From assembly GCA_035367155.1 (NCBI GenBank), contig DAOSJI010000001.1, forward strand, positions 85,621 through 149,620: 64,000 bases of DNA. Direction: 5' to 3'. This document shows positions 1 through 64,000 of the stretch, piece after piece. Position 1 is the first letter of the stretch; each line of letters begins with the position of its first letter. This DNA is from Bacilli bacterium. Lineage in GTDB: Bacteria; Bacillota_I; Bacilli_A; RFN20; CAG-826. The position numbers and the translations under genes are program-made. Below the pieces are notes generated by a model that saw only the letters and a list, made by a program, of their open reading frames with translations, made no database searches and was not told the DNA's origin.

Positions 1-75
1 CCTTTATTCTTGTTAATCAAAAACCAATTCCAACGGAATTAAGTTTATAAATTATAGATTTAAGGAGGACAATCT

Positions 76-711
76 ATGAAATACAATAAATTAATTGATC
101 ACACCCTTTTAAAAGCTGATGCTACAGAAGAACAAATTAGAAAACTATGTGCTGAAGCAAAAGAACATAACTTTGCAAGTGTTTGTGTTAATCCTTGTTT
201 TGTTCCGCTTGCTTCATATCTATTAGCTGATACTGATGTACTAGTTTGTACCGTTATTGGCTTCCCTCTTGGTGCTAATGCTACCGAAGCAAAGGTGATG
301 GAAACCGATATTGCCATTCAAGATGGCGCAGAAGAAATCGACATGGTGCTTAATGTCTCACAACTTAAAGCTAAAAACGATTTATATGTTTTTAATGAAA
401 TTCTTCGCATTAAACAAATGTGCGGTGAATTAACATTAAAAGTTATCTTAGAAACGTGCCTTTTAACTCCTGAAGAAATTAAAAGAGCATGTGAAATCAG
501 TGTTAAAGCTGGTGCAGATTTTGTAAAAACGAGTACAGGATTCTCTACTGGCGGCGCAACTGTTGAAGCTGTTAAATTAATGAGAGAAACAGTTGGGCCC
601 CATGTTGGCGTTAAAGCAAGTGGTGGAGTCCGTACTAACGAAGATCTTAAAAAAATGGTCGCAGCAGGTGCTAATCGAATTGGTACAAGTTCAGGACCTG
701 CGATTATCTAA
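76..711 (+). CDS. deoC: deoxyribose-phosphate aldolase
   Basis: 211-aa ORF with DeoC-type sequence (DHTLLK start, FVKTSTGF lysine region). SD AAGGAGG lies upstream. Confidence 0.9.
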
Positions 712-746
712 AGTAGCAAAAAAGAGGAAATCGGCGCATAAAAGTG

Positions 747-775
747 TTGCATTTCCCCTCTTATGCTTCTATAAT
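747..775 (+). promoter_or_regulatory. sigma-A type promoter for rpsU
   Basis: TTGCAT (747-752), exact 17-nt spacer, TATAAT (770-775), about 40 nt upstream of the rpsU ATG. Confidence 0.65.
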
Positions 776-817
776 ACTAACGGAAACGCAAACTGCAAAG
801 GAAGGAGTTGATTAACG

Positions 818-1000
818 ATGCCAAAAATTACAGTTCGAGAAAACGAATCGCTAGAAGATAGCCTCAAACGTTTTAAGCGTCAAGTTAACAAAGCTGGAAC
901 CTTAGCAGAAGCAAGAAAACGTAAATATTACGTCAAGCCTGGCCTAGCTCGTAAACTTAAAGAAGAACAAGCACGGCGCAAACGTCGTAAAAGACGCTAA
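818..1000 (+). CDS. rpsU: 30S ribosomal protein S21
   Basis: 60-aa basic [24 protein letters not shown]..., typical S21. SD GGAAGGAG upstream. Confidence 0.95.
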
Positions 1001-1018
1001 AAAATTAAAAAAATAGGA

Positions 1019-1044
1019 AAATCACGGAAATCCGTGATTTTTTA
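1019..1044 (+). terminator. intrinsic terminator after rpsU
   Basis: 10-bp perfect stem aaatcacgga/tccgtgattt with a 2-nt loop, followed by a T-run. Confidence 0.75.
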
Positions 1045-1098
1045 TATAAAAACGAACAATTTCACATAAAGATGTCAATTTATTAATAGGGTGATATT

Positions 1099-2277
1099 AT
1101 GCGTTACTTTATTAAACAAGATAAAAGCGAAACTTGTGGTGAAACTTGTCTTAAAATGTTGCTGGCCAATGTTAACCGTGATGAAAATTTCCTTTATCTC
1201 TCCTTTAATAAAAAGATAGACAATTTTTTAGACATTTGTGAAGTAAGTGAAAAGCACGGTTTATCATTTGAGGGTTTTAGGGCAGATGATAAGATTGCTT
1301 TTAGAAAAATAAAGGGACCATTAATCATCCAAATTGATGTCCAAAGCATGCTTCATTTTGTAGTATGTAAAAAAAGCGGCTATAAACGTTATCTCATCTT
1401 GGATCCTTCTAGGGGTCGCTATTTCCTTTCTGAGAAGCAGCTTTGGACATACTTTACAGGTCATTTTCTTAAAATTAGTGCTTATAATTCAACAAAGGCT
1501 CCAATTCCTGAAACATATAAAAAACGAAAATATTTTAATGCGATTGCTTCTTCAATTTTAAACCTTGTAATGGTCGTTTTTGGAGGAATTGGTTTATATT
1601 ATAGTCATAGTGAGCAATACGCTTGGTTAGCCTTTTTATTTTTAATTTTAGCCTTTATTACGCATCTAGTTGAAAGGATTGTCTTATTCTATTTAATGAA
1701 GTGTTTTGATGATTATGTAATGAACCCTAAAATTCAATCACTTCGAGGTAATATAATTGAAAAACTAAAGGAAGTATATAGTTTAAAGGCGCCAATGTTT
1801 TCATATCCTCTAATTGTTTTTAGTCGTCTTTTAATTGCTCTAATTATTAGTCTTATATTTATATCAAATGATTGGCTTAATGCTCCGAATTTATTAATTG
1901 TGGTCTTACTTGTTTATTTAAAAAAGGAAGGATCACTATATTTAAAAGGTGAAGAATTAGCTCTAGATCATAACCTTCTTATAATCTCAAATTTATATAA
2001 AGCAAGAGAACCATTTCATAAAGAAATCGATAATATCAACAAGTTAAGTGCTAAATTAGCGACAAAAAAACTAATTCTTCATTATTTAGTTTATTTAGTT
2101 TTAATAATTCTTGTAGGTGCTCTAATGTATTTTAACCAAACCTACAGTCTTAACTATTTCCTTTTCCATTTCTTTGGTTATGTTTATTTTGTTGATTTAA
2201 CTGATAAGCTTTTATCGCTTGATATTGAAAAAAGCAAGCAACGACAGGCAATAAGACATTATAACAACTTAAAATAA
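1099..2277 (+). CDS. C39-family cysteine peptidase domain fused to a six-helix ABC-exporter-like membrane domain, with no ATPase domain
   Basis: N-terminus has Gln7, Cys13 (ETCGETCL), His86 (LHFVV) and Asp102 (LILDP) at the spacing of bacteriocin-processing C39 peptidases. Residues about 140-390 are hydrophobic helices. The ORF ends before any Walker motif. Confidence 0.6.
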   Translation: MRYFIKQDKSETCGETCLKMLLANVNRDENFLYLSFNKKIDNFLDICEVSEKHGLSFEGFRADDKIAFRKIKGPLIIQIDVQSMLHFVVCKKSGYKRYLILDPSRGRYFLSEKQLWTYFTGHFLKISAYNSTKAPIPETYKKRKYFNAIASSILNLVMVVFGGIGLYYSHSEQYAWLAFLFLILAFITHLVERIVLFYLMKCFDDYVMNPKIQSLRGNIIEKLKEVYSLKAPMFSYPLIVFSRLLIALIISLIFISNDWLNAPNLLIVVLLVYLKKEGSLYLKGEELALDHNLLIISNLYKAREPFHKEIDNINKLSAKLATKKLILHYLVYLVLIILVGALMYFNQTYSLNYFLFHFFGYVYFVDLTDKLLSLDIEKSKQRQAIRHYNNLK

Positions 2278-2332
2278 CGCTTTTTTAAAGCGTAATAAGG
2301 ATAATATGATAAAATAAAGTTGAGGTTTTTTG

Positions 2333-2788
2333 ATGCAACTTGATTATCTAAATGAACTTGATCCTAGTTTTGATGAATTCGAAGGGTCTTTTAGTTATTA
2401 TGCAAAAAAGGCACTAAAAATATTAGAAATTGATGATAATTTTATTGTTGAAGTTCAAATTGTTGATAATAAAACAATTAAAGACTTAAATAAAAATTAT
2501 CGAAACAAAAACGAAGTAACTGATGTGCTATCTTTTGCTTTTGATGAACGAAGTGAAGATGAAGTAGCAATAATTTCTTCTATGCCACGCTTACTTGGAG
2601 TAATCATCATCAACGGAGAAAAAGCAATTGAACAGGCAAAAGAGTATGAACACCCTCTTAAAAGAGAAATGAAATTTCTTTTTATTCACGGCCTACTTCA
2701 TTTACTTGGTTATGATCATGAAGATGAAGAAAGTGAAAAAGAAATGTTTTTATTACAAGATCAAATTATTGGAAGAAGGAGAACATGA
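2333..2788 (+). CDS. ybeY: rRNA maturation endoribonuclease YbeY
   Basis: HGLLHLLGYDHE zinc-binding motif. ATG at 2333 (the track begins at TTG 2330). SD TGAGG upstream. Confidence 0.9.
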   Translation: MQLDYLNELDPSFDEFEGSFSYYAKKALKILEIDDNFIVEVQIVDNKTIKDLNKNYRNKNEVTDVLSFAFDERSEDEVAIISSMPRLLGVIIINGEKAIEQAKEYEHPLKREMKFLFIHGLLHLLGYDHEDEESEKEMFLLQDQIIGRRRT

Positions 2789-3186
2789 TGGATAAACAAA
2801 AATTAATTAAAGAAGCAATTAAGGCAATGGATAATGCTTATGTGCCTTATTCTAAATTTAAAGTCGGTGCGGCACTTTTAACTAAAGATGGCACAATATA
2901 TCATGGTGCAAATATTGAAAATGCTGCTTATGGTTTAGCAATGTGTGGCGAAAGAAACGCCATTTATAATGCGTATAATCATGGCGTTAAAAAAGATGAT
3001 ATTGTCGCTCTTGCAATTATTGGTAATACGGCAAAACCAATTAGTCCTTGTGGTTCATGTCGGCAAGTAATAAGTGAATTACTTCCAAAAGAAGCACTTA
3101 TTATTCTTACAAATATGAAAGGCGATATTTTAGAAGTAAATAAAGAAGATTTACTACCTTTTGCCTTTGATGATAGTGATCTATAA
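2785..3186 (+). CDS. cdd: cytidine deaminase
   Basis: CGERNA and SPCGSCRQV zinc motifs. ATGA overlap with the ybeY stop. Confidence 0.9.
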   Translation: MMDKQKLIKEAIKAMDNAYVPYSKFKVGAALLTKDGTIYHGANIENAAYGLAMCGERNAIYNAYNHGVKKDDIVALAIIGNTAKPISPCGSCRQVISELLPKEALIILTNMKGDILEVNKEDLLPFAFDDSDL

Positions 3187-3188
3187 AA

Positions 3189-4064
3189 ATGAAAAGTGGT
3201 TTTGTTTCAATCGTTGGACGACCTAATGCCGGTAAATCAACGATTCTAAATACTATTTTAGGCGAAAAAGTTGCAATAGTTACGCCTAAACCTCAAACAA
3301 CAACCTCAGCGATTGTTGGTGTTTTTAATCGTGATAATCTTCAAATTGTTTTTGTTGACACTCCTGGTATTCATAAGCCCCATAAAGCATACGGCGAACT
3401 TATGAATAAAGCCTCATATAGTTCATTTCTTGATGCAGATGTATTAGTTTTAGTTGTTGATGCTAGTCTTCCCTTTGGAACAGGCGATAACTTAATTGTT
3501 GAACGCCTTCCAAAAGATAAACCATTAATTATTGTTTTTAATAAAATTGATCTAGCTCGCTTTGAGCAAGTAAAAGCCTTAAAAGAAAAATATCAAACTC
3601 TTTTTAGGGATGCGATTTTAATTGAAACAAGTGCCATTAGAAATTTTAATCTTGATGAAATTATTAATGAAATCGAAAAACTCTTACCAGAGGGTCCACA
3701 ATATTATCCGTTAGATATGAAAACAATTTCTGATGAGGAGTTTATTATTAGTGAAATAATTAGAGAGAAAATTATTATGCTAACAAAACAAGAAATCCCC
3801 TATAGCGTAGCCGTAGTTGTGCTTCATATTGAAAATAAAGAGAACAAAAAGGAAGTTCTTGTTGATATTGTCACTGAAAAAGATAGTCAAAAAGGAATTA
3901 TCATTGGAAAAGGCGGAAAACTTATTAAAAGGATCCGGCTTCAAAGCGAATATGATTTAAATAAACACTTTAGAATGCCTATTAAGCTTGAAATACTCGT
4001 TAGAGTAGAAGAAAATTGGCGAGATAATCCAAAATTAATAAAAAAATTAGGTTTAATGAAGTAA
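3189..4064 (+). CDS. era: GTPase Era
   Basis: G1 GRPNAGKST, G3 DTPG, NKID, and a C-terminal KH domain (GKGG). Confidence 0.95.
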   Translation: MKSGFVSIVGRPNAGKSTILNTILGEKVAIVTPKPQTTTSAIVGVFNRDNLQIVFVDTPGIHKPHKAYGELMNKASYSSFLDADVLVLVVDASLPFGTGDNLIVERLPKDKPLIIVFNKIDLARFEQVKALKEKYQTLFRDAILIETSAIRNFNLDEIINEIEKLLPEGPQYYPLDMKTISDEEFIISEIIREKIIMLTKQEIPYSVAVVVLHIENKENKKEVLVDIVTEKDSQKGIIIGKGGKLIKRIRLQSEYDLNKHFRMPIKLEILVRVEENWRDNPKLIKKLGLMK

Positions 4065-4070
4065 TTAAAG

Positions 4071-4790
4071 ATGGAAGTAATCGTAATTCGTTTAGTCCCA
4101 TATAAAGAATATGATGTTATTGTTACTAGCTTATGTAGTGATGGTTTTTATTCTTTTAAGGCAAAGGGGCTTTTAAGACCAACTGCGAAACTATCCTCAA
4201 TTATTACGATTGGTAATCTAATTAATATTGAAACAATTGATGCAAAAGGTGGGCCACTTGTAGTTGGGGCCAAGCCACTTTTAAATATGTCTAAATTGTT
4301 AAGTAATTTTGATAAGATTACTGTTTTAAATTATCTAGCTGAACTAACTCGACTAATTATTAAAGAAAACGAGGAAGCAAGATTAATTTATCCATTTTTT
4401 AAAAGTGCACTTTCATATATAGAAGAAGATAAATCTCCACTTGTAATCGCTACTATTTTTTCGCTACATCTTTTAAATATTTGTGGATATGAACAGAATT
4501 TCGCAAGTTGTCAAAGTTGTGGAACGCTTAAAAATCTTGCTGCAATTAACATTAAAGAAGGCGGATTGTTTTGTGTTTACTGCAAAAAAACAATTGATAT
4601 TGAACTAGATGAAACAAATGTAAATGCTCTATATAATATATTTGTAAAAAAAGAAGGTGATTGGTTTTCTAATGAATTTAAAGAAAATCAAATGGCACCA
4701 ATCTTGAGGACCATTATCGAATTTTTAAGCGATGTTTTTAGTTTGACTTTTCAAAGTTTACCACTTTTAAAACTAAGTTTTAATCTTTAA
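4071..4790 (+). CDS. recO: DNA repair protein RecO
   Basis: Lies after era as in Bacillus. CxxC...CxxC zinc finger (CQSCG...CVYCK). Confidence 0.85.
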   Translation: MEVIVIRLVPYKEYDVIVTSLCSDGFYSFKAKGLLRPTAKLSSIITIGNLINIETIDAKGGPLVVGAKPLLNMSKLLSNFDKITVLNYLAELTRLIIKENEEARLIYPFFKSALSYIEEDKSPLVIATIFSLHLLNICGYEQNFASCQSCGTLKNLAAINIKEGGLFCVYCKKTIDIELDETNVNALYNIFVKKEGDWFSNEFKENQMAPILRTIIEFLSDVFSLTFQSLPLLKLSFNL

Positions 4791-4845
4791 AAATAATATT
4801 AAAAATAGTACACTTATAATAGGTTGACAGAATAATTATGTTTAG

Positions 4846-4876
4846 ACTATCATTTTATTTGATAGTTTATTTTTTA
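4846..4876 (+). terminator. intrinsic terminator after recO
   Basis: Stem actatca/tgatagt followed by ttatttttt. Confidence 0.55.
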
Positions 4877-4890
4877 AGCGAGGAAATAAT

Positions 4891-6264
4891 ATGAAAAAGA
4901 AGCATGAATTCGAAACAATTGTGAATCATTTAATTACTTCTGGCTTTGTTTATCAAGGTTCTGAAATTTATGGTGGTTTATCTAATACATGGGATTATGG
5001 TCCCTTAGGTGTTGAACTTAAAACAAACATTAGAAATTTATGGTGGAAGAAGTTTGTACAAGAATCTCGCTACAATGTTGGAGTTGATGCTGCCATTTTA
5101 ATGAATCCTGCTGTATGGAGAACAACGGGTCACGTAACAACATTTAATGATCCATTAATTGATTGTCGCAAATGTCGCATAAGACATCGAGCGGATCAAC
5201 TTATTGAAGATCAATTTCCTGATGTTAAAGTAAGTGCAATGAATGATGAACAAATCTCAGTATTTATAAAAGAAAATAAAGTTAAATGTCCAAATTGCGG
5301 TGCCTCTGATTTTACAGATATTCGTAAGTTTAATTTGATGTTTAAAACACACATTGGCGTAACTGAAGATAATCAAAGTGAAGTTTATCTTCGTCCTGAA
5401 ACTGCTCAAGGTGTATTTACAAACTTTAAAAATGTGCAACGTACGAGTAGAAAAAAGATTCCCTTTGGAATTGCTAATGTTGGAAAATCTTTTAGAAACG
5501 AGATAACGCCAGGCAATTTTATTTTTAGAACTAGAGAATTCACTCAAATGGAATTAGAGTTTTTCTGTGCTCCAGGTACTGATGATGAATGGTTTAAATA
5601 TTGGAAAGATTTTTGCATTGATTTTGTGAAAAGTCTTGGTATTAATGAGGAAAACTTACGTTTTAGAGACCATGATAAGAATGAATTATCGTTTTATTCT
5701 AAAGCAACGACAGATATTGAATATTTGTTCCCCTTTGGATGGGGTGAAATATGGGGTATTGCTAATCGTACTGATTACGACTTAAGACGTCATATGGAAG
5801 AAAGTGGTGAAAATTTCGAATATTTAGATCCCGCGACTAACGAAAAGTATATTCCTTACTGCGTTGAACCATCAGTCGGCCTTGATCGATTATTATTAAT
5901 GGTATTAACTGATGCCTATGATGTAGAAGAACTTGAAAATGATTCTCGCATTGTTATGCGGTTAAATCCGGTACTAGCACCATATACAATCGCTGTTTTA
6001 CCACTTAGTAAGAAGCTTAATGATAAAGCTCTTGAACTTTTTGATGAATTAAGCAAACACTTCCGTGTTATTTATGATGATACGGGTAGTATTGGTAAAC
6101 GTTATCGCCGTGAAGATGCGATTGGAACACCGTTCTGTGTAACAGTTGATTTTGACACATTAGAAGATAACACTGTTACAATTCGTGATCGTGACACGAT
6201 GGATCAAATTAGATTACCAATTCATGAATTAATAGCGTATTTTGGTGATAAAGTATATTTTTAG
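4891..6264 (+). CDS. glyQS: glycine--tRNA ligase (homodimeric GlyQS type)
   Basis: 457-aa class II aaRS with typical GlyQS sequence ([29 protein letters not shown]). Confidence 0.95.
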
Positions 6265-6291
6265 TAGATTACTGGTTATTTAATAGTAAAG
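6252..6291 (+). repeat. 11-nt phased AGTA array (units at 6252, 6263, degenerate 6274, 6285)
   Basis: AGTATATTTTT AGTAGATTACT GGTTATTTAAT AGTAAAG. It spans the glyQS stop (TAG TAG tandem) and ends at the dnaG SD. Confidence 0.55.
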
Positions 6292-6304
6292 AAAGGGAGG
6301 CAAT

Positions 6305-8134
6305 ATGTTTGATGCAGCGCAAAGATTATTAGCAAGAATCGATATCGTTGATATTATTTCTCGTTTTATTCCTGTTAATAAAAAGGGTAACAACTATGTT
6401 GCACTTTGTCCTTTTCATGATGACACCAATCCTTCATTATCCATTAGTCCTGATAAACAGATTTTTAAATGTTTTGTCTGCGGTAAGGGCGGAAATGCTA
6501 TTAACTTTGTAAGTGAATTTGAAAAGATTTCTTATTTTGAAGCTGCTAGAAGAATCGCTGATATGGTTAATTTTTCAGATCCTGCTTTTGAAAAAGAAAA
6601 ATATGTATCACCGCAAGATGTAAAAAATGAACCTTTGTATAAAGCCTTAAATGATCTAACAACTTATTATGAATTTTGTTTACTTACAAAAGAAGGTGAA
6701 GAAGCAGTTAAGTATTTAGAAAACCGTAAAATAAACCAAGATATGCGAAAAAAATATAGAATTGGTCTTTCATCAATTTCAGGTAATGAAACGATAACTT
6801 ATCTTTTAAATAAAGGTCATAGTATTAAAACAATAAAAGATATTGGAATTTTAGGAGGATCATTAGATAAACCTTTTGATGTCAATCAAGGTCGTATAAT
6901 GTTCCCAATTCATGACCAAGAAGGAAGAGTTGTTGGCTTTAGCGGTCGAATTTATAAAAAAGGCGAAAAGACAGCTAAATATATGAACTCTCCAGAGACA
7001 CCTGTTTTCCATAAAACTAGTATTTTATATAACTATCATAGGATTAAATCGATTGCTCGAAATACTGGTTATGTATATGTTTTAGAAGGATTTATGGATG
7101 TTTTCGCCTTAAATGAAGTTGGGATAGAATCTGTTGTTGCACTAATGGGCACTGCATTAACAAAAGATCATATTAATCTATTACGTATGTTAAATGCTGA
7201 AGTTCGTTTATGCCTTGATGGTGATGAAGCTGGACAAAGTGCTACTTTAGCAATGACAAAAGTGCTCGATAAGGCTAATCTAACCTATACAATCGTTGAT
7301 AATAAAGATGATATGCGTGATCCTGATGATATCTTAAAAGCAGAAGGTAAAGAAGGATTACTGCGCTTTTTAAACAACCTAGTAGATAAAAGTACATTTA
7401 CACTTAATTACTATTTAAAACATAATCCATTATCGAATTTAAAAGAAAGAAAGGACTTTGTTAATAGTCTTTTACCTACGATTGCCAATCTAAAATCAGC
7501 GCTTGATATCGATGATTATTTAAATAAACTCGTTAAAATAACTAATTTTGGTCGATCTACTTTAGAAGCTGAAGTTGCAGCTTATAAAAACCGGCTTGAA
7601 CGTGATCAAAAATATGAAAGAGCAATAAAAGTTGATGATAGATTGCTACGCAAACGTGAAATATCAAAACTTCAACTAGCTGAGCAAACAATTTTATATC
7701 AAATGATTCATTTTCCTGAAGCTGTTAAATTTTATAACACAAATGTTAAAACGTTCATCAACGAATTTTATCAATATATTGCTCAATACTTAACAATTGT
7801 AAAAAAAGATGATGATGAACATGTATACGCTAATATATATAACTATTTAAATAGTAGTCTTTTAGAAGATGAACGAAAAAAATATTATCAAGATGAAGTA
7901 ATGTATTTAGAAGAAAACGATAAAACAAAAACATTTAATCAAAATAAGCTTAATGATGCTCTTCGAGCAATTAATGAAGAAAAAGAATCATATAAAGCAA
8001 AAATTATTGAAGAAGAGGTTCTATCACAAACTAGTGATCCAATTGAAAAAGCAATTTTAGCGGAACATTTACGAAAACAACGTAAGGAACGCTTGAATAA
8101 AAAAGGAAAAGATCCAAAAGGAGGTTCTAACTGA
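6305..8134 (+). CDS. dnaG: DNA primase
   Basis: Zinc finger [11 protein letters not shown]...CFVCG and a TOPRIM region (EGFMDV, DGDEAG). Confidence 0.95.
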
Positions 8135-9477
8135 TGGCAAAAAAAGAAAAAAAGACTCTAAAAGAGCAAGAAGAACAATTAATGGATATTGAAGAAGAAA
8201 CAGTTAAATTTGACGACGAAGATGAGGAAGATTTTGAAGTTCCTAACTTTGATGATGAAGAGGATGATAAGAACGAAATCCAAAAAATTAAAGATCGTCT
8301 TGTAAAACGAGGTAAAAAGAATGGTTATCTAGAACAAGATGAAATTTTTGATGCTTTTCGAAAATATAGTTTTGATGATGACGATTTAGATGAATTAGTT
8401 GAATTTTTCCAAAAAAAGAAAATCGACATTGTTACTGGTGAATTTGATGATGAAGATGATGAAGATATTGATGATGAAAACATCAGCGAAGAAGAAATTG
8501 AAAAGAAAATAAGCGAAACTACTGAAGAAGATGAAATGTTTGATGAAATGTTTGACTCAGAAGATGAAGAAGATGAACAAGTAGAAGAAATTAGTCAAGA
8601 AAAAATCAGACAACAACCACGTAATGATATTAATGTTAGTGATTCAGTAAAAATGTACCTTCGTCAAATTGGTAATTATGAACTTTTAAAACAAGATGAA
8701 GAACAAGCACTAGCTAAAGCCTATCATGAAGATGGTGATTTAAGTGCAAAAGATGAACTAATTAGCAGTAACTTACGTCTTGTTGTTAGTATTGCCAAAC
8801 GCTATAGTCACGCTAATATGCAGTTTCTAGATTTAATCCAAGAAGGTAATATAGGTTTAATTAAGGCTGTCGAAAAGTTCGATTATAAGAAGGGTTATAA
8901 GTTTTCAACTTATGCTACTTGGTGGATTAGACAATCGATTACTAGAGCAATTGCAGATCAAGGCCGTTCAATTAGAATTCCTGTTCATATGGTTGAAACG
9001 ATTAATAAAATTAGTCGTACTCAACGTAAATTAACGCAAGAACTTGGCCGAGAAGCAACACCCGAAGAAATAAGTAAAGCACTTGATGATGAAAAAATGA
9101 CTCCAGCGAGAATTCGTGAAATTCAACAAATAGCGATGGAACCTGTGAGTCTTGAAACACCAATTGGGGAAGAAAACGACTCTCATTTAGGTGATTTTGT
9201 TGAAGATAAGGAAGTTGAAAGTCCAACCGAGTTCACAAGAACATCACTTTTAAATGATGAATTATACCAAGTTATGCAAGATTTAACTCCTCGTGAGGAA
9301 CGTGTTTTACGCCTACGTTACGGTTTAGATGATAATAAACCTCGAACTCTTGAAGAAGTAGGCCGCGAATTTGGTGTTACTCGTGAGAGGATTAGACAAA
9401 TTGAAGCAAAAGCGATTCGAAAACTACGTCATCCAAATCGTAGTCGTAGATTAGCAGATTATCATGAGAAAGATTAA
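8134..9477 (+). CDS. sigA: RNA polymerase primary sigma factor
   Basis: Acidic N-terminus. Region 2 ([14 protein letters not shown]) and region 4 ([19 protein letters not shown]). dnaG-sigA synteny. Confidence 0.95.
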
Positions 9478-10130
9478 TGTTATCAAGACGTTTAAAAATT
9501 ATTTCTCAATTTATTGAAACTGAAGATGTAGTTGGTGATATCGGAACCGACAGCGGTCAACTACCAATCTTTTTAGCATTGCATGGACATAAATATGTTT
9601 ATGCAAGTGATAATAAAAAAGGTCCATTTGACAATTTAAATAAAAAAGTCAAAGAAGCAAACTTAGAAAAAGTTATTAAAACTGCTCTTCGAGATGGGCT
9701 AGATCGTTTACCTAAAAGAGTTAATACGCTTGTAATTGCTGGATTGGGCGGCGAACTTCTTTGTGAAATATTATCAAAAGGTCAACAAAAACTTGATAAT
9801 ATTAAAAAACTAATTCTTGCTCCTAATAACAACGAACCAAGTGTTCGTAAAATGCTATCATTTTTAGGATTTATGATTATTGATGAAGAAGTCGTAAAAG
9901 AAGGTCGTCATTTTTATGAAATTATTGTTGCAATCAATGCAGCTTGTCCAGTTTGCAACCTTGAAACTGAATTTGGCCCGATTAATATTCGTAAAAAAAC
10001 TCCTGCTTTTAAAGAAAAATGGAAGAAAATCTATCTTAGAAACGTAGCTTTGCTTAAACAAGATGAATTACCTCCCCATCGAAGACTTGAGATAATTGCA
10101 GAACAAGAAAGGATAAAAAATATCTTATGA
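9477..10130 (+). CDS. trmK: tRNA (adenine22-N1)-methyltransferase TrmK
   Basis: DIGTDSGQLP SAM-binding motif. Position after sigA matches Bacillus yqfN. Confidence 0.8.
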   Translation: MLSRRLKIISQFIETEDVVGDIGTDSGQLPIFLALHGHKYVYASDNKKGPFDNLNKKVKEANLEKVIKTALRDGLDRLPKRVNTLVIAGLGGELLCEILSKGQQKLDNIKKLILAPNNNEPSVRKMLSFLGFMIIDEEVVKEGRHFYEIIVAINAACPVCNLETEFGPINIRKKTPAFKEKWKKIYLRNVALLKQDELPPHRRLEIIAEQERIKNIL

Positions 10131-10903
10131 TTGAAACAAGAAAATTACTTAGATACTTTGGAAAACTTTATCCAAAACGAATTGCGAAAGAAAATCATGA
10201 CTTTGTAGGTTTAATGACTGGCAAGTTACCCGAGAAAATTGAAAGGATTGTCATTTGTTTAGATTTAGATCGCTCAATTATTGAAGAAGTTTTGGTTTTT
10301 AAACCAGATATTGTTTTTACCCATCATCCCTTTATTTATGGAACACGCTTTCAAGTCTTTAAAAAAGACGAAGATAAGAAAGAATTCGCTTTGTACTTAG
10401 ATGAAATTAATCTTCCGGTTTATTCACTTCATACTAACTTTGATAGCGGAAAACAAGGTATGAACGATGCGCTGGCAGAAAGATTAGAATTAATTAATAT
10501 TCGCCCCTTAGAAAATAATCCAATGGCAAGAGGTGGAGAGTTAAAAGAACCGTTTAAAATCGCTGAATTTGCTAGTTTTGCTACTAAAATTCTTAATGTT
10601 CCGTATGGTTTATTGATTGATAAAGGAGAGCAACTAATTAGATCAGTCGCAATTGTAGGCGGCGCAGGTAGTCGCTCCTGGAAGGTAGCAAAAGAAGAAG
10701 GTTATGACCTTTTTATTAGTGGTGATGTACCTCATTATGTAAGAAGAGATATTGAATTAGCTAACTATAATTATCTAGATTTACCACATGAAATCGAGAA
10801 CATTTTTATGGAACAATTAAAAAAAGTGCTGTTAGACTTAGATCCAGCACTTAAAATCAAAACAATTACCCATGAAATGCCTCCAAAGGTAATTAGGGTT
10901 TAA
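10127..10903 (+). CDS. Nif3-like dinuclear metal center protein (YqfO family)
   Basis: THHPF and HTNFD motifs. Synteny with trmK. Confidence 0.85.
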   Translation: MIETRKLLRYFGKLYPKRIAKENHDFVGLMTGKLPEKIERIVICLDLDRSIIEEVLVFKPDIVFTHHPFIYGTRFQVFKKDEDKKEFALYLDEINLPVYSLHTNFDSGKQGMNDALAERLELINIRPLENNPMARGGELKEPFKIAEFASFATKILNVPYGLLIDKGEQLIRSVAIVGGAGSRSWKVAKEEGYDLFISGDVPHYVRRDIELANYNYLDLPHEIENIFMEQLKKVLLDLDPALKIKTITHEMPPKVIRV

Positions 10904-11781
10904 AAACCTTCTAAAAAGTGGATAATTTCATCAACTAGATGAGGTGGAGTTGAAGCTCCACTTGAAATTCCTACATAAGTTACAGCTTTTAGGTCGTTGA
11001 CATCAATGTCAGCGACCGTTTTTATTCTTTTTACAACACTATCTGGGTGAGTTAATTTAGCAATTTCAACTAACTTAGCAGTATTACTTGATTGATCACC
11101 GCCGACAATATAAATAAGATCAACTTCTCCGGGTATTTTCATTACAGCTTCTTGGCGTAGTCTTGTAGCATTACAAATCTCATCAACTATTCTTGCCCCA
11201 GGGATTCTTTGCATAATTCTTTGATGATATGATTGTATTTCAAAAATTGATAGAGTAGTTTGATTTATTACATAAGGTGATTCGTCAGTAATTTTTGAAA
11301 AATCAAAATCCTTATTATTTGTATATAAGAAGATGTTATTACTAATTGAAAGAGCAGCCTCAACTTCAGGGTGACCTTTTTTCCCTATATAAATAACCTG
11401 ATGACCTTTTAAGAGGTTTTCCTTGATTTTATCTAGATTTAATTGAACCATTTTACAAGTAGCATCATGAACTATTAAGTTTCGTTCATGTGCTATTTTA
11501 TTAAATTCAACAGGATGACCATGAGCCGTGAAAATAAGATGAGTTGATGGGTCAACATTCCTTAAAAAATCAATTAATTCACTCTTAAGTCCTTTTTTAG
11601 TAGATATTTGGTTATATTCAAGTAGTTTTGTGACTTCATCATTATGCACTAACATACCAACGACAACAATTTTCGCCTTAGGAAAATCATTCCTAACCTT
11701 TAATGCTAGATCAATTGCCCTTGTTACTCCAAAGCAATATCCTTGTGGTTTTGCAACAAATAATCTCATAGTCTTCCTCAT
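10900..11781 (-). CDS. ispH: 4-hydroxy-3-methylbut-2-enyl diphosphate reductase
   Basis: GYCFGVTRAI N-terminus and conserved Cys/His positions typical of IspH/LytB. Confidence 0.9.
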   Translation of the reverse strand: MRKTMRLFVAKPQGYCFGVTRAIDLALKVRNDFPKAKIVVVGMLVHNDEVTKLLEYNQISTKKGLKSELIDFLRNVDPSTHLIFTAHGHPVEFNKIAHERNLIVHDATCKMVQLNLDKIKENLLKGHQVIYIGKKGHPEVEAALSISNNIFLYTNNKDFDFSKITDESPYVINQTTLSIFEIQSYHQRIMQRIPGARIVDEICNATRLRQEAVMKIPGEVDLIYIVGGDQSSNTAKLVEIAKLTHPDSVVKRIKTVADIDVNDLKAVTYVGISSGASTPPHLVDEIIHFLEGF

Positions 11782-11835
11782 GCATATAATAACACAAAAA
11801 CACCATTTTATAGTATAATAACGGCTGAGGAAAAG

Positions 11836-13185
11836 ATGGCGTTATTTAAGCAATTTAATTTAAAAACAGAACTTGTCGATGTTTTAGCTGAACTAGGTTA
11901 TATAAATCTAGCACCAGTACAAGAAAAAGTGATTCCAATCGCTCTACGCGGTGAATCTCTTTTAGCACGTTCAGAAACTGGATCAGGTAAGACACATGCT
12001 TTTTTAGTTCCAATTTTAAATAAATTAAATGCTGATATAAATGAGGTTCAAGCAATAATCCTTGCTCCTACAAGAGAACTGGCTAAACAAATCTATGATT
12101 TTTCAACTGAAATTAATCTAAAATTTGGAAATTTCCGCATTTTACTTCTTGCTGGAGGTATTGAAAAGACTCGTAATATCGCACAAATGTCATTAGGTCC
12201 TCAACTTATAATCGCTACACCTGGTCGTTTAAAAGATATAGGATTTGTTAATAGCGTTATTACTCTTAGAACCGTAAAAACACTAGTATTAGATGAAGCT
12301 GATATGCTTATGGATTCAGGGTTTTTACCAATTGTAAATGAAATATTGCTTCAACTAGATAGTCCGCAAATAATGATTTTTTCTGCAACTATTCCTAAAA
12401 CGCTAAATTCAATTATTGAACATTATGTTGGTTCTTCACATATTATCGAAATGAGTGATGTCTATCAAACTAGCGAACGTGTTAAACATCATTTAATCGA
12501 TGTTCACCATCAAAATCGTTTTGAAATCGTTCGCGACTTTATAAAATGGCGTAATCCATATTTACTTTTAATTTTCTGCTCTGAAGTTGAAGAGGTTGAT
12601 AATTTATTTAAATATTTAGTAAATAGCGGAATAAAATGTGGCATTTTACACGGTAATTTAACTCCTAGAGAACGAAAACAAATGCTTCGAAGAATTCGTA
12701 ATGATGAATTTAGAATAATAGTTGCAAGTGATATTGCCGCTCGTGGGATAGATATTCCTAACATTAGCGATGTTCTTAATGTTAATTTCCCGCGAGATCA
12801 CGCATTTTATTTCCATCGCGCAGGAAGAACAGGTCGTTTTGATCAAGAAGGAGATTGTTTTTCCTTTTATGATCACGATAGTTTAAAAACTGTTGAAAAA
12901 CTTGAATCTCTTGGTGTAAGTTTTAATGTTTTACGGTTTAGTAATGGCACCTTTATTGAAACTGAAATTGAAAAACCAAAAACTAAACCAAAAACAGATT
13001 CACAAAAAGAACTTGATAATAAAATACAACGTACAATCGCAAGAACTCGCTCGAATGTTGTTAAACCAGGTTATAAAAAGAAAGTAAAACAAGCTGTCGA
13101 TAAAGTTAAAAGACGTCATCGAAGAGAAATGATAAAAAAAGATATTCAACGACAAAGACGCGAAAAGTACAAGAAAGGATCTTAA
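11836..13185 (+). CDS. cshB: DEAD-box ATP-dependent RNA helicase
   Basis: Q motif, [15 protein letters not shown] and HRAGRTGR motifs, plus a basic C-terminal tail. The ispH-helicase-nfo order matches Bacillus yqfP-yqfR-yqfS. Confidence 0.8.
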
Positions 13186-13186
13186 A

Positions 13187-14074
13187 ATGAATAAAGAATT
13201 AATTTTAGGCTGTCATGTATCTTTAAGTAGCCCAGATTATTATTTAGGTTCAGTTAATGAAGCACTCTCATACGGAGCGAATACTTTCATGATTTATACC
13301 GGCGCTCCGCAAAATAGTTATCGTTTACCTACTGAACGGCTAAATATTAATAAAGGTAAAGAAGCGCTTAAAAAAAGTGGCATGAATAGCGATCATATTA
13401 TCGCTCATGCCCCGTACATTATTAATTTAGGTAATTCAGTTAATCCAAGTACCGCTGAACTAGCAGTCGATTTTTTAAAGAAAGAATTACAAAGAGTAGC
13501 TGACTTTGGTATTAAAACTCTTGTCCTTCATCCTGGTTCTCATGTTGGAGCAGGTGAAGAAGAAGGGATGAAACAAATAATCAAAGGGTTAAACGAAGTT
13601 TTAGCAAATGATCACAATGATGATGTAATAATTGCCCTTGAAACAATGGCAGGAAAAGGTAGTGAAATCGGCTATAAATTCGAACATATCCGTCATATCA
13701 TCGACAATGTTGATAGACCAGAACGACTTGGTGTATGTTTAGATACCTGTCATATTAGTGATGCAGGATATGATGTAACAAAAGTTGATGAAATATTAAA
13801 AGAATTTGATGAAAAAATTGGCTTAGGGCGTTTAAAAGTCGTTCATATTAATGATAGTAAAAATGAACGAGGAGCAAGAAAAGACCGTCATGAAAATCTT
13901 GGCTATGGGACGATTGGCTTTGAAACAATTAGTAAATATGTTCATCATCCCTTACTAGCACATATCCCTAAAATATTAGAAACGCCATATTATGATAAAA
14001 AACCGCCTTATAAGGCGGAGATTGCTATGTTAAGAGCAAATCAATTTAATAAAAATTGGCGAGACTCTCTATAG
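13187..14074 (+). CDS. nfo: endonuclease IV
   Basis: TIM-barrel Nfo sequence ([18 protein letters not shown]). Confidence 0.9.
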
Positions 14075-14449
14075 AGGCTCGCCTTTTTCTAATGCTTTTT
14101 TAATGGCTTGAAAAGTTTCTTCACTAATATCGTGTTCAAACTTACAAGAATCTTCCTCAGCTATACGAGGGTCAACACCAAGCTTAATGAAAAACTCGGT
14201 TAAAACACGGTGTTTTTCATATATGTCTTCAGCGACTTTTCTTCCTTTTTTGGTTAGAAGAAGTTCGCCGTTAGGACCTTCTTTTAAAAAGCTTTTTGTT
14301 TTTAATTCATTTAAAGCTTGTGAAACAGTTGATTTTGCCTTTTTTGTTTCTTTGACAATATCAACAAATCGAACTGTTTCTTGTGTTTCTTTAAGGCGAA
14401 GTATTGTTTCTAAATACATCTCGCCGGATTCATAAATTTTCTTACTCAC
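14069..14449 (-). CDS. DtxR/MntR-family metal-dependent transcriptional regulator (short form, no SH3 domain)
   Basis: 126 aa with a winged-HTH N-terminus ([11 protein letters not shown]) and a helical metal/dimerisation domain. Lies immediately downstream of feoB. Confidence 0.8.
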
Positions 14450-16723
14450 TTATACTCTTGCAACCTTATTATTTTGGTATTTTTGGTATAGGAAATATCC
14501 AACTACCGCTAAACCTAAGATAGCAAGAATAATAAATAATGTCCACCACCAACTACCGATTAGATAGATGAAACTTGAAATTACATAAGATACTACTAAC
14601 CAGAATATTATTGTTCCTATGAATTGTTTTCTTGTTAATTCGGCCTTAGCAGTGGCTACTGCCGCCATACAAGGAATAGTAGTCATGTTAAAAACGATAA
14701 AAGAAAGTAAGGCAGGTAAGTTAATGTTAGTTAACTGAATCATCGCCGTTACACTATCGACATCGCTATCACCACCAATGGTAATTAGACCGGCTGCTGC
14801 TAAAGAAGCAGCAATTGTTCCAAATGTTCCAATTGCATTTTCTTTAGCAATTAAGCCTGTTACAGCTGCAGCGATAAAGACCCACCCGTATTTTGTAAGT
14901 TGGCTACCAAAACCTAAAGGAGTAAATAAAGGTCGTACTAATTGAGCAACATTCATTAAAATACTTTGTTCAATTTGGCTATCTTCTAAGAACTCCCAAT
15001 TGAAACTAAAGTGAGCTAAAAACCATACTACAACTGAAGAAACAAGAATAATAGTAAAGGCTTTTTTAACAAAGTGTTTAGCCTTATCGTATAGATGTAT
15101 AAATAATGCTTTTGCTTTTGGCAAACGATATGGCGGTAATTCCATAATAAATGGTGTAGTTTCACCTTTTAACATGGTTTTACGCATAATAATTGCAGTA
15201 ATCATTGCTAAAACAACACCAATTGCATACATTGAAAAGACAATTATATCAACGTTTCCTACACCAAAATATTGGACGATTCCACCAGAAACCGCGAGTA
15301 GAATCGGAACTTTTGCACCGCAGCTAAAGAATGGAATAACTCTAATTGTTGCAACGCGCTCATGTTCGCTTTTTAGTGTTCTTGCATTAATCATTGCAGG
15401 AATTGAACAACCAAAGCCCATAAGCATTGGGATAATTGAGCGACCTGAAAGACCGAATTTTCGGAAAATACGATCTAAATTAAAGGCGACTCGAGCCATA
15501 TAGCCAGTATCTTCAAGAAGGGAAATGAAGAAGTATAAAACAATAATTTGTGGTAAAAACGATAAAACAGCAAAGACACCTGCTAAGATACCATCAAATA
15601 GAAGGCCTCCAAGCCAAGCTGGCCCTTTATAAATACTTGCTAATCCATCTGAGATGCTATTACAAGCTAATTCTAATAGATTAAATAAAATTACACCTGG
15701 CGAATTTATACCCCCCTCACCAAATACACCTTCAAATGCAGTTCCAGGTAGAGTTACAAAATCTTCACCAAGAAGACCGCCAATAAAAAGGAAGTTTTCA
15801 GAAAATGTAAGATGGAAAATAATGAATACAATCGCTATAAAGATCGGAATACCGAATATACGATGTGTAAGAATTTTATCAGCTAAACCAGTACGGCTTA
15901 ATTTACGTTTCTTTTTACTTGGTGTAGTTTCCTCTTTAGTGACAACGGAAACAACACCTTCTAAATTAGCAACAATCCATCGATATCTTGCATCCGCGAT
16001 AAAAGCTTCTACATCATCATTAAAAGTAGTAGAAGTGAACTTGAAATCGCTGTTTTTAAGAAACTTCAGTGCTTCTGGATGCTTTTTTATTTCATATTCG
16101 TCATTTTCTAAAAGTTTAATAGCATGAAATAGAGGTTCAACGACTTCATTGCTACGGAAATTTTCTTCAAGCAAGTTAATCGTTTCACTAATTTCGCTAT
16201 TTTCTAATACCGTTCGTGCTTTTCTTTTCTTTTTAGCGTTTTTTCTAACTGCTTCAATGAGTTCATTAATTCCTTCTTCACGAAGAGCAGAAATTGAAAT
16301 AACTGGAACTCCTAAACGCTTTTCAAGTAATTTAACATCAATTTGCTTTCCACTTTTTTGAAGTTCATCACTCATATTAAGTGCTATAACAAGCGGAATA
16401 TTAGTTTCTAATAGCTGAGTAGTTAAATATAAACTTCTCTCTAGCGTCGTTGAGTCAATGATATTAATAATAATGTCACAGTTTTTCCCTAATAAATAAT
16501 CACGAGAAATAATTTCCTCGGTTGTATAGGGAGAAAGTGAGTAAATACCTGGTAAGTCAACGATTGAGATTGCTTCATTAGTTCGGTCTTTTCTATATAA
16601 TCCCTCACGTTTTTCGACTGTTACACCAGGCCAGTTACCAACATGTGCACGAGCACCTGTAAGAATATTAAAAAGGGTCGTTTTACCGCTGTTTGGTTGA
16701 CCCGCAAGTGCTACTTTAATCAT
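14450..16723 (-). CDS. feoB: ferrous iron transporter FeoB
   Basis: N-terminal G domain (GQPNSGKTT, DLPG, NMSD) followed by a polytopic membrane domain. 757 aa. Confidence 0.95.
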   Translation of the reverse strand: MIKVALAGQPNSGKTTLFNILTGARAHVGNWPGVTVEKREGLYRKDRTNEAISIVDLPGIYSLSPYTTEEIISRDYLLGKNCDIIINIIDSTTLERSLYLTTQLLETNIPLVIALNMSDELQKSGKQIDVKLLEKRLGVPVISISALREEGINELIEAVRKNAKKKRKARTVLENSEISETINLLEENFRSNEVVEPLFHAIKLLENDEYEIKKHPEALKFLKNSDFKFTSTTFNDDVEAFIADARYRWIVANLEGVVSVVTKEETTPSKKKRKLSRTGLADKILTHRIFGIPIFIAIVFIIFHLTFSENFLFIGGLLGEDFVTLPGTAFEGVFGEGGINSPGVILFNLLELACNSISDGLASIYKGPAWLGGLLFDGILAGVFAVLSFLPQIIVLYFFISLLEDTGYMARVAFNLDRIFRKFGLSGRSIIPMLMGFGCSIPAMINARTLKSEHERVATIRVIPFFSCGAKVPILLAVSGGIVQYFGVGNVDIIVFSMYAIGVVLAMITAIIMRKTMLKGETTPFIMELPPYRLPKAKALFIHLYDKAKHFVKKAFTIILVSSVVVWFLAHFSFNWEFLEDSQIEQSILMNVAQLVRPLFTPLGFGSQLTKYGWVFIAAAVTGLIAKENAIGTFGTIAASLAAAGLITIGGDSDVDSVTAMIQLTNINLPALLSFIVFNMTTIPCMAAVATAKAELTRKQFIGTIIFWLVVSYVISSFIYLIGSWWWTLFIILAILGLAVVGYFLYQKYQNNKVARV

Positions 16724-16950
16724 TCTAAAACCTCCACTTCAACGAGAAGAGCTTCGTCTTTTCGTAATGAAAGATGATAACCACGAATTAAAATTTCGAT
16801 TGGATCTCCAAGTGGAGCACACTTTAAAAGTGTAACTTCAATAGATGGAGTAACGCCCATATCAAAAAGTCTTTTACGAACGTGGCCTTCACCATGTACC
16901 GCCACTACGCGGCCTGTTTGATTGTACTTTAAATTGCATATAGTTTTCAT
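16720..16950 (-). CDS. feoA: ferrous iron transport protein FeoA
   Basis: FeoA SH3-like domain beginning MKTICNLKYNQTGRV. I prefer the ATG at 16950 (SD GGTGAGG upstream) to the track start at 17010, which would cover the promoter. Confidence 0.8.
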   Translation of the reverse strand: MKTICNLKYNQTGRVVAVHGEGHVRKRLFDMGVTPSIEVTLLKCAPLGDPIEILIRGYHLSLRKDEALLVEVEVLE

Positions 16951-16977
16951 AATGGTTCGCCTCACCGAACTAAAGAT

Positions 16978-17008
16978 AGTATAAGAAAAGGTTGAACAGA
17001 TGTCAACC
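16978..17008 (-). promoter_or_regulatory. feoA promoter with an overlapping inverted repeat
   Basis: On the - strand: TTGACA (17006-17001), 17 nt, TATACT (16983-16978). The inverted repeat GGTTGA-N7-TCAACC (16990-17008) covers the -35. Confidence 0.6.
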
Positions 17009-17036
17009 AAATTTGTAAAGAAAATTTATAACAAAG

Positions 17037-18089
17037 TTATTTAAAAGATTCTATCTCTTTTTTTAGCCTTGTAAAGGCATCTTTTTCATCGATTGTATCG
17101 ATGACGTGACCTTTTTTAAAAAGCACCCATTTCATTTTGCCACCTGCTAGACCAATATCAGCATGTTTTGCTTCACCTGGACCATTAACAGGACAGCCCA
17201 TAACTGCGACAGTAATTTTTTTATTTGTATATTCTAGTAATTCAAGTACTTGACTAGCTACTTTTTTAACATCCACCTCAGTTCGTCCACATGTCGGACA
17301 ACTAATAAGAGTTGGATAGTTTGGATATAGTCCAATATCATGAAGAAGTCTTTTACAAACTTTAATTTCTTCCTGTGGACTATCAGTTAAAGAAATACGA
17401 ATCGTATCTCCGATTCCTTCAAGAAGAAGTGGCGAGAGGCCAGCGACACTGCGAATAACACCAACCTCTTTAGTTCCGGCCTCAGTAATGCCTAAATGAA
17501 GCGGATATTTAAATGTTTTACTAGCTAAGCGATAAGCTGCAATAGTTTCTTTAACATCACTTCCTTTTAAAGATAAAACAATGTCAGTAAAGCCCATATC
17601 TTCAATGATTTTAACGTGTTTTTTTGCACTATTAACAAGATGAATATGGGTGACTTTTTCGCCTTCTTTAATAATTTCTTTATCTAAAGATCCTGAATTA
17701 ATACCGATGCGAATCGAAACATTAGCTTTTTTACAGGCATCTACTACTTGCTGAATTTTATCAATTGAACCAATATTACCGGGGTTAATACGAATTTTAT
17801 CAGCACCATTTTCAATAGCAAGAAGTGCTAAACGATAATCAAAATGAATATCTGCAATTAGAGGAATAGAAACATGTTTTTTAATCTCTTTTAGTGCTAA
17901 TGCGTCTTCTTTATCAACGATAGAAACACGCATTAAATCAGCTCCTAAACGAGCACAATCGTTAATTTGTTCACATATCTCGCTTACTTTACTAGTTTTA
18001 ATATTACACATACTTTGAATTAAAACAGTATTTGTACCACCGATTGTAAGATTGCCGACTTTAATTTTATTTGTTTCAGTTCGTTTCAT
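17037..18089 (-). CDS. ispG: 4-hydroxy-3-methylbut-2-en-1-yl diphosphate synthase
   Basis: Typical IspG/GcpE sequence (IRINPGNIG, SCPTCGR, MGCPVNGPGE). Confidence 0.95.
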   Translation of the reverse strand: MKRTETNKIKVGNLTIGGTNTVLIQSMCNIKTSKVSEICEQINDCARLGADLMRVSIVDKEDALALKEIKKHVSIPLIADIHFDYRLALLAIENGADKIRINPGNIGSIDKIQQVVDACKKANVSIRIGINSGSLDKEIIKEGEKVTHIHLVNSAKKHVKIIEDMGFTDIVLSLKGSDVKETIAAYRLASKTFKYPLHLGITEAGTKEVGVIRSVAGLSPLLLEGIGDTIRISLTDSPQEEIKVCKRLLHDIGLYPNYPTLISCPTCGRTEVDVKKVASQVLELLEYTNKKITVAVMGCPVNGPGEAKHADIGLAGGKMKWVLFKKGHVIDTIDEKDAFTRLKKEIESFK

Positions 18090-18174
18090 ATCTTCTCCGA
18101 TATTTCCATTTTATTATAGCATTTAATTGCTAAGATAATAATTCATCTTTATTCTAGTATTTAATTATTTTATG

Positions 18175-18183
18175 TGCTACAAT
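18175..18183 (+). promoter_or_regulatory. extended -10 promoter for rpmG
   Basis: TGcTACAAT lies 27 nt upstream of the rpmG ATG. Confidence 0.5.
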
Positions 18184-18210
18184 ACAAGCCGTATTAGTGG
18201 AGGTAGATAA

Positions 18211-18360
18211 ATGCGTACTCGAATTATGTTAAGATGTACCGAATGTAACGAAGAAAATTATTTAAGTAGTAAAAATAAAAAGAACGTTCCAGATCGGCTT
18301 GAATTAAAAAAATATTGCCCACGTTGCAATAAAAACACTTTACATAGAGAAAAAAGATAA
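18211..18360 (+). CDS. rpmG: 50S ribosomal protein L33 (not in the ORF track, under 60 aa)
   Basis: My translation is [49 protein letters not shown], with two CxxC pairs typical of L33. SD GGAGG upstream. Confidence 0.9.
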
Positions 18361-18380
18361 AGCTACGGCTTTATTTTTTT
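18358..18380 (+). terminator. intrinsic terminator after rpmG
   Basis: Stem taaagc/gcttta with loop tacg, followed by seven T. Confidence 0.6.
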
Positions 18381-18397
18381 ACAATATATAAATATTT

Positions 18398-19030
18398 ATG
18401 GTTATTCATTTAACATTTCCACAAAATCTACAAGCTGCTAATTGTTATTTAGTCACTAGCAAAGAAGGAGTAATTGTAGTTGATCCAGGTTCAAAAGACC
18501 CTTCCCTTGCTAATATGATTAAAGAAAAATACGATAAAGTTATAGCAGTTTTAATTACACATGGCCACTTTGATCACTCAAAAGGTGCTAGTTTACTTCA
18601 AGCTACCTTTAATTGTCCCGTTTATGTTCATAAAGAAGATGAAGAATGGTTAACAAACCCTATAAAATATCAAAAAAGTCTCTTTTTTATGCAAATTGGT
18701 GAACCTCTTAAAGAAGGTCTAGTATCAATAAGTGATGGTGATGAACTTAAAATAGGTGATTTTACATTTGAAGTTATTCATACACCGTTTCATTCAAAAG
18801 GAAGTGTTTGTTATTTACTTAAAGAACATAATATTCTTTTTACCGGCGACACTCTTTTTAATGGAACTATAGGAAGAGTTGATCTAGTAACAAGTGAACC
18901 CGAAAAAATTTCTGAAAGTCTTAGTAAAATAAAAAAGCTAGATCCTAAGCTTCTAATTTATCCAGGCCATGGAGATAAACCAACTATTTTACGACACGAA
19001 TTAGAGACCAATCCATACTTATTAATGTGA
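18398..19030 (+). CDS. MBL-fold metallo-hydrolase
   Basis: THGHFDH motif with downstream His/Asp ligands. 210 aa. Confidence 0.8.
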   Translation: MVIHLTFPQNLQAANCYLVTSKEGVIVVDPGSKDPSLANMIKEKYDKVIAVLITHGHFDHSKGASLLQATFNCPVYVHKEDEEWLTNPIKYQKSLFFMQIGEPLKEGLVSISDGDELKIGDFTFEVIHTPFHSKGSVCYLLKEHNILFTGDTLFNGTIGRVDLVTSEPEKISESLSKIKKLDPKLLIYPGHGDKPTILRHELETNPYLLM

Positions 19031-19096
19031 TATTTGTTCTATTTGTTATAAATAACATATAATGATATAATTTTAATGAAAAAGAGGTGATAAAAA

Positions 19097-19654
19097 ATGA
19101 TTAACGTAACTGAATTAAGACCTGGCAATTATTTTATTGAAGCAGGCAATCTCTACAATGTACTAGATATTTTACTAAATAAAACTGCGATGAGAAAAAT
19201 GGTCGCTAAATTAAAAGTAAAAAATGTACGTACAGGTGCAATTACTGAATTAACTTTCAACTCTGGTTATCAAATTGATCGTATTTCAATTAGTAAAAAG
19301 ACAATGTCATATCTTTATGATGCTGGTGATGGTCTTGTTTTTATGAACAATGATACATTTGAACAAGTTGAAGTTCCAAAAACCATGCTTGAATGGGAAA
19401 TGCAATTCCTTGTCGAAGGTCATGAAGTTGAAATTGCTTCATACGAAGGCGAACTTTTAGGTATAACCTTACCTGCTAAGGTTGCCCTAAAGATTACCGA
19501 ATGTGATCCAGGTGTTCGTGGGAACACTGTTCAAAACGCAACTAAAGATGCAGTTTGCCAAACTGGTCTTCGTATACGTGTTCCATTATTTATTGAGGAA
19601 GGAGAAGTAGTTCTAGTAAGAACCGATAACGGCGCTTACGATGGACGAGCATAA
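19097..19654 (+). CDS. efp: elongation factor P
   Basis: 185 aa, typical EF-P sequence (ELRPGNYF..., PLFIEEGE). Confidence 0.95.
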   Translation: MINVTELRPGNYFIEAGNLYNVLDILLNKTAMRKMVAKLKVKNVRTGAITELTFNSGYQIDRISISKKTMSYLYDAGDGLVFMNNDTFEQVEVPKTMLEWEMQFLVEGHEVEIASYEGELLGITLPAKVALKITECDPGVRGNTVQNATKDAVCQTGLRIRVPLFIEEGEVVLVRTDNGAYDGRA

Positions 19655-19656
19655 TT

Positions 19657-19878
19657 ATGATTATTTTAATGTCTACTGGTGGAATTATTGGTATTGGCGT
19701 TGGAGCCTTAGTGCTAGGCTTAGTTCTTGGTTTCTTTATTTCTAGAAAAGTTTTCCAAGTTCAACTAAAGAAGAATCCGCCTATTTCAGAAAAACAAGTT
19801 CGTGCAATGCTTTCTGCTACTGGGCGTAAGCCAAGTGAAGCACAAGTGCGTGCTGTTATGCGCTCAATGAAGCAATAA
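19657..19878 (+). CDS. UPF0154/YneF-family small membrane protein
   Basis: One N-terminal TM helix, then FISRK...NPPISEKQVRAM...GRKPSEAQV, characteristic of YneF. Confidence 0.75.
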   Translation: MIILMSTGGIIGIGVGALVLGLVLGFFISRKVFQVQLKKNPPISEKQVRAMLSATGRKPSEAQVRAVMRSMKQ

Positions 19879-19895
19879 CTACATATTTAGTAAGA

Positions 19896-19931
19896 AAAAA
19901 ATGCGACATTATTAATTAGTGTCGCTTTTTT
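19896..19931. terminator. bidirectional intrinsic terminator between the convergent yneF-like gene and plsY
   Basis: Stem gcgaca/tgtcgc flanked by an A-run on the left and a T-run on the right. Confidence 0.7.
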
Positions 19932-19971
19932 ATTACTTATTTTATTACTGACTAACTACCAATAAACTACT
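19931..19971 (-). repeat. 11-nt phased AGTA array (4 units)
   Basis: The - strand reads AGTAGTTTATT GGTAGTTAGTC AGTAATAAAATA AGTAATA. It starts 15 nt after the plsY stop. Confidence 0.6.
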
Positions 19972-19985
19972 AAAAGATAACCAAA

Positions 19986-20666
19986 CTATCTTAACCAAGT
20001 AATTTTTCGTTCGGTACCTTTAATAATTCGTTTAATATTTGACGAATGTAAAATGATTAATACCGCACATGTTAAAGCTAAGAAAAAAGGATACCACCAA
20101 GTTATATAAACAAGAGGATAAAATGTAATATTAGCTAGAGAGGGTATCATAACAACTAGACTCATGACAGAAATTGTTAATGAACCAGTAATACTTGAAA
20201 GAGAAACCATTTTTTTAAGTTTAAGAATAGTAACAAAAACAATAAATGCTACAAGAAAAACTAACCAGTTTGTTGCAAGAGCAAAACCAGCGATTCCGCT
20301 GACGGCTTTTCCGCCTCTAAACTTATGGAAAATTGGAAAACAATGACCAAGAGTAAGTGAAAAACAAGCAATATATATGGTGAAATTAGGATTTACAAGA
20401 TCTCCTAATGAAGTAAAACGAAGGATTAAAGTCAGAGCCCAGTGAAATATTACCATCTTTAAAATATCGATAATAATAACAGCAGCACCAGCTTTTTTTC
20501 CTAAGATACGGCCAGCATTTGTCCCACCTGCATTACCTGAACCATGATCGCGTATATCAACTTTATAAAAAATGCGCCCAATTAAAATAGATGTTGAAAC
20601 AGATCCGATTAAATAACCGCATATAATCGCACCAAATATAATTAAGACGCTATATAAAGTTTCCAT
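19986..20666 (-). CDS. plsY: glycerol-3-phosphate acyltransferase PlsY
   Basis: GSGNAGGTN motif in a polytopic membrane protein of 226 aa. Confidence 0.9.
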   Translation of the reverse strand: METLYSVLIIFGAIICGYLIGSVSTSILIGRIFYKVDIRDHGSGNAGGTNAGRILGKKAGAAVIIIDILKMVIFHWALTLILRFTSLGDLVNPNFTIYIACFSLTLGHCFPIFHKFRGGKAVSGIAGFALATNWLVFLVAFIVFVTILKLKKMVSLSSITGSLTISVMSLVVMIPSLANITFYPLVYITWWYPFFLALTCAVLIILHSSNIKRIIKGTERKITWLR

Positions 20667-20822
20667 TTTTGCCTCATTTTTCTAGTTTTGGACTTTGTCC
20701 TTAAATACTATATCACAAATGAGTTAATTCTCCACTTATATGAAAAAACATTTTTAAAAGTGCTAATTAAAAAGTATAATGAAAATGCGATTTCAAAATC
20801 GGGCTTAAAGTTTTATAAAACT

Positions 20823-20831
20823 TTGGTATAA
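20823..20831 (+). promoter_or_regulatory. extended -10 promoter for parE
   Basis: TGgTATAAT. It is abutted by the 18-bp perfect palindrome aaagttttataaaacttt (20807-20824). Confidence 0.5.
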
Positions 20832-20864
20832 TAAGATACGAAATTATGTAAAGGATAATTTGAT

Positions 20865-22835
20865 ATGACTGATAAATTAAAAAACACCACATATACTGCT
20901 GATTCTATTGATGTTTTAGAAGGTTTAGAAGGCGTAAGAAAACGCCCTGCAATGTATATTGGTTCAACAAACACAGCTGGCTTACATCAACTTGTTTGGG
21001 AAGTTGTCGATAACTCAGTTGATGAAGCAATGAATGGACACGGAGATAAAATTTCAGTCACTATTCATAAAGATGGATCAATTAGCGTTCAAGATGATGG
21101 ACGTGGTATTCCAACAGGAATTAATAAAAAAACCGGCTTACCAGCGGTACATTTGATTTTTACAACGCTTCATGCTGGTGGAAAATTTTCTGAAAGCTCT
21201 TATAAAACAAGTGCTGGTCTTCATGGCGTAGGAGCTGCTGTTACTAATGCGCTAAGTGAATGGCTTGATGTAACCGTTTGGCGCGAAGGGAAAGTTCATC
21301 ATTTACGTTATGAAAATGGTGGAAAGCTTGTACAACCTCTTGAAATTATTGGTAATACAAATAGAACTGGTACCCTTGTTACTTTTAAACCAGATCCTGA
21401 AATTTTTAAAACTGTTGAATTTAAGTGGGATACAATTACATCACACCTTCAAGAACGTGCGTTTCTTTTAAAGAAAGTTAATTTCTTTATTAAAGATGAA
21501 CGAACTGGCCTAGAAGAAAAATTCTATTATGAAAATGGACTTTTTGAATACATGGAAATCATAAATCAAAATAAAAAGCCCATAAGTTCGGTTATTTATT
21601 TTGAAGAAATAGTTGATGTCACTGGCATTAATCGTGCTAATTTTAAAATGGAAATTGAAATAGCGATGCAATATTGTATCGAGGACTATAGTGAAACGGT
21701 GCTTTCTTATGTAAATAATGTAAGAACAAAAGATGGCGGTACTCATGAAACCGGTTTTAGAACAGGTCTTACTCGATGTGTAAACGATTTTGCAACAGAA
21801 AATAATTTACTGCGCGGAAAACAAAAACTTGAAGGAAGTGATATCCGGGAAGGATTAACTGCAATTATTTCGCTTCGAATTCCTGAAGAACCAACTGAAT
21901 TTGAAGGTCAAACTAAAGGAAAATTAGGAACCCCAGAAGCCTTTAGTGCACTAAATAACTTTATCTACAATAAATTAACATACTACCTTCATGAAAATCG
22001 TGAATTTACAGTTGCTTTAGTAAAAAAATGTACTGATGCTCAAGCTGCTAGACTTGCAGCAAGAAAAGCAAAAGAAACATTAAGAAAAACAAAAAAACCG
22101 CGAAATGAGATGATTTTAAGCGGCAAATTAACACCTGCTCAAAGTAAAGACTACTCACGAAACGAACTCTTTATCGTTGAAGGTGATAGCGCAGGTGGTA
22201 CCGCGCGCAGTGGTCGTGATCGTGAATTTCAGGCTATTTTACCGCTTCGTGGAAAACCGCTTAATACTGATACAAATACTGTTGAAAAAATGTTAAAAAA
22301 TGAAGAGTTTGCTACCCTTATTAACACAATTGGTGCAGGCTTTGGTAAAGACTTTGATATTAGTGAATCGCGTTATGGAAAAATCATTATTATGACTGAC
22401 GCTGATACTGATGGTGCCCATATTCAAACTCTCTTATTAACATTTTTCTATCATTATATGACACCTTTATTAAAAGCAGGTATGATTTATTTAGCAGCCC
22501 CACCCCTATATCGAGTTTATAAATATCAAAAAGGTGAACTTGTTTATCGCTATGCCTGGGATGATAAAACCCTAGAAGAAGCCAAACAAGAAATAGGTGC
22601 TAACTATAAAATTAATCGCTATAAAGGGTTAGGAGAAATGAACGCTGAACAACTTTGGGATACAACAATGAATCCTGAAAATCGTAGTTTGATTCGTGTA
22701 AATATTGAAGATCCACTCCTAGTTGCGATGAGAGTTCGTGTTCTTATGGGTAAAGATCCATCAGTTAGAAGAAAATGGATTGAAGAAAACATTGACTTTA
22801 ACGCATACGATGAATTCATAGAAGAGGTTAGATAA
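20865..22835 (+). CDS. parE: DNA topoisomerase IV subunit B
   Basis: GHKL ATPase and TOPRIM motifs (VDNSVDE, EGDSAGG, DADTDG). Called ParE because its partner is of ParC type. Confidence 0.8.
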   Translation: MTDKLKNTTYTADSIDVLEGLEGVRKRPAMYIGSTNTAGLHQLVWEVVDNSVDEAMNGHGDKISVTIHKDGSISVQDDGRGIPTGINKKTGLPAVHLIFTTLHAGGKFSESSYKTSAGLHGVGAAVTNALSEWLDVTVWREGKVHHLRYENGGKLVQPLEIIGNTNRTGTLVTFKPDPEIFKTVEFKWDTITSHLQERAFLLKKVNFFIKDERTGLEEKFYYENGLFEYMEIINQNKKPISSVIYFEEIVDVTGINRANFKMEIEIAMQYCIEDYSETVLSYVNNVRTKDGGTHETGFRTGLTRCVNDFATENNLLRGKQKLEGSDIREGLTAIISLRIPEEPTEFEGQTKGKLGTPEAFSALNNFIYNKLTYYLHENREFTVALVKKCTDAQAARLAARKAKETLRKTKKPRNEMILSGKLTPAQSKDYSRNELFIVEGDSAGGTARSGRDREFQAILPLRGKPLNTDTNTVEKMLKNEEFATLINTIGAGFGKDFDISESRYGKIIIMTDADTDGAHIQTLLLTFFYHYMTPLLKAGMIYLAAPPLYRVYKYQKGELVYRYAWDDKTLEEAKQEIGANYKINRYKGLGEMNAEQLWDTTMNPENRSLIRVNIEDPLLVAMRVRVLMGKDPSVRRKWIEENIDFNAYDEFIEEVR

Positions 22836-22836
22836 A

Positions 22837-25458
22837 ATGAGTAAGAAAACTAAAAAAACAACTAAAAAAGTTGTTAAACAACCTCAAATCGAAGAACATA
22901 TCATCGAAATGCCAATGGAAGAAATCATGGGTGATCGTTTTGGCTTATATGCTAAAGAGGTCATCCAAAATAGAGCAATTCCTGATGTTAGAGACGGGCT
23001 AAAACCAGTTCAAAGACGGATTGTTTATTGTATGTATGATGAAGGAAACGTCCATACAAAGCCAACTCGCAAGTGCGCCCATTCCGTCGGGGCGGTTATG
23101 GGCCGCTATCACCCACACGGTGATAGTTCAATTTATGAAGCACTTGCGCGTCTATCTCAACCTTGGAACCTCCGTTATCCTTTAATTGATTTTCAAGGTA
23201 ATAATGGTTCAATTGATGGGGATGCACCGGCTTCATATCGTTATACCGAAGCTAGACTTAATGAACTAAGTGAATTATTAATACGAGACATTGATAAAAA
23301 CACCGTTGATAAACAACTTACTTTTGATGATGTTGATCTTGAGCCCGTTGTTTTACCGTCTCGCTTTCCTAATTTACTTTTAAATGGTTCGCAAGGTATT
23401 GCAGTAGCAGTTGCAACCGAAATTCCTCCTCATAACATGAAAGAAGTTGTCGAGGCAATTATTTATCGAATCACACATAAAAAGGCAACTATTGAAGATT
23501 TACGTGAATTTATTAAAGGTCCAGATTTCCCAACCGGCGGGATTGTTTATAAAAGTGACGGCCTAGATAAGATTTATACAACAGGCCGCGGAAGAATTGA
23601 AATTGAAGCAAGATGGGAAATTGTTAATGAAGATAATCTGCAAAAAATGGTCATAACTGAAATTCCCTATCAAGTTAATAAATCAATTATTCTTCGAGAT
23701 ATAGGTAATATTATCGAAAAGAAAGCAATCGATGGTCTTTTAGAACTTCGCGATGAAAGCGACCGTAAAGGTTTACGAATTGTCGTTGACTTAAGAAAAG
23801 ACGCCAATAGCGAAGTTATCACTGAATATCTACTTAATAAGACGCTTCTTAGAACTAGTTATAACGCTAATGTTGTTGCGATTGCAGATAATAGACCCCA
23901 AACCCTAAATTTACTTCAAATTGTTGATTACTATATTGACCATCAAGTCGAAGTTATTAGACGAAGAAGCGAATTTGATCTAGAACGGCTCTTAAAAAGG
24001 CTTCATATCGTCGATGGTTTAATGAAAGCTATCAGTATTTTAGATGATGTTGTAAAACTAATTCGTAAAAGTAAAGATAAAGCCAACGCTAAAGAAAATT
24101 TAATTGTAGCTTTTGATTTTACAGCTGAGCAAGCAGAAGCAATTTTAACGATGCAGTTATATCGATTAAGTAATACTGATATTACAACGTTAGTTAATGA
24201 AAAAGATAGCATCGAAAAAGAAATTAGTAATTTACGTGAGATATTAGCAAATGAAAATGCCCTTAACCGCGTTTTGATTAACGACTTAAAAGAAATTAGT
24301 AAAAAATTTGGTGATGATCGTCGTACCTCAATTAAGGAACGAGGCGAAATTATTGAAATTGATAAACGCGACTTAATTGCAGATGAAGATGTTATGATTG
24401 CAATTACGCGAGATGGCTACTTAAAGCGAAGTTCAATGCGCTCATATGTATCAAGTGGAGAAAATGCTCTACCTGGAATTAAAAGCGGTGATCTTCTTGT
24501 AATGGCAGATGAAGCAAATAATAAAGATACGATTATTGTATTTACTAATAAAGGGAATTATTGCTATATCCCTGTATATACAATTCATGAAGGTCGCTGG
24601 AAAGATGAGGGCAAACACTTAAATTATATTGTTACTTTAAGTCCTGATGAAAAACTAATAAAAGCCTTTGTAATCAAAGAATTCCGTGATGATCTCTACT
24701 TTACAATGGTTACTGGTAAAGGACGAATTAAACGTAGTTTGATTAGTGAATTTACCGCGATTCGTTTCTCTAGACCGCTTATTTGTATTCGCTTAAGTAA
24801 GGGTGATTATCTTGTTGATGTTGTTGCAACAAGCGGAAATAGTGATCTAGTCGTCGTTACTAGAAATGGAAGCGCTAGTTATTATAATGAAAACGAAGTT
24901 AGCCCACTTAGTTTAAAAGCAGCTGGCGTTAAAGCTATATCACGACTTAAAAATGATGCAATTATTGGTCTAGTTTCAGTTCATCCAGGCGAAAAGATTC
25001 GTCTTGGAATTCTAACTAATAAAGGTCATGTCCGGCTTGTAGATGTTAATCATCTTGAAATAACAGCACGTCTAGGCAAAATGCAGTATGTTATGCGCTC
25101 ATTTAAAAGCGATGTTCATAATATTGTTGGAGTTCTTGCAATTGATAAAACACTTGAAGATAGTCTTATTGCCTACAATCTAACGGATAATAATAACCTT
25201 GTTCCAGTCGTTATTGATGATGTTAAACTAACCTCAACAGATAAATACGCTAAACAAAATATTGATCAACTTGGAAAAGGTGAAGTTTTTGTAGGACTCT
25301 ACCGTATGTTAGTTAGAACGATAAGTTCAGACACTAAAGCACATGAACCTGTAATTCAAACAGAAGTTGCGACAATTAAAACAATAGAAAAATCAACTAA
25401 ACGTAAAGAAGTTGAATACGAACAAATGTCAATTTTTGACATTTTAGAAGACGATTAA
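22837..25458 (+). CDS. parC: DNA topoisomerase IV subunit A
   Basis: RFGLYAKEVIQNRAIPDVRDGLKPVQRRI (ParC-type PVQRR). Catalytic Tyr region YTEARL. I see no GyrA box (QRRGGKG) in the C-terminal domain. Confidence 0.8.
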   Translation: MSKKTKKTTKKVVKQPQIEEHIIEMPMEEIMGDRFGLYAKEVIQNRAIPDVRDGLKPVQRRIVYCMYDEGNVHTKPTRKCAHSVGAVMGRYHPHGDSSIYEALARLSQPWNLRYPLIDFQGNNGSIDGDAPASYRYTEARLNELSELLIRDIDKNTVDKQLTFDDVDLEPVVLPSRFPNLLLNGSQGIAVAVATEIPPHNMKEVVEAIIYRITHKKATIEDLREFIKGPDFPTGGIVYKSDGLDKIYTTGRGRIEIEARWEIVNEDNLQKMVITEIPYQVNKSIILRDIGNIIEKKAIDGLLELRDESDRKGLRIVVDLRKDANSEVITEYLLNKTLLRTSYNANVVAIADNRPQTLNLLQIVDYYIDHQVEVIRRRSEFDLERLLKRLHIVDGLMKAISILDDVVKLIRKSKDKANAKENLIVAFDFTAEQAEAILTMQLYRLSNTDITTLVNEKDSIEKEISNLREILANENALNRVLINDLKEISKKFGDDRRTSIKERGEIIEIDKRDLIADEDVMIAITRDGYLKRSSMRSYVSSGENALPGIKSGDLLVMADEANNKDTIIVFTNKGNYCYIPVYTIHEGRWKDEGKHLNYIVTLSPDEKLIKAFVIKEFRDDLYFTMVTGKGRIKRSLISEFTAIRFSRPLICIRLSKGDYLVDVVATSGNSDLVVVTRNGSASYYNENEVSPLSLKAAGVKAISRLKNDAIIGLVSVHPGEKIRLGILTNKGHVRLVDVNHLEITARLGKMQYVMRSFKSDVHNIVGVLAIDKTLEDSLIAYNLTDNNNLVPVVIDDVKLTSTDKYAKQNIDQLGKGEVFVGLYRMLVRTISSDTKAHEPVIQTEVATIKTIEKSTKRKEVEYEQMSIFDILEDD

Positions 25459-25501
25459 ACTTAAAATATTATATATTTAATATTACATATCATGTATTAT
25501 T

Positions 25502-25535
25502 TTAAAGAACAAAAAGTTCTTTAAGTTTAATTTTG
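25502..25535 (+). terminator. intrinsic terminator after parC
   Basis: 9-bp stem ttaaagaac/gttctttaa with loop aaaaa, then a T-rich tail. Confidence 0.55.
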
Positions 25536-25571
25536 TCTTCATATACTATAAAATAGTAATGAGGAATTAAT

Positions 25572-26096
25572 ATGTCAAGATATACCCCAACTTATCATGC
25601 TCAATCAGTATATGAAATTCCGCCTGCTTTTTATAAAAAAATCGGCGTTAAGAACATTATTATTGATCTTGATAACACCCTAGATTCTTATCGCTCACTT
25701 TCTCCTAGTGAGCGAGCGATTAACTTAATCGCTAGTTTAAAAAATGCCGGCTTCAATGTCATAATTGTAACAAACAATAAAAAAAGACGTGTTGAAGGTT
25801 ATGCTAATGAATTGGAAGTTAACTTTCTTTATTCGGCTAGAAAACCATTTGCCTTTAAATTCAATAAATTATTTGAAAAACATGGGCTTAAAAAAGAAGA
25901 AACAATTTTAATCGGTGATCAACTTATTACTGATGTTAGAGCAAGTAAGCGAGTAGGAATTCGCTCGATTCTAACTGAGAAAATTGTTAAAGAAGATCAA
26001 TGGACAACGCACTTTAACCGTCTATTTGATCGACCAATAAGAAAAAAGTTAGCAAAACAACATAAATTACGTAATTGGAGGGAAGATTATGAATGA
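25572..26096 (+). CDS. YqeG-family HAD phosphatase
   Basis: IIDLDNTL and GDQLITD motifs. First gene of a yqeG-yqeH-yhbY-nadD-yqeK cluster, as in Bacillus. Confidence 0.8.
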   Translation: MSRYTPTYHAQSVYEIPPAFYKKIGVKNIIIDLDNTLDSYRSLSPSERAINLIASLKNAGFNVIIVTNNKKRRVEGYANELEVNFLYSARKPFAFKFNKLFEKHGLKKEETILIGDQLITDVRASKRVGIRSILTEKIVKEDQWTTHFNRLFDRPIRKKLAKQHKLRNWREDYE

Positions 26097-27216
26097 AAAT
26101 GTAAAAAAAGCTAAACGATGCTATGGATGTGGAGCAGCACTTCAGACCGTTGATGAAAATTTAGAAGGCTATGTACCTGAAAATCTTTTCAATGAACGGG
26201 ATGTCCTTTTATGTCAGCGCTGTTTTAAGTTAAGAAATTATAACGAAGACACCCCTATAGAACCAGTAATTAGTGAAGATTTCTTTAAATTACTTGAGCA
26301 AGCGCAAGCAAGTAATGCCCTTTTTGTTTATGTTGTTGATCTTTTTAACTTTGAAGCTAGTTTTAATCGCGAAATTAATAAGGCTTTACAAAAGTCAGAT
26401 GTTATTCTTTTTGGTACTAAAAGAGACTTATTACCAAAATCGGTAAAAGATGAAAAACTTATTGAATTTTTAAAAGAAAGAGCAGAAGCGGCTTCTTTAA
26501 AAGTTCGTGAAATATTTATTACAAGTGCGACCAAAAACTTTAATTTAAAAGAAATTTTACCACGTTTACAAGACTATGGATTCAAGCGCAATATTTATGT
26601 TATTGGCTCAGTTAGTAGCGGTAAAAGTTCACTTATTAACGCCTTTTTAAAGGTTTATAAAAATGAAACATCACACTATATTACAACAAGTATTTATCCA
26701 AATACGACGTTAAAAGTAATTGAAATCCCTCTTGATGAGAAAGTTTCAATTTTTGATACGCCTGGCCTAGCAATCAGCAATAGCATGCTTGGTCTTATGG
26801 AGCGAGAAGTAATTAGAGATATTGTTCCACGAACAGAAGTAAAGCCACGCGTTTATCAATTATTGCCTCAGCAAAGCTTATTAATTGGTGGAATTGCTAG
26901 GATCGATTTTCTAAGTGGGTCTAGAACTTCATTTACATTATATGTTTCTAACGATGTTAAGGTAATAAGAACTCAGCTACGTTGGGCAAATCAAACATTT
27001 GCTAATTTGATTAAATATAAAAAGATTCGACCAATCTCGAAAAAAATTAAATCAATTGCTGATTTAGATGCTTTTGATATTCTTGTTGGGGAAGGTCAAA
27101 AATGTGACATTTCATGGACTGGTTTAGGTTGGGTTTCTTTTAAAGAAAATAACCAAAAGATTCGAGTTTATGCTCCTCAAGGGGTCTCGATCGCTCATAA
27201 TAAGAGTAAAATTTAG
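26089..27216 (+). CDS. yqeH: ribosome biogenesis GTPase YqeH
   Basis: N-terminal CxxC...CxxC finger and a circularly permuted GTPase (TKRD ... GSVSSGKSS ... DTPG). Confidence 0.85.
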   Translation: MNENVKKAKRCYGCGAALQTVDENLEGYVPENLFNERDVLLCQRCFKLRNYNEDTPIEPVISEDFFKLLEQAQASNALFVYVVDLFNFEASFNREINKALQKSDVILFGTKRDLLPKSVKDEKLIEFLKERAEAASLKVREIFITSATKNFNLKEILPRLQDYGFKRNIYVIGSVSSGKSSLINAFLKVYKNETSHYITTSIYPNTTLKVIEIPLDEKVSIFDTPGLAISNSMLGLMEREVIRDIVPRTEVKPRVYQLLPQQSLLIGGIARIDFLSGSRTSFTLYVSNDVKVIRTQLRWANQTFANLIKYKKIRPISKKIKSIADLDAFDILVGEGQKCDISWTGLGWVSFKENNQKIRVYAPQGVSIAHNKSKI

Positions 27217-27224
27217 AGGATTCT

Positions 27225-27518
27225 ATGTTAACAAAAGAACAAGTTAAGTTTTTAAAAAAAGAAGCTCAAAAACTAGACACTCATTATCAAATTGGTAAAA
27301 ACCTTATTGGTCCTAATCAAATTGAATTAATTGATAATGGTTTACGTGCACGGGAGTTAATAAAAATTACTATTCAAAAAAGTGCAGTTGATGAGATACC
27401 TAAAATCATCGAACATTTAACACTTGTTTTAAACTGCGAACTAGTTGAAAAAAGAGGTCATGTAATCACTCTATTTCGTCAAAATCTTTTAAATCCGAGG
27501 TATAAATTACCAAAATGA
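27225..27518 (+). CDS. yhbY: RNA-binding protein YhbY (CRM domain)
   Basis: 97 aa with a typical YhbY/YqeI sequence. Synteny supports the call. Confidence 0.85.
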   Translation: MLTKEQVKFLKKEAQKLDTHYQIGKNLIGPNQIELIDNGLRARELIKITIQKSAVDEIPKIIEHLTLVLNCELVEKRGHVITLFRQNLLNPRYKLPK

Positions 27519-28597
27519 AACGAATAATCTTCGGTGGCTCTTTTGACCCGATTCATCGTGGTCATTTTCTAATGGCAAAAAGAGCTAAAGAAGAACTAAA
27601 TGCGGATATTGTTGAATTTGTTATTGCACCATCTTCTAGATGGAAAAAAATGAACGCTAATGAAGAACATCGTCTTAATATGATGAAAAAAGCTCTTCAT
27701 GACATCCCTTGGGCTCATATTTCAATAGTTGAACTTAAGAAGAAGTCAAAAACAAACTACACTTTTGATACATTAGAAATATTAAAAAGTAAGCATCCTA
27801 AAGATGAATTTGCCCTTTTAATAGGTAGCGATCAAGCTAATCAATTCGATAAATGGTATAAACCTGATGAAATTGCTGCTTTAGCAGAAGTAGTTGTTTA
27901 TCTTCGTGAAGATTACCCTCTTAACGAAGAGAATAAAAAGCGCTTTAGAATGCGTGTAATTAAGGGCGAAACCTTTAATGTCTCATCAAGTGCGATTAGA
28001 TCACTAAATTCCTTAGATACTAAAGAAGAAGTCGTTGATTATATAGTAAAAAATAGACTATATTTTATGAAAATTGTTTCTAAGTTCATTGGAGAGAAGC
28101 GAATTTCGCACTCTTTTGAAGTTGCAAAATTAGCTCGTAAAATCGCTGTTTCTAACAATTTAGATGCTGAAAAAGCTTTTGTAGCTGGCCTTCTTCATGA
28201 TATTGGCAAAGAAGTAGCCCCTAATCGCCAAACTGCCATTATGAATAAGTATTATCCTGAATATGTTCATTTATACCGGTGGATTCATCATCAATTTCTT
28301 GGAGAGTATATTGCAAAGACGACATTTAATATTACTGATGAGGAATTATTAACTGCTATTAAGTTTCATGCTACTGGAACGACAAACATGTCACCTTTAG
28401 CAATGATTTTATATTCAGCAGATAAAATTGAACCAACAAGAGGTTTTGATTCCCGTGATTTAATAGAGGCATGCTTAAAAGATTATGAGTCTGGCTTCAT
28501 AATTGTCTTACAAGCAAACAAAGAATTTTTGCTTAGTAAAAAACTAGACATTCACAACGAACTTACAAAAGCATGTATGGAACAATATTTAGATTAG
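27515..28597 (+). CDS. nadD: fusion of nicotinate-nucleotide adenylyltransferase (NadD) with the YqeK HD-domain phosphohydrolase
   Basis: N-terminus GGSFDPIHRGH (NadD). C-terminal half LLHDIGKE ... SADKIEPTR (YqeK HD domain). One uninterrupted 360-aa ORF. Confidence 0.85.
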   Translation: MKRIIFGGSFDPIHRGHFLMAKRAKEELNADIVEFVIAPSSRWKKMNANEEHRLNMMKKALHDIPWAHISIVELKKKSKTNYTFDTLEILKSKHPKDEFALLIGSDQANQFDKWYKPDEIAALAEVVVYLREDYPLNEENKKRFRMRVIKGETFNVSSSAIRSLNSLDTKEEVVDYIVKNRLYFMKIVSKFIGEKRISHSFEVAKLARKIAVSNNLDAEKAFVAGLLHDIGKEVAPNRQTAIMNKYYPEYVHLYRWIHHQFLGEYIAKTTFNITDEELLTAIKFHATGTTNMSPLAMILYSADKIEPTRGFDSRDLIEACLKDYESGFIIVLQANKEFLLSKKLDIHNELTKACMEQYLD

Positions 28598-28784
28598 TTA
28601 ATATTCCAACTAACAATTTGAAGAAGTTTTGCACTAGGCGAAACTTTTTTCTTTATCTTAAAAACGATTGTAGTTATCAACGCTTGATAGAAGGAAAATA
28701 TTTTATTCTCTATTATATAAGGAGGTTATTTCTTTCTTATTATAATTATTTGGTGAGAATAACTAATTTTCCGAATATATAGTT

Positions 28785-28812
28785 AGTTGTAATAATACAT
28801 ATTATGTTAACG
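28785..28812 (+). other. candidate dif (Xer recombination) site
   Basis: AGTTGTAATAA-TACATA-TTATGTTAACG has the 11-6-11 layout with an inner ATAA/TTAT palindrome. The right arm matches the E. coli XerD arm TTATGTTAAAT at 9 of 11 positions. It lies at the point where gene orientation converges. Confidence 0.5.
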
Positions 28813-28907
28813 GATAGTAGTATTTTACGATGTTATGTTTGTTTTTCTTAAAAAGACATATTAACCAACAATCTAAGTAACTGTTTTTAAATGCTTGAAA
28901 AGTGGGT

Positions 28908-28926
28908 TTATCCACAGTTTTCCACA
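28908..28926 (+). promoter_or_regulatory. two head-to-tail DnaA boxes
   Basis: TTATCCACA (28908-28916, perfect consensus) and TTTTCCACA (28918-28926, one mismatch), 10 bp start to start. Confidence 0.5.
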
Positions 28927-28962
28927 ACTTACGAACTACTTATAAACTACTAATTAACTACT
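28923..28962 (-). repeat. 11-nt phased AGTAGTT array (3 perfect units plus 1 degenerate)
   Basis: The - strand reads AGTAGTTAATT AGTAGTTTATA AGTAGTTCGTA AGTTGTG and runs into the DnaA boxes. It starts 21 nt after the stop of the MazF-like gene. Confidence 0.7.
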
Positions 28963-28982
28963 TTTTGTAGTTCTTCGTTTAA

Positions 28983-29570
28983 TTAATATAGTTTGTTTCG
29001 AAGTAATTTAAAATAACTTTCGATTATTATTTCCATTTGCTTTTCAGTTAAGATTGCTACTGGAACACGGTTTGGCCGTTGGTCTTCAGGAACATTTTCA
29101 AGACCAATTAATGCTTTTGCGTAAATGCGAACTTTATCAATTGCTCTTATTTGACTAATTAAAGCAATGCTCTCATAGTTACTAAATCGCCACTGTAGAT
29201 TACCGATATTTATTCTCCAACTACTATCTTTAATGTCTGTATCACGAATACTAACCAATGGACAAACTAATGCCGTTTGTGTTTTCTCATTGGAATTATG
29301 AAGAATTACTCCATAGTGTCGCCCTTTTAGTTCAGCGCCAACGCTTCCGCCATAGTCGATTTCAAAGACATCACCTTGCCTTAAATCGTACTGAAGTTCA
29401 TTATTAATTAAAAAACGTTCATAACGAACACAGTTAGCGAGCCAATCATTGATTGCTTCAAGGGTATCACTAGATAGTAATTCTTTTGGTTTTTCATTGC
29501 TTTCTTGCCTAATTTTAGCAAAACGACGCTTATTATCGCGCCGTTTATGATCGTTATTATAATAGTTCAT
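28983..29570 (-). CDS. PemK/MazF-family toxin-like protein with a ~65-aa basic/helical N-terminal extension
   Basis: The core GDVFEIDYGGSVGAELKGRHYGVILHNS...ALVCPLVS...LISQIRAIDKVRI follows the MazF/PemK pattern (GD..-.DF....G.E..G.RP..V....VAP.TS...DQIR.ID..R). SD AAGGAGG upstream. Confidence 0.65.
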   Translation of the reverse strand: MNYYNNDHKRRDNKRRFAKIRQESNEKPKELLSSDTLEAINDWLANCVRYERFLINNELQYDLRQGDVFEIDYGGSVGAELKGRHYGVILHNSNEKTQTALVCPLVSIRDTDIKDSSWRINIGNLQWRFSNYESIALISQIRAIDKVRIYAKALIGLENVPEDQRPNRVPVAILTEKQMEIIIESYFKLLRNKLY

Positions 29571-29631
29571 AATTTTCTCTCAACCTCCTTATAATCAATA
29601 AATTGAAGGTTATTTGAGAAATCGTATCATA

Positions 29632-30399
29632 TTATGTTTTTTTGAAAAATTTCTTAGTTAAATATATTGCAATATCTATCATACCAACGAGGAAAATTGC
29701 TATTAGTGTATATGCGAACATTTCTTTATATAATATATCTTCCTGGGCTAAACGTAGGGCAAATCCTAAACCATAAATAGATCTATTACCCGATATGATT
29801 TCTGACATGATCATAACCTTCATACCAAGACCTAAGCTTTGTACAAAGCCTAGTTTAATCATTGGCGATGCTAAGGGTATTTTAACCTTAAATAATGACT
29901 TAAATTCATTGTCACCGTCTACTTTAAGAGCGTCACATATTGTTTGATCTATATTTGTAAGGCCAGAAACAACTGCCTCATAAATAAGAGGAAAAATCAA
30001 TAATATTGTTACATATATTGGAGCATATTGGAACTTAGTAATCGATATTAGAATTAAGATTATACTTGCAGTGGGTATTGTTCGTAGAGTTACGACTAAC
30101 GGCTTTAAAAAAGCACGAACATGACTAGAAATACCGCTTAAAATGCCAAATATTAGCCCAAATAGTAATGAAATTACTAAGGCGATAAATAGTCTTAGAA
30201 GCGTTGAACCAATATGAAAATATGTATCTTTTTGCCCTAAAAGAATAAATAAAGTTTTAAAAGCATCTATAGGATGCGGAATAATAGGGCTATTAGCTAT
30301 TAAAGATATAAAAAACCATAAAAAGAAAATAAATACTATGCCTGCTATAGTCATAATAAGTTTGTTGTAGTTTTCCAAAAATACTTTAATTTTCTTCAT
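29632..30399 (-). CDS. ABC importer permease (NitT/TauT-like)
   Basis: Six TM helices and an EAA-loop-like segment (DALKVDGDNEFKSLFKVKIPLASP). Confidence 0.8.
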   Translation of the reverse strand: MKKIKVFLENYNKLIMTIAGIVFIFFLWFFISLIANSPIIPHPIDAFKTLFILLGQKDTYFHIGSTLLRLFIALVISLLFGLIFGILSGISSHVRAFLKPLVVTLRTIPTASIILILISITKFQYAPIYVTILLIFPLIYEAVVSGLTNIDQTICDALKVDGDNEFKSLFKVKIPLASPMIKLGFVQSLGLGMKVMIMSEIISGNRSIYGLGFALRLAQEDILYKEMFAYTLIAIFLVGMIDIAIYLTKKFFKKT

Positions 30400-30402
30400 C
30401 GT

Positions 30403-31362
30403 CTACTTATAAAAAGATGCATAAATGCTACTAGGATATGGAGTTTCGCCCATATAAACATTAAAAGCATCAATATCTATTTCACCAATCGTTAAACCAA
30501 GTAAATTATCATTATCTAATTGCATCGCTTTTAAAATTGGGGCTGTAATACCAAAACGGGCCTTTTGTGCATTAAGATCACCAAATTCATTAAGTGCACT
30601 AATGGCTAGATTTGGATCATTTATTAAATTATCAATATTTTCATCATAAAGGGTGAAAAAAACATCGAGTTCTTCTTTATGTGTTTCATAAGTTTTATTA
30701 CGGACGAAAATTCCTGCTTGAGGAAAGCCGTTTAAGTTCGACAAATTATGCCATTCTTCCTGTAAATCAATTATGCGATTTAATTTACCTTTTGTAGGAT
30801 ATTCATCATTTGTATTTAATGTAGCAAATAATAAGGGTTGGGCCATTAATACATAATCAATTTCTTCTTGATTATATAGTCCTGTTTTTAAAACCGAACC
30901 TGCTTCAGTAACGCTGTTAACATAATACAATGTCTTAATATCAGGAAATGTTTTAGTTAAGACCTTATTTGTAATCGCATTTGGGCTTCCAAATGTTACG
31001 ACTTTATCTAAAGTAGTTGGATATGCATCCATTTCCTTATTAATACCTACAAGATGTAAATTTCCTTTTGTGATTATTCTAGCAAGCTTAAAAGGAGCAC
31101 TATTTGTGATTATTTGATTAATTCCCCTCGTATGATCAATTATTATTACATCGTATTCATTTGTTAAAAATTGAGATTCTATGATGGAAATATTACTATT
31201 AGTTACAAAATTTGGATCATTTGCATGACTGTACAAGGTTATTGATGGTGCACCTACCGGAGAGAGTAAATGCGGCTTAAATGTAGTATTAATTGGTGCT
31301 CTATTTGTACTACAACTAACTAATAGGGTAAATAGAGGTATTAAAAAGCGAATTTTTCGCAT
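30403..31362 (-). CDS. ABC importer substrate-binding lipoprotein
   Basis: Signal peptide with lipobox LLVSC. 319-aa soluble domain, adjacent to and co-oriented with the permease. Confidence 0.7.
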   Translation of the reverse strand: MRKIRFLIPLFTLLVSCSTNRAPINTTFKPHLLSPVGAPSITLYSHANDPNFVTNSNISIIESQFLTNEYDVIIIDHTRGINQIITNSAPFKLARIITKGNLHLVGINKEMDAYPTTLDKVVTFGSPNAITNKVLTKTFPDIKTLYYVNSVTEAGSVLKTGLYNQEEIDYVLMAQPLLFATLNTNDEYPTKGKLNRIIDLQEEWHNLSNLNGFPQAGIFVRNKTYETHKEELDVFFTLYDENIDNLINDPNLAISALNEFGDLNAQKARFGITAPILKAMQLDNDNLLGLTIGEIDIDAFNVYMGETPYPSSIYASFYK

Positions 31363-32564
31363 TATTTATCCTCTAATATTTCTAAAACTGGTGTACCAAT
31401 CATATGTGGAGCCATCTTAATGTTAAAGTTAGCTAAAATAGTTGCCCCAATATCTGCAAACGCTGTACGGTTTTCTAATGTGGAGCCGTTTTTAAAACGT
31501 TTACTATATGCTATAAAAGGTACCATTTCGCGTGTATGATCGGTTCCGTGCCAGGTAGGATCATTTCCATGATCAGCAGTAACAATAATTAAATCATCTT
31601 TGCTACTAACTTCAATTAAATCTTTTAGTTGTTTATCAAAGGTTTCTAGAGCATTTGCATATCCTTTTGGATCACGTCGATGGCCATATTCACTATCAAA
31701 TTCAACTAAGTTAGTAAAAATAATACCTTCATAGGTTGCTTCTTTTAACTCTTGAATGGTTTTGTTCATTCCTTCAATGTTTGATTTTGTTTTTATTGTC
31801 TTTGTTACACCGCTATTGTTGAAAATGTCAGAAATTTTTCCAATACAACTAACAGTAAACCCACTCTTTTCTAATAAATTCATTGCAGTATCTTTCGGTG
31901 GACTTAATGCTAAATCGTGTCGGTTTGGTGTTCTAGCAAAATTATCCTTTGATGTTCCAATATATGGTCTTGCGATGATTCTACCAACTAAATATTCTGG
32001 TTTCATACATATTTCTCGAGCGATTTCGCAAACGCGGTATAACTCTTGAAGACCAGTTACTTCTTCATGAGCGGCAATTTGAAGAACAGAATCAGCTGAT
32101 GTATAAACGATTAGGCTATTATCGCGCATTTGTTCTTCACCAAGTTCTTTAAGAATTTCGGTACCGCTAGCAGCTTTGTTGCCAATAACTTTATAACCAG
32201 TTTTTTCCTCTAATTCATCGATAAGTTCTTGTGGAAAGCCAGTTTCAGTAAAGGTAATAAATGGTGAAGTTGTTAAAATTCCCATCATTTCCCAGTGGCC
32301 AGTCATTGTGTCTTTTCCCTTACTTGCTTCAAGCAATTTAGCCGCATAACTTGAAGGATGTTTGCTTGTAGGTGGAACGCCTTTAACATCTGTTAAATTG
32401 CCAATACCTAAGGATTGAAGAGTAGGTAAATTTAGTCCCCCAACAGCAGCAGCGGTATTAGCTAGTGTATTTGCACCATCATCGTTATATTTAGCAGCAT
32501 CTGGCATTGATCCAACACCAACACTATCGATAACGACAATGACAATTCTTTTAAAATTTTTCAT
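31362..32564 (-). CDS. deoB: phosphopentomutase
   Basis: Typical DeoB sequence (VIDSVGVG, TGHWE, ADHGNDPT). Confidence 0.95.
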   Translation of the reverse strand: MKNFKRIVIVVIDSVGVGSMPDAAKYNDDGANTLANTAAAVGGLNLPTLQSLGIGNLTDVKGVPPTSKHPSSYAAKLLEASKGKDTMTGHWEMMGILTTSPFITFTETGFPQELIDELEEKTGYKVIGNKAASGTEILKELGEEQMRDNSLIVYTSADSVLQIAAHEEVTGLQELYRVCEIAREICMKPEYLVGRIIARPYIGTSKDNFARTPNRHDLALSPPKDTAMNLLEKSGFTVSCIGKISDIFNNSGVTKTIKTKSNIEGMNKTIQELKEATYEGIIFTNLVEFDSEYGHRRDPKGYANALETFDKQLKDLIEVSSKDDLIIVTADHGNDPTWHGTDHTREMVPFIAYSKRFKNGSTLENRTAFADIGATILANFNIKMAPHMIGTPVLEILEDK

Positions 32565-32589
32565 ATTTCTACCTCCCTAATATTATATA

Positions 32590-33477
32590 TTAGTCCTCAC
32601 CTATTGCCAACTTATAGGCACTTTTCACTCTTTGACGTGAAACATGAGTATAAATTTGAGTAGTTGACAAGTTTTCATGACCTAATAGTTTTTGAAGTGT
32701 ATTTATTGCCATACCTTGGTCTAAAAGGTGAGTAGCGAAAGAATGTCGCAAGGTATGTGGTGATATATTCTCTTCTATACCGACTTTTTTAGCATAAAAC
32801 TTAATTCGTTTAAAGAAAAATTGTCTTGTGAATGGTTCACCTTTGTCATTTATAAAAACAATATTAGTTTTTCTTGCGAATCGATTTTTTACTCTGACTT
32901 CTTGTAGATATTTGTTTAGATATTCAGCAGCAAATTCTCCGTATGGAATGATACGTTCCTTGCCGCCTTTACCACGTATTTTTAATAAAGGAAAAGCTTC
33001 GTTTTTTAATAAATTACTAAATTTTAAGACCATAAGTTCACTTACACGAAGGCCGCTTGCATACATAATTTCTAACATAGCACGATCTCTAATACCTCCA
33101 TCTGTTGTTAAATCAGGAGCATTAAGTAAATCTTCAACTTGCTCAATTGAAAGATAAACAGGTTGTCTTTTGGGGATTTTCGGTTTTATCACATTTGTAA
33201 AAGTGCCCTTAACTTCGCCTTCTAGCTCTAAAAACCTTAAGAAATTCATAACACTACTTACACGACGATTAATTGTAGATGCTGACTTTCCTTCTTGAGA
33301 TTGTAATGCTACGAAATCATTTACAATGAATTCGTTATATTCTAATGTATCGTTTAGTTCAAAGTAACTATTAAATATTACTAAATCATTTATATAGGCT
33401 TGAATTGTATCATTTGAAAGCCCACGTTCGATTGTTAAATAGTCTTGATATTTATTTATTGCTTCACTTATATTCAT
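32590..33477 (-). CDS. xerD: tyrosine site-specific recombinase, XerD type
   Basis: R...HxxR...Y catalytic residues (GLRVSEL, HTLRHSFATHLL, GHENLSTTQIYTHV). 295 aa. Adjacent to deoB, like Bacillus ripX. Confidence 0.8.
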   Translation of the reverse strand: MNISEAINKYQDYLTIERGLSNDTIQAYINDLVIFNSYFELNDTLEYNEFIVNDFVALQSQEGKSASTINRRVSSVMNFLRFLELEGEVKGTFTNVIKPKIPKRQPVYLSIEQVEDLLNAPDLTTDGGIRDRAMLEIMYASGLRVSELMVLKFSNLLKNEAFPLLKIRGKGGKERIIPYGEFAAEYLNKYLQEVRVKNRFARKTNIVFINDKGEPFTRQFFFKRIKFYAKKVGIEENISPHTLRHSFATHLLDQGMAINTLQKLLGHENLSTTQIYTHVSRQRVKSAYKLAIGED

Positions 33478-33494
33478 ATAAAAAACTCCTAACT

Positions 33495-33512
33495 TTATAC
33501 TAATATTCTACT
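33495..33512 (-). repeat. possible short (2-unit) AGTA phased repeat
   Basis: The - strand reads AGTAGAATATT AGTATAAAGTT, then the SD AGGAG of xerD in the same 11-nt register. The first unit contains the dinB stop TAG. Confidence 0.3.
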
Positions 33513-34695
33513 TTTTCTCTTTTTTTATATCAGAAAGACGTTTAAAAATCTTTTTATCAAACTTAGAATTAAACTCATCAATTAATCTTATAGTCGCTGA
33601 TTGTTCAACCGGTTCTTCTACATCAAAAAGCGAAAGTTGTACATTTCTTATAACTACTTTATCAATATTTTGAAGAGCTACTCCTACTAATCGAATTGCT
33701 TCTCCATCATAATTTTGATCAAAAAGCATCATAGCACGACCAAATATTAATGAAAAACTATTAAATGGTTCATCGTAGGTTTTAGCATGTGTTGTTGTTT
33801 TAAAGTTGCTTTTTCTTATTGTAATTTGAAGCGTGACACCCTTTTTTTCTTGTTCTTGAGCTCTTTCACTTACTTCTAAAGATAGAGTTCTAAACATTGC
33901 TTCAATTTGCTTATAATCGCTCGTATCATCGTAAAAAGTTCTAGATGCTCCTATTGATTTAGGATCATCAGCCTCGCTTACTACTTCATCATTTCCTTGT
34001 CCATGTACCCAAGCATAAATTGTATCGTAAAACTTTCCTAATCTTTCCTTAACTCTTGGATCATTAGTATTTGCTAAATCACCAATTGTATTAATATTTA
34101 GTTTTTTTAAGACAGGTGCTGTTTTAACTCCTATCCCAAACATTTCTTCAATCTTTAGTGGCCACAATTTCTTTTTTATGTCTCTTCTTCTAATAATTGT
34201 GATTCCACGTGGTTTTTTCATGTTGCTTGCCATTTTAGCTAAAAACTTTGTTGGTGCAACTCCAATCGAACAAAGTAGTTTAGTTTGTTCATACAACTTA
34301 TTTTGTAAGTCTTTTAAGTAAGAAATAGGATTAGTTACATTTTTCATAGCCTCGCTCATATCAACAAAACATTCATCTATACTTGCGACCTCTACTTTTG
34401 ATGAATATCCACGTAGAAAGGTAACAAATTGATGAGAAAGGCGTTCATAATATTCAAAATCGACAGGAACGATAATAACATTTGGATCTAATTGTCTTGC
34501 CATATAAATTGGCATCGCTGATTTTATTCCCTTAGCTCGTGCTTCATAAGAGGCAGTTGAAACAATCCCTCGCTTTGAAAAACCACCCACGACAAGAGAT
34601 TTCCCTTTATATTCTGGGTTTCTAATGACTTCTGCGGTAGCAAAGAAGGCATTTAAATCAACGTGCATAATAATTTTAGCCATAAATAAAACCAT
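33508..34695 (-). CDS. dinB: DNA polymerase IV
   Basis: HVDLNAFFA and SIDECF motifs of Y-family polymerases. The start may be a few codons downstream (MAKII...). Confidence 0.9.
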   Translation of the reverse strand: MVLFMAKIIMHVDLNAFFATAEVIRNPEYKGKSLVVGGFSKRGIVSTASYEARAKGIKSAMPIYMARQLDPNVIIVPVDFEYYERLSHQFVTFLRGYSSKVEVASIDECFVDMSEAMKNVTNPISYLKDLQNKLYEQTKLLCSIGVAPTKFLAKMASNMKKPRGITIIRRRDIKKKLWPLKIEEMFGIGVKTAPVLKKLNINTIGDLANTNDPRVKERLGKFYDTIYAWVHGQGNDEVVSEADDPKSIGASRTFYDDTSDYKQIEAMFRTLSLEVSERAQEQEKKGVTLQITIRKSNFKTTTHAKTYDEPFNSFSLIFGRAMMLFDQNYDGEAIRLVGVALQNIDKVVIRNVQLSLFDVEEPVEQSATIRLIDEFNSKFDKKIFKRLSDIKKEKK

Positions 34696-34744
34696 TCATA
34701 TTATAAACTATAATTGAATGGCTGTTAACATAATATAGTTAGAA

Positions 34745-36631
34745 TTAGAGACTATTTTTAATTAGCGAAATAAGACTTTCAATATCTAAGCCAGTTATTT
34801 TATATTGATCACTAACAGAAGCATGCGTAATATTTTGTCGTGGGATTGCTCTTGTAATAATTTGTCCTTTAAAACCGTTATTATTTAACGTAGCGACAAG
34901 ATTATTTACAAAGCCGTATGATGTTGCATAAGGATCGATAATAATTACCTTCTTATAATGGTTTAATTTAGCAATTACATCTAAATCAAAAGGTGTCTGG
35001 AAAACAGCATTAATTAAGGTGATATTAATATTTTCTTTATATAGTTCTTCTTTAATCTTTTCAAAATGAGGCCCATAACTTACAAGGGCAACTTCACTTC
35101 TATTTTCTTCTTTTATGAGCCATTTACCAACTTCAAAAGCATCACCATTTAAAGAGTTGCTACTAATTTTACTGATTCTTTCGCGCGGATAACGAATAAA
35201 GAAAGGTCCGCCTTTATGGTTTAGTGATGTATAGACTAGTTTTTTAGCGAGTTCAGGTGTAGAAGCCATTGCTATTATTACATTTGGAATACCAATAAAA
35301 GCTGCCTGATCAAAAATTCCTTGATGTGTTGACCCATCAGCGCCAATAAGCCCAGCACGATCAACTAAAATTGTAGTAGCTAGATTCATCCTTGCTAAAT
35401 CATGAACAACTTGATCAAATGAACGTTGTAAAAAAGTAGAATAAATTGATATTATGGGGTGTTTTCCGCTTAAAGCAAGACCACTTGATAATGTGACGGC
35501 ATGTTCTTCAGCGATACCTACATCAATTGAACGACCAGGAAACTTTTTAAAAACTTCATCTAATTCCGAACCTTTTAAAGTAGCAGGATTTATTAAAAGA
35601 ACATCTTTATTTTCTTCCATTATTTTTTCAACGATATCAGCATACAATTTTGACCAAGTGATCAAGGATTCATGGTTGTTTTTTAATAACCCTGTCTCAA
35701 CATGAAAAGGTGCAATTCCATGCCAACTACCTTCTCTGTCGGTTTCAGCGGGTTTATATCCTTTACCTTTAGTTGTTTTAACATGAACAATGGTTGATTT
35801 TTGTTGTTTTTTGGCGAGTTGAAGCGCTTTATCTAGTTTTTTATAGTTATGCCCATCAACTAATCCAATATAGGCTAGTCCCATTTGCTCAAAGATATTA
35901 TGAGATATTAAGTGACGAGCAAACCAGTCTTTAATGTACCATGCTATGCGGTAAAAAAAGTATCCAACTCTTGATTTAAACATTAATCTTTTAAATCGCG
36001 ATTTCGATTTGATGTAACGTGGTGATATCTTCCAACGTCTAAACATCTTTGTTAAGGCACCAGTTGGTGGTGTAATTGACATTTCATTATCATTAAGAAC
36101 GATAATAACTTTATTATTGCGATGAGCTATATCGTTTAGTGCTTCAAAAGCTAGTCCGTTACTAATCGAGGCATCACCAATCAAAGCAACAACATGATAT
36201 TTTTCACCGTTTAAATCGCGAGCTATTGCCATTCCTTGTGCTGCGCTTAGTGAAGTTGATGAATGACCTGCTTCAAAGTGATCATATGATGATTCACTTC
36301 GTTTTTGGAAACCACTTACACCATCTTTGGTTCTTAAACCTTCGAGTTTGCGCCCTGTTAAAATTTTATATGTATAAGATTGATGGCCGACATCAAAAAG
36401 TAACTTATCTTCGTTAAAATCAAATGCTCTATTTAGGGCAATGGTTAAGCTTATCGAACCTAAATTACTACTTAAGTGGCCACCATATTTTGAGACTTGT
36501 TCTATTATTTCATCTCTAATTTGACTTTCGAGCATTTCAAGTTCATCTTTTGTTAAAGTAGCAACAAAATGAGGATCACTAATCCTTGTTAAGTCAAATG
36601 GTTCAATAATTTTCTTTCTTTTCTTACACAT
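34745..36631 (-). CDS. dxs: 1-deoxy-D-xylulose-5-phosphate synthase
   Basis: TPP motif GDASISNGLAFEALN and the typical Dxs N-terminus. No SD is visible upstream of the ATG. Confidence 0.95.
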   Translation of the reverse strand: MCKKRKKIIEPFDLTRISDPHFVATLTKDELEMLESQIRDEIIEQVSKYGGHLSSNLGSISLTIALNRAFDFNEDKLLFDVGHQSYTYKILTGRKLEGLRTKDGVSGFQKRSESSYDHFEAGHSSTSLSAAQGMAIARDLNGEKYHVVALIGDASISNGLAFEALNDIAHRNNKVIIVLNDNEMSITPPTGALTKMFRRWKISPRYIKSKSRFKRLMFKSRVGYFFYRIAWYIKDWFARHLISHNIFEQMGLAYIGLVDGHNYKKLDKALQLAKKQQKSTIVHVKTTKGKGYKPAETDREGSWHGIAPFHVETGLLKNNHESLITWSKLYADIVEKIMEENKDVLLINPATLKGSELDEVFKKFPGRSIDVGIAEEHAVTLSSGLALSGKHPIISIYSTFLQRSFDQVVHDLARMNLATTILVDRAGLIGADGSTHQGIFDQAAFIGIPNVIIAMASTPELAKKLVYTSLNHKGGPFFIRYPRERISKISSNSLNGDAFEVGKWLIKEENRSEVALVSYGPHFEKIKEELYKENINITLINAVFQTPFDLDVIAKLNHYKKVIIIDPYATSYGFVNNLVATLNNNGFKGQIITRAIPRQNITHASVSDQYKITGLDIESLISLIKNSL

Positions 36632-36634
36632 ATA

Positions 36635-36674
36635 AATTACTTATAATCTACTAATATATTACTAATAATATACT
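36635..36674 (-). repeat. 11-nt phased AGTA array (4 units)
   Basis: The - strand reads AGTATATTATT AGTAATATATT AGTAGATTATA AGTAATT. It fills the whole xseB-dxs spacer. Confidence 0.65.
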
Positions 36675-36680
36675 TTGTTG

Positions 36681-36887
36681 CTATTTTTTATCACTTTCTA
36701 TTGCTTCAATCTTGATTTTAGTTTCTTCTAGTTCTTTATTAATCATTGAAAGTAAAGCAAAACCTTCTTCATATAATTCGACACCACTTGAAAGCTCAAC
36801 ATTTGCATTTTCAAGTAGTTCAAGAATTTCTTCTAGTCTTTCCATCTTTTTTTCGATGGTCCAACCTTTAAATTTTTCATCATACAT
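36681..36887 (-). CDS. xseB: exodeoxyribonuclease VII small subunit
   Basis: 68-aa helical protein. Its start overlaps the end of xseA. Confidence 0.9.
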   Translation of the reverse strand: MYDEKFKGWTIEKKMERLEEILELLENANVELSSGVELYEEGFALLSMINKELEETKIKIEAIESDKK

Positions 36888-38157
36888 GGTCTTTAATCTC
36901 CTCTACTTTAACTAATATTTTTCCATCTTTTAGAGTAGCAACTAACATATCATCTCTACTAATTTCTTTAATTGATGTGATGATATAGCCACTTTTGTCA
37001 GAAAGCATACTATAACCACGTTCTAAAACTTTTAAGGGTGATAGAGCTTCTAGTTTTGCAAAAGCACTATTAGCGAATTCCCACTTTTTATTATAGCAGT
37101 TTTTAATGCTTTTACTGAGTGAAGACGCTTTTTCACTTAAATAGTGTTTCGTATGTAAATAATATGCGTTATATGCGGCTTTTAAACGTATTCTTAGGTC
37201 GTTTACTTTACGTTCTTTAATTGCATAAAGTTCGCCTTTTCGCTTAAAAATAGGTCTGTTTGCTAAAAGGTTATATTTATTTAGTAATATATTGTATTTG
37301 TTTTTGATGTCTTTTGTAAGACGCTTTTCAATTTCAATTAAAGATTGAATTATATTTGTTTTATTTGGAACAGCCGCTTCAGCTGCTGCGGTAGGTGTAC
37401 TTACACGTAAGTCAGCAAGAAAATCTAGCAATGTAAAATCGATTTCGTGCCCAACTGCACTAATGATAGGAACTTTTCTATTTGATAGAAGCATAATTAA
37501 CTCTTCATCATTAAAGGCCCATAGATCATCGCTACTTCCACCTCCTCTAGCAATTATTAATACATCTAATGAATACTCTAAAGAACGATTATAAGCGGCT
37601 ATTAGGCTTTTTGGTGCAGTTTCGCCCTGAACAATCGCGGGAAAATAATAAATCGTAACAAGCGGATATCTTAATGTAATATTTTCTTTAATATCAGCCC
37701 ATGCTGCACTATCTTTTCCACAAATTACTCCGATGTTACGTGGATATTTTTTTAGGGGTAATTTTTTTGATTCGTCAAATATACCAAGTTTTTCTAGTTT
37801 TTCTTTTAACTTTTTTAAAGCAAGAAGTTTTTGACCTTCACCAAAAAGGATCACATTTGAGCCAATAAGTTGATAGGTCCCACTTTTTTCATAAAGAGTT
37901 ACTTCTCCGGTTACGATAATGTCGTCGCCATCTTTAAGAGGAAAATTAAGCGAGGCAATACCTTGATAGAAAAGAACGACCTGGATTCGTGCATCATCTT
38001 CATCTTTTAATGTAAAGTAATGTGCTGATTTATATTTACTATAATTAAGTACTTCTCCACGTACATTCACTCTTTTTAGAAAAGGATTATTAGCAAAAGT
38101 TAAACGCACATACTCATTTAGTTCTCTAACAAGTAGGTAATCACGCTCTTTCATCAA
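36880..38157 (-). CDS. xseA: exodeoxyribonuclease VII large subunit
   Basis: N-terminal OB fold, a catalytic region (ARGGGSSDDLWAFNDE) and a coiled-coil C-terminus. Confidence 0.9.
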   Translation of the reverse strand: MMKERDYLLVRELNEYVRLTFANNPFLKRVNVRGEVLNYSKYKSAHYFTLKDEDDARIQVVLFYQGIASLNFPLKDGDDIIVTGEVTLYEKSGTYQLIGSNVILFGEGQKLLALKKLKEKLEKLGIFDESKKLPLKKYPRNIGVICGKDSAAWADIKENITLRYPLVTIYYFPAIVQGETAPKSLIAAYNRSLEYSLDVLIIARGGGSSDDLWAFNDEELIMLLSNRKVPIISAVGHEIDFTLLDFLADLRVSTPTAAAEAAVPNKTNIIQSLIEIEKRLTKDIKNKYNILLNKYNLLANRPIFKRKGELYAIKERKVNDLRIRLKAAYNAYYLHTKHYLSEKASSLSKSIKNCYNKKWEFANSAFAKLEALSPLKVLERGYSMLSDKSGYIITSIKEISRDDMLVATLKDGKILVKVEEIKDHV

Positions 38158-38560
38158 CTAAAACCTCATCTAAAATGGCATTTACGAATTTATACTCATC
38201 TCCAACAACATAACGTTTTGTTAATTTAATTGCTACATTAATAACAATCCGTTTATCAACATTTCCAATATAGAAATAATGAGTATAACTCATTAACAAA
38301 ATCGCTTGAATTACGCGATTTAAACGGTGAAATTTCCATTTCACAAGTTTAGGTGTAATCTCATTAATTATCTTATCTATATTTATAAGTGTTTTTATTG
38401 TAAGTTCTTTTAAAAAGATGGGTACTTCATCAATCGGGATACCGCTGATTGTTTCAATTAACTCTTCAACATCAAAAACAACATCAGCATTAACATACGA
38501 CAGCGCACTATAAATAATAGCTAAGCCGATTTCTTGTTGTTGGTTTCGAGTAATTTTCAT
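38141..38560 (-). CDS. nusB: transcription antitermination factor NusB
   Basis: 139 aa with a NusB-like C-terminal pattern (KFVNAILDEV). nusB-xseA synteny. Confidence 0.8.
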   Translation of the reverse strand: MKITRNQQQEIGLAIIYSALSYVNADVVFDVEELIETISGIPIDEVPIFLKELTIKTLINIDKIINEITPKLVKWKFHRLNRVIQAILLMSYTHYFYIGNVDKRIVINVAIKLTKRYVVGDEYKFVNAILDEVLVDERA

Positions 38561-38581
38561 ATAACAAGCCTCGAGAAAATA

Positions 38582-38599
38582 TTACCATAATTATGGTAA
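38582..38599. promoter_or_regulatory. 18-bp perfect palindrome (hairpin, attenuator or operator) upstream of nusB
   Basis: ttaccataattatggtaa. On the - strand it is followed by tattttc. Confidence 0.4.
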
Positions 38600-38607
38600 A
38601 ACTTCTA

Positions 38608-39126
38608 TTATTCTTCACTTTTTTCTCGTAAGTGAGGATATTGTTTATTTATTGTAATAACATTTGCATAACTAAATAAAGCAACAAAGGAAGCAGATAT
38701 TATTACTATATGAATGGCAATACTAGTTAAATATGAACTTCGATTAGTAAATGGGTGTGAAAAAGGTATAAAAGCAAGAATTGTATCTACTAAATAAAGA
38801 CTAATTACTGCTAAAAGCGCCCATAACCTAGCTCTTTTTGCATACATTGTTAAAAAAGCATAAATAGCACTTACCGCGGCAGATAATAAAATCACAATAA
38901 TATTAAAACTAGTTGTTAAACCTATACTTTTATATATTAGACTAAATAAAAGTTCGAGCGTTTTATAACCAAGGGCAAAATTAGGTGTTTGCTTTAAAAC
39001 AAACATGCTATTACCAAGTAAATTCATAATAGCCCCCCACAATAAAAAAAGAACGGTTTTATTGAATAAACCGACAAACATATTATGTGTTTTTATGGGC
39101 GATTTTTCGCGTTTTCGCCGCTTCAA
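38608..39126 (-). CDS. polytopic membrane protein of unknown function
   Basis: 172 aa with a basic N-terminus and about four hydrophobic helices. TTG start overlaps the asp23 stop (TTGA). Confidence 0.6.
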   Translation of the reverse strand: MKRRKREKSPIKTHNMFVGLFNKTVLFLLWGAIMNLLGNSMFVLKQTPNFALGYKTLELLFSLIYKSIGLTTSFNIIVILLSAAVSAIYAFLTMYAKRARLWALLAVISLYLVDTILAFIPFSHPFTNRSSYLTSIAIHIVIISASFVALFSYANVITINKQYPHLREKSEE

Positions 39127-39473
39127 TTAATCTCCTTTTTTTCAGCGAATCCTGCTACAACAACATCAATTTTAAAAGGAATCATTTCTGTCATCATCGC
39201 AAGAGCATTACTAACATTATCTTGAATCGCAAGACAAACTTCATCTACAGGAGCGCCTTTAACTAAAATGACATGAATTTTAACATTAACTAAACCGTTA
39301 CGAATACTACAAGAAATTGGTTTATGTAGTTTAAAAGTAGCGGAAACTGGATCTAAAAGAATTGCACCTTGAACTTGGTTGGTTGCAATACCTGCAATTT
39401 GATCAAATACAAAATGAGAAATTCCCATATTGCCATTTCGAGTGTAATTTTGAATATAAACGTATTCAGCCAT
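39123..39473 (-). CDS. Asp23/Gls24-family envelope stress protein
   Basis: The Asp23 domain begins MAEYVYIQNY. I prefer the ATG at 39473 (SD AGAAGGA) because the track extension to 39545 would cover the tkt terminator. Confidence 0.8.
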   Translation of the reverse strand: MAEYVYIQNYTRNGNMGISHFVFDQIAGIATNQVQGAILLDPVSATFKLHKPISCSIRNGLVNVKIHVILVKGAPVDEVCLAIQDNVSNALAMMTEMIPFKIDVVVAGFAEKKEIN

Positions 39474-39502
39474 ATTTATTCCTTCTTTATTATTATAAAG
39501 AA

Positions 39503-39511
39503 ATTGTACCA
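39503..39511 (-). promoter_or_regulatory. extended -10 promoter for the asp23 operon
   Basis: TGgTACAAT on the - strand, about 30 nt upstream of the ATG at 39473. Confidence 0.45.
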
Positions 39512-39520
39512 CATTTACAA

Positions 39521-39553
39521 TAAACAAAAACCGTTTTGGACTCAAAACGGCTT
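39521..39553 (-). terminator. intrinsic terminator after tkt
   Basis: Stem ccgtttt/aaaacgg with a 6-nt loop, then a T-run on the - strand. Confidence 0.7.
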
Positions 39554-39573
39554 GTTGTTAAGTTAAGAATAAT

Positions 39574-41739
39574 TTATTCCTTAACTTCGACTTCTTTTTT
39601 ATCTTCTTCTACAGCTTCTTTCGCTATTTCTTCTTTAACTTCTTTCTCTACTTCTTCCTTAACTATTTCCTTAGTTTCCTTCTCAGCTTCTTCCTTAACT
39701 ACTTCGTTAGTTTCCTTTTTAGCTTCTTCCTTAACGTCTTTTTTTACTTCTTTCTTAACTCCAAGAATTTCCCTAACTTTATTAGCTAGGGCTTCAGGTG
39801 TATATTCTAAAGATTCTAAAACATCTTTCATTGGGGCACTTAAACCAAAACGATTGATTGTAAAGGTATGTTTTGCAAATTCATGCCAGCCAAATGGAGA
39901 AAGTAGTTCAATAGCTATTCGTTTATTATAATCTTTGCCTAAAACTTCATTAATATAGTCTTCATCTTGAGTTTTAAATACTTCCATACTTGGAAGAGAA
40001 ACAACTCGAACATCAATCTTATCTTTAAGAAGTTCTTCTTTAGCTTTTAAGGCAAGACTAACTTCGCTTCCTGTTGCAATAAGGGTAAAATCTAGTTTTT
40101 TAACTTCTTTACTAATAACATAGCCACCTTTACTTGCATCATTATAATTTGAACCAACTAAAGTTGGTAAGTTTTGACGGCTCAATATTAGTGCTGTAGG
40201 TGTTTTCTTACTTAGAATCGCTTGTTTCCATGCTGTAGCAGTTTCTCTAGCATCTGCTGGACGCCAGACATTTACATTAGGTATTGCTCGAAGCATCGCA
40301 AGTTGTTCAATTGGTTGATGTGTAGGTCCATCTTCACCAAGAGCGACAGTGTCATGACTAAATAAATAAATAGCAGGAACTTTTGAAAGAGCAGCAACGC
40401 GAATTGCATTTTTCATATAATCACTAAATACGAGGAATGTACCTACATATGTTCTAAGTCCGCCGTGAAGTAGCATACCGTTTTGGATTGCAGCCATTGC
40501 AGCTTCTCGAATACCAAAGTTAATATTTCGTCCACCGCGATTTTCTGGAGTAAAATCAGTCCCGCTAAGTCCGCTGATTTTGGTCATTACTGAACTAGCA
40601 ACGTCTGCTGATCCTCCCATAAGAAAGGGAACTTCGTTATGAACCATATTTAAAATTGTGCCACTTGTTTTTCTTGTTGATTCATTAAATCCATCCGTAT
40701 ATTCAGGAATTTCATCAAAAATAAGCTCGTGACTATTATCAGAAAATGCGGCCATAAATGCTTTATAAGCGCGGTTATTACTATTTTCTAGATTAGCAAT
40801 CTTATCATCCCAATCTTTTTGAGCCCTTTTAGCACGTTCGCCAAATGTCGAGGCAAACTCGCTATAAACTTCATTAGGAATTTCAAAAGGAGCATAGGGA
40901 TAATTATATGTACCTTTTGCATATGAACCATCATCTTGACCAAGTGGGCTACCGTGTACTGCACTTGTGCCAGCTTTTCTTGAACCTTGGCCAATAATAG
41001 TTGAAACAATAATTAGCGTTGGTTTTTGTTTTGAGCGACGTGCTCTAGCAATTTTACGCGTTAAATCTTTTACATTATTGCCGTTTTTAACGACTAAAAC
41101 ATTCCATCCACTTGCTTGAAAACGTTTTTTAACATCTTCGCTAAAAGATAAATCAAGAGGTCCATCAAGAGTGACTTTGTTAGCATCATAGAAAACGATT
41201 AACCTTTTTAGTTTTTGATGACCTGCAAAAGAAATTGCTTCTTGTGAGATACCTTCTTGAAGACAACCATCACCAACTAAACAATATGTATAATGCCCAA
41301 AAAATGGCACTTCAGGATGTTGAGCTCGAATTGCCTCTTCTGCTAGAGCCATCCCAACAGCTTGGGCTAAACCTTGACCAAGTGGGCCAGTTGTTGCATC
41401 AACGCCAGGAGTATCAGTTACTTCTGGGTGACCAGGAGTAATTGAATTTAATTGACGGAATGCTTTTAAGTCATCCATCGTGATATTATAGCCTGCAAGA
41501 TGAAGTGTCGAATAAAGTAGAGCACTTGCATGACCAGCACTTAAAACAAAACGATCGCGATTAACCCAGTCTGGTTTTTCAGGATTAGCAACAAGATATT
41601 TTGTAAAAAGTGTGTATAGAATCGGCGCACTTCCAATCGCCATTCCAGGGTGACCACTGTTAGCTTTGTTTGTTACATCAATAACAAGAGCACGTATTGC
41701 ATTAACTGAAAGTGGTGCTTGTAAAATTGGTTTTGACAT
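39574..41739 (-). CDS. tkt: transketolase with a ~59-aa Lys/Glu-rich C-terminal extension
   Basis: Typical Tkt (SGHPG, GDGCLQEG, the PTHQPIEQL region). The core ends near residue 662 and a KE-rich tail follows. Confidence 0.95.
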   Translation of the reverse strand: MSKPILQAPLSVNAIRALVIDVTNKANSGHPGMAIGSAPILYTLFTKYLVANPEKPDWVNRDRFVLSAGHASALLYSTLHLAGYNITMDDLKAFRQLNSITPGHPEVTDTPGVDATTGPLGQGLAQAVGMALAEEAIRAQHPEVPFFGHYTYCLVGDGCLQEGISQEAISFAGHQKLKRLIVFYDANKVTLDGPLDLSFSEDVKKRFQASGWNVLVVKNGNNVKDLTRKIARARRSKQKPTLIIVSTIIGQGSRKAGTSAVHGSPLGQDDGSYAKGTYNYPYAPFEIPNEVYSEFASTFGERAKRAQKDWDDKIANLENSNNRAYKAFMAAFSDNSHELIFDEIPEYTDGFNESTRKTSGTILNMVHNEVPFLMGGSADVASSVMTKISGLSGTDFTPENRGGRNINFGIREAAMAAIQNGMLLHGGLRTYVGTFLVFSDYMKNAIRVAALSKVPAIYLFSHDTVALGEDGPTHQPIEQLAMLRAIPNVNVWRPADARETATAWKQAILSKKTPTALILSRQNLPTLVGSNYNDASKGGYVISKEVKKLDFTLIATGSEVSLALKAKEELLKDKIDVRVVSLPSMEVFKTQDEDYINEVLGKDYNKRIAIELLSPFGWHEFAKHTFTINRFGLSAPMKDVLESLEYTPEALANKVREILGVKKEVKKDVKEEAKKETNEVVKEEAEKETKEIVKEEVEKEVKEEIAKEAVEEDKKEVEVKE
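39651..39736 (-). repeat. 36-bp tandem repeat (about 2.4 copies) inside the tkt tail
   Basis: cttcttccttaacta recurs at 39651 and 39687, and cttcttccttaac at 39723. It encodes a roughly 12-aa KE-rich repeat. Confidence 0.75.
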
Positions 41740-41766
41740 ATCTATTCCTCCTTTAGATGTATGTTT

Positions 41767-43500
41767 TTATTCTTTAATCTTGATGTGTAATTCATCAAGT
41801 TGTTCTTTAGTTACTGGTCCTGGTTCTTCACTCATTGGACAAACTGCTGCAACATTTTTAGGGAAAGCAATAACATCGCGAATGTTATCAGTACCGCTAA
41901 TAATCATCGTTAAGCGATCAAGACCAAAAGCAATTCCTCCATGAGGTGGGGTACCATATTTTAGTGCTTCAATAAAATAGCCGAATGTATTAGCGATTTC
42001 TTCTTCGCTCATACCAAGAATATTAAAGATTTTTGCTTGTAAATCTTGATCATAAATTCTCATTGAGCCACCGCCAGCTTCATTACCGTTAATAACAATG
42101 TCATAAGCTTGCGATAGAACCTTTTCTGGTTCAGTGTCCAATAGATGAAGATGTTCATCAAGAGGCATCGTAAATTGATGGTGTTCGCTAACAAATTTAC
42201 CTGTTTCGCTATCTTTACTAAATAGAGGGAAGCGATAAACCCATAAAAGATCAAATGTTCCAGGCTCAATTAGATTAAGTTGCTTGGCAAAATGGAGTCT
42301 AATTGCACCTAAAGCTGTTAAAACATCTCGTTTTACGTTGCTAAAAGCAACGATAAGAAGATCATCTTCTTTTAAGTTAAGTAACTTAACGAGATCGCTT
42401 TTTTCCTTATCTGTTAATAGTTTTGCAAGTGAGCCACTAAAGTCACCATCATTAAATTTAAGATTTCCAACACTACGGATGTTGTATTTTTGTGAAATTA
42501 AGTTTAGTTCATCAAGAGCTTTTCTTGAGGTAGCTTTTGCTACACCTGGAACAACAATCGTATTAATAAAAGCATGATCTTTAAATAAATTAGCACTTGA
42601 TGAGGCTAAAACGGACTTAATATCACGAATTTTAAGTTCAAATCTTGTATCTGGTTTATCTGAACCATAATTTTCCATTGCATCTTTATAAGAAAGGCGT
42701 CTAAGTGGAAGTTTCACTTCATATGATGCTACTTTCTTAAAGATATGATGGAGTAGTCCTTCCATTATATCTAGGAATTCATCCATTGTTAGAAAACTTG
42801 CTTCAATATCAATTTGTGTAAAATCTGGTTGACGGTCAGCCCGTAAATCCTCATCACGGAAACAGCGGGCAATTTGATAATAACGTTCAAAACCAGCAAT
42901 CATTAAAAGTTGTTTGTATGTTTGAGGGCTTTGCGGTAGAGCATAAAATGATCCTTTATGTAGTCTTGAAGGAACTAAAAAATCACGAGCACCGCCTGGT
43001 GTTGATTTAGTTAAAATTGGTGTTTCAATTTCTAAAAAATCAAGATTATCTAAATATTCCCTCGTAGCTTTTGTAATTGCTGCTCTTGTACGCATATGTT
43101 TTTGCATGTTTGGCCGTCTTAAGTCTAAATAACGATATTTTAAGCGGACTTCTTCAAGAGCGTCGGTAGTTTCTGCAATGATTAGAGGTGGAGTTTTAGC
43201 TCTACTTAAAACTACTACTTTTTCACCTTTAATTTCTACTTCTCCAGTAGCAAGTAAGGGGTTAGCTACATCTTTTTTACTAACAACACCTTCAACTTGA
43301 ATTACATATTCATTACGAATATCAGGTACTTCAATTTCTTCACTTGCTAAGATAACTTGGATAATCCCAGTTTTATCACGTAAATCGATAAAAACTAGCG
43401 AACCTAAGTTCCTTTTTTTACTTACCCATCCGACAACTTTAACATGTTTTCCAACATCTTTAACGCGGAGAGTACCATTATATATTGAGCGATATTCCAT
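41767..43500 (-). CDS. aspS: aspartate--tRNA ligase
   Basis: Class IIb aaRS, 577 aa (FRDEDLRADRQPEF-like motif 2, GGIAFGLDR motif 3). Confidence 0.95.
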   Translation of the reverse strand: MEYRSIYNGTLRVKDVGKHVKVVGWVSKKRNLGSLVFIDLRDKTGIIQVILASEEIEVPDIRNEYVIQVEGVVSKKDVANPLLATGEVEIKGEKVVVLSRAKTPPLIIAETTDALEEVRLKYRYLDLRRPNMQKHMRTRAAITKATREYLDNLDFLEIETPILTKSTPGGARDFLVPSRLHKGSFYALPQSPQTYKQLLMIAGFERYYQIARCFRDEDLRADRQPDFTQIDIEASFLTMDEFLDIMEGLLHHIFKKVASYEVKLPLRRLSYKDAMENYGSDKPDTRFELKIRDIKSVLASSSANLFKDHAFINTIVVPGVAKATSRKALDELNLISQKYNIRSVGNLKFNDGDFSGSLAKLLTDKEKSDLVKLLNLKEDDLLIVAFSNVKRDVLTALGAIRLHFAKQLNLIEPGTFDLLWVYRFPLFSKDSETGKFVSEHHQFTMPLDEHLHLLDTEPEKVLSQAYDIVINGNEAGGGSMRIYDQDLQAKIFNILGMSEEEIANTFGYFIEALKYGTPPHGGIAFGLDRLTMIISGTDNIRDVIAFPKNVAAVCPMSEEPGPVTKEQLDELHIKIKE

Positions 43501-44813
43501 TAGTTTAACTCCGTTTCTTCTTCATCTTTTGCTTTTTCATATTGAGCATTAAAAATATTGTCAACTGTCATAAAAACTTCATTTACTGGTACTTCAATTT
43601 GTTCTTCAGTTTCAAGATTTTTAATACCAACGACTCCTTTACTCATTTCATTTTCGCCTAGAATTACAGCGACTAGTGCATTATCTTTAGCAGCTTTTTT
43701 AAAGAGTCGTTTAAATGATTTATCTTCATAATTAATATCAGTTCTATAACCGCCACTTCTAAAAACATTAGCAATTAAAAAGGCAAAATCACGAGCCTTT
43801 TCGCCACTTGTAATAATAGAAATGTCGATTTTATATGGATTATCTTGAATAAGTTCTTCATCTTTTAAAACATTAAAGATACGGTCAATACCTAAAGCAA
43901 AGCCAACTCCTTCAAGCTCAGGACCATCGAGTTCTTTTACGAGCCTATCATAGTGACCGCCTCCGCCTAGAGCACCGTAGTCTAAACCAGATTCAGATTC
44001 GTAAGCATATTCAAAAATGGTTCCGCTGTAATAATCTAGTCCGCGAACTAGTTGTTCCTCTATTACAAAGGGAATTTCGTGTTGCTTTAGTAATTCAAGC
44101 ACTTTTTCAAAGTGATTTTTAGCATGTTCACTTAAATAATCATTTATACTTGGTGCTTTTTTGGCGATTTCTTGATCGCTTGGTACTTTACAATCCAAAA
44201 TTCTAAGTGGATTAGTTTCGTAGCGATTTTTACAATCTGGACACATGTTTTTTAGATGTGAAGCAAAGTAATCTTTTAATGCGATGCGATATTTTTCTCT
44301 CGTTTCATTATCACCTAAATTGTTGATTTTAAGTGTTAATTTATCAAATCCCATTGCTTGAAGTAGTTTATAACCTAAGATAATAACTTCAACATCTTCA
44401 TATGGAGTTGTTACACCAATTGATTCAACACCAAATTGATTAAATTGGCGATAGCGGCCAAGTTGAGGCCTTTCATATCTAAACATTGGCCCCAAATAGC
44501 TGATTTTAAGTGGTAAATCGTGTGTTGCATAGAGTTTATTGCTAATAACACTACGAACAATACCTGCTGTTCCTTCTGGTCTTAGGGTCATTGAACGTTT
44601 ACCCTTATCGGTAAATGTATACATTTCTTTTGTTACGATATCGGTTGTATCACCAACACCTCTAGCAAATAATTCAGTAGATTCAAAAATTGGTGTTCGT
44701 AAGGGACGAAAACCGTAACAAGTTGCAAAAGCACCACATAGCATCTCTATTTCTTCAAATAGACGAGCTTCATCAAATATAATGTCATGTGTTCCTTTTG
44801 GGCTATTAATCAT
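43500..44813 (-). CDS. hisS: histidine--tRNA ligase
   Basis: Class IIa aaRS (MFRYERPQ, GGGHYD, GFALGIDR). Confidence 0.95.
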   Translation of the reverse strand: MINSPKGTHDIIFDEARLFEEIEMLCGAFATCYGFRPLRTPIFESTELFARGVGDTTDIVTKEMYTFTDKGKRSMTLRPEGTAGIVRSVISNKLYATHDLPLKISYLGPMFRYERPQLGRYRQFNQFGVESIGVTTPYEDVEVIILGYKLLQAMGFDKLTLKINNLGDNETREKYRIALKDYFASHLKNMCPDCKNRYETNPLRILDCKVPSDQEIAKKAPSINDYLSEHAKNHFEKVLELLKQHEIPFVIEEQLVRGLDYYSGTIFEYAYESESGLDYGALGGGGHYDRLVKELDGPELEGVGFALGIDRIFNVLKDEELIQDNPYKIDISIITSGEKARDFAFLIANVFRSGGYRTDINYEDKSFKRLFKKAAKDNALVAVILGENEMSKGVVGIKNLETEEQIEVPVNEVFMTVDNIFNAQYEKAKDEEETELN

Positions 44814-44828
44814 CTTTTTCCTCCTTGA

Positions 44829-45019
44829 TTTAAAGTAGTTTTTAAGGACGACGTTAGCCGCGGTACCACCTTAATTCGTAATTTATACGCACTTTATAAC
44901 TTTTTCGCAGTTAACGATTAATAATGCCTCCCTAGTGTCTAAAATAATTTACCACTTAGGTCTTTTCATCATCCAGACCCTTTCTAAAAAGTAAATAAAT
45001 GATTTCTAGTTCCTCGGCT
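44829..45019 (-). promoter_or_regulatory. T-box leader RNA controlling hisS-aspS
   Basis: The - strand carries AAUUAAGGUGGUACCGCGG (plus 44858-44872 is the rc of the T-box core), an AGAAAG bulge, the hairpin GGUCU...AGACC and a GUGGUA distal-loop motif. The candidate specifier GACAC lies at plus 44935-44939. Confidence 0.8.
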
Positions 45020-45025
45020 AATATG

Positions 45026-45054
45026 ATTATAGACTTTTATGTCTATAATAGCAA
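45026..45054 (-). promoter_or_regulatory. sigma-A type promoter of the hisS T-box leader
   Basis: On the - strand: TTGCTA (45054-45049), 17 nt, TATAAT (45031-45026). Confidence 0.65.
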
Positions 45055-45084
45055 TTATGAGGAGAGAAACTTTTTTCAATTTTA

Positions 45085-45124
45085 AAAAATTAAAAAAAGT
45101 AGCCTAATTTATAAACTACTTTTT
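45085..45124 (-). terminator. probable weak intrinsic terminator after relA
   Basis: The - strand reads aaaaaguag-13 nt-cuacuuuuu followed by uuaauuuuuu. Its 5' arm is the last AGTAGTT unit of the array. Confidence 0.4.
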
Positions 45125-45164
45125 ATTTACTATAAATCAACTTAATAACTACTAATTAATTACT
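45114..45164 (-). repeat. 11-nt phased AGTA array (5 units in strict register)
   Basis: The - strand reads AGTAATTAATT AGTAGTTATTA AGTTGATTTAT AGTAAATAAAA AGTAGTT. It starts 13 nt after the relA stop. Confidence 0.7.
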
Positions 45165-45176
45165 TTATCGCTAATT

Positions 45177-47402
45177 TTAGTTTAAAACTCGTGAAATGTT
45201 ATAAACAGACTTAACATTTAGTATCACGGCAAAGATGTTGTTTAACTGTTCTAAGTTGGTAACTAAAATTGTTGCATTAATTGTAGTAGTTCTTGTCGTA
45301 GGATGATAGTTAGCCTTAATTGAAGATAAAGATATCTTATGTTGGAAGAAACTATTCATAATATCGACTAGTAATTGATCGCGGTCTGTTGCTTTTATTT
45401 GAATATCAACTGGATAAATATTATCTGGAGCATAAGGATTCCAAGTCACTTCAGTTAATCGTGCTTTACTTTCTTTAATATTAGGACAATCAACTCGATG
45501 AACTGTTATACCTTTACCTCGTGTAATATAGCCAACTATTTCATCACCTGGAATTGGTGTACAGCAATTACCAAGAGTAACTGCAACACTACCTGCACCA
45601 GCAACTAAGACAGGATTCTTATTATCGCTTGTTAAACGATCTTTATCTTTTAAAAGCCGTGTACGATCAACTTTTCGCTCGATTTTTAAGAAATCACATA
45701 TTTGACCAGGGTTAACATTTTTATTACATACTAAAATAAGTAGGTCATCAAAGGAATCGACATTAAAATGTTTTAATACTGCAGGAGTATTAACCTTTTC
45801 AATCATTTCTTGTTCATTAAAACCACGTTCTTTAAAACCATCAACTAATGATTGATGACCTTTAGCAATCTTATTATCTCGCATAAGTTCAGCGTTTTTC
45901 CGTTGCAAGAATTTACGGATATTTGATTTTGCATTATTTGTAACTACAAGATTGAGCCATCCTTCATTAGGACCTAATGAGTTTTTACTAGTTCTGATTT
46001 CAACAATATCACCAGTTTTAAGCTGTGTTGAAAGGGGAACTAGGTTATTATTAACTAATGCACCTACACAAGAATCACCTACTCCTGTATGAATTTTATA
46101 GGCAAAATCTAGAGGTGTTGCACCTTGGGGTAATTCGATTACTTTACCCTTTGGAGTAAAGCAATAAACGGATGTTTCAAAAATTTCTTTAGTTAAGGTA
46201 TCAACATATTCTTTAGCATCCCCACTTAAATCGCGTGAAACACCAACAAAATCACGGAACCAATGAAGTTTCTCTTCGATTTCAAGTTGTTCTCTTTCTG
46301 GGTTGTAATTAGTACCTTCTTTATAGGCCCAGTGAGCCGCTACCCCGCCTTCAGCGATTTTATCCATTTCTTCAGTTCTTATTTGAACTTCAAGAGAATC
46401 ACCCGCACCAGAAAAGATTGTTGTATGTAAACTTTGATACATATTTGATTTAGGGACAGCGATATAATCTTTAAAGCGACCAGGAACTGGTCGATAAGTC
46501 GCGTGAATTATACCTAATATTTCATAGCAGTTCAATTCAGTTTTTGTAATAATTCGAAGGGCCATAATATCGTAGATATGGTCGAATTCGTAATTTTTTT
46601 GTTGCATTTTCTTATAAATTGAGAAAATTGATTTAACGCGAAACTTCATATCAAAGGGAATATTATTTTGGAAAATAATATCCGCAATTCGCTTTGTGAC
46701 ATCCATTAATGATTTTTGAAGATTACCAGATCGCGTTTGAAGTAATTCAATTATTTCATGATAACCATCAGGATCAATATATTTTAAGGCGAGATCTTCC
46801 ATCTCGCTTTTAATGCTATTCATCCCTAAGCGAGATGCAATTGGTGCAAAAACTTCCATTGTTTCTTTTGCTATAACAAGTTGTCGTTCAGTAGATAAAT
46901 AATCAAGTGTCCTCATATTATGGAGACGGTCGGCAAGTTTAATAATAATTACGCGAATGTCTTTAGCCATTCCAAGGAATATTTTGCGGTGATCTTCATA
47001 AACAAAGTCACTATCATCGATTCTACGGCTTAATTTTAAGCGTTGAATCTTAGTTAAGGAATCAACGATGGTCGCAACATCATCGCCCCAGCGAGCTTTA
47101 ATTTCGCTTATTTTAACATCTGTATCTTCTACTACATCATGAAGAAGAGCAGCAATAATTGTACTAGGACCGGCTTGAAGTTCGCTTACAATATAGGCAA
47201 CCTCAATAAGATGATAAATATAATCTTCGCCTGATTTTCGCTTTTGCCCTCCGTGATGAAGTTTAGCAAACTCATAGGCTTCTTCAATTCTTTTGCGGTC
47301 TTCCTTATTTTTAATATATTGAAAAAACACTTCTTGAAGTTCTTCAAAAGAGTGAAGGACAACTGGTGATTTACTTTGTTTTGTTTCGCTAGTTTTACTC
47401 AT
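45177..47402 (-). CDS. relA: bifunctional (p)ppGpp synthetase/hydrolase
   Basis: HD hydrolase (HDVVEDT), synthetase, TGS and ACT regions. 741 aa. Confidence 0.95.
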   Translation of the reverse strand: MSKTSETKQSKSPVVLHSFEELQEVFFQYIKNKEDRKRIEEAYEFAKLHHGGQKRKSGEDYIYHLIEVAYIVSELQAGPSTIIAALLHDVVEDTDVKISEIKARWGDDVATIVDSLTKIQRLKLSRRIDDSDFVYEDHRKIFLGMAKDIRVIIIKLADRLHNMRTLDYLSTERQLVIAKETMEVFAPIASRLGMNSIKSEMEDLALKYIDPDGYHEIIELLQTRSGNLQKSLMDVTKRIADIIFQNNIPFDMKFRVKSIFSIYKKMQQKNYEFDHIYDIMALRIITKTELNCYEILGIIHATYRPVPGRFKDYIAVPKSNMYQSLHTTIFSGAGDSLEVQIRTEEMDKIAEGGVAAHWAYKEGTNYNPEREQLEIEEKLHWFRDFVGVSRDLSGDAKEYVDTLTKEIFETSVYCFTPKGKVIELPQGATPLDFAYKIHTGVGDSCVGALVNNNLVPLSTQLKTGDIVEIRTSKNSLGPNEGWLNLVVTNNAKSNIRKFLQRKNAELMRDNKIAKGHQSLVDGFKERGFNEQEMIEKVNTPAVLKHFNVDSFDDLLILVCNKNVNPGQICDFLKIERKVDRTRLLKDKDRLTSDNKNPVLVAGAGSVAVTLGNCCTPIPGDEIVGYITRGKGITVHRVDCPNIKESKARLTEVTWNPYAPDNIYPVDIQIKATDRDQLLVDIMNSFFQHKISLSSIKANYHPTTRTTTINATILVTNLEQLNNIFAVILNVKSVYNISRVLN

Positions 47403-47446
47403 TATAAATACCTATTTTAAGTATATCAAATTATACATAATTTGTA

Positions 47447-47479
47447 TAAAAAAAGAGCCTTTCGAGAAGAAAGGCTCTA
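47447..47479 (-). terminator. intrinsic terminator after the lipoprotein gene
   Basis: 9-bp stem agagccttt/aaaggctct followed by six T on the - strand. Confidence 0.8.
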
Positions 47480-47499
47480 GTTTTAAGAGTTAATAATTA

Positions 47500-49665
47500 T
47501 TAGTATAATACAATAACTATTTTAAGAATATAGTTAGTATAGCCAGTATTTACTTTATCAATTTTAACGAAACGAACATTATCGGTTTCAGCATATTCAG
47601 TAGTCATTGCTGAGTGAGGATCATTATATTTAGCTCCATCACCAATTTGTTGTGTTCCTTGTTCATAAGCAGTTGTATTACCAGCTGAAATGTCCATTTG
47701 ACCTTGGTAACGTCCACCTGCCCAATGTAATTCAACACGTTTTACCGCGCTTGGTAATTCAGTTGTATTTGCAAGTGATCCACTTACTCCATCTTTAGTA
47801 CGGCATTGAATTTCGCCATTTGAACTTAGATAAAGTTGTACATATGACCATGAAACTGTTCCAATTTCTGCTGTACCATCTTGATAAGTAGCTACTAAGC
47901 CAAGTAATTCCGCAGTTACTTCGTGTTTTGCTTCAACTGGAGCAACGACATTAACTGGAATTGTGTCTTCAAAGCCACCACCAGTAACGGTAATGTTAGC
48001 AGTACCAACTGCAATACCACTTACTAAACCAGTAGCATTAACAGTTGCAACCTCTTCAGCATCTGAAGTATATGTTAATTCATCTGGTAAGTTAGCAGTA
48101 GCAGGAACTGGAGCAACTGTAAGTTGTTTAGTTCCGCCGACTTCAACATCTCCATCAATTGTAAGTTCTAATCCTGTTAGATTTGGAACTTCACCAGGAG
48201 TAACGGTAATTGCATCACTATGGTGAACTACAAGTTGAGGGATATTATACCAACCTAAAACTGTTGGATGCTTAAAGTCTACAGTATCAACTGGTTTTAA
48301 GCCGTTAAGTTTAGCATTAATTGCTGCTAGATCAGCAATATCAGCATTTTCACGTAAATTAATAGTTTTTTCAGGATCAGCAACAAATTTAAAGGTTAAT
48401 GTTGGCGTTGCTTCTGGTGTAACAGAAATTTGTGTAACTGGATTTAGACCTAGTACATTAACTAAAACGTTTTGATCTTTTACACCTAGTGTAGCAACGT
48501 TTTCTGCTGTAATTGATAAGGCACCTTGAGCAGCACCATCACCTAAAACGGTAAGGTTTTCAACACCAGTTAATTGTTTCATACCTTTATAATCTCCAAA
48601 AGTTCCGCTTAAGGAGACTTCATCGCCAACTTTCGCTTCGCCTAAAACTGCATCAGCAACACGGTAAAGATAAAGTGCTCTAACTTCTTCACCTTCTGTT
48701 TGTTGGATAGTAACATTATTATTGCTCCATTGGCTATTGTGGGTTGTGGATGTAATAACACCTTTAACATGGACTAAATCACCAAGAGATACGGTTCCTG
48801 CTGCCAATCTTTCATGGAATGCAAATAGCGTTTCATGTTCGATTGCACCTGGTTCTCCGCCATCGGTTAATTCAGTAAATTCATCAGCATGAGTAATCAT
48901 AAATTGATATGTACCATTGTTCATACCAATAATACCAGTGAAGGTTAAGGTATCCATTGAGTCAATACCATCTTCATCAACTGCAGCTAATTTATCTGCA
49001 AGTGCTTGCATATCTTCTACTGGAAGATAATAGTGAGCATAGCCACCAAGATTAACTTCATTTAAGGCAATGGTCATATTGCTAGCACTGCCTGGTGTAA
49101 TTGTGCCACTTACAAAGTTAGCACCTGGAATCTTAACTAGTTTGCTGTCTTTGCCGACTAAATCTTCTTGAGCGACTGAGGTTAGGACTTCTGGTTCAAC
49201 TGGTGTACCAGCTTTTTTGCTAACAACTTCAGCGTCTGATAATTGATGTAAACCTTTATATGGTTTGTAGTAACCATGAATTGTTAGTTCATCACCAATT
49301 TCTCCGAAACTATCGATATCATCTGGACTAACACCATAGATACCAATTGCTTCATCACCATCTTGAATGGTTAAAACATATGCTGCTGCATCGTTGATTT
49401 TCGCACCAAGATACTTCTTAGTTAGAACACCTCTCGTCCAACATTCGATAGCATTTTCGACTGTGCCTTCATCATTTAATGGAGTATCACGAAGGTCAGC
49501 AATTGTTCTTAGGTCTAATTCTTCTGATGTATCTTCTGAACCATCGCTAACTGGGATTGTTGGGATGTCATCAGAAGATGATGGATCAGATGTTGCAGGT
49601 GGTGTTTTTGTACAACCTACAAGAAACAAACCTAAAAGTGGTAGTAATATAAGTTTTTTCTTCAT
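47500..49665 (-). CDS. large acidic surface lipoprotein with two OB-fold-like repeats and a Big_2 (Ig-like) domain
   Basis: Signal peptide with lipobox LFLVGC. The motif recurs as ELTIHGYYKPYKGLHQL and EVSLSGTFGDYKGMKQL. A Big_2-like segment reads GGTKQLTV...TYTSDAEEVATVNATGLVSGIAVGTANITV. Confidence 0.75.
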   Translation of the reverse strand: MKKKLILLPLLGLFLVGCTKTPPATSDPSSSDDIPTIPVSDGSEDTSEELDLRTIADLRDTPLNDEGTVENAIECWTRGVLTKKYLGAKINDAAAYVLTIQDGDEAIGIYGVSPDDIDSFGEIGDELTIHGYYKPYKGLHQLSDAEVVSKKAGTPVEPEVLTSVAQEDLVGKDSKLVKIPGANFVSGTITPGSASNMTIALNEVNLGGYAHYYLPVEDMQALADKLAAVDEDGIDSMDTLTFTGIIGMNNGTYQFMITHADEFTELTDGGEPGAIEHETLFAFHERLAAGTVSLGDLVHVKGVITSTTHNSQWSNNNVTIQQTEGEEVRALYLYRVADAVLGEAKVGDEVSLSGTFGDYKGMKQLTGVENLTVLGDGAAQGALSITAENVATLGVKDQNVLVNVLGLNPVTQISVTPEATPTLTFKFVADPEKTINLRENADIADLAAINAKLNGLKPVDTVDFKHPTVLGWYNIPQLVVHHSDAITVTPGEVPNLTGLELTIDGDVEVGGTKQLTVAPVPATANLPDELTYTSDAEEVATVNATGLVSGIAVGTANITVTGGGFEDTIPVNVVAPVEAKHEVTAELLGLVATYQDGTAEIGTVSWSYVQLYLSSNGEIQCRTKDGVSGSLANTTELPSAVKRVELHWAGGRYQGQMDISAGNTTAYEQGTQQIGDGAKYNDPHSAMTTEYAETDNVRFVKIDKVNTGYTNYILKIVIVLY

Positions 49666-49694
49666 TATTTCCTCCTTTTATCTACTACAATTAG

Positions 49695-49703
49695 ATTATA
49701 ACA
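49695..49703 (-). promoter_or_regulatory. extended -10 promoter of the lipoprotein gene
   Basis: TGtTATAAT on the - strand, about 30 nt upstream of the ATG. SD AAGGAGG follows. Confidence 0.5.
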
Positions 49704-49808
49704 CATACCAAAAAAAAGTAATAATGAAAATGATAAAGCATTTTATAATATAAAATGGTGATGATATGAGGATATTTTAAAGGATTTAAGTTTTTATATT
49801 TTTAGAAT

Positions 49809-49855
49809 AAAAAAACGCGCACGCCCGCGCATATGTGCGCGCTTAATGTGCGCGT
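49809..49855 (-). terminator. GC-rich nested-hairpin intrinsic terminator after the recJ region
   Basis: Outer stem acgcgcac/gtgcgcgt (49815-22 with 49848-55), inner stem cgcgca/tgcgcg (49826-31 with 49836-41), then seven U on the - strand. Confidence 0.7.
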
Positions 49856-49868
49856 CAATAAAATATTA

Positions 49869-50189
49869 CTATGCTAATTCTTCGATTTCATCAATAATGA
49901 ATTGGAGATTTTTTGTATTTCTAAATTCATTAATTCCAAGATGACCAACAAGTGTTAAATTAGCGACACTATGAACATGGTCATAAGAAAAATTAAAGCC
50001 AACTATTTTAATGCTATTTGTAATATTTGTAATTATATGAAGCCCGTTTTTTGTAAAAGTAAGTTTATTTGGATCAATACTATCAATTTTAAAATAAGGT
50101 CTTTCAAAACCTTGACCATAAGGGCCAAGAGCTTCATAAACTTCATAGTTTTCCCAAGTTAGATCAGAAATTGAGATTGGAATAGTCTT
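49869..50189 (-). other. recJ: in-frame continuation of recJ beyond its TAG stop, encoding the RecJ C-terminal domain
   Basis: There are 106 stop-free codons in the recJ frame. My translation is KTIPISISDLTWENYEVYEALGPYGQGFERPYFKIDS...IIDEIEELA, which contains no Met and has no SD. It ends at TAG 49869-49871, just before the terminator. Confidence 0.75.
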
Positions 50190-51428
50190 CTATTTTTGTT
50201 CTACGAAGCGATATTCTTCTGCAAGTGAGACAAAAGCATCACGAAATGCAGGTAGATCTTTAATATCAAGCGAACATCCCCCAGCACATTCATGTCCTCC
50301 ATAGGTAAGTAGATAGTCTTTTAATTGCGTAAAAGCTTTAACAATTGAAAAACCAGGTTTACTTCTTGCACTTCCTTTTAAAATGTTAGGTTTTTTACTA
50401 TCGGGCGTAAAAACGATTGTTACTTTATCGTAACTATTTAAGTATCTAGCGGCAATTAAACCAATTAAACCTTCTTTTTCGTTAGTATTTGCAACAATTG
50501 CGGGAAGAGATAAATCGACATCAGGCGTTTTTAAGAAAGCATCGCTCATTGTCTTTTTTCTTGCTTCGTTTACATCTAAAATCCAAGCATAAATTTCATT
50601 AATTCTTGTTTTATTATCGGTTGTTAAATATTCAACTAACACATTTATTTCTTCATTTTGACACATTCGTCCAATGGCGTTTAGTTTTGGAGCAATTCGC
50701 ATCGCAATTATTTCTTCATCAACAAAATCGCCTTCTGCTAATTTAGCTAGAGCATAATAGTGATTTTCATTAATAAATTTTAAACCAAGGCGAACAATAT
50801 CGCGATTATATGAAACTAAAGGCATCATATCGCTAATGGTAGCAATTGCTGCTAGAGTAGCTAGATATTCATCATCTTTTTCTAATAAGGCGACTGCAAG
50901 CATATAGGCAACATAGGCTCCGCAGGAAACAGTTTCACCGTACTTACTAAAAAGTGGGTGCATAATTGCGTATGCATTAGGAACTTCTTTAATTACCTCA
51001 TGATGATCGGTAATAATAACATCAATTCCTGCCTTATTTGCAACTTCTATTGCTTCATTTTGTGAAATACCGTTATCAACCGTAATAATAAGATTATAGT
51101 TTTGAGACGCGTATTTATTTACTCGCTCAATCGTTAACCCATACCCATCCTTATAGCGAGACGGTAAATAAAAATCAACAGGATAACCAAGCATCATAAA
51201 AGTCTTTTTTAAAATTGAGGTCGCCATGATGCCATCACAATCATAGTCGCCGTAGATAATTATTTTTTCGCCGTTTTCTATAGCAAATTTAATTCTATTA
51301 ACAATTTTACCGATATCTTTAAAGTTAGTGTATGAGGGTAGCAAACTAAAAGATGGAGCGACACAAAGACGCTCATAATCATCTTTTGAAAGATTAAAAT
51401 AGTTTAATAGTTTATCTAAAAAGGTCAT
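50190..51428 (-). CDS. recJ: single-stranded-DNA-specific exonuclease RecJ (DHH/DHHA1 core), ending at an internal TAG
   Basis: DHH motifs (GDYDCDG, VDNG, ITDHH) and DHHA1 (GGHECAGG). 412 aa up to TAG 50190-50192. Confidence 0.9.
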   Translation of the reverse strand: MTFLDKLLNYFNLSKDDYERLCVAPSFSLLPSYTNFKDIGKIVNRIKFAIENGEKIIIYGDYDCDGIMATSILKKTFMMLGYPVDFYLPSRYKDGYGLTIERVNKYASQNYNLIITVDNGISQNEAIEVANKAGIDVIITDHHEVIKEVPNAYAIMHPLFSKYGETVSCGAYVAYMLAVALLEKDDEYLATLAAIATISDMMPLVSYNRDIVRLGLKFINENHYYALAKLAEGDFVDEEIIAMRIAPKLNAIGRMCQNEEINVLVEYLTTDNKTRINEIYAWILDVNEARKKTMSDAFLKTPDVDLSLPAIVANTNEKEGLIGLIAARYLNSYDKVTIVFTPDSKKPNILKGSARSKPGFSIVKAFTQLKDYLLTYGGHECAGGCSLDIKDLPAFRDAFVSLAEEYRFVEQK

Positions 51429-51435
51429 AATCTAA

Positions 51436-51460
51436 ATTAAAAAGGCTACATAAAGTAGCC
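51436..51460 (-). terminator. intrinsic terminator after secDF
   Basis: Stem aggctac/gtagcct followed by uuuuaauuu on the - strand. Confidence 0.6.
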
Positions 51461-51473
51461 TCAATTTAACTAA

Positions 51474-54122
51474 TTAATCGTTAATTCCAATAAAGATTGC
51501 TTCTTCTGGTTCAGCACTCTTTTTACGGCTACTTGTTTTAACGCTTGCGCGATGTTTAGCACGTTTACTTTGCCATTTTGGTTTTGGAAGTTGTATTTTT
51601 GCAATTCGAGCATAAAGTTTAGAAAATGCCGTCAATGTTGGATTTAATAAGCGAGTTAAAACTACTGTTGCAATTAAAATACCTAGAAGAGCACTAGCAT
51701 AAACAAAAGCAGTTTTAAGTGGACCAATACCAACAAAGTTAAGGAATGTAAGTCCGAGTAAAACCATTAAAGCATAGTTTGGACTCATACTCATAGTAAG
51801 AGCACGTTCAGTAAGTTCTTCATTTGTAAAGTCACGGTATAGTGGGTCATCATGAAGTTCTTTCTCACTTTGATAGACACTAAGAGCATAAAGAGCACTT
51901 ATTAGGGTTGCAACTAATACGCCAACTGCTGCCATAGGTGGAACTGTAATTCTAGTAACCATAAAGAAAAGCAAGGTTATTAGACTTGAACTAGCACCTA
52001 AAACAAAGAATGTACTTGCTCTACTAATTCCGTGACGGAATAGCATATAAAGCGTTGTAACTCCTAAAGTAATTAGGGCAATTAAGCCAACACGATAAGT
52101 ATTAGGAACAAGGTTAAGTTTAGTAACAGGGTTAACACTAACAAGAGCATCAGCATCAACTTCAGTTGCTAAGTTATAAAGGGCATCACTTAAGGTTGAG
52201 CCGGTATTTACATCACCGTTAAAGTCGGTATAGCTAACAATTTCATCACCATTAAAGTGACCATTTAAATTGTAGATATAGTAAACATATTCAAAGGTAA
52301 TTTGGCTTTCACCGATTTCTTCTACTTTATTGTAGTCGTGAGTTTCATAAAGAGGGGTATCACCTTCAAGTTTAATTTGTAATACCTTATCTTGGTATTT
52401 AATACGTTTTAAAATTTCATATGGTGATTTATCTTCACTAGATGTAGATAAGTTACTATTTTTTTCTACACGGAAATAAATTCTTGTTGTATCATGCGTT
52501 GATTTTGTTAATTCAAGTGGAGTTTTATTAATGCCTGCAAAAACACTAAGTAATATGATAGAAGCTAGAGAAAGTGCTCCTACAATACCACCAGTTAATT
52601 TTGCTTTTTTACTTGGTTTAGATTCAACAAAACGACCAAAATATGTTGGTTTTTCGTCTTTTCTAACATCAGGAACGAGTGTTGCATTAATGTTATAAAT
52701 TTTATAGTTATCTTGCGTTGAAGTATTATTTGCAAGCAAATATAGCGTAACTGCGTTATGAAGTAAAACAGTAATTGCTGCAACTGGAGCACTAAACATG
52801 ACCATAGTAGCAAAACTAGTTAATGAGGCTCCGCCGAAGAAATAAGCAATAACGCCTAGAGCAAGAAAAACAACCATAGCATCTAGAGTTAAGAATGTTG
52901 ATTTTTTAATAGCTTCGCCGTGAGCCTTTTTAAAGGTTCTTCCGCGATATACTTCTTGACGGAAACGGTGGAAATAAACAACGCTACTAAATAAAGCTAA
53001 ACCACCTGCAAGAAGTAAGCCAATTAAAGCACCTGTTGAAAATTCGACCATGACTAAATTAAAGATAATTAGTGTGCCAAAAACAGTTAATAAGAGTGAA
53101 CTAATTGCACTTAAAGCAGGTAAGCGATACATAACAACTAAAACAATACTAAGTATGACAGTTGCTACGATTAGAGCAATAAAAGTTCTTGACATTGCAA
53201 TATGTTCTCTAGCACCTAATGTAAGTAAGCTTTCTACAGTTGGTGGATATATAGTATTAACACCGATACTTTCGATTTTATAAGCGGTTTTACCAGCATT
53301 AAAAACATTAACCATGTAACGAGCAACATCGGTTGCTTCTTTAATTTCAGCCGTTGTATAACTACTTGTATCTTGTCTATCTGGAAGTTGAGAAGCTACT
53401 GCAATTTCGGTTTCTTCTTCATTCCACCACATTTGACGGTAGTCAAAAGACAAGAAAACTTTTTTCTTAGTTTCGTTATTTGATTCTCTTTCAGCATAAA
53501 CATCTTTTTCAGGATCATAGTCACTCCAAACGACAATAATTGCATCTTCAACAATTTGAGCAACACTTTCACCTTCGTTAAGTGTTTGTTTTTCTTCTTG
53601 AATTTTTTGCGCGACTTGAACGATTTTCGTCTTAAACATTACAGGATCACTAAGAGGAATAACAATAAATGGGTGTGGTCCTCGATATTCTATTCGAGCT
53701 TTAATATCATTAAATATTTCATGATCTTCTAAAATAGCATCAGTTTCGTCTTGAGCTGCAACGCGAACTGTAAAATTGGCATCATAGTTAAGAAGTGCAC
53801 GTAAACGACTATATTCGCGTTCAGTTTTTAGAGTTGCATTAACACGAACAATCGTATTTCCTTCCGTTGCTATTTGATATTCAGATACACCGAAGGTATC
53901 CATTCGCTCTTTCATCATCGCAGCGACTTCTTCAGCTGCGCCTTCTTTTAGCGTTTCATCTCCTCCGTCTTCGGTTTCTTTATTACTAACTTCATAAATA
54001 AATTCTCGTCCTGCAGCATATTCAAGGTTGGAATTCATTTCTCTAATTGGTTTTGCAATGTTTAGACCAACCCCAAGAATGAGGGTAAAGACGAGTGTAA
54101 GATAAGCAATTAATCGACGCAT
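51474..54122 (-). CDS. secDF: fused protein translocase subunit SecDF
   Basis: 882 aa with 12 TM helices in two blocks separated by large extracytoplasmic domains. secDF-recJ-relA synteny. Confidence 0.9.
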   Translation of the reverse strand: MRRLIAYLTLVFTLILGVGLNIAKPIREMNSNLEYAAGREFIYEVSNKETEDGGDETLKEGAAEEVAAMMKERMDTFGVSEYQIATEGNTIVRVNATLKTEREYSRLRALLNYDANFTVRVAAQDETDAILEDHEIFNDIKARIEYRGPHPFIVIPLSDPVMFKTKIVQVAQKIQEEKQTLNEGESVAQIVEDAIIVVWSDYDPEKDVYAERESNNETKKKVFLSFDYRQMWWNEEETEIAVASQLPDRQDTSSYTTAEIKEATDVARYMVNVFNAGKTAYKIESIGVNTIYPPTVESLLTLGAREHIAMSRTFIALIVATVILSIVLVVMYRLPALSAISSLLLTVFGTLIIFNLVMVEFSTGALIGLLLAGGLALFSSVVYFHRFRQEVYRGRTFKKAHGEAIKKSTFLTLDAMVVFLALGVIAYFFGGASLTSFATMVMFSAPVAAITVLLHNAVTLYLLANNTSTQDNYKIYNINATLVPDVRKDEKPTYFGRFVESKPSKKAKLTGGIVGALSLASIILLSVFAGINKTPLELTKSTHDTTRIYFRVEKNSNLSTSSEDKSPYEILKRIKYQDKVLQIKLEGDTPLYETHDYNKVEEIGESQITFEYVYYIYNLNGHFNGDEIVSYTDFNGDVNTGSTLSDALYNLATEVDADALVSVNPVTKLNLVPNTYRVGLIALITLGVTTLYMLFRHGISRASTFFVLGASSSLITLLFFMVTRITVPPMAAVGVLVATLISALYALSVYQSEKELHDDPLYRDFTNEELTERALTMSMSPNYALMVLLGLTFLNFVGIGPLKTAFVYASALLGILIATVVLTRLLNPTLTAFSKLYARIAKIQLPKPKWQSKRAKHRASVKTSSRKKSAEPEEAIFIGIND

Positions 54123-54235
54123 AGTATTCCTCCAATAATGTTTTAATAAATAAAACGACGAAATTATATCGCCTTAATAGAATACTATTAAGCAACTTGA
54201 TTTTCAAGAAAATATAATTAAAAATTGAAAAGTTT

Positions 54236-54262
54236 TAAAAATGACGAGTTTTTCTCGTCATT
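54236..54262 (-). terminator. intrinsic terminator after the 54287-55384 gene
   Basis: 8-bp stem atgacgag/ctcgtcat with loop ttttt, then a U-run on the - strand. Confidence 0.65.
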
Positions 54263-54286
54263 TATTAGTAATATTTTACCTTTTAT

Positions 54287-55384
54287 TTATTTTCCTATGT
54301 TGTTTTCTATTATTTCAGTTTCTAAGACATTTTCACTTAATTGTTTAACTTTTCGATGTTCTCTAATTTTTTTAGCACTGAGTTTAAAAAGAAATTGAAT
54401 GCCAAAAACGATGATACCACCTAAGCTAAAAGCAAACATGTAAACAAGTGTATAGATAAAACCAGAAATTAATGGTAAATTTATTCGCTCCTGAAGCCAA
54501 AACCGAATATCACCTAAGATAGGCATATGTCTTGAACCTTGATAGGGGCTAATAAAGAATAAATCAACATTTCCTGGACCAGTTTTATTTGGATCAATAA
54601 GATGGAAAAAGATATTTAGAACTTGTGCTCCAATCATAAAACAAAATAATACAATTAAAGCGCTAAGATAGTCTTTAATTTTTGTGCCCATTCCTAAGTA
54701 GGTTGCAGTATAAACACCTGCTACAACCATTAGGCCGTGCCACATCATTGTATGAACACAAATTGAGATTTGTGATGTAAAAACATCACCACCGACAATC
54801 ATTACACTAATACCTGCAACTAAAGCAAATATCCCAGTAAAACTATATAAAGCCCTTTGAATTTTCTTATTTTTTACAAATGGACCAAAAAGGAAAACAT
54901 AAAGTGGCACACTACAAAATTGATAAGGAAAACCATACCAATGATAACCAGTGAATATTTCAAGGAAAAATATTTGTTTAAATATCTCAATTAAGAGTAA
55001 AGAAACACCCAATTTAAAGATTGTATAATCGTTCTTATTTAGGCGTCCCCATAAATAATGTCGATCATCTTTTCTATCTAAATGATGCGCACGATAACCA
55101 TAGTAGATTGCACCACCTGCTGTGACTAATATTGCAAGTATATGAAATGGTGAGTATGTAATAGCAACCGTTGCAGATCTTCCTGCTAAGTAGCTTTCGC
55201 TCCAAGTCCATCTCATACCAATAATGGTCATATAAATCGGTGGAATTAAAACAATAATCCATGCAAAAATATCACATAATAATGGATGTTTATTTTGGTG
55301 TCGAAATATTTCTTTTAATACTATTAAGACTAATAAAATTACACTAGATATGGCTGTAACAGTCCAGCCGATGGCATTACTCAT
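54287..55384 (-). CDS. polytopic integral membrane protein, function unknown (possibly YwaF/TMEM164-like)
   Basis: 365 aa with about nine hydrophobic helices. The family guess rests only on overall topology and a PYQFCSVPLY-type segment. Confidence 0.55.
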   Translation of the reverse strand: MSNAIGWTVTAISSVILLVLIVLKEIFRHQNKHPLLCDIFAWIIVLIPPIYMTIIGMRWTWSESYLAGRSATVAITYSPFHILAILVTAGGAIYYGYRAHHLDRKDDRHYLWGRLNKNDYTIFKLGVSLLLIEIFKQIFFLEIFTGYHWYGFPYQFCSVPLYVFLFGPFVKNKKIQRALYSFTGIFALVAGISVMIVGGDVFTSQISICVHTMMWHGLMVVAGVYTATYLGMGTKIKDYLSALIVLFCFMIGAQVLNIFFHLIDPNKTGPGNVDLFFISPYQGSRHMPILGDIRFWLQERINLPLISGFIYTLVYMFAFSLGGIIVFGIQFLFKLSAKKIREHRKVKQLSENVLETEIIENNIGK

Positions 55385-55440
55385 AATAATTACCTCGTAG
55401 ATAAATTTTAACTCAACCCATTTTTCTTTGCAACATTAGG

Positions 55441-56439
55441 TCATTTTTTAAGCCGATTTAGATGATTTAACCCCTTTTTTGTAAGGGTTCTGCCTCTTTT
55501 TGTTCTTTCAATAAAGCCGATTTGAAGTAAGTATGATTCATATATTTCTTCTACATTTTCTTTTTCTTCATCTAGAAGAGCGCTTAATGTTTCAATACCT
55601 ACAGGACCTCCATTAAAGCGTTCTTTTAAGATGACTAAATATTGCCTTTCATATTCAACTAAACCAGCTTCATCAACATCAAGTGAATTAAGCATTATTT
55701 TGACTCGATCAATTTGAATTATTTGTTCATTAAAAAAAGTTGCAAAATCTCGTACTCTTTTATAGTATCGATTAGCTAATCTAGGATTATTTCTGCTTTT
55801 TTTCGCTAATTCAAAAGCTGCTTCATGCGTAATAGGATGTTTAAATACACGAGCACTTCTTAAAATAAGTTCCATAATTTCTTTAGTAGAATATGATGCT
55901 AATTTAGCATTAATTCCAAAGCGATTTCTTAGTGGTGCACTAAGTAAACTAGGTTTTGTTGTAGCTCCAATTAATGTAAATGGGGGTAAAGTTATATCAA
56001 CAACTTTTCCTCCTTGTTCTCGACCTATTAATAGAGCAATACGATAATCTTCCATTGCACTATAGAGAACTTCTTCTACAGTTTTTGGAATTCGATGAAT
56101 CTCATCGATAAAGACAACATCACCGGCTTCAACACTTGTTAAACACGCAATTAGATCACCACTTCTTTCTAATGATGGTCCGCTAATCGTCCTTATATTT
56201 ACTCCCATTTCATTAGCGACTATATAGGCTAAAGTAGTCTTTCCAATACCTGGTGGACCAAAAAAAAGAATATGATCTAGCACTTCTTGCCTTTCTTTTG
56301 CAGCGTTTATATAAATTTTTAAATTTTGTTTTAATGCTTTTTGACCAATATATTCATCTAGTCTTTTAGGTCTTAGCGATAAGTCATCCTCTTCTTTAAA
56401 ATAAAAACTCTTTCTTGCTAATATTGACTTATCGCTCAT
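55441..56439 (-). CDS. ruvB: Holliday junction helicase RuvB
   Basis: AAA+ motifs (GPPGIGKTT, DEIH) and a winged-helix C-terminus. Confidence 0.95.
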   Translation of the reverse strand: MSDKSILARKSFYFKEEDDLSLRPKRLDEYIGQKALKQNLKIYINAAKERQEVLDHILFFGPPGIGKTTLAYIVANEMGVNIRTISGPSLERSGDLIACLTSVEAGDVVFIDEIHRIPKTVEEVLYSAMEDYRIALLIGREQGGKVVDITLPPFTLIGATTKPSLLSAPLRNRFGINAKLASYSTKEIMELILRSARVFKHPITHEAAFELAKKSRNNPRLANRYYKRVRDFATFFNEQIIQIDRVKIMLNSLDVDEAGLVEYERQYLVILKERFNGGPVGIETLSALLDEEKENVEEIYESYLLQIGFIERTKRGRTLTKKGLNHLNRLKK

Positions 56440-56995
56440 TATTTAATACCTCTAACATATTTATTATCAATTCTTCTAAATCATTAATTTTGAGTTGTTC
56501 TATTTTTTTATATGCTTCTTTTATTTCGCTTTTTAGATAGCCAAGTTTAGATAAAGCAATAAAAGCATCTTCAACAATTGGTAAATTTACTAGTTTTTGA
56601 TGCTTACTTTGTTTTTTATTAAAATGATGAAACAAATCTTCTAAATTTGTTTTTCTAATACCTTTTAGGTTAGTAAAAAAAGCATGATTTTCATTATTAA
56701 TTGCTTCAATTAAATCAATTAAAGAAGCATAAGATAAGATTTTATGTGCGGTTTTTATTCCAATACCATTAATTTTTAATAGTTCAACAAAAAAATGTCT
56801 TTCGTTTTCTTCTTTAAAGGCAAAGACATATTCTTTTTCGTTATAAAAAATTTTATAAATAAAAAGTGTTGTCTCTTCGTTTAATATGTATTCTTTACTT
56901 CGAACAATAATAAAACGAAAAACAACGCTACTAAGAGAAAAATATAAATAAGGGTCACTAACTTTGACTACTTGCCCTTTTAGGGCATAAATCAT
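56429..56995 (-). CDS. ruvA: Holliday junction DNA-binding protein RuvA
   Basis: OB-fold N-terminus and HhH region (INGIGIKTAHKIL). Overlaps ruvB. Confidence 0.85.
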   Translation of the reverse strand: MIYALKGQVVKVSDPYLYFSLSSVVFRFIIVRSKEYILNEETTLFIYKIFYNEKEYVFAFKEENERHFFVELLKINGIGIKTAHKILSYASLIDLIEAINNENHAFFTNLKGIRKTNLEDLFHHFNKKQSKHQKLVNLPIVEDAFIALSKLGYLKSEIKEAYKKIEQLKINDLEELIINMLEVLNNER

Positions 56996-57093
56996 TTAGA
57001 AATCATTAAATAAAAAATAATAAAACCTAAAATTAAAATCGCACTTATAAGAGCAGCAATACTTGCTTTGTCTAATTTAGGTCTATTTTTCAT
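56992..57093 (-). CDS. candidate 33-aa single-pass membrane peptide (not in the ORF track)
   Basis: My translation is MKNRPKLDKASIAALISAILILGFIIFYLMISK. Its ATG overlaps the nadE TGA and its TGA overlaps the ruvA ATG, so there is an ATGA junction at both ends. Confidence 0.45.
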   Translation of the reverse strand: MKNRPKLDKASIAALISAILILGFIIFYLMISK

Positions 57094-57827
57094 CGCTTTT
57101 TCCTAATATATGGTTCAGGTTGAGGAATTGGAACACGTTTATGTTCACTCACACGATGAAGATAGGTGATGCGCTCTTTAGAAGCAAGAGGAATATCTTG
57201 CCCTAATAAGAAATTGTCAAGATGTTCGTAAGTTACGCCTAATTCTTTTTCATCATCTTGATCTTTAAAAAGTCCTGCACTTGGACGTTTACTAATAAAA
57301 TGTTGTGGAACACCTAAAATACGAGCGACTTCTTTTACTTCTCTTTTCGTTAAATGGATAAGTGTATGAATATCAAAAGCTCCATCACCCCATTTAGTAA
57401 AATAGCCTGTATAGTTTTCACTTAGATTATCAGTACCTAAAACTAGCTTATTCATCGACTGACCTAAAGCATATAATGTCACCATTCTTAAACGCACTTT
57501 AACATTGGATTTGCTTAATTCAGTAAGGTTTTGCTTAGTTTGCGCTTCATATGTTTTAACTAACTCTTGATATGTTTTTGATAAATCAACACAGGCAAAA
57601 GGAATCTTTTCCTCTTCTAAATATACTCTAGCATCACTAATATCTTTAGGATCACTTTCTATATCAATTACAAGACAAAAGAGTTTATCTCCAATAGCTT
57701 TTTTTGCAATTTTTGCCACAACAGCACTATCTAGTCCGCCACTAACTCCTAAAATGTAACCATTAAATGGACGGGCATATTCTTTTAAAAACGAAACTAA
57801 ATAATCAACATACTTTTCTAAACTCAT
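57090..57827 (-). CDS. nadE: ammonia-dependent NAD+ synthetase
   Basis: PP-loop SGGLDS. 245 aa. Confidence 0.9.
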   Translation of the reverse strand: MSLEKYVDYLVSFLKEYARPFNGYILGVSGGLDSAVVAKIAKKAIGDKLFCLVIDIESDPKDISDARVYLEEEKIPFACVDLSKTYQELVKTYEAQTKQNLTELSKSNVKVRLRMVTLYALGQSMNKLVLGTDNLSENYTGYFTKWGDGAFDIHTLIHLTKREVKEVARILGVPQHFISKRPSAGLFKDQDDEKELGVTYEHLDNFLLGQDIPLASKERITYLHRVSEHKRVPIPQPEPYIRKKR

Positions 57828-57838
57828 TTTGTTATCTC

Positions 57839-59122
57839 CTATCTAATATATTCAAATTCAAAATCTTCTAAAAAGACACGGTCCCCATCTTCAAGACCTA
57901 ATCGTTCAAGTTCTTCATCAACACCAATATCACGGAGAAATTTAAGAAGACTAAGCAGAGCTTCATCAGTACTTAAATTAAAGCGATGATATTGCGCTAC
58001 AACTTTTTCACCTACAATACGATATTCGTGTTCGCTTAATCTAATAACTTTAAAGATTGGTTCTTCTTTTTCCATTTCACTAGCTTTATATATTTTATAT
58101 GTTTCTTCCTCTTCTAGAGGGATAAAACTAACTGGAGGTATTTTTTCTAATTGGTCTGCTAGAGCATATACTAACTCATCAATTCCTTCATGAAGAAGGC
58201 TTGAAACTGGATAAACTTTAATACTAGGATATTTTTTGTTAAATTTAGCTAATTTTTTCTTACTATGTTCTGTTTCAAATTTTGTTGCAATAACAATTTG
58301 TGCTCTTTCTATTAAGTGATAGCCATAAGCTTTAAGTTCATCTTGAAGGAGCTCGTAATCTTTAACTGGATCACTATCACTTTCAAAATCAAGAACTAAA
58401 GCAAGTAAGCGACATCTTTCAATATGTTGTAAAAATTGAATCCCTAAGCCTTTACCTTGACTTGCACCCTCAATTAATCCAGGAAGATCAGCAACAACAA
58501 AGGATCGACGATCTTTTGTTATCGTTACGCCAAGTTGCGGCGTTAAAGTCGTAAAAGGATAATCTGCTATTTCAGGTTTAGCGTTAGAAATAACACTTAA
58601 AAGCGTACTTTTACCAACATTTGGCATACCTACAAAGCCAACATCAGCAAGGAGTTTAAGCTCAAGTGTTAATCGATGTCTTTCTCCTTTTTCACCATTT
58701 TCAGCAATTCGTGGTGCTTTTCTTGTTGATGTTCTAAAAGCAGCATTGCCGCGTCCTCCGCGACCACCTTTAGCAAGGAGTACTTCTTTTCCTACTTCAT
58801 CTAAATCAGCAAGAAGCTTATTTGTATCAGTTAGATAAACAAGAGTACCAACGGGAACTTCAACAATTAAATCTTCACCTTTTCGTCCAAAAGAATTTTT
58901 AGATCCACCATTCACGCCGTTTTCTGCTTTAAGTACCTTGTTAAAACGAAAATTGCTTAATGTTGAAACATTAGTAGTTGCACGAAAATAAATTGATCCT
59001 CCGCGACCACCATTACCACCATTTGGTCCACCAAAAGGAACATATTTTTCGCGACGGAATGAAATCATTCCGTTGCCGCCGTCACCGGCTTGCAGTTCAA
59101 CATTAGCTTTATCTATAAACAT
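57839..59122 (-). CDS. obg: GTPase Obg/CgtA
   Basis: Glycine-rich Obg fold (GGNGGRGG), G domain (GMPNVGKST, DLPG) and a C-terminal OCT domain. Confidence 0.95.
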   Translation of the reverse strand: MFIDKANVELQAGDGGNGMISFRREKYVPFGGPNGGNGGRGGSIYFRATTNVSTLSNFRFNKVLKAENGVNGGSKNSFGRKGEDLIVEVPVGTLVYLTDTNKLLADLDEVGKEVLLAKGGRGGRGNAAFRTSTRKAPRIAENGEKGERHRLTLELKLLADVGFVGMPNVGKSTLLSVISNAKPEIADYPFTTLTPQLGVTITKDRRSFVVADLPGLIEGASQGKGLGIQFLQHIERCRLLALVLDFESDSDPVKDYELLQDELKAYGYHLIERAQIVIATKFETEHSKKKLAKFNKKYPSIKVYPVSSLLHEGIDELVYALADQLEKIPPVSFIPLEEEETYKIYKASEMEKEEPIFKVIRLSEHEYRIVGEKVVAQYHRFNLSTDEALLSLLKFLRDIGVDEELERLGLEDGDRVFLEDFEFEYIR

Positions 59123-60081
59123 TATTTTTTATTTTCCTTTATAGATTCAATAATAAAGAAAGGTCTTTTTTGTGATTCAATGAATGTTTTTCCTACATAG
59201 ATTGCGATTAATCCTAAAGCAAACATTAAGAAAGTACCAACTAATAATATCATATTTATAATTAGCCAAAGAGGATGATTTACTCCTACTAGAAGGCTAT
59301 TATTAAATAAATTAATTAAAAATAACACGAGTTCAGTGACAAATGATAAGCCAGTCATAATGGCTAGAAAAACTGCTAATTTTAAAGGCCAATAAACTGG
59401 TTTAATTGTCGTTGAGATAATCGAATTAAAAGCAAGATCAAACATTGAAGCAAAGTTATAATGTGATTCACCTTTTGGTCGTTTTGGTCTAGCAAAAACA
59501 ACTTCGCCAGTTTTATAGCCAACATATGGGACTTGTACACGGAAAACGCGGCTTGATTCAGTTAGTTTTACGACTTCATCACATACTCTTCGACTAATTA
59601 AGCGGAAATGACCTACATTTTGTGGAACTTTTACTTTTCCAGAAATGCGGTCTAGCACTTTATAAAACTTATTTGCGGTATAGCGTTTAATAAATGTGTC
59701 TTCTTTTCGACTTGCTCTTCTTGCATTAACAACATCATAGCCTTTGGCAAAAAGTTTAAGCATGCCACTTATTACTTCAGGCGGATCTTGAAGATCAGCA
59801 TCAATTGGAATAACTGCATCACCACTAGCGACGCTTAGACCTGCTGCAACTGCACTTTCATGACCAAAATTACGCGATAAGTTAACAACGCGAAGCATAG
59901 GATATTTTTTCATTGCCTTATATAGAAGATTAAGCGTTTCATCCTTACTTCCATCATTAACTGCGACAATTTCAAATTCATAATCTTTTTCTTTTTTTAT
60001 GACTTCCATCAATGTACTTAAAAAAAGCTCGACCATTGCTTCTTCATTGTACATTGGGACTACAATTGAAACTTTTTTCAT
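59122..60081 (-). CDS. family 2 glycosyltransferase with two C-terminal TM helices (polyprenyl-phosphate sugar transferase type)
   Basis: VVPMYNEE, NDGSKD and DADLQDPPE motifs. The stop overlaps the obg start (TAATG). Confidence 0.85.
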   Translation of the reverse strand: MKKVSIVVPMYNEEAMVELFLSTLMEVIKKEKDYEFEIVAVNDGSKDETLNLLYKAMKKYPMLRVVNLSRNFGHESAVAAGLSVASGDAVIPIDADLQDPPEVISGMLKLFAKGYDVVNARRASRKEDTFIKRYTANKFYKVLDRISGKVKVPQNVGHFRLISRRVCDEVVKLTESSRVFRVQVPYVGYKTGEVVFARPKRPKGESHYNFASMFDLAFNSIISTTIKPVYWPLKLAVFLAIMTGLSFVTELVLFLINLFNNSLLVGVNHPLWLIINMILLVGTFLMFALGLIAIYVGKTFIESQKRPFFIIESIKENKK

Positions 60082-60112
60082 AATTACCTCAACTTTGATT
60101 ATATATTAAAGT

Positions 60113-60140
60113 ATAAAAAAAGACCACAATATGTGGTCTT
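60113..60140 (-). terminator. intrinsic terminator after the second mgtE
   Basis: 8-bp stem agaccaca/tgtggtct followed by seven U on the - strand. Confidence 0.8.
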
Positions 60141-60166
60141 CTAGCCACTTAATCTTTAATGCTCCA

Positions 60167-61531
60167 TTACATAAATAAAAGCATAATAGAAGCAACAATA
60201 TAGTAAGTTAAAATTGCGATAATATCTGCTAGAGTCGTTAAAATTGGTCCAGATGCATTGTCTGAATCCATATCTCTTTTTGCAAAGAAAATTGGTAAAA
60301 GTGTACCAAGTAAACCAGAAATAAACATTCCAGAAAATAAGGCAAATGCGACAGTTAAGCCAAGTTTTGCAGGATGAATGATAACACCCGCACTATTTAC
60401 TTGTTTGGTAATAAAAGAAAATAGAGCTACTATTCCAAAACCAACTAGCGCACTTATTAGACAATTAAAGATAATAATTAAGAGTTCCTTTTTTAAAAAT
60501 TTACGGCGATCATCTTTACTTGAAAGTTCATCACGATGAATACCTAAAATTGTAACTGCAAGATTTTGTGTCCCAATATTTCCTGCCATATCAAGTACTA
60601 AAGGTTGAAATAGCACAAGAGCAAAAACTTCACTTAACGTTAACTCAAAAGCAGGCACCATGATAAAAAGAAAAGCAATTAAGATATTTAAAATCGTAGT
60701 AATTAACAACCAAGGAAGACGTTTTTTACTTCGCTCAAAGCCTGAGTATGATTCATCATGCTTAGGTAGAAAAGCTAAACGATTATATAATTCATCATAA
60801 TTGTTAATTAGTTGTTCTAAGACGTCGTCTGCAGTAATAATACCAAGTAAATAGCCTTGATGATCAACGACAGGAAGTGAAGTTAGGTCATAGTTTTTAA
60901 CGATTTCAATCGCCTCTTTTATCGTATGGCTACTATAAACAAAATGATATTCGCTATTCATAAGTTCGCTAATTTCATCATCAGCGCGAGCAATAATTAA
61001 ATCTTTTAGGGCTAAAACACCAACAAGTTTCTCTTCTTCATCAATAACATAAATATTATCGATAAAATCATCTTCTTTTACATTGTTAAAGATATATGAG
61101 GTTGCCTTTTTTACAGTCGTATCAACATTAATTGTTAAAAATTGCGTTGTCATAATAGAAGGGGCAGTATCGCTAGAGTAAATTAGTAAGTCTTTAATAA
61201 TATTTGCTCTATCTACTGAGACAAAGCTTAGTACATTTTCTTGTTCTTCCTCATCAAAATAGGAGATAAATTCTTTTAGTTCATCTACTTCTAGATTATT
61301 TAAAATTTGTGTTTTTCTTTCTTTAGGTAGCATTTTAAAAGTTTCAATTTGTTGATGTTTACTAAGACGAGAAAACACCTCACTTGAACGCTTAACACCA
61401 ATTAAATTAAAAACACGAAGTTGTTCTTTACTATCAAGTTCACTAAAAACTTCTGCAATATCATAAGCTTGCATACTTTTAAGCTCTTTTTTAAGGGCAT
61501 AGTTTGATTTTTTAAAGTCTAAATTCATCAT
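60167..61531 (-). CDS. mgtE: magnesium transporter MgtE (paralog 2)
   Basis: MgtE N-domain, a CBS pair, and a TM domain with the GNIGTQ motif. Confidence 0.9.
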   Translation of the reverse strand: MMNLDFKKSNYALKKELKSMQAYDIAEVFSELDSKEQLRVFNLIGVKRSSEVFSRLSKHQQIETFKMLPKERKTQILNNLEVDELKEFISYFDEEEQENVLSFVSVDRANIIKDLLIYSSDTAPSIMTTQFLTINVDTTVKKATSYIFNNVKEDDFIDNIYVIDEEEKLVGVLALKDLIIARADDEISELMNSEYHFVYSSHTIKEAIEIVKNYDLTSLPVVDHQGYLLGIITADDVLEQLINNYDELYNRLAFLPKHDESYSGFERSKKRLPWLLITTILNILIAFLFIMVPAFELTLSEVFALVLFQPLVLDMAGNIGTQNLAVTILGIHRDELSSKDDRRKFLKKELLIIIFNCLISALVGFGIVALFSFITKQVNSAGVIIHPAKLGLTVAFALFSGMFISGLLGTLLPIFFAKRDMDSDNASGPILTTLADIIAILTYYIVASIMLLFM

Positions 61532-62898
61532 AACATCCCCACTTTCAAAAGTATTAAAGTAGCTAGCCCAAAATAAACAAGCGTTGAGAAAAAGTCGATA
61601 ATTGTTGTAATAAAAGGTCCACTTGCAACAGCAGGATCAACCTTAATTAACTTAAAAAAGTGCGGTATTGCAATTGAAAGTAAACTTACAAGCGAAACAA
61701 CAATTACAAGTGAGCCTCCAATAATTGAGGCAAAAATAAGAGCAACTTGAAGCCTAGAAAAGTTTTGAGCACTTTCAGGAAGACCAAGTTGAAGGAAATA
61801 AACAAATAAAAATGAAAGCACAAATGTAATAAAGCCAAGTAAAAGACTCGTAATTAAGTTAGAGACGAATTCTTTACCAACTTCTTTTTTACTCATTTTA
61901 CCTTCATTGGTAATCGATTTTAGGGCTACAGCAAGCGTCTGAGTTGCAACATTTCCTGGAGAGGAAAGCATTAAAGGTTGGAAAAAGGCTAAAATTGCTA
62001 TTCCGCTGATGCTTGCAACCATAAAATCAGAAAAAGTCATCAGTGGAATCGAAATAAACATAAGGATAATGAGCCAAGGAAGCCGTTTTAGGGCAGTTTT
62101 TAGCCAAGAATCTCGCTTATTAGTTGATGGCAAGGCAGCTAGTTTTTCAAAGTCCTCTTCTGCCTCATGAGTAGCAATATCGATAATATCATCAAGAGTT
62201 AATATCCCAATTAATTTATTATCTTTATCGGTAACTGGAAGTTCATAAAGTTCATAGTTTTTCATATCATAAACAGCTTCTGTAACTGGAGAATTATCAA
62301 TAACTTTAGGAATATCGATCATGATTTCTTCTATTGTTTTAGGGCTTCTAGCCTTTACTAGTGTTTTTAGGTTAACTGCTCCAAGATAATGACCCTCATT
62401 ATCAACAACAAAAAGAAGATTAATACTTTCAGCATCATCAGCTTGTTTAATTAGACTTGTTGTAGCCTCTTTAACATCCATTTCTTTCGTAAGCGAAACA
62501 TAATCATTAGAAATATAGGCACCTACAACATCATCATCGTAGGTGATGATTTTGCTAACATCTTCTTTATCAATAAGAGATTTAATAATCTGGTCGCGTA
62601 GTTTACTATCTTCATAGGATTGAAGAATATCAACCGTATCATCAACATTCATCTCATTAAAAATAGCAATTTGTTTTTTACTATCAAATGTTGCTAAAAG
62701 TCTAGCAGCATCTCCATGTTCAAGATAGGCGACAATTTCTGCTGTTTGTTCTAAATTTAGATTATTAAAAAGAACATTAATCTCTTCAACAGACAATGTT
62801 TCTAGACTTTTAGCAATATCAAAAGCATGGAACTGTTCGAGTTCTTTTTGAAAAGTTCTTTTACTTAGTTTCTTTGCTAATAAGTCCTTTAACATCAA
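61528..62898 (-). CDS. mgtE: MgtE-family divalent cation transporter (paralog 1)
   Basis: Same architecture as paralog 2, but the pore motif diverges (GNVATQ). The start is TTG 62898 or ATG 62895. It overlaps paralog 2 by 4 nt. Confidence 0.85.
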   Translation of the reverse strand: MMLKDLLAKKLSKRTFQKELEQFHAFDIAKSLETLSVEEINVLFNNLNLEQTAEIVAYLEHGDAARLLATFDSKKQIAIFNEMNVDDTVDILQSYEDSKLRDQIIKSLIDKEDVSKIITYDDDVVGAYISNDYVSLTKEMDVKEATTSLIKQADDAESINLLFVVDNEGHYLGAVNLKTLVKARSPKTIEEIMIDIPKVIDNSPVTEAVYDMKNYELYELPVTDKDNKLIGILTLDDIIDIATHEAEEDFEKLAALPSTNKRDSWLKTALKRLPWLIILMFISIPLMTFSDFMVASISGIAILAFFQPLMLSSPGNVATQTLAVALKSITNEGKMSKKEVGKEFVSNLITSLLLGFITFVLSFLFVYFLQLGLPESAQNFSRLQVALIFASIIGGSLVIVVSLVSLLSIAIPHFFKLIKVDPAVASGPFITTIIDFFSTLVYFGLATLILLKVGML

Positions 62899-62951
62899 TG
62901 TTTCTCCTTTTTTATAATCTAGATACGAATATCCTTTTTTATTTTACCTTA

Positions 62952-62970
62952 TTAGGTTAATAAAACCTAA
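62952..62970. promoter_or_regulatory. DtxR/IdeR-box-like 19-bp palindromic operator upstream of mgtE
   Basis: TTAGGTTAATAAAACCTAA matches the consensus TTAGGTTAGCCTAACCTAA at 15 of 19 positions, and both 8-bp outer arms are perfect. Confidence 0.4.
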
Positions 62971-62975
62971 TTTGG

Positions 62976-63006
62976 TAAAAAAAGAATCGCCGGTTAGCGA
63001 TTCTTT
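62976..63006 (-). terminator. intrinsic terminator after rpmA
   Basis: 9-bp stem aagaatcgc/gcgattctt followed by seven U on the - strand. Confidence 0.8.
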
Positions 63007-63026
63007 TGTTTCGTTAATTTTTAACG

Positions 63027-63320
63027 TTACTTAAAAGGGTAAACGCTAACGCGCTTTCTACTTTTGCCAAGACGTTCATATTTAACGACGCCATCAACAA
63101 GGGCAAAGATGGTGTCATCGCTACCGCGTTTTGCATTAATGCCTGGATAAATTCGCATACCGCGTTGGCGATATAAAATTGAACCTGCTGTTGCAAATTG
63201 GCCGTCAGCTTTTTTAGCACCTAAACGGCGACCACGTGAGTCACGGCCGTTTTTAGTACTTCCAACTCCTTTTTTCGAGGCAAAGAGTTGTAAATCTAAG
63301 ATATATCGTAATGTTTTCAT
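63027..63320 (-). CDS. rpmA: 50S ribosomal protein L27 (with N-terminal propeptide)
   Basis: [28 protein letters not shown] is the typical Firmicute pro-L27 cleavage motif. Confidence 0.95.
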
Positions 63321-63331
63321 AATTCTCTTAA

Positions 63332-63640
63332 CTACCTTTCTTTTATTTTTATGTAACTACCATATGTTTGCTCGATTGTACGAAGACTTGTTAGCATCGT
63401 ATTTATAACTATTTCATCATGAGCATTCATTTTTGGGGCTACTAGAAGGAGGCTAATTTCTCCTTCATTGATCACGATTTTAAAGTCGTGATGATTTTCT
63501 AGTGCATTTAGAGCACCGATTGTTACTGCACTTACGGCAGCACAGACGAGATCTTGTCCTTTTGGAGCGTAATTGGCATGGCCTTTAACTTCCACATAAC
63601 CAATTTGATCTCCTCTTTTTTCAATAATTACCGTAATCAT
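63332..63640 (-). CDS. ribosomal-processing cysteine protease Prp
   Basis: GHA...LVCAAVS catalytic His/Cys motif. Lies between rplU and rpmA (ysxB position). Confidence 0.85.
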
Positions 63641-63954
63641 TATCCGTTAATCGTGGAAATTTCCACTAACGTATATGGTTGTCGGTGACCAAGCATTCTT
63701 TTTTGGTTGGTCTTAGCTTTGTATGTGAAGACTTTAATTTTTTTGCCTTTGCCATGTTTTACAACATTTGCTGTAACGGTAGCACCTTTTAGATATGGTG
63801 TACCAACTTTGGCTTTAGCTTTTTCGCTTCCGATTAAAAGGACTTTATCAAAGGTATGAGTTTTTCCTTCTTCGGTTTCAAGCTTTTCAACAAATACTTT
63901 ATCTCCAACGGCGACATGAACTTGTTTTCCACCAGTTTCGATAATAGCGTACAT
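63640..63954 (-). CDS. rplU: 50S ribosomal protein L21
   Basis: [11 protein letters not shown]... is a typical L21 start. 104 aa. Confidence 0.95.
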
Positions 63955-64000
63955 ATGAATACCTCCTCGTTTATATTCACTATCGACTCGCTTTTAAGGT

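Follow-up and report, generated by a model that had tools for sequence, protein, structure and literature searches.

Phased AGTA repeat arrays at gene ends and in intercistronic spacers of a clade of uncultured low-GC Bacilli

Directly behind the stop codon of relA, in the 64,000 nucleotides of bacterial DNA analysed here (the window), five copies of a short AGTA-containing unit follow each other in exact steps of 11 nt, and similar runs had been noticed at several other gene ends. Are these arrays more than chance, what keeps them where they are, and at which level might they be read? The window has a G+C content of about 32%, uses the standard genetic code and shows a Firmicute-type gene order (ybeY-cdd-era-recO-glyS-dnaG-sigA, parE-parC/plsY, nusB-xseA-xseB-dxs and relA-hisS-aspS). 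Its RelA was found identical in several metagenome assemblies, with near-identical DNA in those compared, and of its named relatives, MAGs that carry the label 'Bacilli bacterium' or 'Erysipelotrichaceae bacterium' are nearest. The clade that bears the arrays consists of uncultured low-GC Bacilli from gut and rumen whose MAGs are annotated as Bacilli or Erysipelotrichaceae. Orthologous loci were obtained by exact-protein look-up of RelA, PemK-like and GlyS homologues. The clade sample comprised 295 kb in loci picked via array-bearing genes, and for this reason both the array density of roughly 1 per 10-20 kb and the gene list of array-bearing junctions are provisional.

We found arrays at or beside all six sites named in a preliminary description of the window. 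Array A (45110-45164, minus strand) starts 13 nt past the relA TAA and consists of five 11-nt units, in order AGTAATTAATT, AGTAGTTATTA, AGTTGATTTAT, AGTAAATAAAA and AGTAGTTTATA, with 5' ends at 45164, 45153, 45142, 45131 and 45120. It is followed by a hairpin with a U-run (45092-45124, minus strand; AAAAAGTAGTTTA...GGCTACTTTTTTT), the 5' arm of which is unit 5 itself; a 96-nt segment covering this region was predicted by RNAfold to fold with -19.6 kcal/mol (z = -3.0). Array B (36631-36674, minus strand) has four units and occupies the whole 49-nt spacer between xseB and dxs, so that the dxs ATG (36631-36629), which is without a Shine-Dalgarno sequence, starts on the final base of unit 4. Together with short flanks (61 nt) this array yielded -6.9 kcal/mol (z = 0.0, RNAfold). 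Array C (28919-28962, minus strand) starts 21 nt past the stop of an orphan PemK/MazF-like gene (28983-29570) and shows three perfect AGTAGTT units and then AGTTGTGGAAA, an AGTTGTG unit. Its last unit is overlapped by the 5' arm of a conserved hairpin (28897-28925, minus strand; GTGGAAAACTGTGGATAAACCCACTTTTC), the counterpart of which in the related locus L212 reached z = -4.7 (RNAfold).

Array D (19939-19971, minus strand) lies past the plsY TAG with three units, AGTAGTTTATT, GGTAGTTAGTC and AGTAATAAAAT, and an extra fourth AGTAAT next to them, 1 nt out of register. Immediately past it stands an intrinsic terminator (19895-19931, minus strand; AAAAAAGCGACA...TGTCGCATTTTTTT) that is common to the plsY side and the convergent UPF0154/efp genes. 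Array E (6252-6295, plus strand) spans the glyS-dnaG junction with the units AGTATATTTTT, AGTAGATTACT, GGTTATTTAAT and AGTAAAGAAAG. The first of these forms the last glyS codons and is still coding, the glyS TAG (6262-6264) overlaps the first two bases of the second, and the dnaG Shine-Dalgarno sequence GGAGG follows immediately 3' of the array. Array F (33491-33512, minus strand) had been described as weak (at 33495-33512), and in the window it holds two units only, AGTAGAATATT and AGTATAAAGTT. Unit 1 encloses the dinB TAG, and next comes AGGAG, the Shine-Dalgarno sequence of xerD; at the same dinB-xerD junction of locus L216 there is an array of three units. The arrays of the window therefore end as had been claimed, A, C and D at a terminator and B, E and F at a Shine-Dalgarno sequence or an ATG.

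A logo of 57 units showed G2 and T3 to be invariant (57/57 each), with A1 in 55/57 and A4 in 44/57 units. Position 5 is A, G or T, and positions 6-11 favour T, T, W, A, T and T with a G+C content of about 7%; C contributes 0-9% at each unit position. The unit is AGTA(R)TTWATT with the core AGT(A), that is one G per 11 nt amid pure A/T, and the heptamer AGTA(G/A)TT proposed earlier is not conserved as a whole. Structure predicted by RNAfold inside the arrays was weak. TRF detected only arrays B and C, as period-11 repeats. There was no Rfam match at gathering score in the window, and with the E-value limit relaxed to 1, the T-box of hisS and a chance match to an lncRNA were all that appeared, neither of which overlaps an array. 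Neither sequence-based nor concept-based searching of the literature turned up anything of relevance to the arrays, in agreement with the earlier impression that no described element matches them.

AGTA itself is frequent in this DNA, with about 300 occurrences per strand of the window or one per 210 nt, a lower density than the one per 150 nt per strand estimated before. On the minus strand, eight pairs of AGTA were found at distance 11 versus 0-5 at other distances, and chains of at least three occurred at period 11 only. We scored AGTA as 2 and AGTN or NGTA as 1 and called four units with a sum of at least 6 an array. In the window and eight close loci this gave 13 arrays at period 11 and none at the other periods from 7 to 16, and a 3-unit version applied to the 295 kb of clade DNA gave 21 arrays at period 11 and 0-2 at each other period in the same range. 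Dinucleotide-preserving shuffles of the window's intergenic DNA held a mean of 0.01-0.08 arrays versus 3-4 observed, and none of the 500 shuffles reached the observed number. The period-11 excess and these shuffles rule out chance, which had been called an unlikely origin before.

Loci centred on RelA from less closely related Firmicutes (1.07 Mb) showed no period-11 excess (7 versus 0-6), and three of the seven period-11 matches came from the nearest relatives in that set, L127 and L130; the set was drawn from a metagenome scan with a RelA profile, in which the matches listed were mostly distant relatives. A pattern scan of GTDB genomes returned mostly perfect 11-bp microsatellites from many phyla among the 120 matches listed. 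Seeded matches from that scan in L063, L078 and L107 were rejected as arrays, being coding sequence on the opposite strand, and the loci of such misleading seeds did hold genuine plsY arrays. A scan of viral contigs showed nothing comparable save one phage locus (L221). With the period-11 excess, the shuffle controls and no excess in other Firmicutes, the array family is therefore genuine and clade-specific.

Arrays were also present at the orthologous junctions of lineages whose proteins are only 55-80% identical. Behind relA we found one in L207, L208, L209, L127 and L210 (RelA 67-75% identical) and none in L211 (63%), L128 (59%) and beyond. Behind xseB, where the next gene is dxs or dinB, arrays occur in L207, L209, L210, L211, L212, L216, the GTDB MAG loci L053 and L066, and L130, the RelA of which is 55% identical. 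The plsY junction carries an array in L212, L215, L063, L081 and L107, and the PemK-like gene is followed by an array and its hairpin in L212 and L215/L216. Between glyS and dnaG an array is present in L292 and L294 and absent in L293. These orthologous arrays were treated as replicates, not as independent observations. When they were compared in register, AGT was conserved to 98-100%, and positions 5-11 showed about 50% pairwise identity, which equals random A/T sequence. Because AGT and the register are kept while positions 5-11 drift, selection acts on the spacing, and this suggests that a partner which is multimeric or cooperative makes contact at each step. Selection thus preserves motif and exact spacing as well as strand and junction. 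Enrichment, orientation bias and conservation at orthologous junctions, the lack of which had been set beforehand as grounds for giving up the idea, were all seen in the sampled loci.

This pattern bears on the view that the arrays have no function and are the decayed remains of 11-bp minisatellites which slippage had produced in A/T-rich spacers. Perfect 11-bp tandem repeats with AGTARTT are common in many phyla, and the TRF reports for B and C have the same period, but slippage products would not be expected to keep AGT and register at the same six junctions while the spacers are otherwise randomised, to show a strand bias of 20/21 arrays, or to lack a period-11 excess in the 1.07 Mb of other Firmicutes. 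In addition, arrays A and B did not differ between those assemblies of the species in which they are covered, with no copy-number variation among six assemblies, and hence are not VNTRs; units also differ outside AGTA, and TRF recognised two arrays only. We consider this explanation extremely improbable and close to refuted.

If selection maintains the arrays, their placement should indicate for what. All 21 arrays of the clade sample were intergenic and 20 immediately followed a gene and lay on its sense strand, as the earlier claim of phased, post-stop arrays co-oriented with their gene would have it; none (0/21) was inside a CDS and none (0/21) in a divergent, promoter-only spacer. The exception is an array of L130 at 15390, which is antisense to its neighbours. 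Relative to the end of the stop codon, arrays start at -12 to +20 nt in the window and up to about +23 nt across the clade. Most are co-oriented with both their own gene and the replication fork, and plsY allows these two to be told apart. In the window, gene convergence and a switch in the sign of the GC skew coincide at ~28.6-29.0 kb with a 25-bp dif-like sequence, of which L212 and L215 hold an exact copy. plsY lies beyond this site and points away from it, and the array is still found 3' of plsY in six lineages (the window, L212, L215, L063, L081 and L107). Array orientation therefore tracks transcription and not replication, which rules out a replication-polar signal of the KOPS, Ter or Chi type. 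Primase CTA sites were rejected by reasoning alone, as the strand with the C would serve as template for the leading strand. An origin-like reading of array C (DnaA boxes beside A/T repeats) was ruled out by the switch with its conserved dif-like sequence, and the DnaA-box-like TGTGGATAA beside this array is part of the conserved hairpin. DnaA-trio and DNA-unwinding elements have a period of 3, DnaA boxes and an oriC location, and here the period is 11 and the site of array C is terminus-like. The anatomy, phasing, strand, position and conservation of the arrays are thus matters of direct observation.

The order stop codon, array, terminator was seen for A, C and D in the window, behind relA in L207, behind the PemK-like gene and plsY in L212 and L215, and in L020, L081, L063 and L051, with a sole exception among the cases examined, the L294 array (4573) downstream of the deoC terminator. 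This order would place the array inside the transcript. In five cases (window A and C, L212 and L215 after the PemK-like gene, L212 after plsY) the last unit is at the same time the 5' arm of the next hairpin. Arrays themselves do not resemble intrinsic terminators, since they are A/T-only and weakly structured and separate hairpins follow them.

Between cistrons, arrays occupy the entire spacer, and in nine lineage-junction cases (array B, L207, L211, L212, L216, L209, L053, L066 and L130) the downstream ATG of dxs, dinB or xerD lies 5-10 nt past the last AGT without a Shine-Dalgarno sequence. A sigma-70 promoter or leaderless-mRNA reading of these spacers was discarded, given -10-like hexamers that are inconsistent across lineages and no -35 box. 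Such placement might suggest a role towards the ribosome, either as a backstop with stop codons in all frames (11 is 2 mod 3), as had been speculated, or as a weak Shine-Dalgarno-like pad (AGUAGUU compared with AGGAGGU) that aids re-initiation, for which the distance of the unaided starts from the last AGU would be suitable. In line with a backstop, 16 of the 21 arrays close all three frames versus 49% of shuffles, and there are 6.5 stops per 44 nt versus 4.8. The gene's own stop codon is also frequently found inside a unit (AGTAG or AGTAA), and TAG ends 9/21 array-bearing genes versus 34/181 others (Fisher p = 0.02, with orthologous genes that are non-independent). The sequence constraint itself fits less well, however. 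Invariant bases are A1, G2 and T3 and not the T-A-R of a stop codon, TAA or TAG stands at positions 3-5 in only 45/82 units, and a frame is left open in 5/21 arrays. Periods of 7, 8, 10 or 13 would be equally good backstops, yet only 11 occurs; arrays that precede nothing except a terminator have no cistron to re-initiate; and arrays are present at a few specific genes and not at gene ends generally. The in-frame TAG of recJ, which had been brought into connection with this idea, is a strain-level AAG-to-TAG change, and as a strain polymorphism its link to the arrays was dropped. Altogether we regard a ribosome-directed function as very unlikely.

Among the possibilities raised before, a platform that a protein would bind in 3' UTRs and between cistrons is the candidate that fits best. 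The explanation we favour, tentatively and with less than even confidence, is that the arrays act as a platform of single-stranded RNA for a putative cooperatively binding protein that would control the downstream terminator or start codon. They would be transcribed within the mRNA of the upstream gene, as its 3' UTR or as intercistronic spacer, and would there present an unstructured A/U-only stretch with one AGUA per 11 nt. We infer the binding protein, its action at the RNA level and the direction of its effect; it may bind cooperatively, with one protomer or dimer per 11-nt step. Occupancy would then reach the element just past the last unit. Where this is the 5' arm of a terminator, the arm might be occluded and read-through changed, and where it is a start codon 5-10 nt on, often without a Shine-Dalgarno sequence, the start region of the next cistron might be occluded and its translation changed. 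The proposed logic is like that of TRAP on (G/U)AG repeats or of CsrA on GGA sites. The exact register points to a partner that is multimeric or binds cooperatively. Action within the transcript is suggested by the sense-strand rule together with plsY, the array-before-terminator order and the unstructured A/U make-up, and the low G+C content of positions 6-11 with weak predicted structure fits a single-stranded platform.

Other observations count against an RNA platform. Direct repeats once per helical turn are equally typical of DNA-binding proteins (OmpR/PhoB, ParR, MraZ), and the steps of known ring-shaped RNA binders are shorter, with 5-6 nt for TRAP, 7 nt for HutP and 3 nt for Hfq. The L294 array past a terminator and the antisense L130 array are exceptions to its placement, hairpin-arm overlap is seen in only about half of the terminator-linked arrays, and 22% of clade genes are without a clear Shine-Dalgarno sequence as a background, so that the link to array-adjacent starts is not exclusive.

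The arrays might alternatively be operators on duplex DNA, on which a winged-helix (OmpR/PhoB/WalR-like), ribbon-helix-helix or AbrB/MraZ-like protein would bind head to tail once per helical turn and form a polar roadblock or insulator at selected transcription-unit ends. Sites of the OmpR/PhoB/WalR group are 11-bp direct repeats with a 6-7 nt core in 2-6 units (the pho box with 7 bp and a 4-bp A/T spacer; WalR with TGTWAH-N5-TGTWAH), and the arrays share this layout with a 7-nt core and A/T spacer at 11 bp in 3-5 copies, so that at least two direct repeats of a 6-7 bp core are found at the 10-11 bp distance of this class. The WalR/PhoP half-site is TGTWAH-N5, which the unit xGTWAH of the logo resembles. 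A/T-only spacers would suit minor-groove contacts, one array (L294) stands past a terminator, and the set of junctions is gene-specific in a regulon-like way. On the other hand, sites of this class lie at or just upstream of a -35 box on duplex DNA, whereas the arrays abut start codons or precede terminators, follow the transcribed strand and occur in no divergent spacer. In the case of array A, the last unit ends 66 nt upstream of the hisS -35 box. The order of array and then terminator and the strict co-orientation with transcription would be unexpected for a duplex-binding regulator, and no response-regulator gene adjoins any array. We consider DNA operators unlikely, and the membership in PhoB/OmpR-type or ParR-type sites that had been suggested comes down to a formal 7+4 resemblance, the arrays not being promoter-proximal and having no partition genes.

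ParR-bound parC iterons (ten 11-bp direct repeats in plasmid R1) likewise share 11-bp direct repeats in strict register with the arrays, but they form a single plasmid locus of about 10 copies beside parMR, whereas here at least six dispersed chromosomal loci carry 3-5 units each and have housekeeping genes as neighbours, with no partition genes near them. MraZ repeats (GTGGG-type in Bacillus and E. coli, AAAGTG[T/G] in Mollicutes) are 3-4 heptamer-like direct repeats about one helical turn apart and are bound by a ring-forming oligomer, at a single site upstream of the mraZ/dcw promoter with period 10; the arrays differ by their period of 11, their many sites and their position at 3' ends.

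The most perfect arrays, with 2-3 perfect AGTAGTT, lie downstream of the PemK/MazF-like orphan gene, within its 3' UTR, in each of the three lineages (3/3) that possess it. This raises another possibility, namely that the units are clustered targets at which an endoribonuclease, either RNase Y or the syntenic PemK/MazF-like protein itself, would cut single-stranded RNA that is rich in A/U and has a lone G. Cleavage would then strip the protective terminator from the upstream mRNA or split cistrons, leaving a leader of 3-8 nt, and Shine-Dalgarno-less starts 5-10 nt past the last unit would agree with this. In RNA rich in A/U, RNase Y cleaves preferentially beside a G. The PemK/MazF-like gene has no adjoining antitoxin gene and keeps its position across lineages, and its product retains a conserved Arg84 and Ser107 near the catalytic Arg and Thr of MazF, as possible counterparts that are shifted by one position in the alignment from a PDB sequence comparison. 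The exact 11-nt register would be needless for cleavage sites, however, and is nevertheless conserved, and coding regions show no avoidance of AGTAGTT on their sense strand (8 sense versus 12 antisense). We judge targets of a nuclease to be decidedly unlikely, even though the PemK/MazF-like protein would be an appealing candidate for the nuclease.

Returning to the single-stranded RNA platform, the arrays are closest in function to the target arrays of TRAP, HutP or CsrA, formally like pho boxes, WalR sites and parC iterons in layout, and closest to REP elements in placement. TRAP sites in Bacillus subtilis are (G/U)AG triplets in the trp leader and over the start regions of trpG, trpP and ycbK. 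Like the arrays, they are short purine-rich motifs in tandem, UAG among them, and lie in single-stranded RNA, a level that is predicted in our case. An oligomer reads TRAP sites both in a leader and between two cistrons (pabB-trpG), where they control a terminator hairpin or a start codon. TRAP targets hold 9-11 triplets 2-3 nt apart with a period of 5-6 nt in 5' leaders, whereas the arrays have 3-5 units of period 11 with the core AGUA and stand 3' of stop codons. No mtrB-like gene was seen, and our scan, which covered 7-16 nt with the 5-6 nt step of TRAP outside that range, showed no excess at periods other than 11. HutP sites are two sets of three UAG, 4 nt apart with period 7, and at this period 0-1 arrays were found versus 13-21 at period 11.

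REP elements and BIMEs of enterobacteria are dispersed over sites immediately past stop codons or in intercistronic spacers, where they become part of the transcript and can influence what happens to the mRNA upstream, as would be possible for the arrays. They are GC-rich imperfect palindromes that form hairpins, in contrast to the A/T-only direct repeats with little structure described here. Rho-utilization (rut) sites are unstructured RNA, C-rich and G-poor with YC dinucleotides, and the invariant bases of the arrays are A, G and U. Each known class that could be tested thus fails in at least one defining feature, and in kind we rate the arrays as a probable phased tandem-repeat binding platform.

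In the usual view, intrinsic terminators and Rho sites are the main marks of gene ends in bacteria, joined in some lineages by REP-like palindromes. A phased, oriented and sequence-specific array kept at the same gene ends over family-level divergence would be a new gene-end or intercistronic signal. If the DNA reading were true, the arrays would be unusual polar operators at 3' ends. That they mark a new post-transcriptional system is a realistic possibility, although less likely than not. As the cis element of such an undescribed system, they would be read by a putative oligomeric or cooperative protein that recognises AGUA once per 11 nt, and would link a small, conserved group of genes for growth, DNA metabolism and stress, comprising relA-hisS, glyS-dnaG, xseB-dxs/dinB, dinB-xerD, plsY and the domesticated MazF-like gene. 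One candidate for a reader or cutter in such a system is this orphan PemK/MazF-like protein, whose own 3' UTR has the most perfect array. The arrays could also reveal by what means dxs, dinB, xerD and other cistrons that lack a Shine-Dalgarno sequence are expressed. With a length of 33-55 nt and a clear mutational design (G2, spacing, inversion), the element could serve as a probe for its factor. Such a gene-end signal would imply a further trans-acting factor in these poorly studied gut and rumen bacteria.

Among array-bearing genes in the clade gene sets (the window and loci L207-L215, L292 and L294) we found a skewed use of stop codons. TAG terminated 9 of 21 array-bearing genes versus 34 of 181 other genes, and TGA none of 21 versus 31 of 181. 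Part of this skew arises because the first AGTAG unit of an array often supplies the stop codon itself. Two arrays broke the rules of placement. The one in L130 (about 15358-15390, minus strand) was antisense to its neighbours and lay just upstream of the Shine-Dalgarno sequence of a plus-strand gene, and the one in L294 (4573-4616) was located 3' of the deoC terminator instead of 5' of it. The preliminary description had cited an in-frame TAG in recJ (50190-50192, minus strand) as a reason to weigh a role of the arrays as stop codons in all frames. This codon, an AAG-to-TAG change inside an A-run, was present in the window and in the compared loci L001 and L004; L002 encoded an intact RecJ of 519 aa, and its DNA was 99.4% identical. 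The recJ TAG is thus either a nonsense polymorphism at strain level or a truncation that the cell tolerates, and it has no relation to the arrays.

A separate dispersed element, unrelated to the arrays, was observed in Bacteroidales of 60% G+C (L022, L033, L055, L059 and L069, the first four of which belong to one MAG, RGIG6226). It consisted of three to four tandem copies of AGTAGTTCTTC, preceded by a conserved 'ccctacgg' motif and followed by inverted copies that form a long hairpin, with at least four copies of the element in one genome.

Upstream of hisS-aspS the window encoded a T-box leader (44841-45023, minus strand; Rfam score 81.7 bits, E = 3e-18), which was missed in the default Rfam scan because its score lies below the gathering score of 93. 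This leader was preceded by a sigma-70-type promoter (TTGCTA-17-TATAAT; 45054-45026, minus strand). Tandem repeats of 12, 24 and 36 nt with up to about 7 copies were detected by TRF at 39590-39760 (minus strand), in the 3'-terminal part of the transketolase gene (39574-41739, minus strand). The encoded protein has 721 aa and so exceeds its counterparts in the relatives L207 and L209 (656-661 aa) by about 60 aa, a difference that suggests a repetitive C-terminal extension.

The most perfect array was located in the 3' UTR of an orphan PemK/MazF-family gene (28983-29570, minus strand; 195 aa), which lacked a neighbouring antitoxin gene. The protein was extended at its N terminus by a basic stretch of about 60 aa, and a word-indexed protein search returned only three clusters of homologues. 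A conserved hairpin followed this array (28897-28926, minus strand; also about 10640-10690 in L212 and about 4410-4440 in L215), and two DnaA-box-like 9-mers, TGTGGAAAA and TGTGGATAA, made up its stem and loop; for the window as a whole, chance alone predicts about 0.8 perfect DnaA boxes. The position of the PemK/MazF-family gene beside a dif-like site was constant in three lineages. This candidate Xer recombination site (TTAACATAATATGTATTATTACAAC; 28786-28810, minus strand) marked the spot of gene convergence and the peak of cumulative GC skew, and xerD was encoded 4 kb away. The same 25-mer was present in L212 and L215 with differing flanks. The replication terminus thus probably lies within the window.
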